Positions 1 through 64,000 of a stretch of 64,000 bases of DNA are shown piece by piece. The stretch spans positions 71,052,001 to 71,116,000 of the forward strand of contig NC_134468.1 of the NCBI RefSeq assembly GCF_964194025.1, read 5' to 3'. Source of the stretch: Convolutriloba macropyga (lineage: Eukaryota). Position 1 is the first letter of the stretch, and each line of letters begins with the position of its first letter. The position numbers and the translations under genes are program-made. The notes under the pieces are model-generated. The model made no database searches. It saw only the letters and a program-made list of their open reading frames with translations, and was not told the origin of the DNA.

Positions 1-914
1 CATCAATCCGATAGGTGGTGTGGGGGGGGGGGGGGGGGAGAGGTTTACAGATCACCCGGAAATCAAAGAATCAAAGATGGAAACCAATGTTTTAGTAAAG
101 CTTAGTTACGTTGAAGGCAGTTTTTGCAGTAGGTTAAACTATATAACCAAAAATTTCTGAAAACTCAATAATTTTGCATTTGTTATACAAATTTTGTTCA
201 AAAACATTTCTATTCGACTCTTTGTTTTCTGCTGGTTAAAAATTAACGTGAGAACTTTTTTTTTTGTATCAAAATTTTTCTTGGAAAAACAAAAACTTCG
301 AAGGCAATTTACCTCTCTCAAAATAGCAAAGAGAAAAAATTAAAAATGTCAAACTAAAGCCAAAAAAATTATTTTTTGTTCTAAAATTTCAGGTTTTTTT
401 GCAACAATTTTTTTTTTATTTTACCAAAACTAACAATTTGAGTAATTTGAAAAATTTGGAGACGTAAAAAACCGTTTTGAAGTACTGGACATCAAATCAA
501 TCGATGTCAATATTTCAACAAAAGGAGAAGAACTTTTCTTATACTTTCCGTTTCCATTTGATTCTTTATAATGTCAGAGCAGATAGCTCAAAATAATCTT
601 ATCTAATGTAAGGAAATAAAGATCAAATTGATAGTTAAAGGGTTTAATTAAAGCCAGGTTGGAAAAATTCTGATACACTTGTTCACAACTTTTTTAAAAA
701 AAGAATTATATTTTACTTCTCTGTATTTTTAAATTGTTATGCAAATTGTTTTTTCCAGTCCTTGCACGTTTCTGTAAATGGAAAAACCAAGTTCCTCTAC
801 AGATTGTGATAATTGTCAACCAAAAAATTTGAAAAATGAGAAATTTTCACTTCACCTAAAAGTAATTTAGTTTACCTAGTTCTTTAAAGGGTAAAACATA
901 GGGATAACCAATGT

Positions 915-1319
915 TCCTCAATCGACTCAAACTTAAAAACATTTTTAAATGTTCCGTTTCAATTTATGAATTTCGTATATATTTCTGCAGTTTTAAATTA
1001 TTTGTTGACACGTTAATTGTTCTTTTATCAGTAATACTTTGTGGTCATGTTAGCCTAATTAATGGCAAAACTTTTATGTGTATGTAGTTCAATCTTTCTT
1101 TACTCTAAACAAATTGCATTCGTGTTGCATTTGCTGTTTCTATTTAGCAGTTTGGTTAATTTCGTCTCTATATACTGACTGTTTACATGTTAATTGATTT
1201 AGTCGGGAAAGCCAAAGCATGATCATTATGTTATTATTTATACTAACCAGTAATTATGTTATTTCTTTTTAAAAATTTTTAAACTGCAGTTTTGAAATGT
1301 TTCGTCAAAATCTTGGATA
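915..1319 (+). repeat. Second copy of the retroelement 3' untranslated region directly upstream of the left LTR
   Basis: About 955-1319 aligns by eye with about 7035-7442 (e.g. ttttaaattatttgttgacac, gcctaattaatggcaaaa, gcattcgtgttgcatttgct), with a ~40-bp indel. Weaker similarity extends back to about 915. Confidence 0.85.
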
Positions 1320-1759
1320 TGTGATACGGTTATATCATAGTTCGAAAGTGTACAAAATCTTTAGCTGCCTTTTTGTCATTTAAATTAATTTATAATCCTC
1401 TAAGTCCTTCACTTCGTTAAGTTTTACCTCCGACTAGAAAGTCAAGTATTCAGATGAGTTCACACTTCCCACTTCACCTAATTATTAATATCAATTTTCA
1501 TTCTTTCATCAGTTATTCTGAAACTCAGTTGCTTTTCAGTCTCTCCTGTTTAGACGCAAGAATGGCTTATTGTGGAATTGAGTCAGTAGTCCACATCGTC
1601 AAAGTAGAGTTACATTTGTAACACCATTGTCTATCAAAAGTAAAGACTGTAATTTCAAGCTACATAAATTACAATGGATTCGCACCACTAATCCAATCTC
1701 TCCAAAATAGACAAGCATTCGCTGCTCAATTGCATACCTCTACAGTCAGAGGTATCACA
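1320..1759 (+). repeat. 5' LTR (440 bp)
   Basis: Bounded by the inverted octamer TGTGATAC...GTATCACA, homologous to 7443-7877, and immediately followed by the PBS. Confidence 0.9.
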
Positions 1760-1771
1760 TGGCGCAGTTCG
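1760..1771 (+). other. Primer-binding site, probably tRNA-Ser
   Basis: TGGCGCAGTTCG directly after the LTR's CA end. It resembles the TGGCGCAGTCG PBS complementary to the 3' end of tRNA-Ser. Confidence 0.7.
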
Positions 1772-1969
1772 TTTTGGGAACGGCCAACACCTGACCCTAC
1801 TTTGAGATTGGAACGTTAGAGAATAATTCTGAAGTTGGCAATCCTCCCCAAATAGGGCACCACCAGATAAGGTCATTTCCCCCCTGAACCTATCTATATA
1901 GAAGATGTTGACCATAGCACGGCGCAAAGCGAGAGATATCACAGAGTTCGGAACGAACAACTTAAAAAT

Positions 1970-2800
1970 GCATGGCTCAACAAGTGTCAGAAGATTGAGC
2001 TGGCACGAATATTGTGCGGCGATAGACCTTGGAAGTTCTGTGATAACAAAACTGTCTCACTTAAATAGCTCAGCCATGGCACGGAAGGCCGTCGGGTATT
2101 CGGTTCTCAAGAACCAACAACACAGATTGACCAAATTTTGATGAAGGACCTTTGGGATAATTTGGAAAACGTTTTAACTAAGCAGAGAAACATAACATTC
2201 GACCGTTATACTTTTCTAACACGAAAACAACTCGAAAGAGAGCCAGTCGAAAAATCTTATGGATGTCTTTGAGAACTATCGCTGAACTGTGATCTTGGTA
2301 GCCACGAGGAATCCATAATCCGAGATGTATTCAATGCCAATGTGCAAGATGGTGAAATACAGAGAGGATCACTGAAAGAAACGAGGTCGGCCAAGGAAGC
2401 ATTGGAACTGCCAATAAACATTGAGATGTGCATTCAAAACCAATTGAAAATATCGGGAACAACTGCATATACTGTTTCAAATCAGGCAGCTAACACGTCA
2501 ATTGATAAATTGATAGTTTTCAAAACTCCTGGAATAGACCTAGATCAACACCAAAAAATTTTGTGAAGCAATCAGTCTGTCCTAATTGTGGTTGCGGCTG
2601 ATCGACCAGTCATTGTCAAAAACCCGTGATAAAAACCCCAAAAACTGTGAAATAGCTAGGCATTTTGCAAAGGTCTGCCGAAAGTCGAAGATTCCATTGA
2701 AGACAAAACCACGGGTCAATAATGTCGACGATACCTCTTCTGAAGTTGCTACTGTTGGTACTTCTGCCACGGTAGGAGAAAAAAAACAGATTGAAACTTT
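1970..2800 (+). pseudogene. gag: gag remnant with two degenerate zinc knuckles
   Basis: Fragments RNITFDRYTFLTRKQ, IIRDVFNANVQDGEIQ, CPNCG...H-C and KNCEIARHFAKVCRK, broken by stops and frameshifts. Boundaries are approximate. Confidence 0.8.
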
Positions 2801-2899
2801 GATCCAAAGACATAGTTTTCAAGATGCCAACTATGATTTTGATTATGAGGACTTCAACGACAACTGTGTAGCTATAATTTCTAATAGGGACAACATCAG

Positions 2900-5800
2900 A
2901 GAGGTGAAGCCGGTTAACATGCATGTCCATTTCGGGAACATTGAGACAAAAGCATTAGTGGATTCGGGGTACGTTTTCACCATCATATATAAAAGTCTAG
3001 CAAATGCAGTGGTATTGAATTGTCAAGAAAGCTATTGGGTACAGTCTCCGGATAATCTCGAACTTTAAACCTTCTCTAATGAATTAATCAAGACTAATGC
3101 CGTAATTAATACGTCAGCGAAATGCAATGACTTTGCAGCTGAAAATGTCAACGTTACGGTCATTGAAGAAGGTCATAGACCAATAATTGGGCAAGATTTG
3201 TTTCTAAAGCTCAGACTTTCACTGACACAAACTAAACTAGTAATAAATGTCGATCAAGATCAATGTTTAATCAAAAAATAAATAGTTGTCGACTTTCCTG
3301 GCTTAATCTCTAGAATCGATTAATCATTAAAAAACACAATCAAATGTAGACTTCACAAACATTTTACACCAACTCATCAAAAAGGACGACGAGTCCCTAA
3401 AAATCTTCAACCTTTAGTAAATGATGAACTTTAAAAATTATTATAAGAAAAACACATAATAAAATTGAAGAGTTGTTCAGATAAAAGTGTCATATCTCCA
3501 CTTGTAATAACTGTGAAACGAGATAAAACCGTTAAAACAGCATTAGAAATGAAAATCCTAAATGCATCAATTCATAATAAATACGAAATGGCCAATTTTG
3601 ATAATTTAATTGACATGATAACACAAATTTTGAATACAAATGCCTCACATGAAACAGCTTATTTTTCAACATTGGATTTGAAATACGCATGCAGTCAATT
3701 AAAATTAGACCCCAAAAACTCTTGCCATTGCAACTTTAACATAATTTGTGGATACCTTACTGGATTTAAAGTGTTAATGGACATGCCGGCTGCATTTCAA
3801 AAAGTAATGGATTACACCTTAGTTGGACAAGATAATACTCATTGTTTTTTAAATGACATCATAGTTAATAGTCGTGGTTCAAAAGAATAGAACTTAAAGT
3901 TAGCCAACAAATGAATTAACAAATTAGATGAAAATAATTTGAGAATAAACTTACTCAAATATTACTTCGATAAAATAGAAATAGAGTGGTTGGGTTACAA
4001 ATTTACACAATATGGAATCGCACTACTTGAGACTAAAACATCGGCTATGTTAAATCTAACAGCACCTAAAAAACTAAAACAATTACGTTCATTTTTGGGA
4101 TGTTTGCACTGCCTAGGCAAATTGATACCCAGTATTTCTCAATTATGTCATCCACTTCGACCTCAACTTAAAAAGAACACTACATTCATTTGGAATAACG
4201 AGCCTGAAACTCACTTCATACATATTAAAGAAAAAGTAGCGGACGCTAAAGAAAATACACACTATCATCCACACTTGGAAATCCGAATCAAATGCGATGC
4301 CTCGACGTCTGGATTAGGGGCTTTATTAGCGTTCACCAACAGGTTGGCATGCAGTCGCTTTCGCTTCTCCATTCCTTAATTCAAATGAAGCCCGCAATTG
4401 TGTTAATGAACTAGAATTATTAAGAGTAGTTTGGTCTGTTAAATACTTTATATGTATTTTTTCGGAAAATCATTCACTAGTATTACTGAGCATCGAGCAT
4501 TACTATCAATCATGAAAAACATAGATCTAACAAATCATACAATAGTCGTCTAACTTTGGGTAGATTGCTTATTACCCTTTTATTTTAATATTGAACATAT
4601 ACCAGACGCAAAAATGGGGCTGGTAGTCTACATTTCTTGCCAACCAAATCAATAAGCAAAAAATACAATCAAATATGATGAGGAATTTGCGGTTGCAACA
4701 ATTAACCGCATTCGTGACGCGATTGCAGCAATTTATATAAATTCCACACCACAAAACTGTCAATCAGAGAACTTTAACAGCGTAAACCACAAATATTCCA
4801 CAGGTACCTCAATTGCTCAATAAACAAACCATTCCCAAGCGTGATCTGACTTAAATCACCGAACAAATCAGTTGCCTCTTTCCAATTCTGCAAACGCAGC
4901 ACTTTTCCACTACAAAAGCAATTCAAACATGAATGCATCTAATACCATCCCGCAAACTCCACCAGCAACTACAACTGGTCGAGTCACCTTTCAATCCACT
5001 CCCAATTCGGGATTAAACTCCACCCGCTCCTCGAATGAAGGTCCTGCATCTCCAATTTTGGAACTTTCGAAAGATGAAATTTTCGAAAACAACTTGACGC
5101 AGCACTTTACAAAATGATTCCTTGCGTTGTTGGCAAGCAAGGACGCAGTGCTCAAAGAGGTCAGGGATTGCATCCTCCAGGGAGACGAAAAAAGATGCAA
5201 GGACGTGAATACCTACCTCCACTCATACTGGAGAGATCCACACGTTCGTTCGGGATGCGTTTGCGTTGACGGAAGAGTGGCCATCACGAACTCGATACAA
5301 GACGCAGCATTTTAATCTCTGCACCTAACGCATCTAGGAAGTTGGGGCATGATTCCCCTCGGAAAGTATGCATTTTGGCCTTATATGCATCTAGAAATTC
5401 TGAATAAGGCTGCAAAGTGCAAACCATGCACTGAGATTGGTAAGAATCTTAAACCCGTAATTCCAGCGTCGAAATGGCAGCCTTTAGTAAATTGTTCAAA
5501 AACTAATGAAGAAAAACAAATAGATTTTGGTGCACCGATTACAAGAGCAAAAGACAAAGATGGACATATTCTGGCATGTATTGATCGTTTTTCGAAGTAT
5601 CTCACAGTAGAAATCTTTGATAAAACAAAAGGACCGAATGCAGTTAAATTACTAGATCAATATATTCAAATACACGGAGTTTCTAGAAATATTAGTTTCT
5701 AGATTAATCTCGCTGTTTTATAGGAAATAAAATCAAAATTTTCTGCAAACAAAATAATAATAACATTTATTAATGATCACAGAGCAATTGGATTAGTGGA

Positions 5801-6500
5801 ACGTTTGATGCAAACAATTAAAAGACGACTAAGCGGTATGAAGTTGGTTTATAGAATTGATGCATTCAAAATTAAAGAATCATTAAAGTCAATAGGGTAT
5901 CAAATATGTATATGCAAACAAAAGACTACAAATGTAACACTTTTCCAAGCACACTTGGGAAGAAAACCAAAAACAACACTTAGCAATATAAGTACAACAC
6001 CAAAATTAACCAAACATTACTATGAAATTAATCTTAATCACTATTTAGATGCACACACAGACCCAGTGGAAAATCACCTCGATGATAACAGATTGGTGAC
6101 AGGGGGAACGGAGCGACATACTTAATGAGGAGGAAATAACAAAAACCCAGGGGATGCGGGCCAAAGATACAACGGAAAAAAGAATAAAACAGTCTCCCGT
6201 TTTATTCTTAACCCAAAGCTAATTAACCCGATACCACGATCGGAACAATCAATCGAGCTGAAGCTGGCCAGAATTTTGTAGAAAAGGTCAATGCGGGATT
6301 TACGAGGCCTTTGGGACACATTGGCACCTGGAAGCACAGTGGTACGTACATCCCCGACAACATCAGTGATCAAAGAACCCGATGTTCGTGAGGTAAAGGT
6401 CCGTAATAGCGACATAGCTAAAATCGGCACAAAAACCGAACGAAATACCGACCTGGGGCAGTATGCTCAAAGCGTCTACTCCCCTATGACAAAATAACCG
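2900..6500 (+). pseudogene. pol: pol remnant (protease, RT, RNase H, integrase)
   Basis: Protease ALVDSG (~2955). RT SPLVITVKRD, YFSTLDLK, MPAAFQKVMD, FLNDII (degenerate YxDD). RNase H IKCDASTSGLGA. Integrase H..H..CKPC, QIDF, CIDRFSK, GLVERLMQTIKRRL. Confidence 0.95.
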
Positions 6501-7442
6501 AAGAAGAGATATTCGAAGAAAATAACCTAAGTACAGAGGCAACTTTAAGATCTGAAATCGTCAGGCAGATAATATGTCGGGAGTTTCGTCAGCAAATAGC
6601 AACATCTCGAAAACTACGTCCTCCAGAAAACCACCAAAGCCCCACGCCTCCACAAGTTGAGGCCGAAAATCGTCTGCCACTTCCAAAACGTCGGCCGCAT
6701 CGACAACGTCATGTCCAACAATTTCAAACAAAAAAGGAACAGCAGAGCACCCGACCACTAGGGATTTGAGAGCTTTGTTTGCTCTGTCCGTGACGATTCC
6801 AAACGTCCAAGACATGCTAATCCTGTCATTGAGACAGTTATACAGTATGAAGCATCGCAACCACCACTAGTCGAAACATCGTTCCAACTGCCAACTGTAA
6901 GCCCGTCGGATTCTCGTATCCGACAAATCGGCACTAGTACTCCTGAAGAGTACAATTATGTTGACTATGAACGAGAAGTCAGTATGAGTGTTTTTCATGC
7001 GCAGAATCAAATTAGAAAACAATCTTATACAACCCATTTCAAGTTATGCATTTCCCTTTAGTTTCTGCAATTTTAAATTATTTGTTGACACATTAATTGT
7101 TCATTCATCAATAATAGTTTTTGGTCATGACAGCCTAATTAATGGCAAAAACTTTAATTTTATGTAGTTCAATTGTTCTTTATTCTAAACAAGTTGCATT
7201 CGTGTTGCATTTGCTCTTTCTTTTTAGCAGTTGGGTTATTTTCGTTTTTATTTACTGACCTTTTACACGTTCACTAATTTAATCTGGAAAACCACAATGT
7301 TCCCATGTCTCATGTTGTCATCGAAATTTCTATCGGTATTGTGAACATTAAATTATTATTTATACTAACAAGCAATTATGTTATTTCTATTTAAAAATTT
7401 GTTAACATGCAGTTTTTAAATTTTTCGTCAAAGTCACGGATA

Positions 7443-7877
7443 TGTGATACGATTATATCAATGTTCGAAAATGTACTAAAATATTAGTTGCCTTTACGTT
7501 ATTTAAATTTAATTATAATCCTTCAAGTCATTCACTTATGTAAGTTTTACCTCCGAACAAAAAGTCAAGTAATCAGATGTGTTCACACTTTCCACTTTAT
7601 TATTGATATCGATTTTCATTCTTTCATCAGTTATCCTCAAATTCAGTTGCTTGTCAATCTCTCCTGTTTTGAAGCAAGAATAGTTTATTGTGGAATTGAG
7701 TCAGTATTTCACATTGTCAGAATAGAGTTACAATTGTTACACTATTGTCTAGTAAAAGTATAGACTGTAAATTTAAGCTGCACAAATTACAGTGGATTAG
7801 CACCACGAATCACACCTATCCAAAATAGACAAGCATTAACTGCTCAATTGCCTACCTCTACAGTCAGAGGTATCACA
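7443..7877 (+). repeat. 3' LTR (435 bp)
   Basis: TGTGATAC...GTATCACA ends; diverged copy of 1320-1759. Confidence 0.9.
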
Positions 7878-9830
7878 CCCAAGAAAAATCAGAAATGAAA
7901 GAATAATTCAATAAACAATCAAAACGAAATCGGACAGCGAGGAAAATTGAGTAAAGATGAGATGCCAATTTTTTTTCTGTTGGTACCGGGATTTGTATTT
8001 AGGTACTTAAGTGTGGTTGTAAATAGGTGTCTATTTGACTGAAACTTGCATGGTATGTGAGTGTCTGAAAGATAGAGCAATAGGTTGTCTGAGAGTGTTA
8101 ATTTCTTTTAAACGTCGGACACAAAGTGAGGCAGAATGCAAAAAATGTCAAAAATCCTGACAAAAGCAGAAGAATTGCTTATTAATTGCTGCAAATTATT
8201 ACAAAATAAGTCCTACAATAATTGTGTGTTTCTAAGTCTCTTTGATCAAGCATCTGCAAGATGTTTGAAATGAATTGTCCTATTATGCTCATTAATTATC
8301 CAAAATGAAGAAAAATCTAATAAATTCAAAAAAATATTTTTCAAAGTTCAGTATAAAGTTTACAGTAGCGCCTATCGAAGCCTAGTATTTGTAGAAAAAA
8401 AGAAGACATGAATGAACAGTGGCCCTCATGGAGTATTGACCACTTGTCAAAAACTGAATTTCAAACTTTTTGGTGCCGGGCTTTGTTTTTGTACGTTGGT
8501 TTGTTGTTTGTTTGTGTAGTGTGTTATGTGTGTGCTTGTATGTTTAGTGTCTGTGTCTTTCAGATTGTACCACATTTATCTTTCAAAGATTTTTTGAAGA
8601 TTTTTTTGTCTGGCGAAAAGTCTATTTTGTTTGTTCAAACAGTACACGTACTTATATCCAATGCATACGATTTGCATTGGGTTACTGCCAATATTTTCTC
8701 TGACAGAAATTATAATTTGTTTTTCAACCTGCAGAGGTATGTTGGGACATTCTGTGCTGCGCAAAGACTCGCACGAGCCGTCTTGTTTTCGTTAAGATGA
8801 ATTTAAACAATCAAAACTTTATTAAAATCTTTTACAGCTTTTTAAATCTCTTTTAGTTTTAGATTTTTAAAATTCGTTTGAATCACTCTTTTAGGTCTTT
8901 TAAATTTAGATTCTTTTAGATTTTAAAACTGTTTCAGAAAAACACTAATCATTTTGTTTTTCGTATGGTCTAAGACCGGAAACAAATAGTTCCTCAAAAT
9001 AAATCTAGAAGCTTTAAAACTTATTTTAAAGCCTCATAATTTTAAAGATGAGAGAGTTTTTTAATAAAAGGTGACACGAACCCAAACTTTTTCTCGATTG
9101 CTCAAGAAATAAAATAATTATAGCTTTGGATCAAAAATTCTTTGAAAATGTTGCCACATAAAATACCAGTGCAAACTATCTGAATTGCAATATAAAATAG
9201 ATAAAAAAAATATAAGGGATTGAGAGCCAGTCTCCTGAACTGTTCGCTCATTTTACTGTGAAATTGTTTTGTTTTTCAACAAAACCTGAACCAATTCTCA
9301 TAAAATTGACAAATCAAATTGTTCATCTCTCAATTTTTTTCAGCATTCTTAGGTAAAAAGAGAGATCGAAACGTCTAAATCAATCAAATCATTAAGATTA
9401 ATTTGCTGCCAGTTTTTGGAAATTTTTTGACAACTGTTGAAGCTCACTATATTTTTATTTCTATCAAAATAAGCTAATCCACCGTTATTTTTGACGAAGG
9501 TTCAATTTACTGTGGAAAAGTTTCAGTGATTACATTTTGACCAAAATTTTGTGCAACCCTGGACCAGCCCACCGAGCGAGAACCCATAACACTGTGGAGG
9601 GAGGACCTTACTAAAAGACTGCCTATTCGCTTATCATTAACCAGGTATCGTCTCGTCATGGCTAATTATCGTCGAGGTGCATCTGATCGTGGTTGATTTT
9701 GAGCGAGGACCTCAGCCTGGGTTTTCTTATATAATTACAAACAGCTTGTTTTAATGAACAAAATACAATTTCAGTCTCAATTGGAGTCACACTAAAAAAT
9801 ACTTCCTTCAAAAATAGCAAACATAAACAT

Positions 9831-9836
9831 TTTATT
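9831..9836 (-). terminator. Candidate polyadenylation signal of the HCN gene
   Basis: AATAAA on the minus strand about 100 nt after the stop codon at 9934. Confidence 0.5.
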
Positions 9837-9933
9837 GCATTAATTAATTAATATCTGTACTCTAATGTATTCTGATAGAAAATCAACAACAATTTTGCGG
9901 CGATTTCGAAAATAGGCCTTTAAATGTTTTCAG

Positions 9934-10743
9934 TTAGACTGCAGTTTCAGTGTCGTGAGTGGAAAGTCCGTTGGAAGAGAGGTTAATTGTGACGGGGTTG
10001 TTGTCCAAATAATGCATACGTCTTTTGGGGTGTTTCTTGGGAGGGTAACAGGTACAACTAGCACAATGGAAGTGACAGTTTTCAAATGATTCGTAGTCGA
10101 AATTGTCCAGAGATCCGGCTAGACATTGCTCAAAGGATTCTGGACGCGACCTTTGACCGGTTGACGCCCCACCGCTTTTTCGTCTGAGAAAGTGTTTGGC
10201 ATTTTTAATATATTTATGACTACTACTACTATTGTTATTGCTAGGATTATTACTATTATTAATATTATTGCTAGTATTTGGGGCATGATTTGGTAGAATA
10301 GATAATTCACCTTCATTCATATTACCGTCATAATTTTCAACAGGATCGTTTTCAACATCGACCAATTTTTCTGCGGCTTCGCTGTTAACACTCGCTGCAT
10401 TTAGTTCTTCTTCTTCAATTATGCTATTTTGTCCGGGACTGAAAAATTGTTGTTGTAGTTGTTGTTTATCTTTGTCGCCAGGTGAGGGGTAGTTCTGATG
10501 GGCACTAGAGGGCGATGTTGGGGAGGAGGCGGGTGTCTTTGAAGTGAGAGGGTTAGTAGGGGTGTTCGGATTAGTAGCACCTAGTGAAGTGTTGTTATTT
10601 TCTGCTGCAGTTGAGCAGGACTGTGACGTCATAGAAGTTGGTGTGGTGGCTGCCTGAGATAGAAGAGAGGTGGCTGTGTAGTGGTGTTGGATGCCATGGT
10701 ACTGCAATAGTTGGTCCAGTTTCTCTTTCATTGTTGATATCAT
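9934..10743 (-). CDS. HCN: HCN-like channel, probable terminal exon (low-complexity C-tail ending ETAV)
   Basis: 810-nt ORF preceded by the acceptor tgtttag. Phase 0 matches the donor at 24430, and the junction DMIEMNNR|MISTMKEKLDQLLQ reads as a continuous helix. Linkage across the 13.7-kb intron is inferred. Confidence 0.72.
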   Translation of the reverse strand: MISTMKEKLDQLLQYHGIQHHYTATSLLSQAATTPTSMTSQSCSTAAENNNTSLGATNPNTPTNPLTSKTPASSPTSPSSAHQNYPSPGDKDKQQLQQQFFSPGQNSIIEEEELNAASVNSEAAEKLVDVENDPVENYDGNMNEGELSILPNHAPNTSNNINNSNNPSNNNSSSSHKYIKNAKHFLRRKSGGASTGQRSRPESFEQCLAGSLDNFDYESFENCHFHCASCTCYPPKKHPKRRMHYLDNNPVTINLSSNGLSTHDTETAV

Positions 10744-11145
10744 CTAAACATGAGCAATGATGAATCATCGTCAACTCTTTCCCCTTATCCTCACTCATCA
10801 CTGATAAAGACTTACCCCTCTCATTATGGAATAATTAGGGGAGGGGCTTCAAGTTCAAGAATCGTAAAAAGAGCTTGAAAATCTGGTGTAGAAATATTCA
10901 ACCTCTTTGCCGATCATGAGGAGGTAGTGAAAGATATCAAAATTCCAATGACCTTCTTAACTTTTAACTGAATGAATACTGGCATTTACTAAGAAATATC
11001 ACGCAAAATAATGGGTAATCAGAGCTAATACTTTTGCCCATCTTTATGACCTTTCCCTTTTGTTTACTAGAAAACACTCTAACAACAGTTAGAAGCGGTA
11101 TTGCTTTTCAAATGGACGTTTGTTGATGCTCAATTGAAGCAGATA

Positions 11146-11440
11146 TACTCAAGTAAGTTGGCACCCCCTGCTTTGAGGCAATTTTACACCAACTTAAAAT
11201 CAAATTTCGAATATGATTTTTACCCCATTTTTAAATCAACGTTACAATTGGATTTCTGGTAAGGGAACAATGCGTATTATCTGAACTTCATACGTATGCG
11301 AGAGGAGGACTAGTGTAGGGAGGGGATCAATGGTGTAAAAATTGTAGAAATTTGATTTTAAGTTGCAATAATATTGCCTCAAAAATTGAACTTTTACTTC
11401 GTGAAAATAGGGGGTGCTAACTTACTTTTGCCGTTCAGTA
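11146..11440. mobile_element. MITE with long terminal inverted repeats (Tc1/mariner-like, TA flanks)
   Basis: AAGTAAGTTGGCACCCCCT pairs with AGGGGGTGCTAACTTACTT, and TTGAGGCAAT..CAACTTAAAATCAAATTTC pairs with GAAATTTGATTTTAAGTTG..ATTGCCTCAA. TATA at both ends. Confidence 0.75.
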
Positions 11441-14400
11441 TATAAAAAATTCACACGTGGAATTTGGGTTAATGATCAAATTGGGTTGTTGATTAATTCT
11501 TTAACCCTGCCGTGTAGCGTGTTTGTTGGTTTGTTTATGTTAGCATTATCTTGGAGGCAGTTAAATTATTACAAGAAAGGCATCAGTAAAAAAAGTGAAT
11601 TGAAGACATGAAGTAGACAGCTGTATGCGAATACACCAATTCATTTATTCATTTCTTTATTCCGGTTCTTTTTCATTCAAGGCCATGTGGACACTTACTG
11701 GCTGGCTTTCCAGCTATCAGTCACGAGAGCGTCTTTTCAAAGCCCATTCTAATATCAAACAAAAAAGACAATTTAAGAAGAAGAGTGTTGCAGACAGATT
11801 GAAATGACTGAAGAAGTGTCCGGACATTTCTGGAACCTTGAGCAGTCGAAAATAAGACGAGTTTATGGGAAAACACTGGCATATTGTCTGTCAATCGACT
11901 GCCAAAAATAGAATTAAAAGAGGGGGAATGCCACACTCAGTTAGTATAACTATAAATGGGTGGGGGTTGGGGGTCTGGGTAGTTATATCTGGATGACCCC
12001 AGAGAGAAGCAATTTAACGCAGTTGAATGCGTTTCGTTCAATGGCCACAGTCACAAAATCAAATTCAAAGGAGGGCCAAAAATTGTTAACCTATAAATAC
12101 GCTTTGGACCGGTAGAGATCTAAAAATTGGGATCTATAGTACATTTAACAGGAAGACAATGCTCCCGAATTTTATTTGAATTCTATTTAATGAACAGAAG
12201 CAGCAATGTTCGTACCAGTATTTTAAAATTATATCAGGGATTGATTGGAAATTCAGAAATTGAAATGTTTGACATATGGTCGTACCAGTGCAACCCCAAT
12301 CAAGGCCTCGACTTTATGTAAAGACCACATGAGTCCAGACGAGGGAAGTGGAAAAATGGCGCCAGTTACATAGTAAAGGTCAAATTCGAGGTCAAATATT
12401 CTTTTCATGAGTCAGGCCTATTTCAGCTCAGGATTAAACCAAAATCTTCTCATCAATCAAAATTATTCGAGATCAACTATTTTTACAGACAGATTTGAGT
12501 CACAAAATATTCATATTTGATTAAAAAAGCAGAGCCTAATTATCATACTCCAAAAAGTATTTGAGGTACTTCCACGACAAATAAGGCAGCATTTCTGAAA
12601 AATTAGGTGTTTATTTCAACCAACTACTGCTTGGTTTCTAGAAAATTTTAGAAAAAAAGAACACTTGAATTCCCAAGATATATAATTGCCACGCCAATGG
12701 TAGGCTAAAGGTACAATTTAAAAACCATTTAGTTGTGGAAAAAACGTATCAATAAAACCAATATTGAATAAAATCAAATTCTCTCCGTGATAGACTCCAA
12801 TAACATAAATTATAGGAAATTTGAAACTGCTTATAGAATTGGGCCATGATTCTTTACTCACTCCCAAATTCTATAGCACTGGCGAGAAAACAATTCTTAA
12901 GGTAGTGTGATTTGTATTTAACGTCTAAATGGAGGGAAATTATTCTTGTGTCATTTTGGAAATGCAGTGTAGGAACCACTAATTCTAAGAAAACTGGAGC
13001 TCTACTCGATAAAAGTTTCTGCAAGTAAGTGCCTTCTTCAATCCTCAAAAAGAACTGAAAAGGGAGTAATTCATACGGTAACTTTAAACCATGAGATGTT
13101 TCATAATCATGAGATGTAATTTGAAGCAAAAATTTATTGTTCAGTTGAATTGTTTTTCAAGTCCAAATTAGAAGAAAACGCTTAATTCCACTCAATAGGA
13201 CAGGACTATAGTGGAAATAACTGAAAACTTTTGGGTTCATAAGTTTAATTCTGGTACGAAGTGGTAAAAAGTTCTTGGTTGCAGACACTGGTCTTATTCC
13301 ACACGGCCATTTTTGCAGTACAATGTTCCCTTCCTCTTGGTAGATAAGATTTTTGAAAAATTGAGCCCAAACTTCTAGAAATAGAGCAAACAACATAAAC
13401 AAATTTGCAGCACAACAACTTTCTGACAGTTAGAATTTACGAGATTACTGAAATCAGTGAAAACAATTTTAGCCTCAATTTTTTCCAAACGAATTTTTTT
13501 TAATGTTATTGAACCAATTCTTCCATTTCAGAGCAAATTTTTACGAAATCAGTTCATAAAATCATTTTTTGCTAAACTTAAGTTGTTTAATGAACGTTTC
13601 CCAGAAATTATTTGATCACTCGATTTTCAACAACTTCAATTGACGACTTTTTAGGAAATAAAATTGAAATTAAGGATTTGCAAATTTTGTTTTTAGAACT
13701 GAAATCACGGTTTCATTCAAGCGTGGTTATATGTGATTGTAGAGAAATTGATCCTGCTTTACTTTAAGGGAAGTTCATATTGGAGATTTCAAGATTTTAT
13801 AATAAAAGATATAATCGATTCTGTAAAAGCTATTTAAAAACTAGAACCTCAATTTTTCAAATACATCTAGAACCTCAAATACATCTGGATGGTTGAAATA
13901 ATGATTCCTACAAAAATTAAAACGGTCAAAACGGATGAGCCAAACTAACATTTTAAAAAAAAACACTCCTCTGACAGTCAAAACCATTCACCACGCATCA
14001 AAACAATAAGAACAAGAAAATGAATCTTGAAAAATCAGAACTATTCCACAGGAAGAGAATGAATGTTGGTGGTCGTCTGATATAAAAATATCGCAGGATC
14101 AAAACAGTTCATATTTGTGGCGTATTTTGTGTCAAATTAATATGCATTCTTTTCTTTCTGGTAAATTTTTTGGTTGCTTTTCAGAATTTTTTCCGTTCTC
14201 ATCGAATTTAAAATTTGATTTGTTGCATTTGAACTTTTGAAGAGGTGCACAGAGCTTGTTCTAATTAAATTGATACGAATTGTAGGGCTATCATTAGATA
14301 AAAAGATATATTATTTGGAAGTAAACTTATGTCCGTCTAATTTGATTCATTACAGGAACACGCCTAATGTTGAAAAAGCATGAACAAACACTCACATCAA

Positions 14401-17032
14401 AAACACACTGCTTTGTTCAAAATTGTAATTGATCGGGGAGGGACCAGAAATATGAAAAATTAATTAACCCTCCGCGGGAAACAAAGCTCAATCTGATATT
14501 TTACATGACCTGGTTCCACAAAAGTAAAACACTCTCCGGAGAAACATGTATACAAAAACGACGCCTAAGGATGGAAAGAGTATGTTTTTCCATAATGTAA
14601 TATGAAGCTAATTACTATTTGATTAGTTTTTATTTGGCGAAGACAAAAATGGATTCCCGCAGCTGCCCATAAAATGATCGCCTACGCATTCACCTCAGAG
14701 ACAAAAGCTATCAATAACTTTCGGCAGAGGTTGGAAAAATATGAGACTGCTGTTCATACATTCACTTTGACAATCGCATTGATGTGCAAACATATACGCA
14801 ATCGCACGCGCACTGCAATCACCTCAATTATTAATTGACAATCCTTTAAAGACGTCAATTCCGACCGTCTCTTCTTTTTTCCTTTATACTCAATTGAGAG
14901 GTCAATAGAAATTTAGAAGAGCAGACTGCCGTCAATTTTGCTTCCCATTAACAGAAATGAGGTAACAAAACAATTATTGGGTGAAACTAAAAAAAAAAAT
15001 AAAAATAATAGTGCGGTTTGAGCCAAGTTGAGATGGTAGGTCACAAACCTGGGGTCCAGCTGTCAGCGGTAAAGGTCACTACAAAAATGTAATTGCACTC
15101 AATCTTAGCAGGAACGAATAACTCAATTAAAATTAGCAAGAAAACGATGACCAAGCAGTCAAAACCATAATCAATTCAACAAAAACGTTAGAAATGACCA
15201 ATTGCGCCTTTTCTCAACGCCATTAAAGTCATATGTGAGTTTTTACTAATGTAATAATATTACAGGACAAAACACTTGAAAACGGTCAAATGTCCAAAAA
15301 TCGAAAGTATAAAAAGTCGGAAAAACCATTGCTTGAAGCATGAAACTGTATTACGACTAAATTTTCAATCAATGGAATGAGTATTCGGTCTTTCGTGACT
15401 CAGATGATGCAAAAAGATAAAACAACATGATAAAGCGACAAAGCTAAAAAAAATCCCATTTTTTTTCTTAGAAAACAAATATTTATAAAAGTCATAATAA
15501 CTATAAGCTTTCAACTAAGACAGCTAAAAGATGTGTGTATAACAACAAAGGAGTTTTGAAACCCCCCAAAACCTTGTTGCATTCCTCTGACATGAGTATT
15601 TAAAAATAACTTACAACAAAAAGCAGTTAAAAAATTCAATGTGGACAAAGGCGAAGATGAACGTTTTTTTGTTCAATGTTTTAGGAAATATTTACAGCAA
15701 CTCTTTAGCAGAGTCGAGGCAAGCTGATTTTGTGTTGAAACCAAACTCAGATGATGTTATAGCATCCGAGTGGGATGGCTTATGTATTTCAAGAAGTAGC
15801 TCTGGCTGCTTCAACGGGTTGTTTTAATGTTTTTTATCCGAATTTCAAATATTTGCAAATTTGAACTTCAGCAGTGAAGATTTGCAAATATTTTTAAACT
15901 TAACATCTTCCGGAAAAATTCGCAAACATTTCCCAATTTGACGTTACTTTTGGACTAGAAAAGTCTGATTATAATCTGGTCAGAATTGCTTTGAACCATT
16001 CGTATCTCATTCGCTCGACGAATACAGTTGTTTTTCTTTCAAAAAAAAAAGAATTGGCGCTTTAAGTTTTTGGATTGAATTTGTGAAAGCTAGGCATGAT
16101 TTCCCTCAATCCTAGATATGGGGGCAGAATTTAAGGAGGGCAATTTATTGGGAGACAATTAATACAAGGGGCTCAAGAACAGACGTATAACGAGCTAAGT
16201 AAATGCCAAACTCATAAGTTTGAGAAAAGCTTTATTAATAAAATATTGTCTATAATCTTGCTGTATGCTTGTAATTAGGTTAAGATTGAGCCCTCAAGAG
16301 ATTTCTCTCGCTATCTCTCATTCTATCTCCAGTAAACAACAACTATCAAATGTCAGTTAAATTCAACTGTAGCAAATATGAGGCGCCATTTGTTCAAATC
16401 ATCGCAACACTCAAAATGTTCCCGAAATGTCTGCGGCGCCTGTCACTCAAGATTGTGACGTGATAACTGTCCACCAAATGATAAATATTGTTAAGAAGTC
16501 ACACTGGATGAAAAAGAGCAACCGTCTCCCTTTCAAATCAAGTCCAAGTGCTCATTAAAATGAATACGGTGAAAGAACTATCGGGCAAAACAGTTTCACG
16601 CTCGGTGTGCAAAATTGACAGAAAATTTCACTGAGCAGAACTTTGGAGTAATGTTTCAGAAATGTAGTTTCAGATCAACTAACGTTGAAATCTTGCCTTT
16701 GATTTTGAAGTTCATCGGCAATTTTCTTTTCCGGCTCCGAATTTTAATTATTAAAATTTAATTTTAATTTGAAATTGATTTTGATTTTCAGAAGTTTTTA
16801 GAAACTTAAGAGTTTATTAGTAATTTGGAAAAAAACGTATTAATATGATATTGGTATTGATATGAACCTATCACAACCGAACAAAATATTACGACCGAAA
16901 TTCTGTGTTAATTCGATGTTGACTTCCGTTTTTTTCCTATTGGAATCGACTGGGTTTTTTTTTCCGTGGGGATTTTTTTCCTGGACATTTTTCTAGGCTT
17001 TGCATTCACCAAACTACAGGGGCCATGGCTAG

Positions 17033-17273
17033 CGGGATCTACTTCTTTTCACTCCTATTCATTTAACCCCTCTATCATTTAACCCCTCTATCATTTCATC
17101 AAGTCCCACGGGCCGCTGAGGCATGGCCAGGGCCCGCGAGGCATGGCCAAATGATTATATTGCCAATTTAAAATCGGGGTGAAATGATAGAGGGGTTAAA
17201 TGATACAGAGGTGAATAAATCGGGGTTAAATGACAGGGGGTTAAATGAATAGGAGTGAAAAAGAGGGACACCG
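17033..17273. mobile_element. 241-bp foldback-type MITE with 5-bp TSD GCTAG
   Basis: TIR core TTTTCACTCCTATTCATTTAACCCC / GGGGTTAAATGAATAGGAGTGAAAA, with internal ~16-bp subrepeats. GCTAG at 17028-17032 and 17274-17278. Confidence 0.85.
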
Positions 17274-20200
17274 GCTAGCGATAACATGGATTGCGCACAA
17301 TCTCAATGACCGCGATGAATAAAGAAAAAAATTTGCGCTTTTAAACAGTTCAAATTATGCCTAGTGCCCGGTTCGCTTTCATGTTTGTCGAATTTTTCTA
17401 AAGGAGTGCTCCCAAAGTAAAATTGGCTCTAGTTGTGACTTGTTTATCTTGGCAAAACTATCATAATCTAGAGTGCTAATACGTCGTACACTGTCACAGC
17501 GGGTTAACAAATAAACAAAACAGCGACTACTAACTTTTTCCGCCCTACAGAGTACCCCGGGATAACATTATGGCACCCGACTATCGGAGCGAAAAGAAGC
17601 CAGTTTTCCCAAGCCACAAAGACCCCGTTTAAGTACACAAACAATACGAGGAGCTTACTCAGTTTCGATCATGATCTTAACCTCTTTAATACTCTAGTGC
17701 TAAGAACAACAAATGGAGAGCGTTTTCAGAAGTCTTAAATTCTCACTTTTGCTATTATTTACATCAGGTGAATGTACTGAAAACGGTTAAGACTTGAATA
17801 AATTTTCAAAAGTAAATGACATTTGCAAGTTCAAAAATGGTTCTTTTAAACGTTTGAACATTTTGCATTTGCCCCCCCCCCCATACTCTTCTACAGCGCG
17901 ATAGGTTTTACTAGAGCTTAAAATGTTAATATAAATAGGTGATAAATTTTTAAAGGGAACATTAACAAATTAAAACATTAAATACAGATTGAATAAGCGA
18001 CAGACGCGCATTCGAATCTATTTCAGTTCGCCGTGAATAAACTTCCGTGTTCACGCTCTTTTGTGAAACTAATTTGTGTCTCAACATAGAAAACATCATG
18101 TAGGGTCTAATGAGAAGCAATGCCCATCAACAAAGTTGATCATTGCGCTAGTGTGAAATACTTGTTGAAAATACTTTTAATCTAGAGAGAAGAAACACTT
18201 CTTATATCTTATACTTCATTTCACAACGAGCTGCTCATGAAACTGAAAGAAATCTTAGCACACAACATAGGCGGCTGTGCAAAGTCATAAACAAAGGGTT
18301 ATTTGTCAATTTACAAAAGGCAAAATTTACGCAGACAAAACTTGTTCACAAACTAGTGTGTGAAACCTTTCTCATGTGTGGCAAAAAGTGAATTATTTAA
18401 TTCTTTTTGATACATGCAAATTAAATAGCAGGACAAGAGTCTGCTTGGACTATTTTTCCCACAATTCCGGGCGGGGGTTCCAAATTAGGACCACGCATAT
18501 GTTTATCTGATAAGTTCTAGGAAGACTTGAAGTTGGGAAAATCGATGGATTAGGTCAAAATGCGTAGGCGTTTAATGGAATTTGAAGGAGAAAATACTTT
18601 TGCGGAGGTTGATAATGGAAAGTTTTTTCCTTTAATCAGCACAGTCAATTTGCTGCAGTGGGAAATGACACAACAATAACAAGCGGACACACATCAGAAT
18701 ATATCAACAAACAGGAAATCTTAACATTTTTAGAACCCATTAGAACTCTTTTTTTAAGGCAAAAATGGCATAATCTCATTCCCATTTTACCTCTTTTCTT
18801 CCATAGGAATGGAAAAATAGCCGTACATGGAATGGGACCTAAAAATGCTTCAAGGCCAGACGCTGAAAACCGGCCCTTTCTTCTGATAATAATTGAGTTA
18901 GTCCTAATATCACTATAACTAATGGAAGTGTTAATTATTTGCAGAAAATGTCCTATTTATGTACCACAATGAAGGTGTAATAGCAAAAACTAAAGATTTT
19001 TAAGTTCTTAACCAACCCCAACCCAAATGAACTTAATTTGAAACAAGTTAAACAAGTTGATTAAAAAAAGTTCAAACGGTTGCAGTGAAGCTAAAACAAC
19101 CTGAACTTGTAAATGAGAGCTCAGAACATGGCCTGCAGAATGTGACAATACAGTGAAACTAATTGTTCAAAAAAGGGGAATAAAGTGTTCTCTTTTAATA
19201 CATAGAACGAAAAGAGCGAATGTTTTGAAAGAAACTTTTCTGTAAAAAATAAGTTTGAGTTTTCCCAAAAATTGGTTGTGGTAAAAAAGGGATTTTGGTA
19301 CTTCATCTCGTCTTCTAAGAACAAAAGGAAACATTGAAATCAATTTCGTTAACTAACAACAGAAACATGGTTTCTCCTGGAAGAGCTCAAATAATAAATA
19401 TTAATCTATGAAAGTGCGTTTTCAATTTGATTTGATATACACTCATCGAACAAAATAAACACATATTGACAGTTTTGCATCAAATTTTGTAGAACTTCGA
19501 TTATAAAAAGCAGTAACCAGAACTGTTAAATAGATCACTAATAGAAAAAGTTGGAGAGAAAAACTTTGGCCCCATATTTTGATGATGTCAAACCTTTGTT
19601 TTCACATCACAAAGATTTTCAATAAATTATCACCAATGTTTATGCACCTGAGAGCTTCCAATATTGTGATTGCATTTGTTCTCAATTAGAGAACAATCTT
19701 GGTTTAAACTTCTAAAAACACTGCATTCAGTTTTTGACAACCTAAGTCAAATTTGCTAGAAAAAAAACTGAATAAAGAAAACGGCGTGCACCTGTAAAAA
19801 CAGCACAGGGAAGTCGGAAGGGAGAAAGTTGACCCTAAAATTAGATAAAGTCAAACCAACGGTTTTTTACATCAGAAGATCTTCGTTCTCACATGCGAAA
19901 TTTATGCCTTCAATTCTCACTAACGTTTACATACCTGAGAGTTACTAAAATGGATCTTTGGTTGATCTCAATTCGAGTTCATCTTGGTATGAAATTTCAG
20001 AAATATTGCAGTGAGTACCTGATGAAGTAAGTGAGGTATCATAAGTTCTAAAACTTGGGCCAAAAACTAACAAATGATTGCATGAATGAGAATCAAGTTA
20101 TTTATTTTTTTTCTTTTCCTAGAAGTAACGGAACAAAATAATGGTCTTAGATCTTAGATTTTGATTTAAAAAATGTCAAAAGAGGAGTTATGCAGACGAA

Positions 20201-20283
20201 CATATAAAAACAGACCACAGTCGGAAAAATTGCTATCGAATGACAACCGGAGCAATTTAAATCAGGGGCTGTAGCCTAAATAA

Positions 20284-20395
20284 TTTTTTCTTTTTGGGTG
20301 CGAATACATCAGCTGATGGTAGGATTCGAACTCCGACCTGCAGAGTCCGCTTCCGTCATCTCCTGGGAGGTATTAACCACTCGCCCACCAGGCCC
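20284..20395 (-). mobile_element. tRNA-derived SINE-like element
   Basis: Minus strand has A box TGGGCGAGTGG, B box GTTCGAATCC and an A-rich tail. No complete cloverleaf acceptor stem was found. Confidence 0.65.
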
Positions 20396-20467
20396 TTGTC
20401 ATCGAAAGTCTAACAATCGGTTTTGTTTGAGCAAAAAACTTTATTTCGGGGTGAGAGCAATTGAAAT

Positions 20468-22197
20468 CACTAAAAAATCAAAAAGAGCGCCAAAAAGTCA
20501 CCCGGAAAGTTAAAAATTATTCTAGAAGAAAAAGACAAAACAGTCAAGCAAAATTTTGCATAAAAAAGAAACACATTTACAATAATTGCTTCTCACTCGA
20601 GAGCATTTAAAAACCTGACAAATTGTAAGCTCCGCTAAATTTTTCGTGACATTTTTTTTGATGAATTCTAAAAATTAAATTTTCCAAATGTGTATCAAAA
20701 CCAAACTTAGGTAACAAAATATCAAATTAACCCAACCGTTGAACAGAGCAGTATAGTTTGACACAAAAAAGCTTTAGTTTTTGTTAACAAATATCACATA
20801 TTGAAACCCCAACTCAGTGGACGGAGTAACAGGGAAGTGAATTCTATTAGATGAGCTGAAATACTTGACCAGATTCTAAAAATTTCTGTGTTCTACTTGA
20901 TTTGTAAATGAAACTGTGAACAAATATACTAGTATTGACGCAGTTTGACATTAATTACGTTATAAAAAGTTTTAGACGGAAATGTTTGCTTTTCTTGTCT
21001 AAAACTTGATGTTTTAAACTGAATCAAAAAGATTAACTTAAGATTATGTAAATGCAGATTTATTTGAGAATCTATCAAATAGAAGTCACTAAAAAATCAA
21101 GAAGTGCGCCAAAGTGTCACTCGGGAAGCTAAAAATTCCAAAGAATTCCAAAAGTCAAATTTTCCAAAAGTGTATTAAAATCAAACTCATTTAACAAAAT
21201 ATCAAATTAACCCAACCGTTGAACAGAGCAGTATATCTTGAAACAAAAAAACTTCAGTTTTTGCTACAAAATATCACTTATTGAAACCCCAATTCAGTGG
21301 ACGGAATAACAGGAAAGTGAATTCTATTGGATGAGCTGAAGTGATTAACCAGTTTCTAAAAACTTCTGTGTTCAGTTGACTTGTAAATGGAACTTTAAAC
21401 AAATATACTAGTATTGACGCAGTTTGACCTTAATTACGTTATAAAAAGTTTTAGACTGAAATGTTTGCAGTTCTTGTCTAAAACTTGATGTTTTAGGCTG
21501 AATCAAATAGATTAACTTAAGATTATGTAAATGCAGATTTATTTGAGAATCTATCAAATAGAAGTCACTAAAAAATCAAGAAGTGCGCCAAAGTGTCACT
21601 CGGGAAGCTAAAAATTATTCTAGAAGAAAAAGACAAAACTGTCAAGCAAAAAAATTGCATAAAAAACACATGTTTACAATAATAGCTTCTCACTTGAGAG
21701 CATTTAAAAATCTGACCAATTTTAAGCTCCGCTAAATTTTTTGGTGACATTTTCTGAGAAATTCCAAAAATCAAATTTTCCAAAAGTGTATTAAAATCAA
21801 ACTCATGTAACAAAATATCAAATTAACCCAACCGTTGAAATTTATAACCGGTAACAAAATATCAGATTAACCCAACCGTTGAACAGAGCAGTATATCTTG
21901 AAACAAAAAAAAATCAGTTTTTGCTAAAAAAAATATCACATATTGAAACCCCAATTCAGTGGACGGAATAACAGGAAAGTGAATTCTATTGGATGAGCTG
22001 AAGTACTTAACCAGTTTCTAAAAATTTCTTTGTTCAGTTGATTTGTAAATGGAACTTTAAACAAATATACTAGTATTGACGAAGTTTTACATTAATTACG
22101 TTATAAAAAGTTTTAGAAAGAAATGTTTGCATTTCTTGTCTAAAAATTGATGTCTTAGGCTGAATCAAAAAGATGAACTTCAGATTTATGTAAATGC
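20468..22197. repeat. Three tandem copies of a ~480-630 bp unit
   Basis: TCACTAAAAAATCAA.AAG.GCGCCAAA at ~20468, 21086, 21565. ATTAACCCAACCGTTGAA at ~20726, 21206, 21822, 21867. The middle copy lacks about 140 bp. Confidence 0.9.
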
Positions 22198-22859
22198 GAA
22201 GTTTCTATTTAGGTTTTAAATTTAACAAAATATGCATTTGTTTACAGCCAAAAATTATCTAGTTAAATAAACCCATCATTCTGTAAAAGCTGTAAAACGT
22301 GTGTAAACAACAAAATTATTCAGAATTTGTTCTAGACATTTTTCAAAATGAAAAACTTAATTAAAGACCAAAACAATTTTGACTAATGCCCCGAAAAAAA
22401 TACTATAGTCCTAGGTGAAATGACCACAAAAAACCATTTTTGAAAAAGAGTGCTCGAACTTAGATCGATAATTTTTTTCCACAAAATCAATGTTGAGAAT
22501 CTTTTCCCAAAAAAATGTGAGTAACATAAATCCAAAAAAATATATTAAACTAGGAAAACACAAAATGATCTATTTTGGCAAAACATTAATTGCTATTGGC
22601 TGCTAACATTAAGTGAAAAAACCGATACAAATTGCAACTGAATAAGAAATCTCTGTTTTAACCTGTAAAAAAACGAACGAAATTTAAAACTCAAAGTCGA
22701 AAAAAGATTTTCAGCCCTAAATTTAAATAAAAAGATTTTAGTTCCCACATGATCAAGATCTGCTTTCAATTCTCATCAGCAATTATGCACATGAGAGCTT
22801 CTCACATGCTGCTCTCACTTGATCAGAAACAGAGTTATAATTTTTGCGAAAAATTTCGG

Positions 22860-24258
22860 AAACACTTCTGAAAGTTTTAAAAACTTTCAATGAAGTAATG
22901 GAGGTATGATTGAAGCATGGAAAAGAATGTGTTCGGGAAGTTCGAGTGAGGTCATTAGTAAATTCATTTCACGAATGTGATTGCCATTACTTAGTTTCAA
23001 AGAATGTATTGCTGCTCTAAGCTCCTCAATCTTGTTTAAAGGAGAAAAAAGCTTCACACAGATGCTGAACACAGGAAACCCAAAAAATGGATATTCATAT
23101 TTTCGGGGCCATTTTTAGGAAAAACTAACAAAAATAAATGTGGGAAGCAAAATTGCAAACCAACCCACATATTGGCAGATCAGATTACTTAAGTCGTTAC
23201 TCAGTGATAATAATAAAGATCTCCCTTCCGTCTATTCCATGGCCAGAAACCAATCAACTTCGTGGGCCATTTTGTTGAGGAACAAAGATTACCATAACAA
23301 CTACTGATTGAATTTTGATCCATATCTAATCAAATTCTCCAAAACCCAGCTAAAAGTTTCAAAAGTTACAAATTGTGTACAAATCTTTGAAATTTCAACT
23401 TTGCTCTTTTATCAATAAAAAAAAGGGGATGCTCAGCTTCGTTTCAGTTCCGGATTAGAGCTGAATGTATATCTATTTTTTTAATACTCCCAGTCGCACA
23501 TTTTCAAGTGCTCTAAAACCAAAATCTGCTCCAAATTCTTACCAGCATTTTTACACTTGAGAGTTTCAAATTTGAGAGTACAAATTTTAGCATAAAATTG
23601 TGGAAATACTGCTGAAAGTTTTATAAGTTTTTGATGACGTAAGTGATGTATGATTGAAACACTGAAAAGAATGTGTTCGAAAAGTGCGGCTGAGGACAAT
23701 AGTAAAATGATTTCACAGATGAGAATGCAATTAACTACTTTTAATCAATTAAATTGCTGCTCTAAGCTCCTCAATCTTATTTATACGAGAAGATAAAAAA
23801 TTTTACAGATGATGAACACAGAAAACTTGGATATTCGTATTTTCGGGACCATTTTAAAGGAAAAACTTCTAAAATTGAATGTGGGAAGCAAAATTGCAAA
23901 CCAACCCGCACATTGGCTATTTTGATTCAACAAGTCGTTACTCAATGATAATAATAAAGATATCCATTCCGTCTATACCATGGCCAGAAATTAGTCATCT
24001 TCGTGGGCCATTTGATGTGGAACAAAGGTTACCATAACAACTACTGATTCAAATTTGATTCAAAACTAATCAGATTCTCCAGAACCGAGCTGAAAGTTTC
24101 AAACACAAATGTTACAAATTGTATACAACTCTTTGCCATTTCAACTTGGCTCTTCTATTAATAAAAAAAATGTGGATTGACTCAGCTTTGCTTTAGTTGC
24201 GGATTAGAGCTGAATGAATATCTATTTTTTGAATACTCCCAATCGCAAATTTTCAAGG
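22860..24258. repeat. Diverged tandem duplication, period ~745 bp
   Basis: 22868-23508 aligns with 23612-24258 (e.g. TGTGGGAAGCAAAATTGCAAACCAACCC, TTACCATAACAACTACTGATT). Confidence 0.9.
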
Positions 24259-24430
24259 GAGTACACTTTGAGAAGAATTTTGTTAAAAACCAGGAAATTC
24301 TGAATATAGTCAACTGTAACTGCACCTCACTAAAAATAATTAGTAGTCAAAAGTCTTCTCAGTTGCCTACCGCTTGGATTCCCCCTCAAATTGATGTAAA
24401 ATCTGCATTTTGTGAAATCTACAAACTAAC

Positions 24431-24895
24431 CCTGTTGTTCATTTCAATCATGTCCGATTTATGAGCAAAATCCACTGCCTGCTTTCCTAGTTTTTCCAGC
24501 CTTTCCCTAGCTACAGATTCCATCGTCTCTCTCATTTGAGGAAACTCATTCAGAACCTGACTAAAATCAGCCTGGTCCAAACTGTACATGTTACAAAACG
24601 TCTCAGCTTTGATTGTTGCAGTCCTTCGCAGTTTTGCGAGTAGGCAAATCTCTCCGAAGTATGATCCTTCGGCTAATTGAGCGACACATGTTCCATCTGA
24701 GATTATGACGTCAACAGAGCCAGTTTGTATGAAGTACATCTTGTAGCCGAGAGTGCCTTCCTGAATGACTGTGTCGCCAGGCTGGTACACTTCAAACTGC
24801 AGCTTTGAGACGACAGCTGAGACGAAAGCAGGATCGGCGTCTTTGAAGAAAGGCACGACGCCTACCAGTTCCCTGCAATTGTAGTTCAACACTTC
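24431..24895 (-). CDS. HCN: HCN-like channel exon: end of C-linker and cyclic-nucleotide-binding domain
   Basis: EVLNYNCRELV...FEVYQPGD..IQEGTLGYKMYFIQ...GSYFGEICLL..RRTA...VARERLEKLGK. Acceptor ttcag and donor GTTAGT; 155 codons. Confidence 0.96.
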
Positions 24896-25314
24896 CTGAA
24901 AAACAGATAAAATCGCACATGATTGAATTTTTGGAATGAAATTTCATCGCTTAATTGAAAGGGTCAAACTTTTCGCAATAGCAAGGAAGGTTTTCACAGT
25001 TTTGAAAAAAACGGCTTAAAGAGTTAGCTCTGGTATTAAATGATTTTATCACCAATTGCGCAACGAGAAAATAGTCAATCTGGCTCTGTAACTTCTTTTA
25101 AAAGTCTTTTCTACACACGAGGACATGAAAGCACAAACTCTAGTAACCAAAGTGTATTTAACTGATCAATTTTTAGTACTACAAAATTAAAGATTAAATT
25201 AATTTTCATTTTAAAACTTAATTTGATGAATCTTTGACTATAAACGACTTTAAACGAACTTGAACAATAAATTACAGATCCAAGAAACATTCAAGACATC
25301 AAACTTTGACTTAC

Positions 25315-25461
25315 ATTTCGTAGGCAGTCGTTGAGTTCGTTGAGCACATCATTCTCGTTGAACATTTTGCCCTTGAATTTGTACTCGTAGTACTGGTGGA
25401 TTCTCACTTGCAATTCGGGTGGAATCTTCCGATGGTACATGTACTGTTCCACCTGCTTCAT
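25315..25461 (-). CDS. HCN: HCN-like channel exon: C-linker (not in the ORF track)
   Basis: MKQVEQYMYHRKIPPELQVRIHQYYEYKFKGKMFNENDVLNELNDCLRN; tttag / GTAAGT; 147 nt, phase 0-0. Confidence 0.96.
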
Positions 25462-26110
25462 CTAAACGCAAACGCATTTACAAGAATGGTTTTGAATCAG
25501 CTCTGCGTCTGTTGTTTCAATCCTGTATGGCATGGGTGCAAGGAACTACAGTCGAGTAGAGATATTACTGTGAAGTGCGCATTGACCAATCCATTATGCT
25601 CATGTGAAGTCAAACAAAAGTGAATGTGAATTAATGTGAATTAACGAAAAACTCCCGATAATTAGTAAAATAAAAAAGATGTAAAACACTAAACCAAATC
25701 AATTCCCTATCAGCGTCGCTCTTCAAGCGCAGCAAATATCCCAGGCAAGGTAGATAGACAGAACTAAAACTGTAAAAATTGATCCAAGTCCGAATTGCAA
25801 AATATTTATCTATGATTCCAAACTCCTATGACAACAGAATATAACGAAGAGGCAGGAGGAAAACAAACGTGCAATTCTTAAACAAAACAGCTTTCCAATC
25901 AAGAAAATTAGTTTTAACAATTAAAATTGTTCTCTTACAAAACCTGAATCAGTCAATTTCAGTTAAAACTGAATCGATTTTCTAAGACTAATTTTTTTGC
26001 AAGCCAACAAAATGTCAAAATTGACAAAAACAATAATTGAATCAATGATAGAAAATTATTTGCATTTTCATTTCTGCAAAACAATGATAATATTGAATTT
26101 TATCACATTT

Positions 26111-28720
26111 TGTTCCGACCCACTTCAGTGGGGGGGAGGAACTACATACTTAATGGTTTTTTTTTTTCAAAAATTTGTTCAGTCAATTTTGGCCGATCGA
26201 TATGATCATCGTACAGGGCTGTGAGAGGTATCATTAAACAGCCCGTCCAGCCTATAACTCATAACGAAAAACATTTTTTTCATCTAGTATTTTCCAGGGA
26301 GTTATTGAGGTTTAAAGTTTTAGGAACAGTGGACTGATTTTCGTTGTTACTGTTCACGTTTTGCGTATTTTTACATAATTTTTTGACAATTTTGCCAAAA
26401 AGTGTAATAACTTTTTTTTATAAATTAGTGTCGATAATACATCTAAAAACAGAAGAGTGCTTTTGAAACGTTTGATTCTATTTGTGGCTAAAACTGTTGT
26501 AAATTTTACAAAACTTAGCCTTTATTCAACAAAAATAAGCTTTTTTGTCCACTTTGTTTAATTTTGCTCAATTAACACACCCTAAAACTGCTGATACAAT
26601 CTTCTAAGACTCCAATGAGGGCAAGATTTACTTGTGCATTCTTTTAGAGTGCTCTTGAATTAAAACTTTGCCGAAAATAAAGTCAAAATATACATATCCG
26701 TAACAATCGCAACAAGTACATGTTTCTAAATCACAAAAAACAGTAAAAAGGCAAGCTTGGGTGTTATCGCTGTTTTTTGAAAGTCCAGAAAAAATTAAAC
26801 TGTAATTAATCAGTCGATTTTGCTTTTTAAAATATTTTTACATTTTTGCTTTTCTGTACGTTTACTACAGAAAACAAACATTCAAACTAAAGGGTACTGA
26901 TGATAAGTTCAATTGGCTTCCTTTAGAGTTTCATGGAAACTGACTTAATTTTTTTAGTAAGTATCTTCGAAATAAAAAATGGATTATTGAGCTGTGCTAT
27001 TGTTTTTCTCTTTTTGGCCAACAACAGATGGTTAATGAAATCCAGTGTCATCATTGTTCTCATGTTTTTAATTTGAAAATATTTTTGCGGAATGATGTTT
27101 TAAGTAATCTGCCTGAAAACTACAAATTTTCACGCAATTTTTTGGTTTTTTGAACATCTTCCTACCTTTTAGTTTCTTTTTCCAGTCTTTTCACATATTT
27201 CACTTGTCAGATATCAAGTGCTTGGCACGTAAAAAGGGGCGCAACCGAACGCATCCGTTTTTCATTTAATAGAGGATGCTTTTAGCCGGCTCGAAGCCGT
27301 CTTCTAAAAGAATTGAATGGATCTTTTTGTTTTTCTTCATTTGTCGTTCTTTTTGTAAATTCTGGATAGTTGCAGATATTCTCGGCTTCCTACGGACAAG
27401 CAGAAGATTCTATTGCCCGATTATTTTAATAGCTAGTGTTTTTCATGACATTGAAATCAACTTTTTAAAATGTATGGTCTTAACTTAAAAATTTGAACTT
27501 TTCTACACATTTGGCTACTATCTACATAGTCTCATTAATTACAGGTCGTCTATAATATTGTTTGTGTTCACAAAAGGCATAAAAGAAACTATCTAATTTT
27601 TTTAGTGCATTGCCTATGGCTTTAATGGCTCCGATTTCACATTTTAAAGAAGTTTATTCATTCATTTTTTGATTTCAAGTGTTTTTGTCGCTCTTTTTGT
27701 AGTCCAATGATAGTTTCTGTTTAATTGCAGGTCTTGACGACTTGTTATGAATCGACAACGAAAATTATTTACCAATTACAGTTGAAAGCTAAATATTATT
27801 ATCACTGTTTTAAAATATATAATTGGATATATTTTAAAAACTTGCACTTTGCTGTTCTTTTTGAAATCATTGTTACCTAATCTCATTGATTACAGATCGA
27901 ATTTAAATTGATCAGTTTTGAAGAAGGACACAAATTAACATATTAAAGGTTTTTAGTGCGTTGCTTGTTGTTTTAAAGGCTTCAGAGCCGATTTTGCGAA
28001 TAAATGAAGTTGCGATTTTTGTCTATTAAATCGTTTTTTTGTGGACGTTTGACATATTCTGAATAATGACAGATTTCAATGGCGTCTGAAAAAAAATCAA
28101 AAAAGTAATAAGTTCTTTTGATAGCCCATGTTTTAAAGTCTTGGAATTTAATTGTATTCGAAAATTCAATCTATGGAATTTTTGTTTTCCACGTCTGAAT
28201 TTGTCGTTTGTTTTCGTAGACGTACGACATATTCTGGATGATGAAAATTCTCAATGTCTTCATATTGAGGCATGAAGGAGTTTAAACCAATTTAAAGATT
28301 CAACCGATGATTTTCATTATTTGAAGTTATTTGTTTTTAAAAAAAAGTTTTTTTTTCTTTGCCGTTTTTGACCATTTTCGTCTACTTGTTACTGAGTCTC
28401 ATCATGAAGTGGCCCCATGTTTTTTCTAGTGAATTCCAAACTAACGAACTAAATTGTTTAGTTTAAAAATTATTTCGCAATATTTTGACTTAGTATTTGA
28501 ATAATGGCAAGTCTTATCGGCCAATAAATGTGGCATTTTTAACTTTTCTAAGTGATTTGAGTTGGAAGAAATTTTTTATTCATAGACTAAAATTTTTTGA
28601 TCTATATAAGAGATTTGTGAAAGCTTTCCTATCTTTTCCCCATTTGGTAAAGAGTTAAGGCAAAATTGTGGATGATAAGGGGGGTCGAAACATTATGTGA
28701 GAACGCACTTTACCTCCTTA
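26111..28720 (+). mobile_element. Non-autonomous Helentron-like (HINE/DINE-1-type) element, copy 1
   Basis: 5' T-run plus TGTTCCGACCC; 3' GGGTCGAAACA, hairpin GTGaG-AA-CGCAC, then TCCTTA|TT. Shared 5' core GTCAATTTTGGCCGATCGAT. Confidence 0.75.
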
Positions 28721-29521
28721 TTGCCTTTAGAATCAATAAAATTACAAAACTTTTGCACTTAAAATATACATTTTAACATCTAAGCATCTAAAACATCTAA
28801 GCCTTCCAAAAAAGATATCTAAAAATTAGATGATTAGATTGCGTATTGTTTCATTTCAGTCAAAATTCAGTCAAAATTATTAGCATTTAGGCAGTCAGTC
28901 ATTGGGCGTTGTTTTGCATTCAAATTTTAATTAAGAATCAATTCATGGTACAAAAATAAGATCCAGCTAGAAATCATTGAATATTGCTACTTAACAATAC
29001 CGAAAGGGTATTTTCGGTGCATACTTCAATTGACCGTTAGAACTGGGAAAATAGCATAGATCACGCAAAACTCAAAAAGCCATGACGTCATTCAAAAAGT
29101 CAGAAACAGTCAAGCAAAGACTTTTCATAAAAAATAAGCAAAGGACAACAATAAATGCTTGAATTTCAAGAGCATTTAATATTTTTTGCTGATGGTTGAA
29201 AAGACCATCCCTTAAGGTACGCATTTTCAGATGACTTTCATCTCACGAACATCGTGAACAAAGTTTCAATTTGATCAAATGTAAAATGATTCTCAACGAG
29301 GATCACTTTCAACAAAAGTTGAAGCACTAATAATAGCTGGCTAATTTTTAATGTTATACATGGTTTCAAAAATTTTAAACCATTTTTGACTTAGACCCTA
29401 TTTCTGATTGCATAGCCTGTTGTGACATGAATTTTTACAACTGGCAAAAAACACCAGCATAATAAACGTTTGCTTTTTGAAGCAAACAACTTTTGTTTTT
29501 GAAGGTAAATGACCGTGTTAC

Positions 29522-29740
29522 CTTTTCGGTGAAAAGGCGGCGTGAATAATTCAACTGCTGTATGATGTTGGTTGCCTGCCCAATGAAGAGAGCGTAGCAA
29601 GTGGCTCCACTCAGCATAGACAGCATGAGGAGCCATAGATCCTGCATATTTCCAGGAGGGTGTTTGCCATACCCCATTCCCAACATGTGTGACATGGCAC
29701 GGAACAGAGACCAGCTGTACTGCTCCCTCCACGTGGCGTT
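29522..29740 (-). CDS. HCN: HCN-like channel exon: pore helix, selectivity filter, S6
   Basis: [29 protein letters not shown]...[29 protein letters not shown]; ttccag / GTAACA; 73 codons. Confidence 0.97.
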
Positions 29741-32700
29741 CTGGAACAAACAAGAGCTTGACTAACAAATACGGTTTTTCCTTTACGACCCAACTTCCCT
29801 GACTTTTAGGCGCCTTGATGTTCCAATTCAGCAAATTTAGAGGAAAAACTCTATGATAAGCTAATTTTCCTCTTTATTTTCAGTCAATTTTGGTCAATCG
29901 ATATATTTTGTAGAGTGAAGCAAGAAGGGTGTGTCATCAAAAAAGATCTCTGAGTCAAAACCAAAAAAAGTCGGAATCAATCAGTGAAAAAGATATTATC
30001 GAAGTGAAAGGTTATCTTTACCTTCATCGGTTCACGAAGGCTCCTCCGGCAGAAGCACGTGCAATAATAAACATACCCAGCAGATTGCCGGAAAATCGCC
30101 GCCATTGATTCCCATAACCCGATTGGGATTGAAAGAACAGAGAAAAATTGAAAAAAAACTGATTGATGTAAGAAAACTTTTTAAAATTGCGAACTATTTC
30201 GATTTCATTTGTTGTTAGACATGCTCCTGTTACTAAATGAGAGGATACATGGACTAGTTTAAAAACCAATAAAAAATTGAAATGGTAAGTACGACTTCAA
30301 GTAACTGGCATCTAAAATTGGGCTTTATGGGTTTATCCCCTTTCTTTTATTGATTGCCCTATTTCGATACATATTCTGTTGATTTCAGATTGCTTTGCTG
30401 GGCAACTGCTGTTGAAAGCAGACAATAAAACTAGCCTAGAGAAATCGAAACGATTTCACCGAAAATTTTGAAAAAAGCGGCAAAATGAGAAAAATTGAAA
30501 CACATTTTTATTTGACGAAATAAAAAACATAGCAGGACAAGTCCTGAACTACAATTAAAAAAAAATGATTAAGCAAACAAAAAACTAGACCTAGATTGGA
30601 CTATGAATGCATTGGGGAAAACATTTAGAAAAAATCCGATCAAAAAACCGAAAAACAGTTAAAACCAAAGTCAAAATGCCGCATGTGAACAAAAAACCAA
30701 TAACGAGAAAGCGAATTTTGAATGACAATGTGTGAACAGATCTTTAAAACCCCAAAGCCCAGTACATTTCACAGTCTTTGATTTGTAAAAAAAGCAGGAC
30801 CAGTCCTGGGCTACAACTCCAAGAATACAATCAAATCAACTGGCGACAACGATAACAGCCCCATTAAAAGAACAGCTTCCAATAACAAAAAAACAATACC
30901 AAGACTTCAACGAAAGTTAACAAAACTCCAAAGAAGTTGAAAGGAAATAAATTCACTTCATTTCAGAAAAATAGTGTTATCGAAGTTGTTATTCTCAATA
31001 ATAATAAAGTCAGCCACAAAAATGACAAATGCGAGTTTTGGAACAAACACCAACTCCTAAGAAGACCACTGCAGATGAAATAAACGGACAACGCAAACAA
31101 CAACTGACACAAAATGATTTTAACGAATATCATTGCCATTAAGTGTGATCAAAGTCAAGAAGCACGCAACTAAACATTGAAATCTTTAACATCTATTGCA
31201 CTCTCTATCAAAGAAAAAAATGAACTTCAAGAAAATAGTTGCGGGAACATGCCATTGAAGTAGCCTCAAAAGCCTGTAACAAAAAATTGAAAATTACAGC
31301 TCAATTACGCCTACTGTGGCAACAAACAAGACATAACAATAACTAGACTAACCAACAGGACAAAATCAATCCAAAAACTGTCAACAATATCAATAAAAAA
31401 ATCTCGAATAATTTTAGAAAAAAGTCTGGACAAAGATATTAAAACTTTCAGCTTTGAGTTGTAAAAAACCAGATAAACTCAATTGTGCGTAATAGAAAAA
31501 CCAAAGAGAATTATAATTAATGAAATTAAGTAGCAGAACATCAAAAACTACAAAAAAGTGCAAAATCCGAACCAGAATGAATACTTTTTGAAAGCAAGTA
31601 GTATCAAAGTAGTGAAAACTGTTTGAAATGAACAAATCTTAAAATTGATCAAAATGCAATATTTTTTAGAGAACATCTCTCCAGGAGTTGTTCATAGAAA
31701 GACTAAATGACAGAACGAAAAAATCTAAAAAAAAAATGAAAAATCCAAAAACTTTTATTAACATTTTTCCGAAAACAGTTAAAGTCAGTGTCGTTAAAGT
31801 CTTTATATTAATCTCAAATTAGTAAATTCCTTTAAAGCGAGCCATTGAGGCTCAGCACTGACGAGACTAAATAAAAAAAAACAACAAAAAGGTCTACAAA
31901 AAGAGATAAAAACTTTTATTTCTTGGAAACAAAAAGCGTCCAAATATTTCATAACCATTAGTTGCCTTTTGATGATGGCTTTAAACAAGTGCAACAATCG
32001 ACCACTAGAACATACGTATCGCCTCTTCAAAAAATCCATAGAGCAAACGAAAAGAAAAACAGTGAAAACAGAAGGCAAATTGCCACACTTGAAAATTCGC
32101 TCTGAAAAACCGGAAACATGTTTAAACACAATTCTTTCACTTCACTTTGAAAAGCACTTTGAAAAAATCACGCCTTTTAACTACCCGGTTTTCGATTCTC
32201 ACAACTCCAGAGTTACTAAAATTAGTACTCCAATTTGACTTCTCACTGATATTTAAGATGTTAAAAAAAGTGAACAGTTCTTAAAAAAAGAGAGACAGCA
32301 TACCAATACAATTCAAATTCTTTGAAATGTAAGAAATTAGGAGTGCAATAATGGCCTGCCGAGAAGATAAGGGCAGCTATTAAAAACTGACAATTCCGAC
32401 CCAACAAAATCATAATGTTGATTTCTTTGTATGAAAAAAAGTTACTTTTCTCGGTACCAAAGAAAATTTGCAACAACAATCTCATAACTGCTGCCGAAGA
32501 ACAACAGTGGGCAAAGTGTAGTCCAGGCATATTATCGCGAGGGAACAATCATAAAATGTATTTTTACAAACACCACCAAGACTAGCGTGATTTAAGTAAG
32601 GTGGTTAGCTTGATTTTCTGTCGTCCTGTGACGTAGGATTATCACAAAGTCAAAATTAACGGAAGGAGCAATGCCTCCACAGAACCAATGTATTTAAAAT

Positions 32701-32975
32701 GTCTTCAACAGTCATCATCTACGAAACTCGCTTCGTGTCATAAGGAACCACATCATTTATTTTCCTTCGGAAAACTTAGTGAGCGCAACGAAATCTAAAA
32801 TCCGTCTTAATGAATAAACGAACAACTGAGGCATTTAACCACGCTTAATAGTGCAAAGTCAGTGTTGTTCCAACGCCTGCAAAAATTTACATGTTCATCT
32901 TTCAACATTAAACTTTATTTCCTTTTTCTAAAACAGGTAAAACTTTTTATTTAAGTTTATTGAAGCATTTAGCTA

Positions 32976-33410
32976 ATTCCTACAGAAAAATTTGCATAAT
33001 TTTGGAGTTGCGAAATTCAAATCAGTTCGGTAAAATAAAACAACAAAACGAAAGGTAGGAATGCCTTATAGATTTAATAAAATAAACTAGTGTTTCCAAG
33101 GATATAGATGCCGATTGAGCTACTAAGACAAGCATCTTTTAAACTTTCTACGTTGTCGCTAAAAACGACAATGGATTGTTGAATATTTGCATTCCTACAG
33201 AAAAATTTGCATCTCCAAATAATTTTGGAGTTGCGAATTTCAAATCAGTTCGGTAAAATAAAACAACAAAACGAAAGGTAGGAATGCCTTATAGATTTAA
33301 TAAAATAAACTAGTGTTTCCAAGGATATAGATGCCGATTGAGCTACTAAGACAAGCATCTTTTAAACTTTCTCCGTTGTCGCTAAAAACGACAATGGATT
33401 GTTGAATATT
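32976..33410. repeat. Recent near-identical tandem duplication (212 + 220 bp)
   Basis: 32976-33187 vs 33191-33410 differ by an 8-bp indel and a few substitutions. Confidence 0.95.
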
Positions 33411-36400
33411 ATACCCTCAAGATATTCAAAGAGTTTTTCATGGTTAATTCTGAAACAAACCTCCAAATTTTTGTATCCTTTTCCCGAAATAATGAAAGAT
33501 GTGGGGTGATAAAACTGTGCGCTCTACAAATTATAGCTGAAATAATAGTTGCAAATATGAAAAATTGTATGACAAGCAAGGTTAACATAGGTCTAAAAGG
33601 TTTTGACCTCGTTCACTACTTTTTTTATAGATTCTTTTCTCCATCACCCAGCTACATTCCTGAGCGTATTTCCATTTCAAGTTTTCCTGGCAAAAGATTC
33701 TGAAGGAAATGTTGATTCCAAAAGGTCAGAAATAGTCAAGTTCAGAGAGCATAAACAGAGAGAAAAAACATCAGGTGATTGCATAGCTTTTTTATTGCGC
33801 TTTGCTCATTATTAACTGTCATTAATAGATTGACCATTTCGTTGGTTTTCTCTTGAACAGCCCCCCCCCCCCCCCACTATAGCCTCGTTAATGCTTCGCA
33901 GCTATTGTATACGTTATTTGAATTAGCAACAAAACAAATGTTGCCCAAATAAAACTCTGAGAAAATTGGGAAACTTTGTTGCAGTCAGAACGACTGTTTC
34001 CAAAATAGTTAGAAGTAAACTTTCAAGTTTGCATCACTTATTTGCCTGCGAAAAGGCAAAATTAACATCTGCACTTCATTACAGTAATTTGTTTGCCACA
34101 AGAACTCAATATTTTTCAAAAGTTATGTTCACGTGTGTTTTTTATATCCCATGAGGATTATAAGCCAAATACAGGGTCCAATTAAAGCATTAACATATCA
34201 ACAAACGCCATAAAAAATCCATTACCATTTTCAGCTTCAAAAGCAACATATTTCAACGTAAACTCGCTTTTCGTATTCAGTGATTGAGATCCACGTTGAG
34301 TGCTTAAAATAATAGACAGACAACTTTTCAAACCGTTCAGCTTTTCAATTTTGAAAGGAATACGATGCTATTACTTTATTATTCCATCTAAATACAGCAT
34401 AAATGACCCCTGTCAGAATTACAGGGTTAAATATGAGAGTTGTTCAAAACTATCTGAAATCTCATTGCCATTTACAAGCCCTTTTAGAACTGATTTTGCA
34501 AGTTAACGTCAACTGTCCAAGAGAATTGCAAAGTTAAAAAGTTTTTGTACCGGAAACTCTGATGTGCTGAGTTTAATTTAATGGCGTAAAGAGCAATCAT
34601 TGAAACTAATTTGTCTTTAGTTAATTAAAGTTACTATTGACATAAATGACCATAAGCTTTTGATCTTATGCTTAGCTGTAAGCAATGAAAAGGTCCGCTC
34701 AAAGAAAGTTACACATGTTAACTAAGAGGCATAAACAAGATATCGAACAGACTTTAAATTCTTCAAAGTTAATTTGTATAATCGGGTAAACGACAAGGCA
34801 ACATTTTCTCCCTGTTAAGAATTTGTGATACGAAAACGACCAAAGATGAGAGAATTAAATCCTTTTTTAATAAATACTACTTAATAAATCCTTTTTAATT
34901 TTTTTAAATTGGTTTACTTTTCTGATTTTGCTACTACAGTTCATACTTTGAACATTTTGAACTCACAAAGCTCACAGAGAACAGCGTACAACTTATGAGA
35001 AGGCAACACGGGGTGAAGTGATAGAAGCATGAACTGCATACTCCAGACGATAAAAGCTATGATCACAAATTTCACTTTAATTTTGTTCACTTTTTTGGTC
35101 ATTTTTGGTTTCATTCTGCTTTTTTTTGCAAATCATTTTAAAAACTTTTTACCCGTAAAATAACTCTATCGAACTTTTTCAGCTTTGCTGCTATTATAGT
35201 TATTGGTATTTCAGAAAGATTTTTTCACTTTTTTGAATTTATCTTTTGAATATTGTTAAAATATATTCCAGTTGTTTCATCGTGTTAAAATATATTTAAA
35301 TGGTATTAACTTTATTTTTGAAGATAAAAAAGCGATTGGATACTTTTGGCCACTAAAGCGATTGACAAATGATACGACTGGGTATTGATATTATTGGCTA
35401 CTGAAATGTTTTCAGAAAAAATGAAAACAAAAATTGTAAAAAATGGTTTTTTTCCAGACAACTGGCGCAAAATCAGCGTTTTATGTCTATTTTGTTTAAT
35501 AGTATCTAAATTGGCAAAAATTAAGCCCCAAAGATCTCAGTATTTATTATTCCACCGTGATTAAAATAAGTCCTTTGATTGGACTTTTCATATATATCAA
35601 AAGTCGAAAAAAAGCACTATAAACTAACCTACCAAACAAAACGGCGCCCCAATACAACATAAATGCTTTGGATTGTAATAAAGGCCCGCTATAATAGCCA
35701 GCCGAGGAGAAAAAACGGCCTTTCAACATGGAGAAATAATTCAATTGGAAAGCTATCAAAAAGAATGGCAATCAGTATGTTTTACAAGAACCTCTCTTCA
35801 CCTGAAGCAGTATCATCGGTACCGGTAAAGAATTCTTGGTTTTACAAAGATATGCTGAAAAAACAAATTTGACACACTTCTCTCTACTTTTTCGTATTTT
35901 TCGCACCAACTGAGGTGCCTTTAAAAGACAGCAGCAAAACAACAACTTATTTGAGTTTCCATCCTATTTGACGCAGAGGCTGTAACGAAATACTTTTTCG
36001 TGAATTATATCAGTTGTTTTAAAGAAAAAATGTTTGATAGTTTTTCCATCTGTCTGCTAGTTGCAACAAAAACAACTATTGAAAATGGCAAGTTAAGAGT
36101 AGTAAACAAAAAACAAAGAGTAGTAAATAGAAAAAATTTAAAAAAAAAACGAACTTTGCTAGAAATACTGCAAGTATAAGCGCGTTTTTGGGCATTTTGC
36201 TACAAAATCGCCGAATTTTCTTTGCACTAGCTCAAAATCGAAATAATTTTCTCTAAAAAATTGAGCCGAAACAAATTTAAGCTAACTTAGCAGTTAAACT
36301 TTGTGCGGTTTACTTTTTTATACGCTGATTCTTTGCTAACGCCTTCTAAGCATTCACCGTTACTTTTACATCGTTTTGCAAAATTTTTTGCCTCGAAGAT

Positions 36401-38656
36401 GTTTGGTAAATTTAGCAGTAAATTCTTGTAATATTTGCGACTCTTAGCGGTGAATGTTTTTTCATCACATTCAACGCTTAAAATCCCAATTCTTACATAT
36501 TTTCACCGCATTCATAGCAAACCGTACTCTTATTAGCGATTATTAGCGTTAACACCTCGACCCGGGTTTATGGGACTACATTCATAAATCATAGGTAATT
36601 GCATAACACGATAGCACGCGGTTATTGATTTTAATATAGATTTAATATATATAATATATAACCAATTAAAATGTGAATTTCTAAAATTAAATAACCAAAA
36701 CGAGTTGAAAACGCCAATGATCTTCAGTAATATTCTCTTCAAAAAGACCCAAATACCTATTAGATACAGTAATTTTTAATGCGGATAGGTTTTGTAAAAC
36801 TCCATTGCAATGTTGACCAGCTCTGTGGAAAAATTGTCAATGCAATTTTGTTTTATCCATAAGTAGTAATAAACAAGCCAGTTTACAATAGATTACATAG
36901 TTTTCATGCATTATAATGCTTGTTATACAAGCCATAGTCCCTCTCCCTGCGAAAAGGTACTTAACTACATTTTTTCCTATGAAAGTATAAGATCATCTGT
37001 GCTATTTTGAAGTCTACAAAAATGGAAGCTACTTGTGCAAGATGTAGAGAATAGTTAAGAACATGTAAGACCTCTACTTAACAAGATTCTCTTCTGTATT
37101 AGCCATGGCTTATTAGCCATAGTTGAACATCATGGCCATTAAAAGAGACGCGCTTCGAAGAGGAAAAAGCTTATCCTTTATTAATGCAACATCCTCTGTA
37201 GTTCGGCAAAAACCAACAATGTTCCAGCTTACAGGTACAACCAGGCCAGCTGCAATAGACACGTACTCAACAACCAAATTGAATCAGACCGTTTTCCATG
37301 TTGGTTTTCTACCTTTCGTTGTTTGTTCACGAATGACAACAACAAACAGGACTCGTTAATTATGTATAAACAGAAACGTGTCATTCATTAGATTCTTTTT
37401 GTTTGAACAATTTTGAGTTTTTCAGATGGACAGTTTGAATGGCGTCTTTGGACCTTTTGTTGGACCACTTCTCATGAAAACTATCAAAAGATCCTCCTTT
37501 TTATCAGGACATCACAGTGAACTCTCGGACTTTCTTTTGCTCTTTTTTCAGGGGCGGAACGCAAAATTTAAGGACATGAAAATGATAATAACGGCGAGAA
37601 CGGCTATTGAGTAATAAAATTGACTAGCTTGCCATCTTCATTTTTTCAGTAGCAATGCTCAAAGAGGCGATATTAACAACGTGTGATTAACAACGTGTGC
37701 AGAAGAAACAAAAGGGCCTTTCAAAATTCGTAGGATTATTGCGGAGCACAAAATAAATAGGTCTAAACCATTACGCAGTAAAAAGGCTTTTTTTGATACA
37801 ACTTTGTAAATAAGCGTCTAGAATACATGCAGTAACATGTTTTATTCATTTAGTTTAAAACCAGAAACATAGCCTGATAAATCCAGAACGGACAGTTTAT
37901 TCAAATTAAAATATATTGTATTTTTGAACTATTTAGCATTTAAAGAGTACACTAAAATCAAAGACTAACAATTGCTATCAGCGATCAACATCTCTGGTAC
38001 CAATCCGAGCATTTCGCAATTTAAGAGAGCAAAAATTGGATGGTTTGGAGCAAAAGTTTAAAAAATTGAGTTACTCCCGATTTTAAACCTCTGAAACGGC
38101 GATGAGCATTCTGCCAGTCTTCTAATTATTCTCTCAGACGGTTACTTTAACCCCCCAATATTTCTGCTCCAAAGAACTCGTCTCTAAACGACTCAAAAAC
38201 GATTTGGCAGTCAAAATTGTGAAAAGTCAAGAAAATGACCAGCATCTCGGACATGACCACAAAAAATAGTTTTCTCAGCTTTGAAAATGAACAAATTTTG
38301 GGAAAGTTTTTGGTGATAAAAAACGATCATGCCCCCAATGAGGGCTTCGCTCAACTTCGTTTCTTGGTCCCTAAACGTGAAAAAAGACCATCCTCGAGAA
38401 ACGACCTGAGCATGTTAGTTAAACAGTTAAATAGAAATTGTTCAGCACAGCGTCTTCCTAATTGCAGTGACATTGTTCAAGTAAGCGATTGTAATTTGAC
38501 TATGACATAAAATTTTTTAGCATTATCAGTTACTGATTCACTAAAATTTACATCAAAAAACGTTGTGATCAACGTATAATTTCAAGCCAACAGTTCGTCA
38601 ACAGAAAAAACCGCGCCAATGTTTTTCCATTTTCATCTAAATGAGAGAATACTGAC

Positions 38657-38806
38657 CCGTATGTTGTCGTTGTCTATCCAGTTGCCGGGTGGGAAGTCGG
38701 AAAGCCGGGGGATGAGGAACATTATGCACCCGTTCAGGTGAGCAAACAGCAACATTGTCCCCACGACATTCACCACTCGCATCGCAACACTCGCCAAATT
38801 GAACAC
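38657..38806 (-). CDS. HCN: HCN-like channel exon: S5 and turret (different frame from the ORF track)
   Basis: VFNLASVAMRVVNVVGTMLLFAHLNGCIMFLIPRLSDFPPGNWIDNDNIR; ctgtag / GTCAGT; 150 nt, phase 0-0. Confidence 0.95.
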
Positions 38807-39009
38807 CTACAGTGCAACAATAAGTAATAAATAAAATATCAAATAATTGTACAGCAAGCAGCATTGGGCTAACAGAGGCCATGTCTCAGCTGCGTTCGTC
38901 TATTACTCGGACGCAATGTAGTTGTTTTGACCAGGTTTAACTATTCAAGAACAGTTCAAATTTTTCGATTGTCACCAAAACAAATAAAGCCAGATAATTA
39001 ATTGAAAAG

Positions 39010-39242
39010 CCTCGACTTTTGAAAAGACCGTCCTGGACCGATATAAGGCATGAAAATACTGTCCTGGATAGATTTTAGAGATGACTAGAATTTTCATGGA
39101 CTTTGTGTAATGTTCTCGACTTTGGCTGGATATAAAACAACCTTCTTCAAACTTGGCTCGACATTGAAACGTGTCCTGGAATTTGACCGGACAATAAATT
39201 GTTTCCTGGAATTCAACTGGACAATAAAATGTTTCCTGGAAT
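39010..39242. repeat. Degenerate ~30-bp minisatellite
   Basis: Recurrent ...GGACAATAAA.TGTTTCCTGGAATT... with TCCTGGA at ~39031, 39063, 39174, 39204, 39234. Confidence 0.7.
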
Positions 39243-39292
39243 TACGCTCACAATCGAAGCAATGTCTTGTTCTTAACTTCCTTTAAAGTTAA

Positions 39293-39440
39293 GGACATGT
39301 AGCGCAATTGGTTAACGATTGAGTACGGTTGAAGAAGGTCACGAGATCCCACATAGGTGTTGGCGGAACTTTTTAGTTTGACTCATTTTTGTATACGAAA
39401 AGAGTTTGGCTGCAATTATGAAAAGAATTTAGCTTGACTT
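39293..39440 (+). mobile_element. Possible old tRNA-derived SINE
   Basis: GGACATG-TAGCGCAATTGG-TTAA A-box-like head; the B box is degenerate. Confidence 0.3.
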
Positions 39441-40397
39441 TACCTGGGCCCTAGACCATGTAATTAAAATCTTTATGGATCTTTTCCGTTTGTGCCCCTC
39501 AGCTTATTGGGTACATATTATTTGCACCCCCAGACCCACCTACCATATTTTACATAATGAGTTTTTACTATCTAATGGCACGTGCTCTGAAACTGGGTAA
39601 CCAGAATGTACGGGGGGAATCAACGGGGGGAAAAATCCGTCTTTTTTTAAGACCCTTGACTTTATAGGTTTTTTCAAAAGCAATTACTTGACTGATTTCT
39701 GAAATAAGCAGAGTCCAAATAATAGTCATTGACGAGAGGGGACGCCGGTAGAGTCGATCAAGCGAATAGCAGAATGCTATAAACGGAAAATTGATGCCAA
39801 ATATTTCACGAGCTCTGATTGATCGATCTTGATCAAGCGCAACAAATGTCTATCCGTGGTCGAAACCTCTCCTTTTCATCTGAGGGTAGCTGCCATGAAC
39901 AGCATCACAGTCTACTTGACCAAACGCCAGGAGCACAAAATCGCGGAAATTTGCACTCGTTTGCAAGTAAAAACCACATGCTACGTTTATACATCTGTCA
40001 TTAATTACCCTTGTAAACTGCATTTACGTTCGCCACTGCATTTACGTTGGAAAAGATTAACAATTTCAGCAGCGCGAAAACGTAAGTGTAATTCACACAA
40101 TTAGAATGTGGAATTGGATTATGCATGCTTGCGTAAATATCCACAGCGATAAACTTTAATGTTAAAAGTAATGAGAAAATATTGCAAGCGTAGTTCAAAA
40201 ACTTGCAAGTGTTGTACACACACGCCCCACAAAAGAGTATCCTTTGAGCCGTGTACAACAATGTTATCCAGTAGACTGTAATGAGACCAAGTGTGGAGCC
40301 CTGCCCATCCACACACAACATAGACAAATTAGCGATCATAACTAATTAAAACATTTGTTGCGCTTAGTTCCGAGCCTATCTAATCGCGTGGCCCATC

Positions 40398-42978
40398 AAA
40401 TTTAAGCATTGGGCAGTAATTCGCATTTTTTTTCAATTGGCTCAACGGCTGTTCGGTTTTAAATCTGAGCATCATTGACAAAAATTGTATCACTGCCAGA
40501 AAGACAGTTAAATTAATTCTCAATAAACTGAAATTAACGAGAAGTTCATTTGCGGCACGTGGAAAAGGAAACTTTCAATGGTCGAAATTTAAATTTTAAA
40601 TGGGATCATCACTTCACTCTATATCAGTAACCGATGTGTTAGCTTCAGTTTTGCTATATAATGAGTAAAATACAGATAGTCTTTTACATGTGAATAGAAA
40701 ATAGCTTGACCTCAAACAGAAAATTACGTACAGTAAATGGCCTGCTAATAAGTACAGTGCACCAATAGGATTAGGTTGACCACATTTAATACTTTTAAAT
40801 TATGCCAATTGAGAATTCTTCTGACCGAGGGAACCTATAACATTACACTATAACACTAACGACATCATAGTCATAAAGTAACAGCTTGACAATAAGCTGG
40901 TCGTCAATTCAATGTCAAACAGATGTCATAGAGTGAGAAATAATTCTGAGAGTAACCGCTCAGATGAACTCAAATCGAGTAATCAGTACTAAAATTATGC
41001 AAACACTCTGTTTAAGATAGGAAGACATCTTATTTAGATACGTTAGATCCATAATATCAGTTAATTGATTTAAAAGCTGCAACGGCAATTCAAAGTTTTT
41101 CACAATCGTAAGTTCAATTTCAGACTAACAATATGCATTGTGCAGTAATTCGCAAAATTTAAGCATTGGGCAGTAATTCGCATTTTTTTTCAATTGGCTC
41201 AACGGCTGTTCGGTTTTAAATCTGAGCATCATTGACAAAAATCGTATCACTGCCAGAAAGACAGTTAAATTAATTCTCAATAAACTGAAATTAACGAGAA
41301 GTTCATTTGCGGCACGTGGAAAAGGAAACTTTCAATGGTCGAAATTTAAATTTTAAATGGGATCATCACTTCACTCTATATCAGTAACCGATGTGTTAGC
41401 TTCAGTTTTGCTATATAATGAGTAAAATACAGATAGTCTTTTACATGTGAATAGAAAATAGCTTGACCTCAAACAGAAAATTACGGAACAATTAATTTAG
41501 ACAAAAATAGCAAAATCGTATAACCAGAAAGCGGGAAAAAAGAGCTAATTCGGTGGAAAAAGAAACTTCTGTAGTTTATTGAGTAGCTAAAAATAAAATG
41601 AAAAAGTACAAAAACAAAGTTCGCAACATTTCCTCATTAGCATCAGAAGGCTCGCAGCAATAAGCAATACAAAAACTATTTTTTATGAAACAATTTTAAG
41701 ACACTGTTATTCTTCTGACTTAAGTTTTATTTGAGAAACCTTGATTTCCGGCAAAATAAATTTTTAGGCAACATCAATACTTTTTATTGTCTCAAGAATT
41801 ATACAGTTGGTCAAAAAAATTTTAAATATTAGCAACAATTTTCCTTGAAAAGAAATTACCGTTTTTGAGAAATTTTGTTAAAACACTGTTTCGCTGATCG
41901 TTTTTTCTAAATACAAGATTTTTTGCAATGATTGAAAATGTTTGTGAGCTATAATATCGCCCATGAAAACAGTAACTTGTAAGCGATTAAAATGAGCCAT
42001 TTATAATTGTTACAAGAGTATACAGCGATTTGGTGGGCGTAGCTATGAGGCAGTCACTTGATCAATAGCTTAATTTAAAAACAAATTTTCCAAAATTGTC
42101 AAGCTTTCGCAACGCACCAAGTTTCTCAATAGTGGAGAATTGTAGTTGAAAACAACTTTTAATTAAAATACTTCATACTTCATGCGAAATTATGAAATGA
42201 AGCACGATTATTGATAGGGGTTTGATTAATCGATCAATGGGGGCTGACCGAAAAATACCTCGAGCATAAAGTTCACAGTTCAGCCCATCACTACCCCCTC
42301 ACCAACTCGTCCGTCTAAAGAGGGTCGAAGGAAGACAGGAAATATGATTGCAGATATATGCTTAGCCAATTGATACGGGGTAAAATTCCTCCACCCAACT
42401 TGTGCGCAAAAACAAACAATTATCTCCACCAACTAAAAAGCGACTGGGGAAGTTCAGACAAGCAGGCCACCACTATCAGCAAACAGAAACGTTCTACTAT
42501 TACCTATGTATCAGTTATAAGATTAACCAGCTCAGCTACAAATGATTGATCGATCGAAGAAGTGCTTAAGTAAATGGCCTGCTAATAAGTACAGTGCACC
42601 AATAGGATTAGGTTGACCACATTTAATACTTTTAAATTATGCCAATTGAGAATTCTTCTGACCGAGGGAACCTATAACATTACACTATAACACTAACGAC
42701 ATCATAGTCATAAAGTAACAGCTTGACAATAAGCTGGTCGTCAATTCAATGTCAAACAGATGTGATAGAGTGAGAAATAATTCTGAGAGTAACCGCTCAG
42801 ATGAACTCAAATCGAGTAATCAGTACTAAAATTATGCAAACACTCTGTTTAAGATAGGAAGACATCTTATTTAGATACGTTAGATCCATAATATCAGTTA
42901 ATTGATTTAAAAGCTGCAACGGCAATTCAAAGTTTTTCACAATCGTAAGTTCAATTTCAGACTAACAATATGCATTGT
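40398..42978. repeat. Interleaved duplication A-B-A'-X-B'
   Basis: A 40398-40728 = A' 41155-41485 (331 bp). B 40732-41141 = B' 42569-42978 (410 bp). About one substitution seen in each pair. Confidence 0.95.
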
Positions 42979-43091
42979 TGCCAAGTGTTTTCAAGTTTCC
43001 TTAAATCTTCATTTCTTCTACGTTCGTAGCTATCAATATGCAAAATGTTAAAAAAAAGATAACAATTTTAGAAAAGAAACCTAAACCTGAC

Positions 43092-43362
43092 CTCCTCCCA
43101 TTGAGACGCATATTTCAGCAGCCGCGTTATGCGCAGCAACTTCAGAAGTGTCAAAAACTTGGCCAGTTTCAACATCCGGAGACCTTTGAGTCCCTGGGCG
43201 ACAGCCGCGTTGCCGCCTCCTCCCCCACTGCCCCCGTTAGACTGGGTCTCATTGCCATCCTCTGAGTCCGAGTCCTCTATCATCCAGTTGACGAGGGTGA
43301 TGATGTGATCGAAGGGCACTGAGCTGCAGAAGTCCATCAAGAACCAAGTCTTCAGATAATTC
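43092..43362 (-). CDS. HCN: HCN-like channel exon: S3, S3-S4 loop, S4
   Basis: (K)NYLKTWFLMDFCSSVPFDHI...KGLRMLKLAKFLTLLKLLRITRLLKYASQWEE; ttcag / GTCAGG; 271 nt, phase 2-0. Confidence 0.97.
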
Positions 43363-43639
43363 CTGAACAAAAAATGTACCCACAGATTTACGGATAGCAT
43401 TCGAGTCTTAAACCATGCCATGCTTCTTAGAATATTTATATTTTTCTCCGCAAACCTAAATAAGATTTTTTTTTCATCTAATAAGTATTATCGCAAATTA
43501 CAGCTGTGATTGAGAAAATTCCCAAAATTTCAAAATTTTTGCAATATACACCCGATTTCAAAGAAGGTTTGAAAGTTTTGCACAAGCTATTAAGCGGATG
43601 CCTGAAAAATAATAGAGAAAAAAAAATATGATGAGTTGA

Positions 43640-45430
43640 TTTGAAAAAGTTTGCATCGTCTCGCAAAACTATTTTGTGGGAAACAGCTATCGTGTTGTTA
43701 GTCAACAAGTTGGCGTCATAATAACTGCGAATTAAAAACACTTAGCAAAGAGTTAAAAATCAAGCAGAACTTTTGAGAAGATTTTTCTCTGTTGGCGCCA
43801 CTTCAAATCAGCTACAAAACCATCAGACAGAAAGAAATAGCCTTTGAAACTGAAAAAACTTGAAATTCGTCAAAATTGAAAATTTTTACAAGTTGGGAGC
43901 GAAATTTTGTACACCCCCCCCCCCAATTTTTGGAAGGGGAAACCTGAGCAACCCAAGGTTATGGCACATGGTTAGGGTTACCTATAAGCTACTCATGGAC
44001 CCAAAGAACGTTATTGCATCAGACCCACAAGTGTGGCTATTAGCACTTATATGGTGCACAAATTGGCATTTTTCGATATTTTGTCATTTATTGTTAAATT
44101 TCTTAAGTTGTTTATTTTACGACGTTGTTTATTAAGTTGTTTATTTCTTAAGTTTGTTTATGATACTTTAGGTCTTCATTAAAAGTCAAATATCGTACAT
44201 TCGAGGCATTCAGAGCCACGTAATAAATATCCGTGCTGATGTCAACAAAAGTAAATATTGCAGTAATTTGACATTTACTATGTATACAAGGACCTAAATC
44301 ACTTTCTTGATTAACCAATCAGGAACAAGTAGCAGTGATGTTATAAAAGATAAATATTTGATTATTTACTTTAACCCAATTGCTTGATTAATAAAACCGA
44401 ATTGTAATTAGAACCATTAGAAACTGTTACCAAGAGCAGTTGGCTCTCACATTAGACCAAAATTTGAATTTTAAACAACTTTAGTCTTTCTTGTTAAGTT
44501 TTGCTAGATCTTAAGATCTTGCCATTTCTAGGTTAGTTGAGCTTACTTGACAAAAATTTAGCAACATTACTAACACTGGCTGAAACCTAACAAATTTCGG
44601 CATGAGGTTGAACATAGATTATCACCAAGGATTTTCTTAACTTCAGTCAACCGAATTAAAGCTACAGTCCTTTAATAAGTCCGAGCGACTAATTGTTTCG
44701 ACGAGATTGTTAGTCAATCGAACCCTGTGGAGAACCAGGACGGCCTATAACTCGAGAACCAGGCTGTGATATATCGGTTCCGCTGAGTTTCTTGATTAGC
44801 CGCAACATTCTCCATTTAGTTTAATAGTTAGTTGTTAAAAGTTGTAAAATTGAAAATATTCTATACGTGTCCCACGTTCAATTCAATTTTAGCGGTCAAA
44901 AATTGACTTCAGTTGCAATTGAAACAAAAAAATGTTTAAAATCTTAATTAATCGAAACTTACAACGCCAGATCATTTTAGGACGTTAATTTGAAAGAGGT
45001 CTCTGATGTCCTAATTTTTAAAAGCTTGCATCGACTCGCAAAACTATTTTGTGGGAAACAGCTATCGTGCTGTTAGTGAGAAAATTGGCGACATAATGTC
45101 TGCGAATCTGATACCCTACTTTTGAAAAATTTGCATTGTCTCGCAAAACTATTTCGTGGGAGACAGCTATCGTGTTGTCAGTCAGAAAACTGGCGTCATA
45201 ATGACTTTGAATCAACAACACTTAGCAGAGAGCTAAAAATTGAGCAGATTTTTTAAGAAGACATTTCTTCATTTAAGTTAATATTTATTTGTTAAAAGTT
45301 GTAACACTGAAGAAAAAAACGCTTAATCCCACGTTCAATACAGTTTTAGAGGCCAACAATTGAATTCAATTGCCATTGAACCAAAAAAGTGTTCAAAAAT
45401 CTTGATCTATCGAAACTCACAACGTCAAAG
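43640..45430. repeat. Cluster of local diverged repeats
   Basis: CTCGCAAAACTATTT.GTGGGA.ACAGCTATCGTG at ~43660, 45035 and 45140. Also 44830-44970 resembles 45288-45428. Confidence 0.8.
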
Positions 45431-45438
45431 CCATTTTT

Positions 45439-48213
45439 TGTTCCCAACCCCAATTTAGTCGGTAGCAGGAACTATATAATCAACTGAGTTTTTTTGTTCT
45501 GTCAATTTTGGCCGATCGATAAATTCATCGTACAGAATTGTGAGTGGCATCATTGAAATGCACGTCCTAGAATATGGAATTAAAAAGATTTTTTCGTTTT
45601 TCATTTTTTTACAGGGAGTTATCCATTATTAAAATTTTGTGAACATTCAACTGTTTTTGTTCACATTTTCAGTAATTTTGCTAAAATTTGGCACAATTTT
45701 GGTAATATATTTTAAAATAAATTTAAATTTTTAACAGCAGAGTGTTATTGTTACCGTTAGAGATAAAAGAGCGTTGCTGGTTTGCTTTTATTAAGTTTTA
45801 TTGGCTAAAACTTTTCGATAAAATTTTCAAAAACATGCTCAAAAACTTGCACAAAATATGTTTTTTGGTCAACTTTGCTAAAGTTGACCAGACGTAGTGA
45901 CCTAAAAACTTCAACATAAAATTCCTAGCCTCCAAAATAGCGCTAGTTGAATTCAGGCCCCTATAAAAGTCTTCTGGACCGTTTTTTGCACTTTTAACTC
46001 GATAATTATACAAAATGCATCGCTGTTTTTTTTCATATTTGAATAATTTCACTTAACACTTTATCTAATTCTCAAACACTTGGATTAGTTGGGCGGTTTG
46101 TTGGGCATGCGGCAAAATTGGTGAATGGGGTTGATATTATCATGTATTCCTAGATTCAGAAACTTTCCATTTTTATTTTAGTGCTGCCTTCTTCAAAAAT
46201 TTTGCTTTTGTTCTTTTAATGTTAATTATTGACAAAAATTTTTTACCAAGGCTCCATTAAAGACAACTCCCACTTAACAAAACATGAGGCTGAATGTTGA
46301 CAGAGTCTGTTTTCAGAGAACCATAGGGTTTTATTGGCTTTGAGGAATGTATTCGTTTCAAGGAAATTTCAGTGATTTTTTTGAACATGTCAATTTCTTA
46401 AATTATTTTAGTCAATTTTTGCGTATTCTCAGTAAAAACAGGTCAAACTTTCTTCCCTATAGAATAAAATCTAATTTTTGGGCGGATTGTTTTAACGGAA
46501 GGCTTTCTTGCTTTTGGTACTACGCGTTTTCATACAAATTTAAGATTTTTGCGGATAATTGCCCATTTTTGCTGTTGGTTTTGTTTCTTTGGTAAATTGC
46601 CACAAAAGATAACAGTCTAACTGAAAAAAACTTTGCAAAATTTGGAAATGAAAACTGTTTTCTTTTCATTTCATATGGTTTTAACGGTTGCGACACCATT
46701 CTCTTGCAGTATTTGGTAGTTTTTTTTTTTATTTTTGCCCTCTGTTTGTTGTTAATTTTTGTTGTCGTTTGCCAAGTATTTGGTGATGAGAGGTCTCAGT
46801 GGCCAACTATAGATAAATCATTGAACTTAATGGCTGATATCGGTAAATAGCTAATGGTTTTACTGACTTCGAAATTAAATTCCTAAAAAAAGAGCAATAG
46901 TATTCTTCAACTTATCCCTTTTTGTTCAGATTCGGGTTTATTTTCGTATGCGGTCAATTTGTGGCAGTTGTTTTACAAAAAGACTTTTTGATGATCGAAC
47001 GGGACGCAACTGATGATTTTAAGTTCTCCTGGATAACTTTTCAATAAATTTAATGGTTTCAACAATTTGGTTTTGTAAAGTTATGTGTGAATTTTTTTAG
47101 TTCAGCTTGTACTTAATGTTATTTTGTAGTCCTATGATTTAGTCTCACTAATAACAGGCGCAATTAGTTTTCCAGTTAATTGCAAGAAAAACTGTCTACT
47201 CTTTTAGTCGAAAGTGTTTGTTGTCTATGAATTTTGAAATAATTTGTTTTTAAAAAAAAGAAACTAGATTTTTGAGAATTGCCAATCTTATTTCTGTTAA
47301 CTTGTTAATTTGTAGCTTAGCATCTGTAATGACGGTTCACATCATTTATCTATTGAAATACAATTTGCTCTTCATAACGGTTTTATTTTCCTCAATTGGT
47401 CTTTTTGCTTGGTACAACCAGTTTTCATAAAGTATTCGTGATTTCTGCATTTTCGCCCCCATTTTGTAGGTTTTTGTTTTCTTTTCACAGTATTTCATTA
47501 ATGGGCGTCATTTGATTCACAATTTTTTTTTCATTTTAAAAAAACGCAACCGAAGATTTGCAATGTTTTTAAATGAACAGCTTAATGTTAATTGGCTCGG
47601 ACATCGTTTTCGTGCAAATTTTCCCTTTTTGCCTGTTTTCGTCGTTCCTTTCGCAGTCGTATGACAAATCCTGGATAGTGAAAGGTCTCAATCGCACTCT
47701 GGTTACGAAGGTATAAAAGAATCTCTAAATGATTTCATTTGATTCATAATGTTTCTAATCAGTTCGAAATTTTTTTCTTTTCAAAAAACCAATGTTTTAT
47801 TAAATTTTGCCTTTTTGCTCATTTCTTGTCGACTTGTCAAGTCGCATTCAGGATAAGTGTTCAATATTTTGTCTAATAAAAAACAGGTTAAGTTTCTTAG
47901 TATAAGTTTCATCTGATGCCATCTTGATTTGGTTATTAATGATTTTCAAAAAATGGACAACGAGTTTTGGTTGTAATTAATATTTGAAACTATTTGATTT
48001 TAATCGCCGTCTTTTCTGGGAGTCATATTATGGTAGTCACAGGTCTCATAGGCCCTCTAAGGTCGATTGTTTTATTCATTTATTAGTTTGTTGAACGACA
48101 TGTTGCCGTGTTAGTTTTTTTTATCTCTTCCTCATTTGGTAGACAATTAAGTGAAAATGTAGTTGAGCGAGGTCGGAACTTAATGTGCGAACGCACATTA
48201 CCAAGCCTCCTTG
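45439..48213 (+). mobile_element. Helentron-like (HINE) element, copy 2
   Basis: T-run plus TGTTCCCAACCC; core GTCAATTTTGGCCGATCGAT; 3' GGTCGGAAC, perfect hairpin TAATGTGCG-AA-CGCACATTA (48181-48200), then TCCTTG|TT. Confidence 0.78.
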
Positions 48214-51200
48214 TTAGAATTTTAATTTCAAAGAAGTCACTGATGTTCTACTTCTAAAAAAAGACGGGCACGGAATATTAAAACGGTGTACAAAACTTAG
48301 AACATTTAGCTAAATCGTCCAAAAACAAATTTTGGATTTATTTTTACTGTTATAGCCAAGATCTTTAGCGGTGAGCTGGTCACCGCTACTTTAATGGTGA
48401 TCTAAAATAGCAGAATCGTACATTACACTTCTGGTCAAAGAATCAAGGGCCGCATTGTTGTATACACAAAGTATTGAATTCATTATGTACATGTGCTATG
48501 GTTAACTGACATTTGTTTTCAATCATCCGCATTGTTACGAAAGCAAAGTGAAAACTTCTTTCATTACCTTTTGATTAACATCAACAGAAAATTTGCCTGA
48601 AAAGGGCAAAAAATCAAAATTGTTAATATTTTTAATATTAAATTGCCTTGTCAAGGCGTGATACGATAGTTAAGAGCAATCAGGAAATAATTAGGATGTC
48701 AAGCATCGGGGGGTTAAGGTTTCAAAAACTTTCCGTTGTATGCTGATACCTATATCTATACGGTGAGAAAAATGTGCCATGGCCATTACGTTTCGAAAAA
48801 TTTGCGCAAAATTGAACAGGAAAAAAATCAACAGCAATTGATAATATGTGTTAAACAATTGGCCAATTTTAGGGCATCGATTAGTTTGAAAAGTTTGCGG
48901 TTTAACCAACAGGCTGAATTAAACAAATTTATAAAAGCTAAAATTCGAAAATTTTCAATTTTTTTTCTTTTTCTCACAGACGAGCAATTTTTTTTCTTTT
49001 TCTCACAGACGAGAACGAGCAACCAACGTTTTGGCGCATAAAATGATTTCAAACTAATTTTCTTTAAAAATGCGAAGGCTAGATGAACATAAGAGAATTT
49101 GAAATCTGTTATTTTGTTTCTTAGGGGCTACCCATGCATGACTTGACCGCAAAATAGGTCCTCCTAGCTTTGGAAATGAGCGAAGTTAGAGAACAAATAA
49201 ATAAAAAAAACACCAAGTTGCCAATAAAGGTTGCACTCAATTTGGATAATCGGCCATCGTTGGAGAACAATGTTTGTTCCTTCAGAACTAGTGGTTGTTA
49301 AAATTTTCATCTCTTCATTTTGTAGTACATCCAACAACTCGGTTTTCGGAGACTTTGCCATCATTAAGAAAGACAAGCCTTAGTTGGTTTTTGTGACAAA
49401 GTATGTAGGTCCATTGTTTGAAAAGGAATAAATTTCAACAAGTTTTGAAGTATATTTGGCATTTTTTGCACAATCAGACCCAAAGTTTAGTGCGCTCAAA
49501 TATTTATAGACAATCATATCATCAGATCATATATTTGATACTTAATGAAAAAAAGTAGAGATAGATATCAATTGAAAATTCTTATCAATGAGAGTTGTTG
49601 ATGCCCGACAAAAAATAATTGCTTTAGACTCTTTGCAGTAACATACTTAATTGGATAAACCGCACCTCGAAATTAAACACTTTATAGCTTTTACTATTAA
49701 TAGTCGTATTAAGTGGGACTCGAGCCAGGGATTCAATTCTTTGATCAACATGTCTAATACTACGCAATCTTTTTCTGAATAGCATTACCAATACTTGGTT
49801 GAAATTGTGTAAATTTTATCATCAATGTTATAATTTTATAAATATGCTAAAAGTTGTAACATACGTGTTAACCCAAATTACAATAGAAGTTTTATCACAT
49901 TCGATAAATATAAATAATCATATTCTAGTAGAAGGTAACAGAAAATGCGTGTATATCTCCACCTTCATTTCCCACAAATGTCCTTTTTTGTTATAATGAC
50001 CGGAAATAACCACTTCATCAAATTAAATTCCTTTAAGAGTAGAAACCGTTCCGTCTTTCGCACGCAGAAGTGATGAAATTACACAATACAAATCTACATT
50101 TAGTAAATTCCTTTGTGGAATAGCGATCAATACCCGCACTTGGAGATTAAAGCAAAGTCAACCCTAATCAACTACAACACCATATAAGACCCCTTTGAGA
50201 TTATTAAGCTATTGTAGCTTTTTCACACCATTTTTGTTGTACCAGGACATAATGAAAGTGTTTCCTCCCCTCAAACACACTTTAATTCAAACCTCTTTTA
50301 AGCTTGCGTCACTAATTCGGTTATAAACAATGAAAGCTGGTCACTGTTTGTGTTTCAGCTTAGATCTCTTCAGCTTTCAAGGGCTATGTTGTTTGGAAAG
50401 CTATTCATGACTAAATAAAAAAGCATTGCTTTCCAATTAACAAACAACCTTGTCTAGATTTGGGTTTTTAAAGAGAGGAAATCAATTTGGCCGATTTGAA
50501 TTAGCCCTTTTTTGTACTTATCTCAAAGAACCTCATTTGGGTAATCCCCCCTCTACTAACCTTTCAAACCCCTACCCAAGTTCTCGAGGGTTGTCATTGA
50601 TACCTTCCGCGACCTCAACCAGCCACCCATTACCCCCTGCATGACAACTTTCACTACTCCCATTTAACATTCACTGCCCCCCCCCCCATACACACACATA
50701 CATACACAAAATATACGTTCCATACTGCCAATTCTTAGAGCAATTGAGTTTCAGTGCAGACACCATATTCCTTTTTTTTCAACAAGAGTGTTTAAATCGC
50801 ACAAATTGCAAGAAGCTGTCATTTTTCATAGTTGGTATTTTTTAAAATTACTAAAATTTTAATACCAAACTTCATGTACATCTTTTTTTTAATATAATAA
50901 TAAGGGCGTGGCAAACTAGTGCGCCATTCTGTAGTTTTTGTTTAGGATAACATTTAACAGTAACGGATTTTAAAACGGTATCCAAATGAATTTTACTCAA
51001 AAATTTCGACGATAAAGACCGCATTTGCCAGCTAAATATAATTCCTATGACGTATGCAAAGTTTACAGCAGCATCACAAAGGAATCCAGTTATTGCGTTT
51101 TATAAATTTAGAAAACCACAAATAACCGACTGCTGAACAATAGAAACGTTTCTTAGCCTTCAATTTTTTGTCGCATCGGGTTAGTAAATAAACAGTAGTC

Positions 51201-51386
51201 TATTAAGCAGTAATTTACAAGCATATTGGATTTTTAAAGGCCGCGAAACGGAAAAGAGCAAAATCCTGGTCGGCGACCAGATGACGTTTCTGTCTTCATC
51301 AAAATTCTTTCTACGTTTGCTCATTTTCAAGGCTAGGAGGAGCAGAATTCTTGTGGTCAAGACAAAGCAGTGGATAGCAAAGTAAA

Positions 51387-53670
51387 CAAGGACACCCGTA
51401 ATGTGCGTTCGCCAATAATGTTCTGACCGCGCTCATGCACATTCTTGACTTAATTGGCTACAAAAAGAAGAAGAGACAGCAAATTTTCAAAAACATACAA
51501 TTCGTTCAACAAAACACTAATGGAATAAAAAATGCCACTTTAGAGGGCCGATGAAACTTGTTGTTAATAGGACTCCTAGCAGAGATAATAAAAAAAAACA
51601 AATAAACAACATTGATCACAACCAAAGCTCGATCTCTATTTTTTTTAAAAAAAATAATAAAATCAACCTCGCATCAGATAGAATCTAATCATACTAAATC
51701 ATTCTAAACTTCATTAGAAAAGACATGTGACCTGTCTTCAATGCGACAGAGTAACAGGTCGACTAAAAAGAGCAAAAAGGGGCAAAGTTCAAAAATACGT
51801 ATCCATTTTTGGGAACAATTAACTTCAATGTGATTATTATCATTAGATATTAACTCAAATCACTAAAATGTTCATTTATATCTCCATAGGAAGCAATTGA
51901 GACCTATCATTATTCTGTTTCCGTAGCACGACTACAAAAAGAAAGTCAAAGACAGCAAAACTGAAAAGTTCAAAAATTGCGCAAAAAAGGCAGTGAAGCC
52001 GTTAAAACCATATATTTGTCACTCAGAAAAATAAAATGTTCAATTAAGCAATTTTTCAATGCCACTGCGACCTACTATTAAAGTTATAATTGAAAAAGAA
52101 AACAAAAATCCTATAAAATGTACAAATGAAAAAAATCACAAATATTTTATGAAATCTCGTAGTAACGAAGCCGAGAAATAAATGGTTGTAACTGAAACCG
52201 TTAAAAAGGTTAAATTATAGCTCACTGGAAACGGGTTGTTACCTGTCATCACAGAGAGTTAACTAAATATCGACTAAATGATTAAGAAATTGTTGAAGCT
52301 AATGAATCCAAATATGTTTTTGAGAACAAATATTTTCAAATTTTATATAAAACATAATAAATCAACTAAAGAGGATTAACTTGCAACACCTCAGGAAATC
52401 ATTTGCGTCAGTTTTCAATGAGTCTATGTCACAAGGCAAAATAAAAAAAAATACAGGCAGAAGCAGAAACTTCAAACAATTTTACGACATCAGAGTGTTG
52501 AAGGCACAATAATTATAAATTGTTATCCGTAAGAACTGTAAATCATCGCCTGCTTCTCGTCTGAACATCACCGGGTCTTCATAAAAGACAACGTATAATT
52601 GAAAAAACCCAAAAATTGAACAGCACCGAAAACTCGAAAAATTCTTACGAAATTAAATCTTTGAAGCCACCACTCAAAACAAGCCACCAGTCAAAAATAT
52701 AAGCAACAAAGAAATAGAATTTTGAACAAAGGCAGTCGTGACTTCTTATTTATAAAGTTGAGTAACAAAGTGACAAAAACGAGGGCAAAAAACAGTTGAA
52801 CAACCTTAACTTTTTCAAAAAGTTCAATTAAAAGTCATTAAAACAATTAGCAATAAACTGAAATAGGTTCAATTATAGGCCGGAGGGAAGCAATTGAGAC
52901 CTAGCATTATCAGGTGTATGTTGTACAACATCAAACAGAAAGAAACACAGGAAAAAACAAAAATCAACTAAAATTAGCGAGAGAACTGTGTCTCAGCCCA
53001 TAAAGCAAAAACTACTAACCGAAAACAATTAAAATACTCAGCTGCGGCTTTTTTCAATGCTGTGCATTCTTGCAACACTTCAATCGTTCGATCGGACCCG
53101 TTAATAATATGATTTTTTGAAAAGGAAACAAAATGAACCTATGAAATCTGCATTTTTTGAACAGTTGGTATCAAAACCAGGAAAAAATTAGTTAAATAAA
53201 AGGTTAAAAACATTAATTCACAGAAAAGACCCGAATTTTCATTTCCTCCAAATCTGCTTCTAATTTCTTTTTTAACTTATGCCAATTTGCTTGAGAGATT
53301 GATTTCAGCTACTTTAGTCAGAGTTTTAATGCGTGTTTAAAACTTAAATCTGACAAACTGCAAGTCATTCCTCGAAAAAAAAATACACTCAAAAAAGTCA
53401 AATCAGTCCGACAAAAAAGTTACAGACCGACAGCATATTAACATCTCAAATATAAGAAGAATCGGAAAATAAGAAGAAAGAAAAATTAGATTTCCGGTCT
53501 GAGGTGCCAGCAAACCATTTTTTAAGTTCATTGACCCTTTCAAAGTATCGTTTGCACGATCACAATTTCTACAATAAATCATATTTGATCAAAAATTGAA
53601 ACTTTTTTTTCTGTTATCGCGTGTCTTTAGTCACAGTTTTCAGACCGAAGAATTGATTGGATCAGTACTG
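51387..53670 (-). mobile_element. Helentron-like (HINE) element, copy 3
   Basis: Minus-strand 3' end GGTCAGAACA..GCGAACGCACATTAC..TCCTTG|TT. The 5' end is degenerate and its coordinate approximate. Confidence 0.7.
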
Positions 53671-54870
53671 CAAAAATCCCATGCTCTGGCTGCAAAAACG
53701 AGTACAAAGGGAATCTCTCCGATAGGTGAATATTCTTAAGGCTACCTGTTAAAAAGGTACGATGATGCGTACGTAAAAATTTATAATGGACAAAAAGTTC
53801 AATCTGAATTATCCTGAATTTTCGTCCAAAAAACTAGTATTGGAACCATATCTGTTAACAAAATTCAATAATATCTACACGTGTTGAAATTTATAAGATT
53901 TGCTCTGCTGCATAACTGTTTAATGTTAATCAAAAACCCAAGTTTCCATAAGTCAAGAATATATCGACAAGTATTTTGGGACGGAATTAAGAAAAAAATT
54001 GTTTTTACTAATGACTATGATATCAATTCAAAAAATTGTCCCAATTTTTCGGGTCTAGACTTTATCAGGAAAAAAGTGATAATTAATCTACACCCACCGG
54101 CTCTACATTTGCAAGGAAAAAATAAAATTACGGTTAAAATTTTTTTTTCTCACCGCAAAGCATCCGTATGTTTGAAATGTGAATTTTTGCACGAACTACT
54201 CTGAATTATTATTTTACATAACAGTCTCTACGATTCTTACAAAACTCAAAGTCCTTAACTTGGCTTCGAACTGACTTTAGAATGTTTATTGGTACCTCAT
54301 CTTCCATTGCTCCATCAATCATATACATTAATTGCATTTGTTTTGTATCTAAGTGAGAGCCATGCAATAATTGATGCAAATTTTAAGATTTTCAGTGAAT
54401 GGGTGCATTGCTTTTTTCTTGCAATAAAAGTTTTGAAATAAAATTTTGCGTTGATTTTTTTTGAATTTTATGATGAAGTTAGGTTAGCAGTCAATTGTTG
54501 TTAGAATTGGGACATTACGAGCCATTTACCGCTTTAATTCCACAAAACGCATCTTAATACGTTAAATCTTAATGTAAAAAGGGCCTTACAGTGCGGGATA
54601 TGGCAACAAAGGAATGATTACACTAATTAGTAATTTAACAATTTTTCCTTTGTAGACAAATTTCACAAAGTAGACAAAATAGCGCAATATGAATTATATT
54701 TAAATATAATTATTCGCGGAGAAATTTTTTGCACCGCATTTATCAGTTTTCACATCATTTCTAACAATAAGTCACGGCATTCACCGCAATTCGAACATAA
54801 TCGCGTTTTTACTGCAGTAGTTGCAGAAAAACAAAACTCGAATGATTAAGATCTTATTAATGTGACTAAC

Positions 54871-55116
54871 TTTGCAATTTTGGTAGAGTCTAGTATGCAG
54901 AAAGCACTCTTGGAAGACTTTGAGGGGAAGTAAGCAGTTCTAAAGTTCAAGGTCAGGTCAGCTATGAAGACTGAGTCAGTGAGGCTGGATAGGATGGCCC
55001 ACTGGATGCCTGTCTCGCCATTGGTGTTGTCCCCATGGTCCACGAAAGTGATGGCAATAGGAAGGAGCACAAGGTTCACCACAAGTACACACAGCATGAG
55101 GAAGTCCCACGTGATA
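54871..55116 (-). CDS. HCN: HCN-like channel exon: S1-S2
   Basis: ITWDFLMLCVLVVNLVLLPIAITF...DSVFIADLTLNFRTA...ILDSTKIA(K); tttcag / GTTAGT; 246 nt, phase 2-2. Joins the next exon as KIAKNYLKTWF. Confidence 0.95.
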
Positions 55117-56196
55117 CTGAAACATTTCAAACACTTTTTGAGGAATGAGGAACACTTTTTGTTGTAATGATGTTGACAGAAAACGTCGCAAAGAATAAAT
55201 CACAAATTATTGGGGATTATCGGTGCAAGCAGAATGTTTAGCTTGACGTTTAATGTTGAGCAAAACTTTGGCGACCAGATTCTTATTTGCCTGTCTTTAA
55301 TTTATCATTAGTTCAATTTGAATAATGGTAATTTGATTAAACTTGGTAGAGCTTCGTACAAAAAACTTAAGAGAGGAAAATTTTCAATTTGTTACTTAGT
55401 CAAATCCTTTCAGGAGACCAATAATGATGAAATGGGAAGATGATGGAATTGAAATAAAGCAACCAAAAATAGTAATTGGAGCATGAAACAGGAACTTGAT
55501 ACTCAACAAATCAAAGCCGAGTCATTCAGTTCAGCGTTTTATACCATAAGTTGGTCAGTTCTGAAACATACATCCCGGGTGGAAAATGGCACGTACCTAT
55601 CACTCATATCGGAGACTCTACCAGTGATTCAAACTCGCGCTTGTCGTACAATTGTCTAGCAACTCAACTAACCGTTCTTTGTGGTACTAATCAATAGGTT
55701 CGCTTATGTGCTATAACAGACAAATTATTTGCGCTGTAATTACTAACCTACTTTCAAAATAGCAATGAAAAATGAGGATTACCTTAAATGCACTGAGGAC
55801 TGTAAACTTACGCATTTTCGCGCTCAAAATTTTTCCCAGTGCAAAAACATTGACATGTCTCGAAGTATTCATTGCACCTGCATCTGCATGTAAAATCCGT
55901 TGCTGTCTCAATGTGAAGTTCCAATTTGAGTCAAGTTTGAATGTAATTTTTAAACAAAAAAAATTGACTGTTAGGAAAATTATTTTTTCTGCTTGCATTA
56001 TTAAGTCACCAAAGTTTTTCGTTGATTAAAGCCGGGTTAAGAAATGGATAGAGAAAGGGTCGATAGTACGTTTGTGTCAAAATGATGGTTGGTAATTTAG
56101 CCTGCAATGTTAAAATTATGTTCAACATTGCAGGCTAAATTACCAATCATCATCTTCAAAGTCTGAACCTTCGTTTTCTTGGCTTCCCAAAAGTAA

Positions 56197-58272
56197 CAAG
56201 GAGTCTCGGTGATGTGTGTTTGCACAAAATGTGCCGGACTTAAGTGCCGTCTACCAATTGAGGACGACAAATTAATTAAGGCCTCAATTAACAACAAAAA
56301 AAAACAAGCTTCAATTAGGACCAAAACACAATCTCTATCTATTTTAAAACAAAAAAGGACAAAAAATCATCAGAAAAAAACTAAACTAAAAAAGTTAATT
56401 TGAGTTTCACGAGGAAAGATATGGGACCTGTCTTTACCGAGAAAATTTAACAAGTAGATAAAAACCAAAAAAGGCAAAGTTTAAAAATACGTTTAAACTA
56501 TCTGAAACAAACAACTTCAAAGTCATGAAAATTAATAGATATCAAATGAAAGCAATAAATGGTGTCATTTATACCGTCATAGCAAGCCATTGACAACTGG
56601 CATTATCCTCAATGTTGAAACTACAAAGAGAAACCATACAAGCAAATATCAAAGTCTCTAATAATTAGGGAGAAAACGGCGTCGAAAACTGCATAATCCA
56701 TTCACTAATAATGTTAAATATAATAGATTGCGCCTTCTTGCAAAATCCAATATGAAATATAAGATTTTTCATTGAAGTGTTAATCGGATAAGACAGTTCC
56801 AGCAGAGGAAACTTTCCAAAAAAAATTCCAACAGAGGAAACTCACTCTCTGCTGACACTATGACACAAGGTGACAGAAATCAAATGGAAAATGCCAAAGC
56901 TGAAAAACCAGTAATTGTTTTTGAAATCAAACTCTTTCAAAACATAGGTAATAAAAACTAGAGGCCTTCAACTCAAAATTAGTAAATAAATTAACTGGTT
57001 ACTGCTTAGGGATCTTATCGGATCCCTCATCAGTTCAAATAAGACAAAAGACTACAAAATAACGAATACATGCAGAACTCAAAATTCAAACAATTATACG
57101 TAGACACAGTTTTAAAGACAAAAAATAATCTTTCCACTGAAATTAAAACGTATACTTATTGGCCTTTATTTGCACGCAAATATGGTATAACAACAAGTGA
57201 TTTGTGACGTGAAACCGTTCTGGTCTGTTTCTAACATAAAAAAAGAAAAATAGAAAAAAAAACATTTTTAAAAGGACAGCGCCACATTACAATCTGACCA
57301 AAATAATTTCTGATATCGCTGCTCGTCCAATAAAGTGAGTAATTATACCAAACCTTACAGAAAAGCATAATTCAATAAAAAGTCATTGACAAAAAATATC
57401 AAGTTTGGATTATTACCGAGAAATATCAGAAAAATCACTAGGTATCAACTGAAAGTATTAGATAGTTTCTTTAACACTACTTTAGATAGCGAAGTAGACC
57501 ACTGATTATTCAGACAGTGTCAGTTAAGATTACAAAAAGATAAGATATCAAATGCCGGCTAGACTAAAAAGTTCTTTAAAAAATTACAAAAACAATTTGA
57601 CGGAGCCACAGAAACATGAACTTTATTCAGAAAACACAAAATTTATTTTTTGGGCCGCATATCAACTTAAATTGGACCTCTCATTGATTTGATGCGATGG
57701 TTCCAAACTATTCTTTTATAGATTTTCGGGCAACCGAATTGCGCACTATATCAAAAACAAATGATGCAATTTCAACAATCATTGATTTAAATCAGCGAAT
57801 TAAAATGTCTGCACTGCTAGTCAAATTAAACAAAGTGGGCTAAGAAGCAAAACTAGTACCATTTGTAAATAAAAAACAAAAACTGGTGAATTTTCAAAAT
57901 TTTAGGCACAAAAGTTAGTTCAATTAATTTAGGAAGTCTCTTCTGTCTTCGAACGTAAAACCATCGAGACAATCGTTGTTAATTTCGTCACATTTTTAGC
58001 AAAATTGATCAAAATTTCAGCGAAAAAATCCAAGAAAGGTGAATAAAACAACGAAAGTGAGGCTAACTTCCTCAAAACTTCAAACCTCAAAAAACACAAA
58101 AAAACACAAAATTCGAAAAAAAAATCTTTTGAAATTCATATTCTACGCTTGCCATGCTATCTAATGATACCACTGTCAACTATGTACGATTAATATATCG
58201 ATCGGCGAAAATTGACTTAAAAAACAACCAGTTGAGCATACAGTTTTGAACTCACTAAAGTGAGTCAAAACA
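56197..58272 (-). mobile_element. Helentron-like (HINE) element, copy 4
   Basis: + strand AACAAGGAG..GATGTGTGTTTGCACA matches the copy-3 end. ATCGATCGGCGAAAATTGAC (~58197) is the reverse complement of the 5' core. 56300-56500 aligns with 51600-51800. Confidence 0.7.
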
Positions 58273-59079
58273 ATTAAAACTCTTCTTCTGTCGCAAAAGA
58301 AATCTACTTTTTTGAATTACTATGTTTCTACGCTCAGCGTTTGTTTTCCTATATTACTGTTGAGTCTTTTTTTTAATCTTCCAAACATTTTTAAGATGCT
58401 GAAATTCATAGAAAAAAACAGCTCCTAGAAAAACAAAAACTAGATGAGCGCTCTCTGTATTTCATTATTCAAAATTTGACGATGAGAAATTTGAATTGTA
58501 ATGAAACTATAAAAAATTTTCACGCTGAGAAAGACATTCGGTAATTCATGGAACGTATTTTTCAAAATATTTAGAAAACACCACAGATTATGAGCACGTC
58601 TACTATTTCATACTAGCTCCGCTTAAAAATTCTGGGGAAATTTAGCGATTACGAATTCGAAAAGGAATGGGGAAAACGATGTCAATTTTTTTTTTACAAT
58701 TATTATGGTGCAATATTGCACGCTAAAATTATTTTAGTTTTTACCAGACCCAAAGGCTCTAATCACTCAACTCTCATGGTGATCAGCTTTTTTCATTTAT
58801 AACTGGACCTTCAGATGTAGCTAAGAGAACCAAGCGTTTTTGATGTATTTACAATTCATGTATTTGTATGTAAGAGTCTTTGTTGCCAAAACCAGTTTTC
58901 GAGTTGCGCAAGCCTGAAAAATAAGGAGAAAATTATGGATGGAAAGGAGCCTGAACTTGTGTACTAGCATACCTGACTTCCCTGCAAGAGATCACATAAG
59001 TAGTAATAGTTAAGCAAAGCTGGGGGGGGGTAAAAGGAAGTACCTATGTATTAACATTAGGTATAGCCTCCTACCCTCC

Positions 59080-59652
59080 AATTTCCAAAGATGTACCTCC
59101 TCACAGCATGATACCCAAGCTGTTCACACGAAGGGGATTAGCAAGATAATCCTTCAATAATAATTTAGGATGACTCATTTACAGTTACGTACGACTTTTC
59201 AAAAATGTACCTCACAGCATGAAAGCCAAGCTGTTCACACGAAGGGGATTAGCAAAATAGTGCCTTAACATCGAATCAGTAAGGTCATTGACCCCCTACC
59301 ATATTGCACTTTAATAATGTAAATTTCCAAAGACGTACCTCACAACATGATACCCAAGCTGTTCCCACGAAGGGGATTAGCAAGATAATCCCTTAATAAC
59401 AAAATAAGAAGGTCAATTACCCATTCGCATATTACACTTCACCAATGTCAATTGCCAAAGACGCACCTCACAGTATGATATCCAAGCTGTTCACACAAAG
59501 GGGATAAGCTAGGTAATGTTTTAATATTAAATTAGATAGGGTGACTCATTTACAGTTACGTACGGCTTACGTGATCTTCAAAAATGTACCTCACAGCATG
59601 ATACCCAAGCTGTTGACACGAAGTAGATTAGTAAGATAATTCCTTAATAATA
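59080..59652 (+). repeat. Array 1: five ~111-128 bp units
   Basis: Core CTCACAGCATGATACCCAAGCTGTTCACACGAAGGGGATTAGCAAGATA at ~59100, 59211, 59339, 59467, 59590. Confidence 0.95.
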
Positions 59653-59664
59653 TTATCCGCGTAG

Positions 59665-60330
59665 ATAAAAAAATACCCAATTCTGTCTAAAAATTACCCA
59701 AAACTTGCTAAAAAGTACCGAATTCTTGCCAAAAATAGACAACTGTTACCAAAAATTATCCAATTATTACCAAAAAATACCAAATTCTTGCTTAAAAATA
59801 CACAATTCTTGCCAAAAATATCCAATTCTTGCTAAAAAAATACCCAACTCTTGAAAAAACACCCAATTCATGCCAAAAAATACTGAATTCTGTCTAAAAA
59901 ATACCCAAAACTTGCTAAAAAGTACCAAAAATTAGACAAATGTTATCAAAAATTATCCAATTATTGCCAAAAAATTCACAATTATTGCCTAAAAACACAC
60001 AATTTCTGCCAAAAATACCCAATTCTTGCTAAAAATATCGAGTTCTTGAGAAAAACACACAAATCATGCCAAAAAATACCCAAAAAATGCAAAAATATTA
60101 CCCAATTGATGCTAAAAAATACCCAATTCTGTCTAAAAACTACACAAAACTTGCTAAAAAGTACCGAATTGCTGCCAAAAAAGCCAATTATTACAAAAAA
60201 TTATCTAATTATTGCCAAAAAATATCAAATTCTTGCTTAAAAATGCCCAATTCTTGCCAAAATACCCAATTCTTGATTAAAAAAATCCCCAATTCTTGAA
60301 AAAAATACCCAATTCTGACAAACACTTTCC
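59665..60330 (+). repeat. ~20-bp minisatellite (AAAAATACCCAATTCTTGCC) with ~210-240 bp higher-order repeat
   Basis: Marker AATTCTGTCTAAAAA...AAAACTTGCTAAAAAGTACC recurs at ~59679, 59886 and 60125. Confidence 0.92.
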
Positions 60331-61016
60331 AAAACATTAAAAGAAATTAACCAATACAGGTTGAAAATAGCCATTTCTTACCACAAAAACTACATTTTTG
60401 CCAAAAAAAACCTAATTCCTATCAAAACCGAAAAAAATTCTATTAAAAACTGTCCAATTCCTGCCACTTATATTTACCAAAAGTAGCTGAATCTTGTCAA
60501 AAATACTCAAATTTTACCCAATTTTCTTTAGTATTGTCGAAAAACACCTAAATTATAAGCAATATAACAAAATTTTATCAAATATTTATCCGAAATATAT
60601 CAAAAATTATACAACTTGCCATCATCTGTATTTATTTAAATTCATTCTGTCAATCCAATTATTTAGTGATCTTACAAACATCATTTTTTGACATCTTCCT
60701 TTGTAAGAACGAATCTTCTCAGGTGATCGATAGAGGTTTTATGAGCACAAATTTATCAGGAATTTTTCACTATCGTTAGAAATTAGTCGTAAATGTATCA
60801 ATTAAGTCCTAATACCAAAAAAATCACGTCATACTGTCTTCGCAAATACGGACAATTAGGTGATTTCATCCTTGCAAGGGAGCCGCTCAACAAAATGTAG
60901 GTAAACTAATACGTATGATTACCACAATTACCGAATTACAGATACCTAGGTATTGTATGGGTCATTGAACTCATGTGACCCACATCGAAAACAAAACTTT
61001 ACAAGTCTCAGACAAC

Positions 61017-61238
61017 ATGGAACTAAGCAGATTCGTCCGTTTTTGTGACTATGAGTTTGCTTATAGACCAATGTATAAAAATTTACTCGGATTTTTTGAG
61101 CAGGAGAGAGAACTTAAATTCCTCTGGTGTTTGTCTGACGACTTTGAAAATTTGCAGAAACCTGATAAGGATTGTGATGAGTGGGAAAATGTGTCACTGA
61201 CAGAGAGTTTTATTGCAAGAAGAAGAAAACGCAATTGA
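61017..61238 (+). pseudogene. Short intronless ORF remnant of unknown function
   Basis: MELSRFVRFCDYEFAYRPMYKNLLGFFEQ... has coding-like composition and may continue by frameshift to about 61390. No recognisable motif. Confidence 0.3.
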
Positions 61239-62183
61239 CCCCAAGTTTGGCATTAAAAAATTTGACAAGACAGCTCCCTTGTCGTGTTTTTCTACGGAAA
61301 CTGGGCAAGATGCAAAGGAAGAGGTACAGGAAGCGTCGGCTGTTAAAAACACTTCACTAAAGTCTGTCGGAACCAACCTTAGTACAATCTAGCTTGCTGG
61401 TATGCCTCGCTATACTCTCCCTCACTTGACTAATGAAAAACTCATTACTAACATCACGTGACCATACTAAAAACAGAAATGACATAAATACTAAATCATT
61501 TTCTACACAACTTTCATTGACTTAACAAAATGTTTTATAAGATCTTATCGGCTACGAGGTTTTTTGTTCCCAAATCTTCTGTGTTTTAATTAAGTTTCAT
61601 TGGCTCGATATATCGAGGTTAATTTTCAAGATATTTCAGTCATTTGTTTTTTTACCCTTACATTGTTCAGTTACCCTTATTCATCCAGGTTTTCTTATTT
61701 TCTGCTTCCAGATCTCATCTTTTGCTCAACTCACCAAAAGTAACTACCAAAAGTAGTAGTTCCAGTCATATCTTTTGGTAGTTTCATTCTTGTCAACATA
61801 TTCAATTGTTACGGAAACATACTTTCATGGTTTCCCGAAAATGAAAAACGCAAAAACTCTTTCTTATCAGCCTGTAAAATATGGGACAAAAATATAAATT
61901 CCGAATAAAATGACCAAAAATTTCCTCTTGGAGGACTTATTGGTTAAGCAAGTTCCTTTCTTGACTTTTTCTTTACTAGATTGAAAGTTTTTCGATTACT
62001 TGCTGTACTGCACGATTCTGCCGAATGGTCCAGGATACTGTTAGATGTTACCAAATTTTCCCAGCTCATGTTTCATGGTTTAACTGGGTTAATCTTTTTT
62101 GTTCTTATTAAACTTTTCCATCCTCAATTTTTCAAAAGACTAGACTGCTAATCATTTTTTGATATTGTAATCTAGAAAAAAGA

Positions 62184-62650
62184 ATGTCTCTCGTTGTATT
62201 TGATGTTGAGTGCTTGGAGGGGAAAATTGTTAAGGAGTTGGGTGTTTTCAAGGACGGAATTGTTTTGGGATTCAATTTCCTGCCACCCAAAGACTACCAA
62301 CCTACTTTTCAAGCAAGGTGGAACACTAAAAATTTACATGGGATCAATTGGAGCAGTGGAAAACTGGAAAATATTGAGTTGTCATCAATCATTCACCATT
62401 ATTGTTCACCTACAACAGAATACTTTGCGAAAGGTTTGGAGAAATGTAATCTCCTCTGAAATTACTTTTGTAAAGATGTGGAGAATCTAGATGATCTTGG
62501 TTGTCCAAAAGTTTCCAAACTTCTCAACAATTTGGATACTGACTGGGATTGCAGCAACTATCCGTATCGACAGGAAAAATTTTTCACTGTGCAGAGAAGA
62601 ACGCTTATGCTTTCGGAATTGGGACTCTTGATCATTTTGATAACGTATAA
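62184..62650 (+). pseudogene. DEDD/DnaQ-like exonuclease-fold gene with one in-frame stop and one frameshift
   Basis: MSLVVFDVE..IVKELGVF..FLPP..WNTKNLHGINWSSG..YFAKGLEKC..(TGA 62457)..VENLDDLGCPKV..CSNYPYR, then a shifted frame FHCAEKNAYAFG..* ending at 62650. Confidence 0.7.
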
Positions 62651-63249
62651 TATTTTTAAATTCTAATTGTATTTGTGTTCGTTTTGTAATTAGTTTTTTT
62701 TATTTTACTACTTTTTAAACCAGAGAAAGGTCGCATTGGAATATGTTTAGCTCGCTGCATATTATATGATGGCATAATAATGCTAGAAATTGACTAGTTT
62801 TCAAAATAATAATAGAGATTTCTTTTGAAATTGGGAACCAAGAAATTTCAGTTTAAAAGGTCACAGTTAAATGAAATATTAAAAATTAATTTAAAAAACA
62901 TTCGAAAGTTTCAAAAACTGGAGATTTGAAAAGGAGAAATATTTAAAAAACACAATTTTTATTGAGAACCTCATGTCAAAAACGATATTTTGAATCAACA
63001 TGTATTTAAAAAAAACCACTATAAAAAAATTTAATTGAACAAAAGTAGCTTAAAAACATCAAAAACTAACAAACCGAAAAAAAATCAATATACACGTTTT
63101 TTGTTTAAAACTTCATGTAATAAAAAACTGTACGTTTTTCTATGTTAAACAATGCAAGATAGTGCCTTAAAAATTTGTTTTAAACACAAAACAATAAAAA
63201 AAAATTAAAATGATAATGTATAAAGATTACGTATAGCCCATTTTACCTC

Positions 63250-63712
63250 AAATCCCAAAGACGTTCCTCACAGCATAATACCCAAGCTGTTCACGCGAGG
63301 GGGTTTAGCAAGATAATCCCTAAATATTAAATTAGTAAGGTCATTTACCCATTCCCATATTGCGCTTTAATAAGGTAAATTTCCAAAGACGTACCTGACA
63401 GCATGACACCCAAGCAGTTCACATAAAGGGGATCAGCAAGATAGTGCCGTAGCAACGAATCAGTAAGGTCGTTTACCCCTTACCATATTACACTTTAATG
63501 ATGTAAGTTTCCGAAGTCGTACCTCACGGCATGACACGCAAGCTGTTGACACGAGGGGGATTAGCAAGATAATCCCTTAATATTAAATTGGTAAGGTCAT
63601 TTACCCATTCCCATATTGCAGTTTACTAATGTAAATTTCCAAAGACGTGCCTCAGAGCATGACACCCAGGCTGTTCAAACGAAGGGGATTAGCAAGATAG
63701 TGCCTTAACAAC
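63250..63712 (+). repeat. Array 2: four 128-bp units, same family and orientation as array 1
   Basis: Core at ~63267, 63396, 63523 and 63651, with alternating linker variants. Confidence 0.95.
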
Positions 63713-64000
63713 AAATTTGTTAGAATGAGTCATATGTTCACCAGAAGGAACTAGGGGTATTAGTAGGTATTAAAGAAACAGCGGGTATCCAACTGTTGGG
63801 ACATAAGCTAATTACTCAATATCATGGGTCTTTTATGAATTGGGTATATATTGAATTAGATATTTTATAGTAAAATTGTGAATTGGGTATATATTGAATT
63901 GGGTATTTTTATGTAAAATTTTGAATTTAATTATTTTGTTTGAAAATGTTTTACTAAAATAGTTTTTAATCAAAGATTTCGTTTTCTACATAAGGTTTTT

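What the first reader, a model, noticed from the sequence alone, without database searches (positions are those of the whole stretch)
29666..29680. HCN-family channel with a non-canonical selectivity filter GMGYG
Seen: [13 protein letters not shown] (GGA ATG GGG TAT GGC). Known: HCNs have CIGYG and K+ channels T(V/I)GYG, and the first residue forms the innermost ion site. Both changes need multiple nucleotide substitutions, so a single sequencing error is unlikely. Inference: altered selectivity or block, or a non-conducting or modulatory subunit (compare fish HCN-like channels that conduct protons through the voltage sensor). With the S4, S5 (HLNG for HWDG) and S6 changes, this is the best candidate here for an undescribed channel subtype.
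Basis: partly seen in the sequence, partly recalled or inferred. Interest (0 to 1): 0.75.

Follow-up and report, generated by a model that had tools for sequence, protein, structure and literature searches.

The report
Acoel HCN channel with GMGYG filter
This is a real, transcribed and strongly conserved pacemaker-type (HCN) ion-channel gene of the acoel worm Convolutriloba macropyga whose pore filter reads GMGYG instead of the near-universal CIGYG; it is a natural, so far undescribed variant whose effect on ion flow has still to be measured.

Summary
On the minus strand, 29680..29666 reads GGA ATG GGG TAT GGC (GMGYG). It lies in a clean GT-AG exon encoding the pore helix, filter and S6 of an HCN channel.

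- **Gene:** seven exons in the window plus an Ion_trans_N exon about 6.8 kb past its end give an intact model of about 883 aa. It has an HCN-type S4, a C-linker and a CNBD, and is 47-48% identical to insect HCNs.
- **Base calls:** three DNA samples show no differing letters. A spliced mRNA contig from an independent 2016 study uses exactly these exon borders.
- **Species:** Convolutriloba macropyga, an acoel.
- **Conservation:** a related acoel genome has the same GMGYG with different codons. Synonymous sites are saturated (pS 0.71-0.83) while pN is 0.02-0.03.
- **Family context:** the genome also has CIGYG and SIGYG copies and a GIGYG sister gene. The two Gly-first genes form a clade (100/99) inside an acoel-only HCN clade.
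- **Rarity:** among 349 HCN pores examined, only the orthologue has Gly first. No channel paper in the library mentions GMGYG.

It is not HCNL-like, because GYG and all S4 charges are kept. HCN2 C400A and C400S conduct normally, so a conducting channel with modestly altered permeation or gating is most likely. This is a new variant of a known kind, and its function is untested.

The parts
54871..55116 (-). Exon A: S1, S1-S2 loop, S2 and start of the S2-S3 linker (...ITWDFLML...NFRT...ILDSTKIAK). The first base completes a Ser codon begun in the N-terminal exon outside the window.
   Evidence: Acceptor TTTCAG|, donor |GTTAGT. Pfam Ion_trans, E 2.3e-5. tblastn to HCNs of several phyla.
43092..43362 (-). 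Exon B: S3, an unusually long acidic/Gly-rich S3-S4 loop, and S4 (LKGLRMLKLAKFLTLLKLLRITRLLKY...QWEE). All nine HCN S4 positions are kept (8 K/R plus the central Thr).
   Evidence: Acceptor GTTCAG|, donor |GTCAGG, phase fits exon A. Pfam Ion_trans, E 1.4e-6. The loop insert is absent from paralogue C5.
38657..38806 (-). Exon C: short S4-S5 linker and S5 with HLNG (the other acoel paralogues have HWNG).
   Evidence: Acceptor CTGTAG|, donor |GTCAGT. The loose end of the mRNA contig at 29741 reads the last 30 bases of this exon. Paralogue comparison.
29522..29740 (-). Exon D: N-glycosylation sequon NAT, pore helix, selectivity filter, S6 and the start of the C-linker. It aligns to human HCN1 residues 338-410. 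Gate residues Y386/T394/Q398 are kept and V390 is Ile. D401 is replaced by Asn.
   Evidence: 0 differing letters in 3 DNA samples and in the spliced mRNA contig. 72 of 73 residues are identical in the orthologue at 83% DNA identity.
29666..29680 (-). The five filter codons GGA ATG GGG TAT GGC = GMGYG (HCN1 C358-I359-G360-Y361-G362).
   Evidence: The orthologue uses GGC ATG GGG TAC GGC for the same peptide.
25315..25461 (-). Exon E: C-linker ([34 protein letters not shown]...).
   Evidence: Acceptor GTTTAG|, donor |GTAAGT. The mRNA contig joins 29522 directly to 25461 and 25314 to 24894.
24431..24895 (-). Exon F: end of the C-linker and the cyclic-nucleotide-binding domain, with the cAMP-contacting Arg-Thr (LRRTAT) intact.
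   Evidence: Pfam cNMP_binding, E 6.2e-18. The best solved relatives are HCN4/HCN2 CNBDs at E 1e-48 to 1e-49, against CNG at 1e-18. The donor AGG|GTTAGT at 24431 is used by the mRNA contig.
9934..10743 (-). Exon G: 269-residue low-complexity (Ser/Thr/Asn/Pro-rich) C-terminal tail and the TAA stop. AATAAA lies at 9836..9831, and the mRNA contig ends near 9802.
   Evidence: The 30-base loose end of the mRNA contig at 24431 matches 10714-10743 exactly and uniquely. Acceptor GTTTAG|, with an open frame to the stop.

Best explanation
The stretch is the selectivity-filter coding part of an intact, expressed gene for an HCN-family (hyperpolarization-activated, cyclic-nucleotide-modulated) cation channel subunit of the acoel Convolutriloba macropyga.

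Shown here:
- The gene has eight or more exons over about 61 kb.
- It encodes the HCN-specific N-terminal domain, S1-S6 with a full HCN-type S4, a GYG pore, a canonical S6 gate (Y/I/T/Q), a C-linker and a CNBD with the cAMP-binding Arg-Thr.
- It is spliced into mRNA.
- It has an orthologue in a related acoel with the same GMGYG under strong purifying selection.
- It belongs to an acoel-specific expansion of HCN genes. In that expansion Cys->Gly arose once, before the split from the GIGYG sister gene on chromosome 12. Ile->Met followed on this lineage.

Inferred:
- The protein tetramerises into a conducting, hyperpolarization-activated, cAMP-sensitive cation channel.
- HCN filters bind ions through backbone carbonyls, the Cys side chain faces away from the pore, and Ala or Ser there leave HCN2 permeation unchanged. 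Gly is therefore expected to be tolerated.
- Gly-Met in place of Cys-Ile (more backbone freedom, plus a bulkier residue packed behind the filter) probably tunes conductance, Na/K ratio or block.
- The changes that accompany it probably shift gating. These are Asp->Asn at the HCN1-D401 position (shared with the GIGYG gene), Trp->Leu in S5, and a long acidic S3-S4 loop.
For: - **Sequence and exon structure:**
- **Domains:** Pfam Ion_trans and cNMP_binding. Ion_trans_N at 54.9 bits, 6.8 kb upstream on the same strand.
- **Family identity:** 47-48% identity to insect HCNs over 508 aa. At E<=1e-5 all solved-structure hits to the pore exon are HCN1/3/4. CNBD hits to HCN score 1e-49 against 1e-18 for CNG.
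- **Transcription:** the spliced 3,232-nt contig in run X5 uses the predicted junctions with 0 mismatches. DNA contigs from 3 samples are identical.
- **Orthologue L001:** the pore exon is 83% identical in DNA and 72/73 in protein. pS is 0.71 and pN 0.023 for that exon, and pS 0.83 and pN 0.031 over 834 nt. Synonymous differences occur inside the filter codons.
- **Paralogues:** CIGYG, SIGYG and GIGYG copies in the same genome.
- **Tree:** acoel clade 100/100 and Gly-first clade 100/99.
- **Literature:** HCN2 C400A/C400S give robust currents with unchanged reversal potential (PMC3506978). The Cys side chain points away from the pore, and natural variants SIGFG and CIGYS exist (PMC9614928).
Against: - No functional data exist for Gly at the first or Met at the second filter position in any HCN.
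- Gly is more flexible than Ala and could collapse or widen the filter.
- The long stem branch (0.77) leading to this gene shows a burst of change that could reflect a shift of function rather than fine-tuning.
- Expression rests on one assembled contig of one run. Tissue and level are unknown.
- The exon B-C and A-B junctions and the S3-S4 insert are not directly confirmed by RNA.
- The tree has no CNG/KCNH outgroup and no vertebrate or cnidarian HCNs.
Confidence: 0.6

Rival explanations
1. It is a non-conducting or dominant modulatory subunit. The Gly-Met filter would be ion-impermeant in homomers, and the protein would act by co-assembling with the canonical CIGYG paralogues of the same animal to tune or damp their current.
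For: Several HCN paralogues with canonical filters coexist in the genome and could be partners. Small filter changes such as CISYG in HCN4 or GYG->AAA make dominant-negative subunits (PMC7306766). The stem branch is long and several coupling residues are altered.
Against: GYG itself, the pore-helix Phe, the S6 gate, S4 and the CNBD are all under strong constraint. The known silencing changes hit the GYG glycines, not the first two positions. Ala or Ser at the first position conduct normally. A sister gene keeps Gly with the canonical Ile, which suggests that Gly alone is compatible with a working pore.
Confidence: 0.2
2. It is a conducting channel with a qualitatively different selectivity (for example clearly more Na+- or Ca2+-permeable, or K+-selective) or different block pharmacology. 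That would make it a functionally distinct HCN subtype.
For: Two of the five filter residues differ from a motif kept in 336 of 349 HCN pores examined. The variant has been frozen by selection since it arose. C400T in HCN2 does shift the reversal potential and Cs+ block, so this position can matter.
Against: Selectivity in HCN depends largely on filter conformation set by residues outside the pentapeptide, and these are conserved here (PMC9614928). Small side chains at position 1 were neutral. Selectivity cannot be predicted from sequence (PMC7576140).
Confidence: 0.15
3. It is an HCNL-like channel that conducts protons through the voltage-sensing domain and has a plugged pore.
For: There is an unusual S3-S4 loop next to S4.
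Against: HCNL1 lacks GYG altogether (WPFLE/WISTK), and HCNL2 has SYG. Both carry Met at the third S4 charge, which is required for proton flux, and the family is fish-specific (PMC7306766). Here GYG is intact. The third S4 charge is Lys and all other charges are kept. The gene sits in an acoel-only clade.
Confidence: 0.03
4. It is an artefact or a decaying pseudogene: a mis-assembly, a sequencing error or a dead duplicate.
For: None was found. The idea is listed only because a filter variant in a multi-copy family could be a dead copy.
Against: All exons are open with canonical splice sites. Sequence is identical in 3 DNA samples, and a spliced mRNA exists. pN/pS is far below 1 against an orthologue with saturated synonymous sites.
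Confidence: 0.02

Closest known systems
Classical HCN (Ih / 'funny') channels: vertebrate HCN1-4, sea urchin SpIH, insect Ih
   Same: Same domain order: Ion_trans_N, S1-S6, C-linker, CNBD. The S4 is long, with 8 basic residues and a central Ser/Thr. GYG, the pore-helix Phe and the N-glycosylation sequon before the pore helix are kept. The S6 gate is Y-(V/I)-T-Q, and the CNBD has Arg-Thr. The gene is 47-48% identical to insect HCN over 508 aa, and its best solved relatives are HCN1/3/4.
   Different: The filter is GMGYG instead of CIGYG. Asn replaces the conserved Asp after S6 (HCN1 D401). S5 reads HLNG instead of HW(D/S)G. The S4-S5 linker is shorter, as in all acoel copies. There is a long acidic/Gly-rich S3-S4 loop, and four S4 Arg are replaced by Lys.
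Natural HCN filter variants already noted in the literature: SpHCN2 (SIGFG) of sea urchin and Ciona HCN with CIGYS (PMC9614928)
   Same: These are lineage-specific HCN paralogues that depart from CIGYG while keeping the rest of the HCN architecture. Their permeation is likewise uncharacterised.
   Different: Those variants keep a polar first residue (Ser/Cys) and Ile at the second position. Here the first residue has no side chain and the second is Met. SIGFG, CIGFG and SIGYG were seen among the 349 pores examined, but Gly-first was seen only in this gene's orthologue.
The GIGYG paralogue of the same genome (G000 chromosome C12, about 49.13-49.19 Mb)
   Same: It is the sister gene (clade support 100/99). 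It shares Gly at filter position 1, the [11 protein letters not shown] post-S6 signature with Asp->Asn, and the pore helix [12 protein letters not shown].
   Different: It keeps Ile at position 2 and Trp in S5 (HWNG). Its pore exon is split inside the filter by an inferred GC-AG intron, and its branch is much shorter (0.27 against 0.77).
HCNL1/HCNL2 proton channels of fish (PMC7306766)
   Same: They are also divergent HCN paralogues with a non-canonical filter.
   Different: HCNL has no GYG (or has SYG), a Met at the third S4 charge, a non-conducting pore, no cyclic-nucleotide gating, and is found in fish only. This gene has none of the sequence hallmarks.
Engineered HCN2 C400A / C400S / C400T (PMC3506978)
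   Same: The same filter position is altered. Ala and Ser (small side chains) are the nearest experimental proxies for Gly.
   Different: Gly itself and the neighbouring Ile->Met were not tested. They are single mutants in a mammalian background, not a co-evolved natural protein.

Membership tests
HCN channel family | HCN-specific N-terminal domain (Pfam Ion_trans_N, PF08412) immediately before S1 | tested here: met
   54.9 bits (cut-off 27) at G000:C1:71122788-71122913, minus strand, about 6.8 kb beyond the window end. The exon ends TTC AG|GT, and its phase fits exon A.
HCN channel family | Six-TM voltage-gated-type core with a long S4 of seven or more K/R, interrupted in the middle by Ser/Thr (feature described in PMC7576140) | tested here: met
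   S4 = K..R..K..K..T..K..R..R..K in register with insect and human HCN. Pfam Ion_trans hits on exons A, B and D.
HCN channel family | Pore with the GYG signature in an HCN-type pore helix (...LFKAMSHML-xxGYG) | tested here: met
   [15 protein letters not shown] aligns without gaps to HCN1 338-410 and HCN4.
HCN channel family | Consensus filter CIGYG (typical of most but not all known HCNs, PMC9614928) | tested here: not met
   The filter is GMGYG. The consensus is a frequent trait rather than a strict criterion: 13 of 349 HCN pores examined deviate from it.
HCN channel family | C-linker plus cyclic-nucleotide-binding domain with the phosphate-binding Arg-Thr | tested here: met
   Pfam cNMP_binding, E 6.2e-18. 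HCN4/HCN2 CNBD structures match at E about 1e-49, and LRRTAT aligns to GRRTAS.
HCN channel family | Closer in sequence to HCNs than to CNG, KCNH or other CNBD channels | tested here: met
   The pore exon hits only HCN1/3/4 among solved structures at E<=1e-5. For the CNBD, HCN scores 1e-49 and CNG 1e-18. All 150 best representatives are HCN-type. A rooted tree with CNG/KCNH outgroups was not made.
HCN channel family | Activation by hyperpolarization, mixed Na+/K+ permeability, cAMP shift of activation | not testable with these tools
   This needs electrophysiology of the expressed cDNA.
HCNL proton channels (fish) | Met replacing the third S4 arginine | tested here: not met
   The third charge position is Lys (LRMLK). 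The criterion comes from PMC7306766.
HCNL proton channels (fish) | Filter without GYG (HCNL1) or with SYG (HCNL2) | tested here: not met
   GYG is intact.
HCNL proton channels (fish) | Member of the fish-specific HCNL clade | tested here: not met
   The host is an acoel, and the gene groups with acoel paralogues at 100/100. HCNL sequences themselves were not in the tree.

The most novel reading that the evidence does not exclude
Acoels evolved a distinct HCN subtype with a Gly-first filter (G-I/M-GYG), loss of the post-S6 coupling Asp and, in this gene, a re-made S5/S3-S4 region. Its permeation or gating would be qualitatively different from Ih: for instance markedly altered Na/K/Ca selectivity or block, a large voltage-independent component, or an obligatory regulatory role in heteromers. 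It would be a natural experiment showing which filter and coupling residues make an HCN pore weakly selective.
Probability: 0.3. Interest if true: 0.65.

Novelty: new variant of a known kind. Interest (0 to 1): 0.45.

Why it matters
Why HCN channels pass Na+ despite a K+-channel GYG filter is still debated, and natural filter variants are few (SIGFG, CIGYS) and uncharacterised. This gene offers a variant with no side chain at the innermost position and a Met behind the filter. It comes with built-in controls in the same genome: a GIGYG sister gene plus CIGYG and SIGYG paralogues. That gives a ready-made swap series for electrophysiology and simulation. It also documents an HCN gene-family expansion in Xenacoelomorpha, a lineage important for reconstructing early bilaterian nervous systems. 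If the channel turns out to behave like ordinary Ih, the result is still useful, because it would show that positions 1 and 2 of the HCN filter are permissive.

Tried and rejected
- **Profile search for a full-length named orthologue.** The query was a Tenebrio HCN backbone plus this gene's exon rows. It was swamped by insect HCNs and gave nothing useful. The earlier alignment A1 was discarded because MAFFT scattered the short exon fragments.
- **Word-indexed search with the orthologue fragment P0003.** It found no further GMGYG or Gly-first sequences. The length window excludes full-length proteins, so NCBI's own model of this gene, if there is one, was not seen.
- **Remaining paralogue loci.** Those copies are known only from their pore, CNBD and N-terminal exons.
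- **N-terminal exon inside the window.** None was found. It lies beyond the window.
- **COX1 for species identification.** Stop-free pieces were too short to use as a query. COX1 served only to show an invertebrate mitochondrial code. BiP gave the species.
- **Literature search for 'GMGYG'.** It returned only unrelated strings.
- **Structure and complex prediction.** These were not run. The spliced protein has no reference and may not be typed in, and a predicted fold cannot report ion selectivity.
- **Rejected readings.** Pseudogene or artefact. An HCNL-type proton channel.

Full report
**Observation.** On the plus strand, 29666-29680 reads gccataccccattcc. The gene is on the minus strand, where this is GGA ATG GGG TAT GGC = GMGYG in the frame [17 protein letters not shown]. 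The motif lies in a 219-nt exon (29740..29522) with a ttccag| acceptor and a |gtaaca donor. The exon encodes 73 residues that HMMER aligns without gaps to human HCN1 338-410 and to HCN4. GMGYG therefore corresponds to C358-I359-G360-Y361-G362.

TGY->GGY and ATH->ATG are single steps. Two separate changes are still needed, and the reads settle the matter in any case.

**Are the base calls real?** Logan contigs of three DNA samples from one study (runs X1, X2, X4) cover 28052-29900 with no differing letters. Run X5 comes from a different study (2016) and is labelled 'DNA?'. It contains a 3,232-letter contig whose consecutive parts lie on 24431-24894, 25314-25461 and 29522-29741 with nothing between them. 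That makes it a spliced mRNA, and it has 0 differences. Its loose ends read the end of the S5 exon on one side. On the other side they read a 30-mer that occurs once in the window, at 10714-10743. So 'confirm by cDNA' is in effect done for the filter exon, and 'reads show CIGYG' is excluded.

**Gene model.** Seven exons in the window, all GT-AG and all phase-compatible, give an open frame of 768 codons:
- A, 55116..54871: S1-S2.
- B, 43362..43092: S3, a long acidic/Gly-rich loop, and S4.
- C, 38806..38657: S4-S5 linker and S5.
- D, 29740..29522: pore and S6.
- E, 25461..25315: C-linker.
- F, 24895..24431: CNBD.
- G, 10743..9934: a low-complexity tail and the stop. AATAAA follows at 9836..9831, about 30 nt before the end of the mRNA contig.

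No N-terminal exon lies in the window. A whole-assembly scan with Pfam Ion_trans_N found one on the same strand about 6.8 kb past the window end (G000:C1:71122788-71122913, 54.9 bits). It ends TTC AG|GTTAGT, and these bases join exon A's first base to make a Ser codon. From the first ATG of that open frame the model has 883 residues.

Pfam finds Ion_trans and cNMP_binding. The model is 47-48% identical to insect HCNs over 508 residues. The CNBD exon matches HCN4/HCN2 CNBD structures at about 1e-49, against about 1e-18 for CNG.

**Functional residues.**
- S4 keeps every HCN position: eight basic residues (four Arg->Lys) around a central Thr.
- The acidic residues of S2 and S3 are kept.
- The pore-helix Phe is kept.
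- The N-x-S/T sequon before the pore helix is kept.
- The S6 gate residues are kept (HCN1 Y386, V390 as Ile, T394, Q398).
- The CNBD Arg-Thr is kept.

**Species.** The mitochondrial COX1 of the assembly uses the invertebrate code. An intron-less BiP gene is 100% identical to 'BiP-like [Convolutriloba macropyga]'. The published genome note gives 1,175.98 Mb, the size of this assembly (PMC13650328). The animal is an acoel (Xenacoelomorpha).

**How unusual is the filter?** An exhaustive phmmer search of the pore exon against 1.84 billion cluster representatives found 756 relatives. Of the best 150:
- 138 read CIGYG.
- 12 read SIGFG, CIGFG or SIGYG.
- Only P0003 reads GMGYG.

After two further searches, 349 HCN pores were in hand and P0003 was still the only Gly-first one. 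No channel paper among about 8.4 million full texts contains GMGYG. A review lists CIGYG as the rule, with SpHCN2 (SIGFG) and a Ciona gene (CIGYS) as the known exceptions (PMC9614928).

**Conservation.** P0003 is a prokaryote-style ORF call on a 287-kb ENA contig (L001). That contig is not from this assembly, because the assembly has no such copy. It carries the orthologue.
- The pore exon is 83% identical in DNA, yet 72 of 73 residues are identical.
- The C-linker and CNBD exons are similarly conserved.
- The introns no longer align. One is 390 nt instead of 4 kb, and the CNBD exon has an extra intron.
- By Nei-Gojobori counting, pS is 0.71 and pN 0.023 in the pore exon. Over 834 nt, pS is 0.83 and pN 0.031. 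Synonymous sites are saturated, so omega is far below 0.05.
- The filter is written GGC ATG GGG TAC GGC in the relative and GGA ATG GGG TAT GGC here.
- The single amino-acid difference in the exon (NAT/NAS) keeps the glycosylation sequon.

**Family context.** The assembly holds further HCN pore exons:
- CIGYG on C1576.
- CIGYG on C3, and on C4567, which is probably the same locus.
- SIGYG on C5.
- A gene on C12 whose pore exon is split inside the filter. With the only frame-preserving junction (a consensus GC-AG donor, TAG|GCAAGT) it reads GIGYG.

Homology-projected models of C12, C5 and C1576 separate shared traits from specific ones:
- Asp->Asn at the HCN1-D401 position and the [11 protein letters not shown] signature are shared only by the two Gly-first genes.
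- Trp->Leu in S5 (HLNG) and the long S3-S4 loop are specific to this gene.

An IQ-TREE analysis (LG+C20+F+G4; 22 rows including arthropod and mollusc HCNs) gave the following:
- One acoel clade (100/100).
- The Gly-first clade (C12,(this gene, orthologue)) at 100/99.
- A long stem to this gene (0.77), followed by almost no change between the two species.

Three unnamed RefSeq rows in the tree are probably echinoderm, judged only from a shared contig length. The tree has no vertebrate or cnidarian HCN and no CNG/KCNH outgroup. The acoel rows are partial.

So Cys->Gly occurred once before the C1/C12 duplication. Ile->Met came later on this lineage. The duplication predates the split of the two species.

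**Mechanism.** In K+ channels the first filter residue (Thr) contributes its hydroxyl to the innermost site. In HCN structures only the two inner sites form. They are built from carbonyls, and the Cys side chain points away from the pore (PMC9614928). In mouse HCN2, C400A and C400S give robust currents with unchanged reversal potential. Only the bulkier C400T shifts selectivity, Cs+ block and gating (PMC3506978).

That makes a conducting pore the default expectation for Gly. The extra backbone freedom of Gly and the larger Met packed behind the filter are plausible tuners of conductance, Na/K ratio or block.

Together with the S5 and S3-S4 changes, altered gating is at least as likely as altered permeation. 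All of this is inference. Sequence cannot predict selectivity (PMC7576140).

The HCNL analogy is rejected. HCNL1 lacks GYG, HCNL2 has SYG, both need a Met at the third S4 charge, and the family is fish-specific (PMC7306766). Here GYG and all S4 charges are present.

**Verdict.** The gene is a bona fide HCN-family member with a natural Gly-Met filter variant. It is transcribed, it is held by purifying selection across two acoel species, and it belongs to an acoel-specific Gly-first subgroup not described in the searchable literature. It is a new variant of a known kind. Interest is moderate, because the closest experimental proxies predict a tolerated, possibly subtle change. The genome itself supplies an attractive natural swap series (CIGYG, SIGYG, GIGYG, GMGYG) for testing.

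Noticed in passing
window 26170-26356 (intron between exons D and E): An extremely abundant repeat. Summed contig word depth is 2.6-3.3 x 10^5 in the three DNA runs, against about 50-90 in the flanks. Many contigs break or join here (loose ends at 26174, 26213, 26290 and 26321).
   Followed up: no
window 42961-42800 and 41124-40963; also 41496-41128 and 40799-40383: The intron between exons B and C contains a tandemly duplicated block of about 1.8 kb. Identical 54-aa and near-identical 41-68-aa open frames recur at that spacing. This is probably a duplicated transposon fragment.
   Followed up: no
window 43170-43270 (inside exon B): A run of about 28 residues, acidic and then Gly-rich (EDSDSEDGNETQSNGGSGGGGGNAAVAQ), is inserted in the normally short S3-S4 loop. 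It is G+C-rich, unlike the local introns, so it is probably coding. It is absent from paralogue C5. It is not directly confirmed by RNA.
   Followed up: partly
L008 1497-1566 and 2184-2338 (G000:C12:49157840-49158681): The sister gene's pore exon is split within the selectivity filter (HMLGI-G|GYG) by an intron of about 620 nt. The only frame-preserving donor is a GC (TAG|GCAAGT ... CCAG|GT). The spliced filter reads GIGYG.
   Followed up: partly
L001 10256-10649 and 12278-12885 (related acoel, ENA ERZ25878734 ctg23842l): The orthologue has a 390-nt intron where this genome has 4 kb. It also has an additional intron of about 600 nt inside the CNBD exon (after ...IQTGS). This shows intron gain or loss and strong intron-size change between the two acoels.
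   Followed up: partly
run X5: The run is recorded as 'DNA?' but behaves as a transcriptome. Its contig over this gene is spliced, and intronic coverage is near zero.
   Followed up: yes
G000:C1:72903638-72903763 (+), 1.8 Mb from the window: A further Ion_trans_N match (67.6 bits) lies in a 358-aa open frame on the same chromosome. No pore exon was found nearby. It may be the 5' part of the CIGYG gene whose later exons sit on the unplaced contig C1576.
   Followed up: no
The post-S6 Asp (HCN1 D401) is indeed Asn here, and also in the orthologue and in the GIGYG sister gene. But the S6 gate residues proper (HCN1 Y386, V390, T394, Q398) are conserved as Y, I, T, Q.
   Followed up: yes
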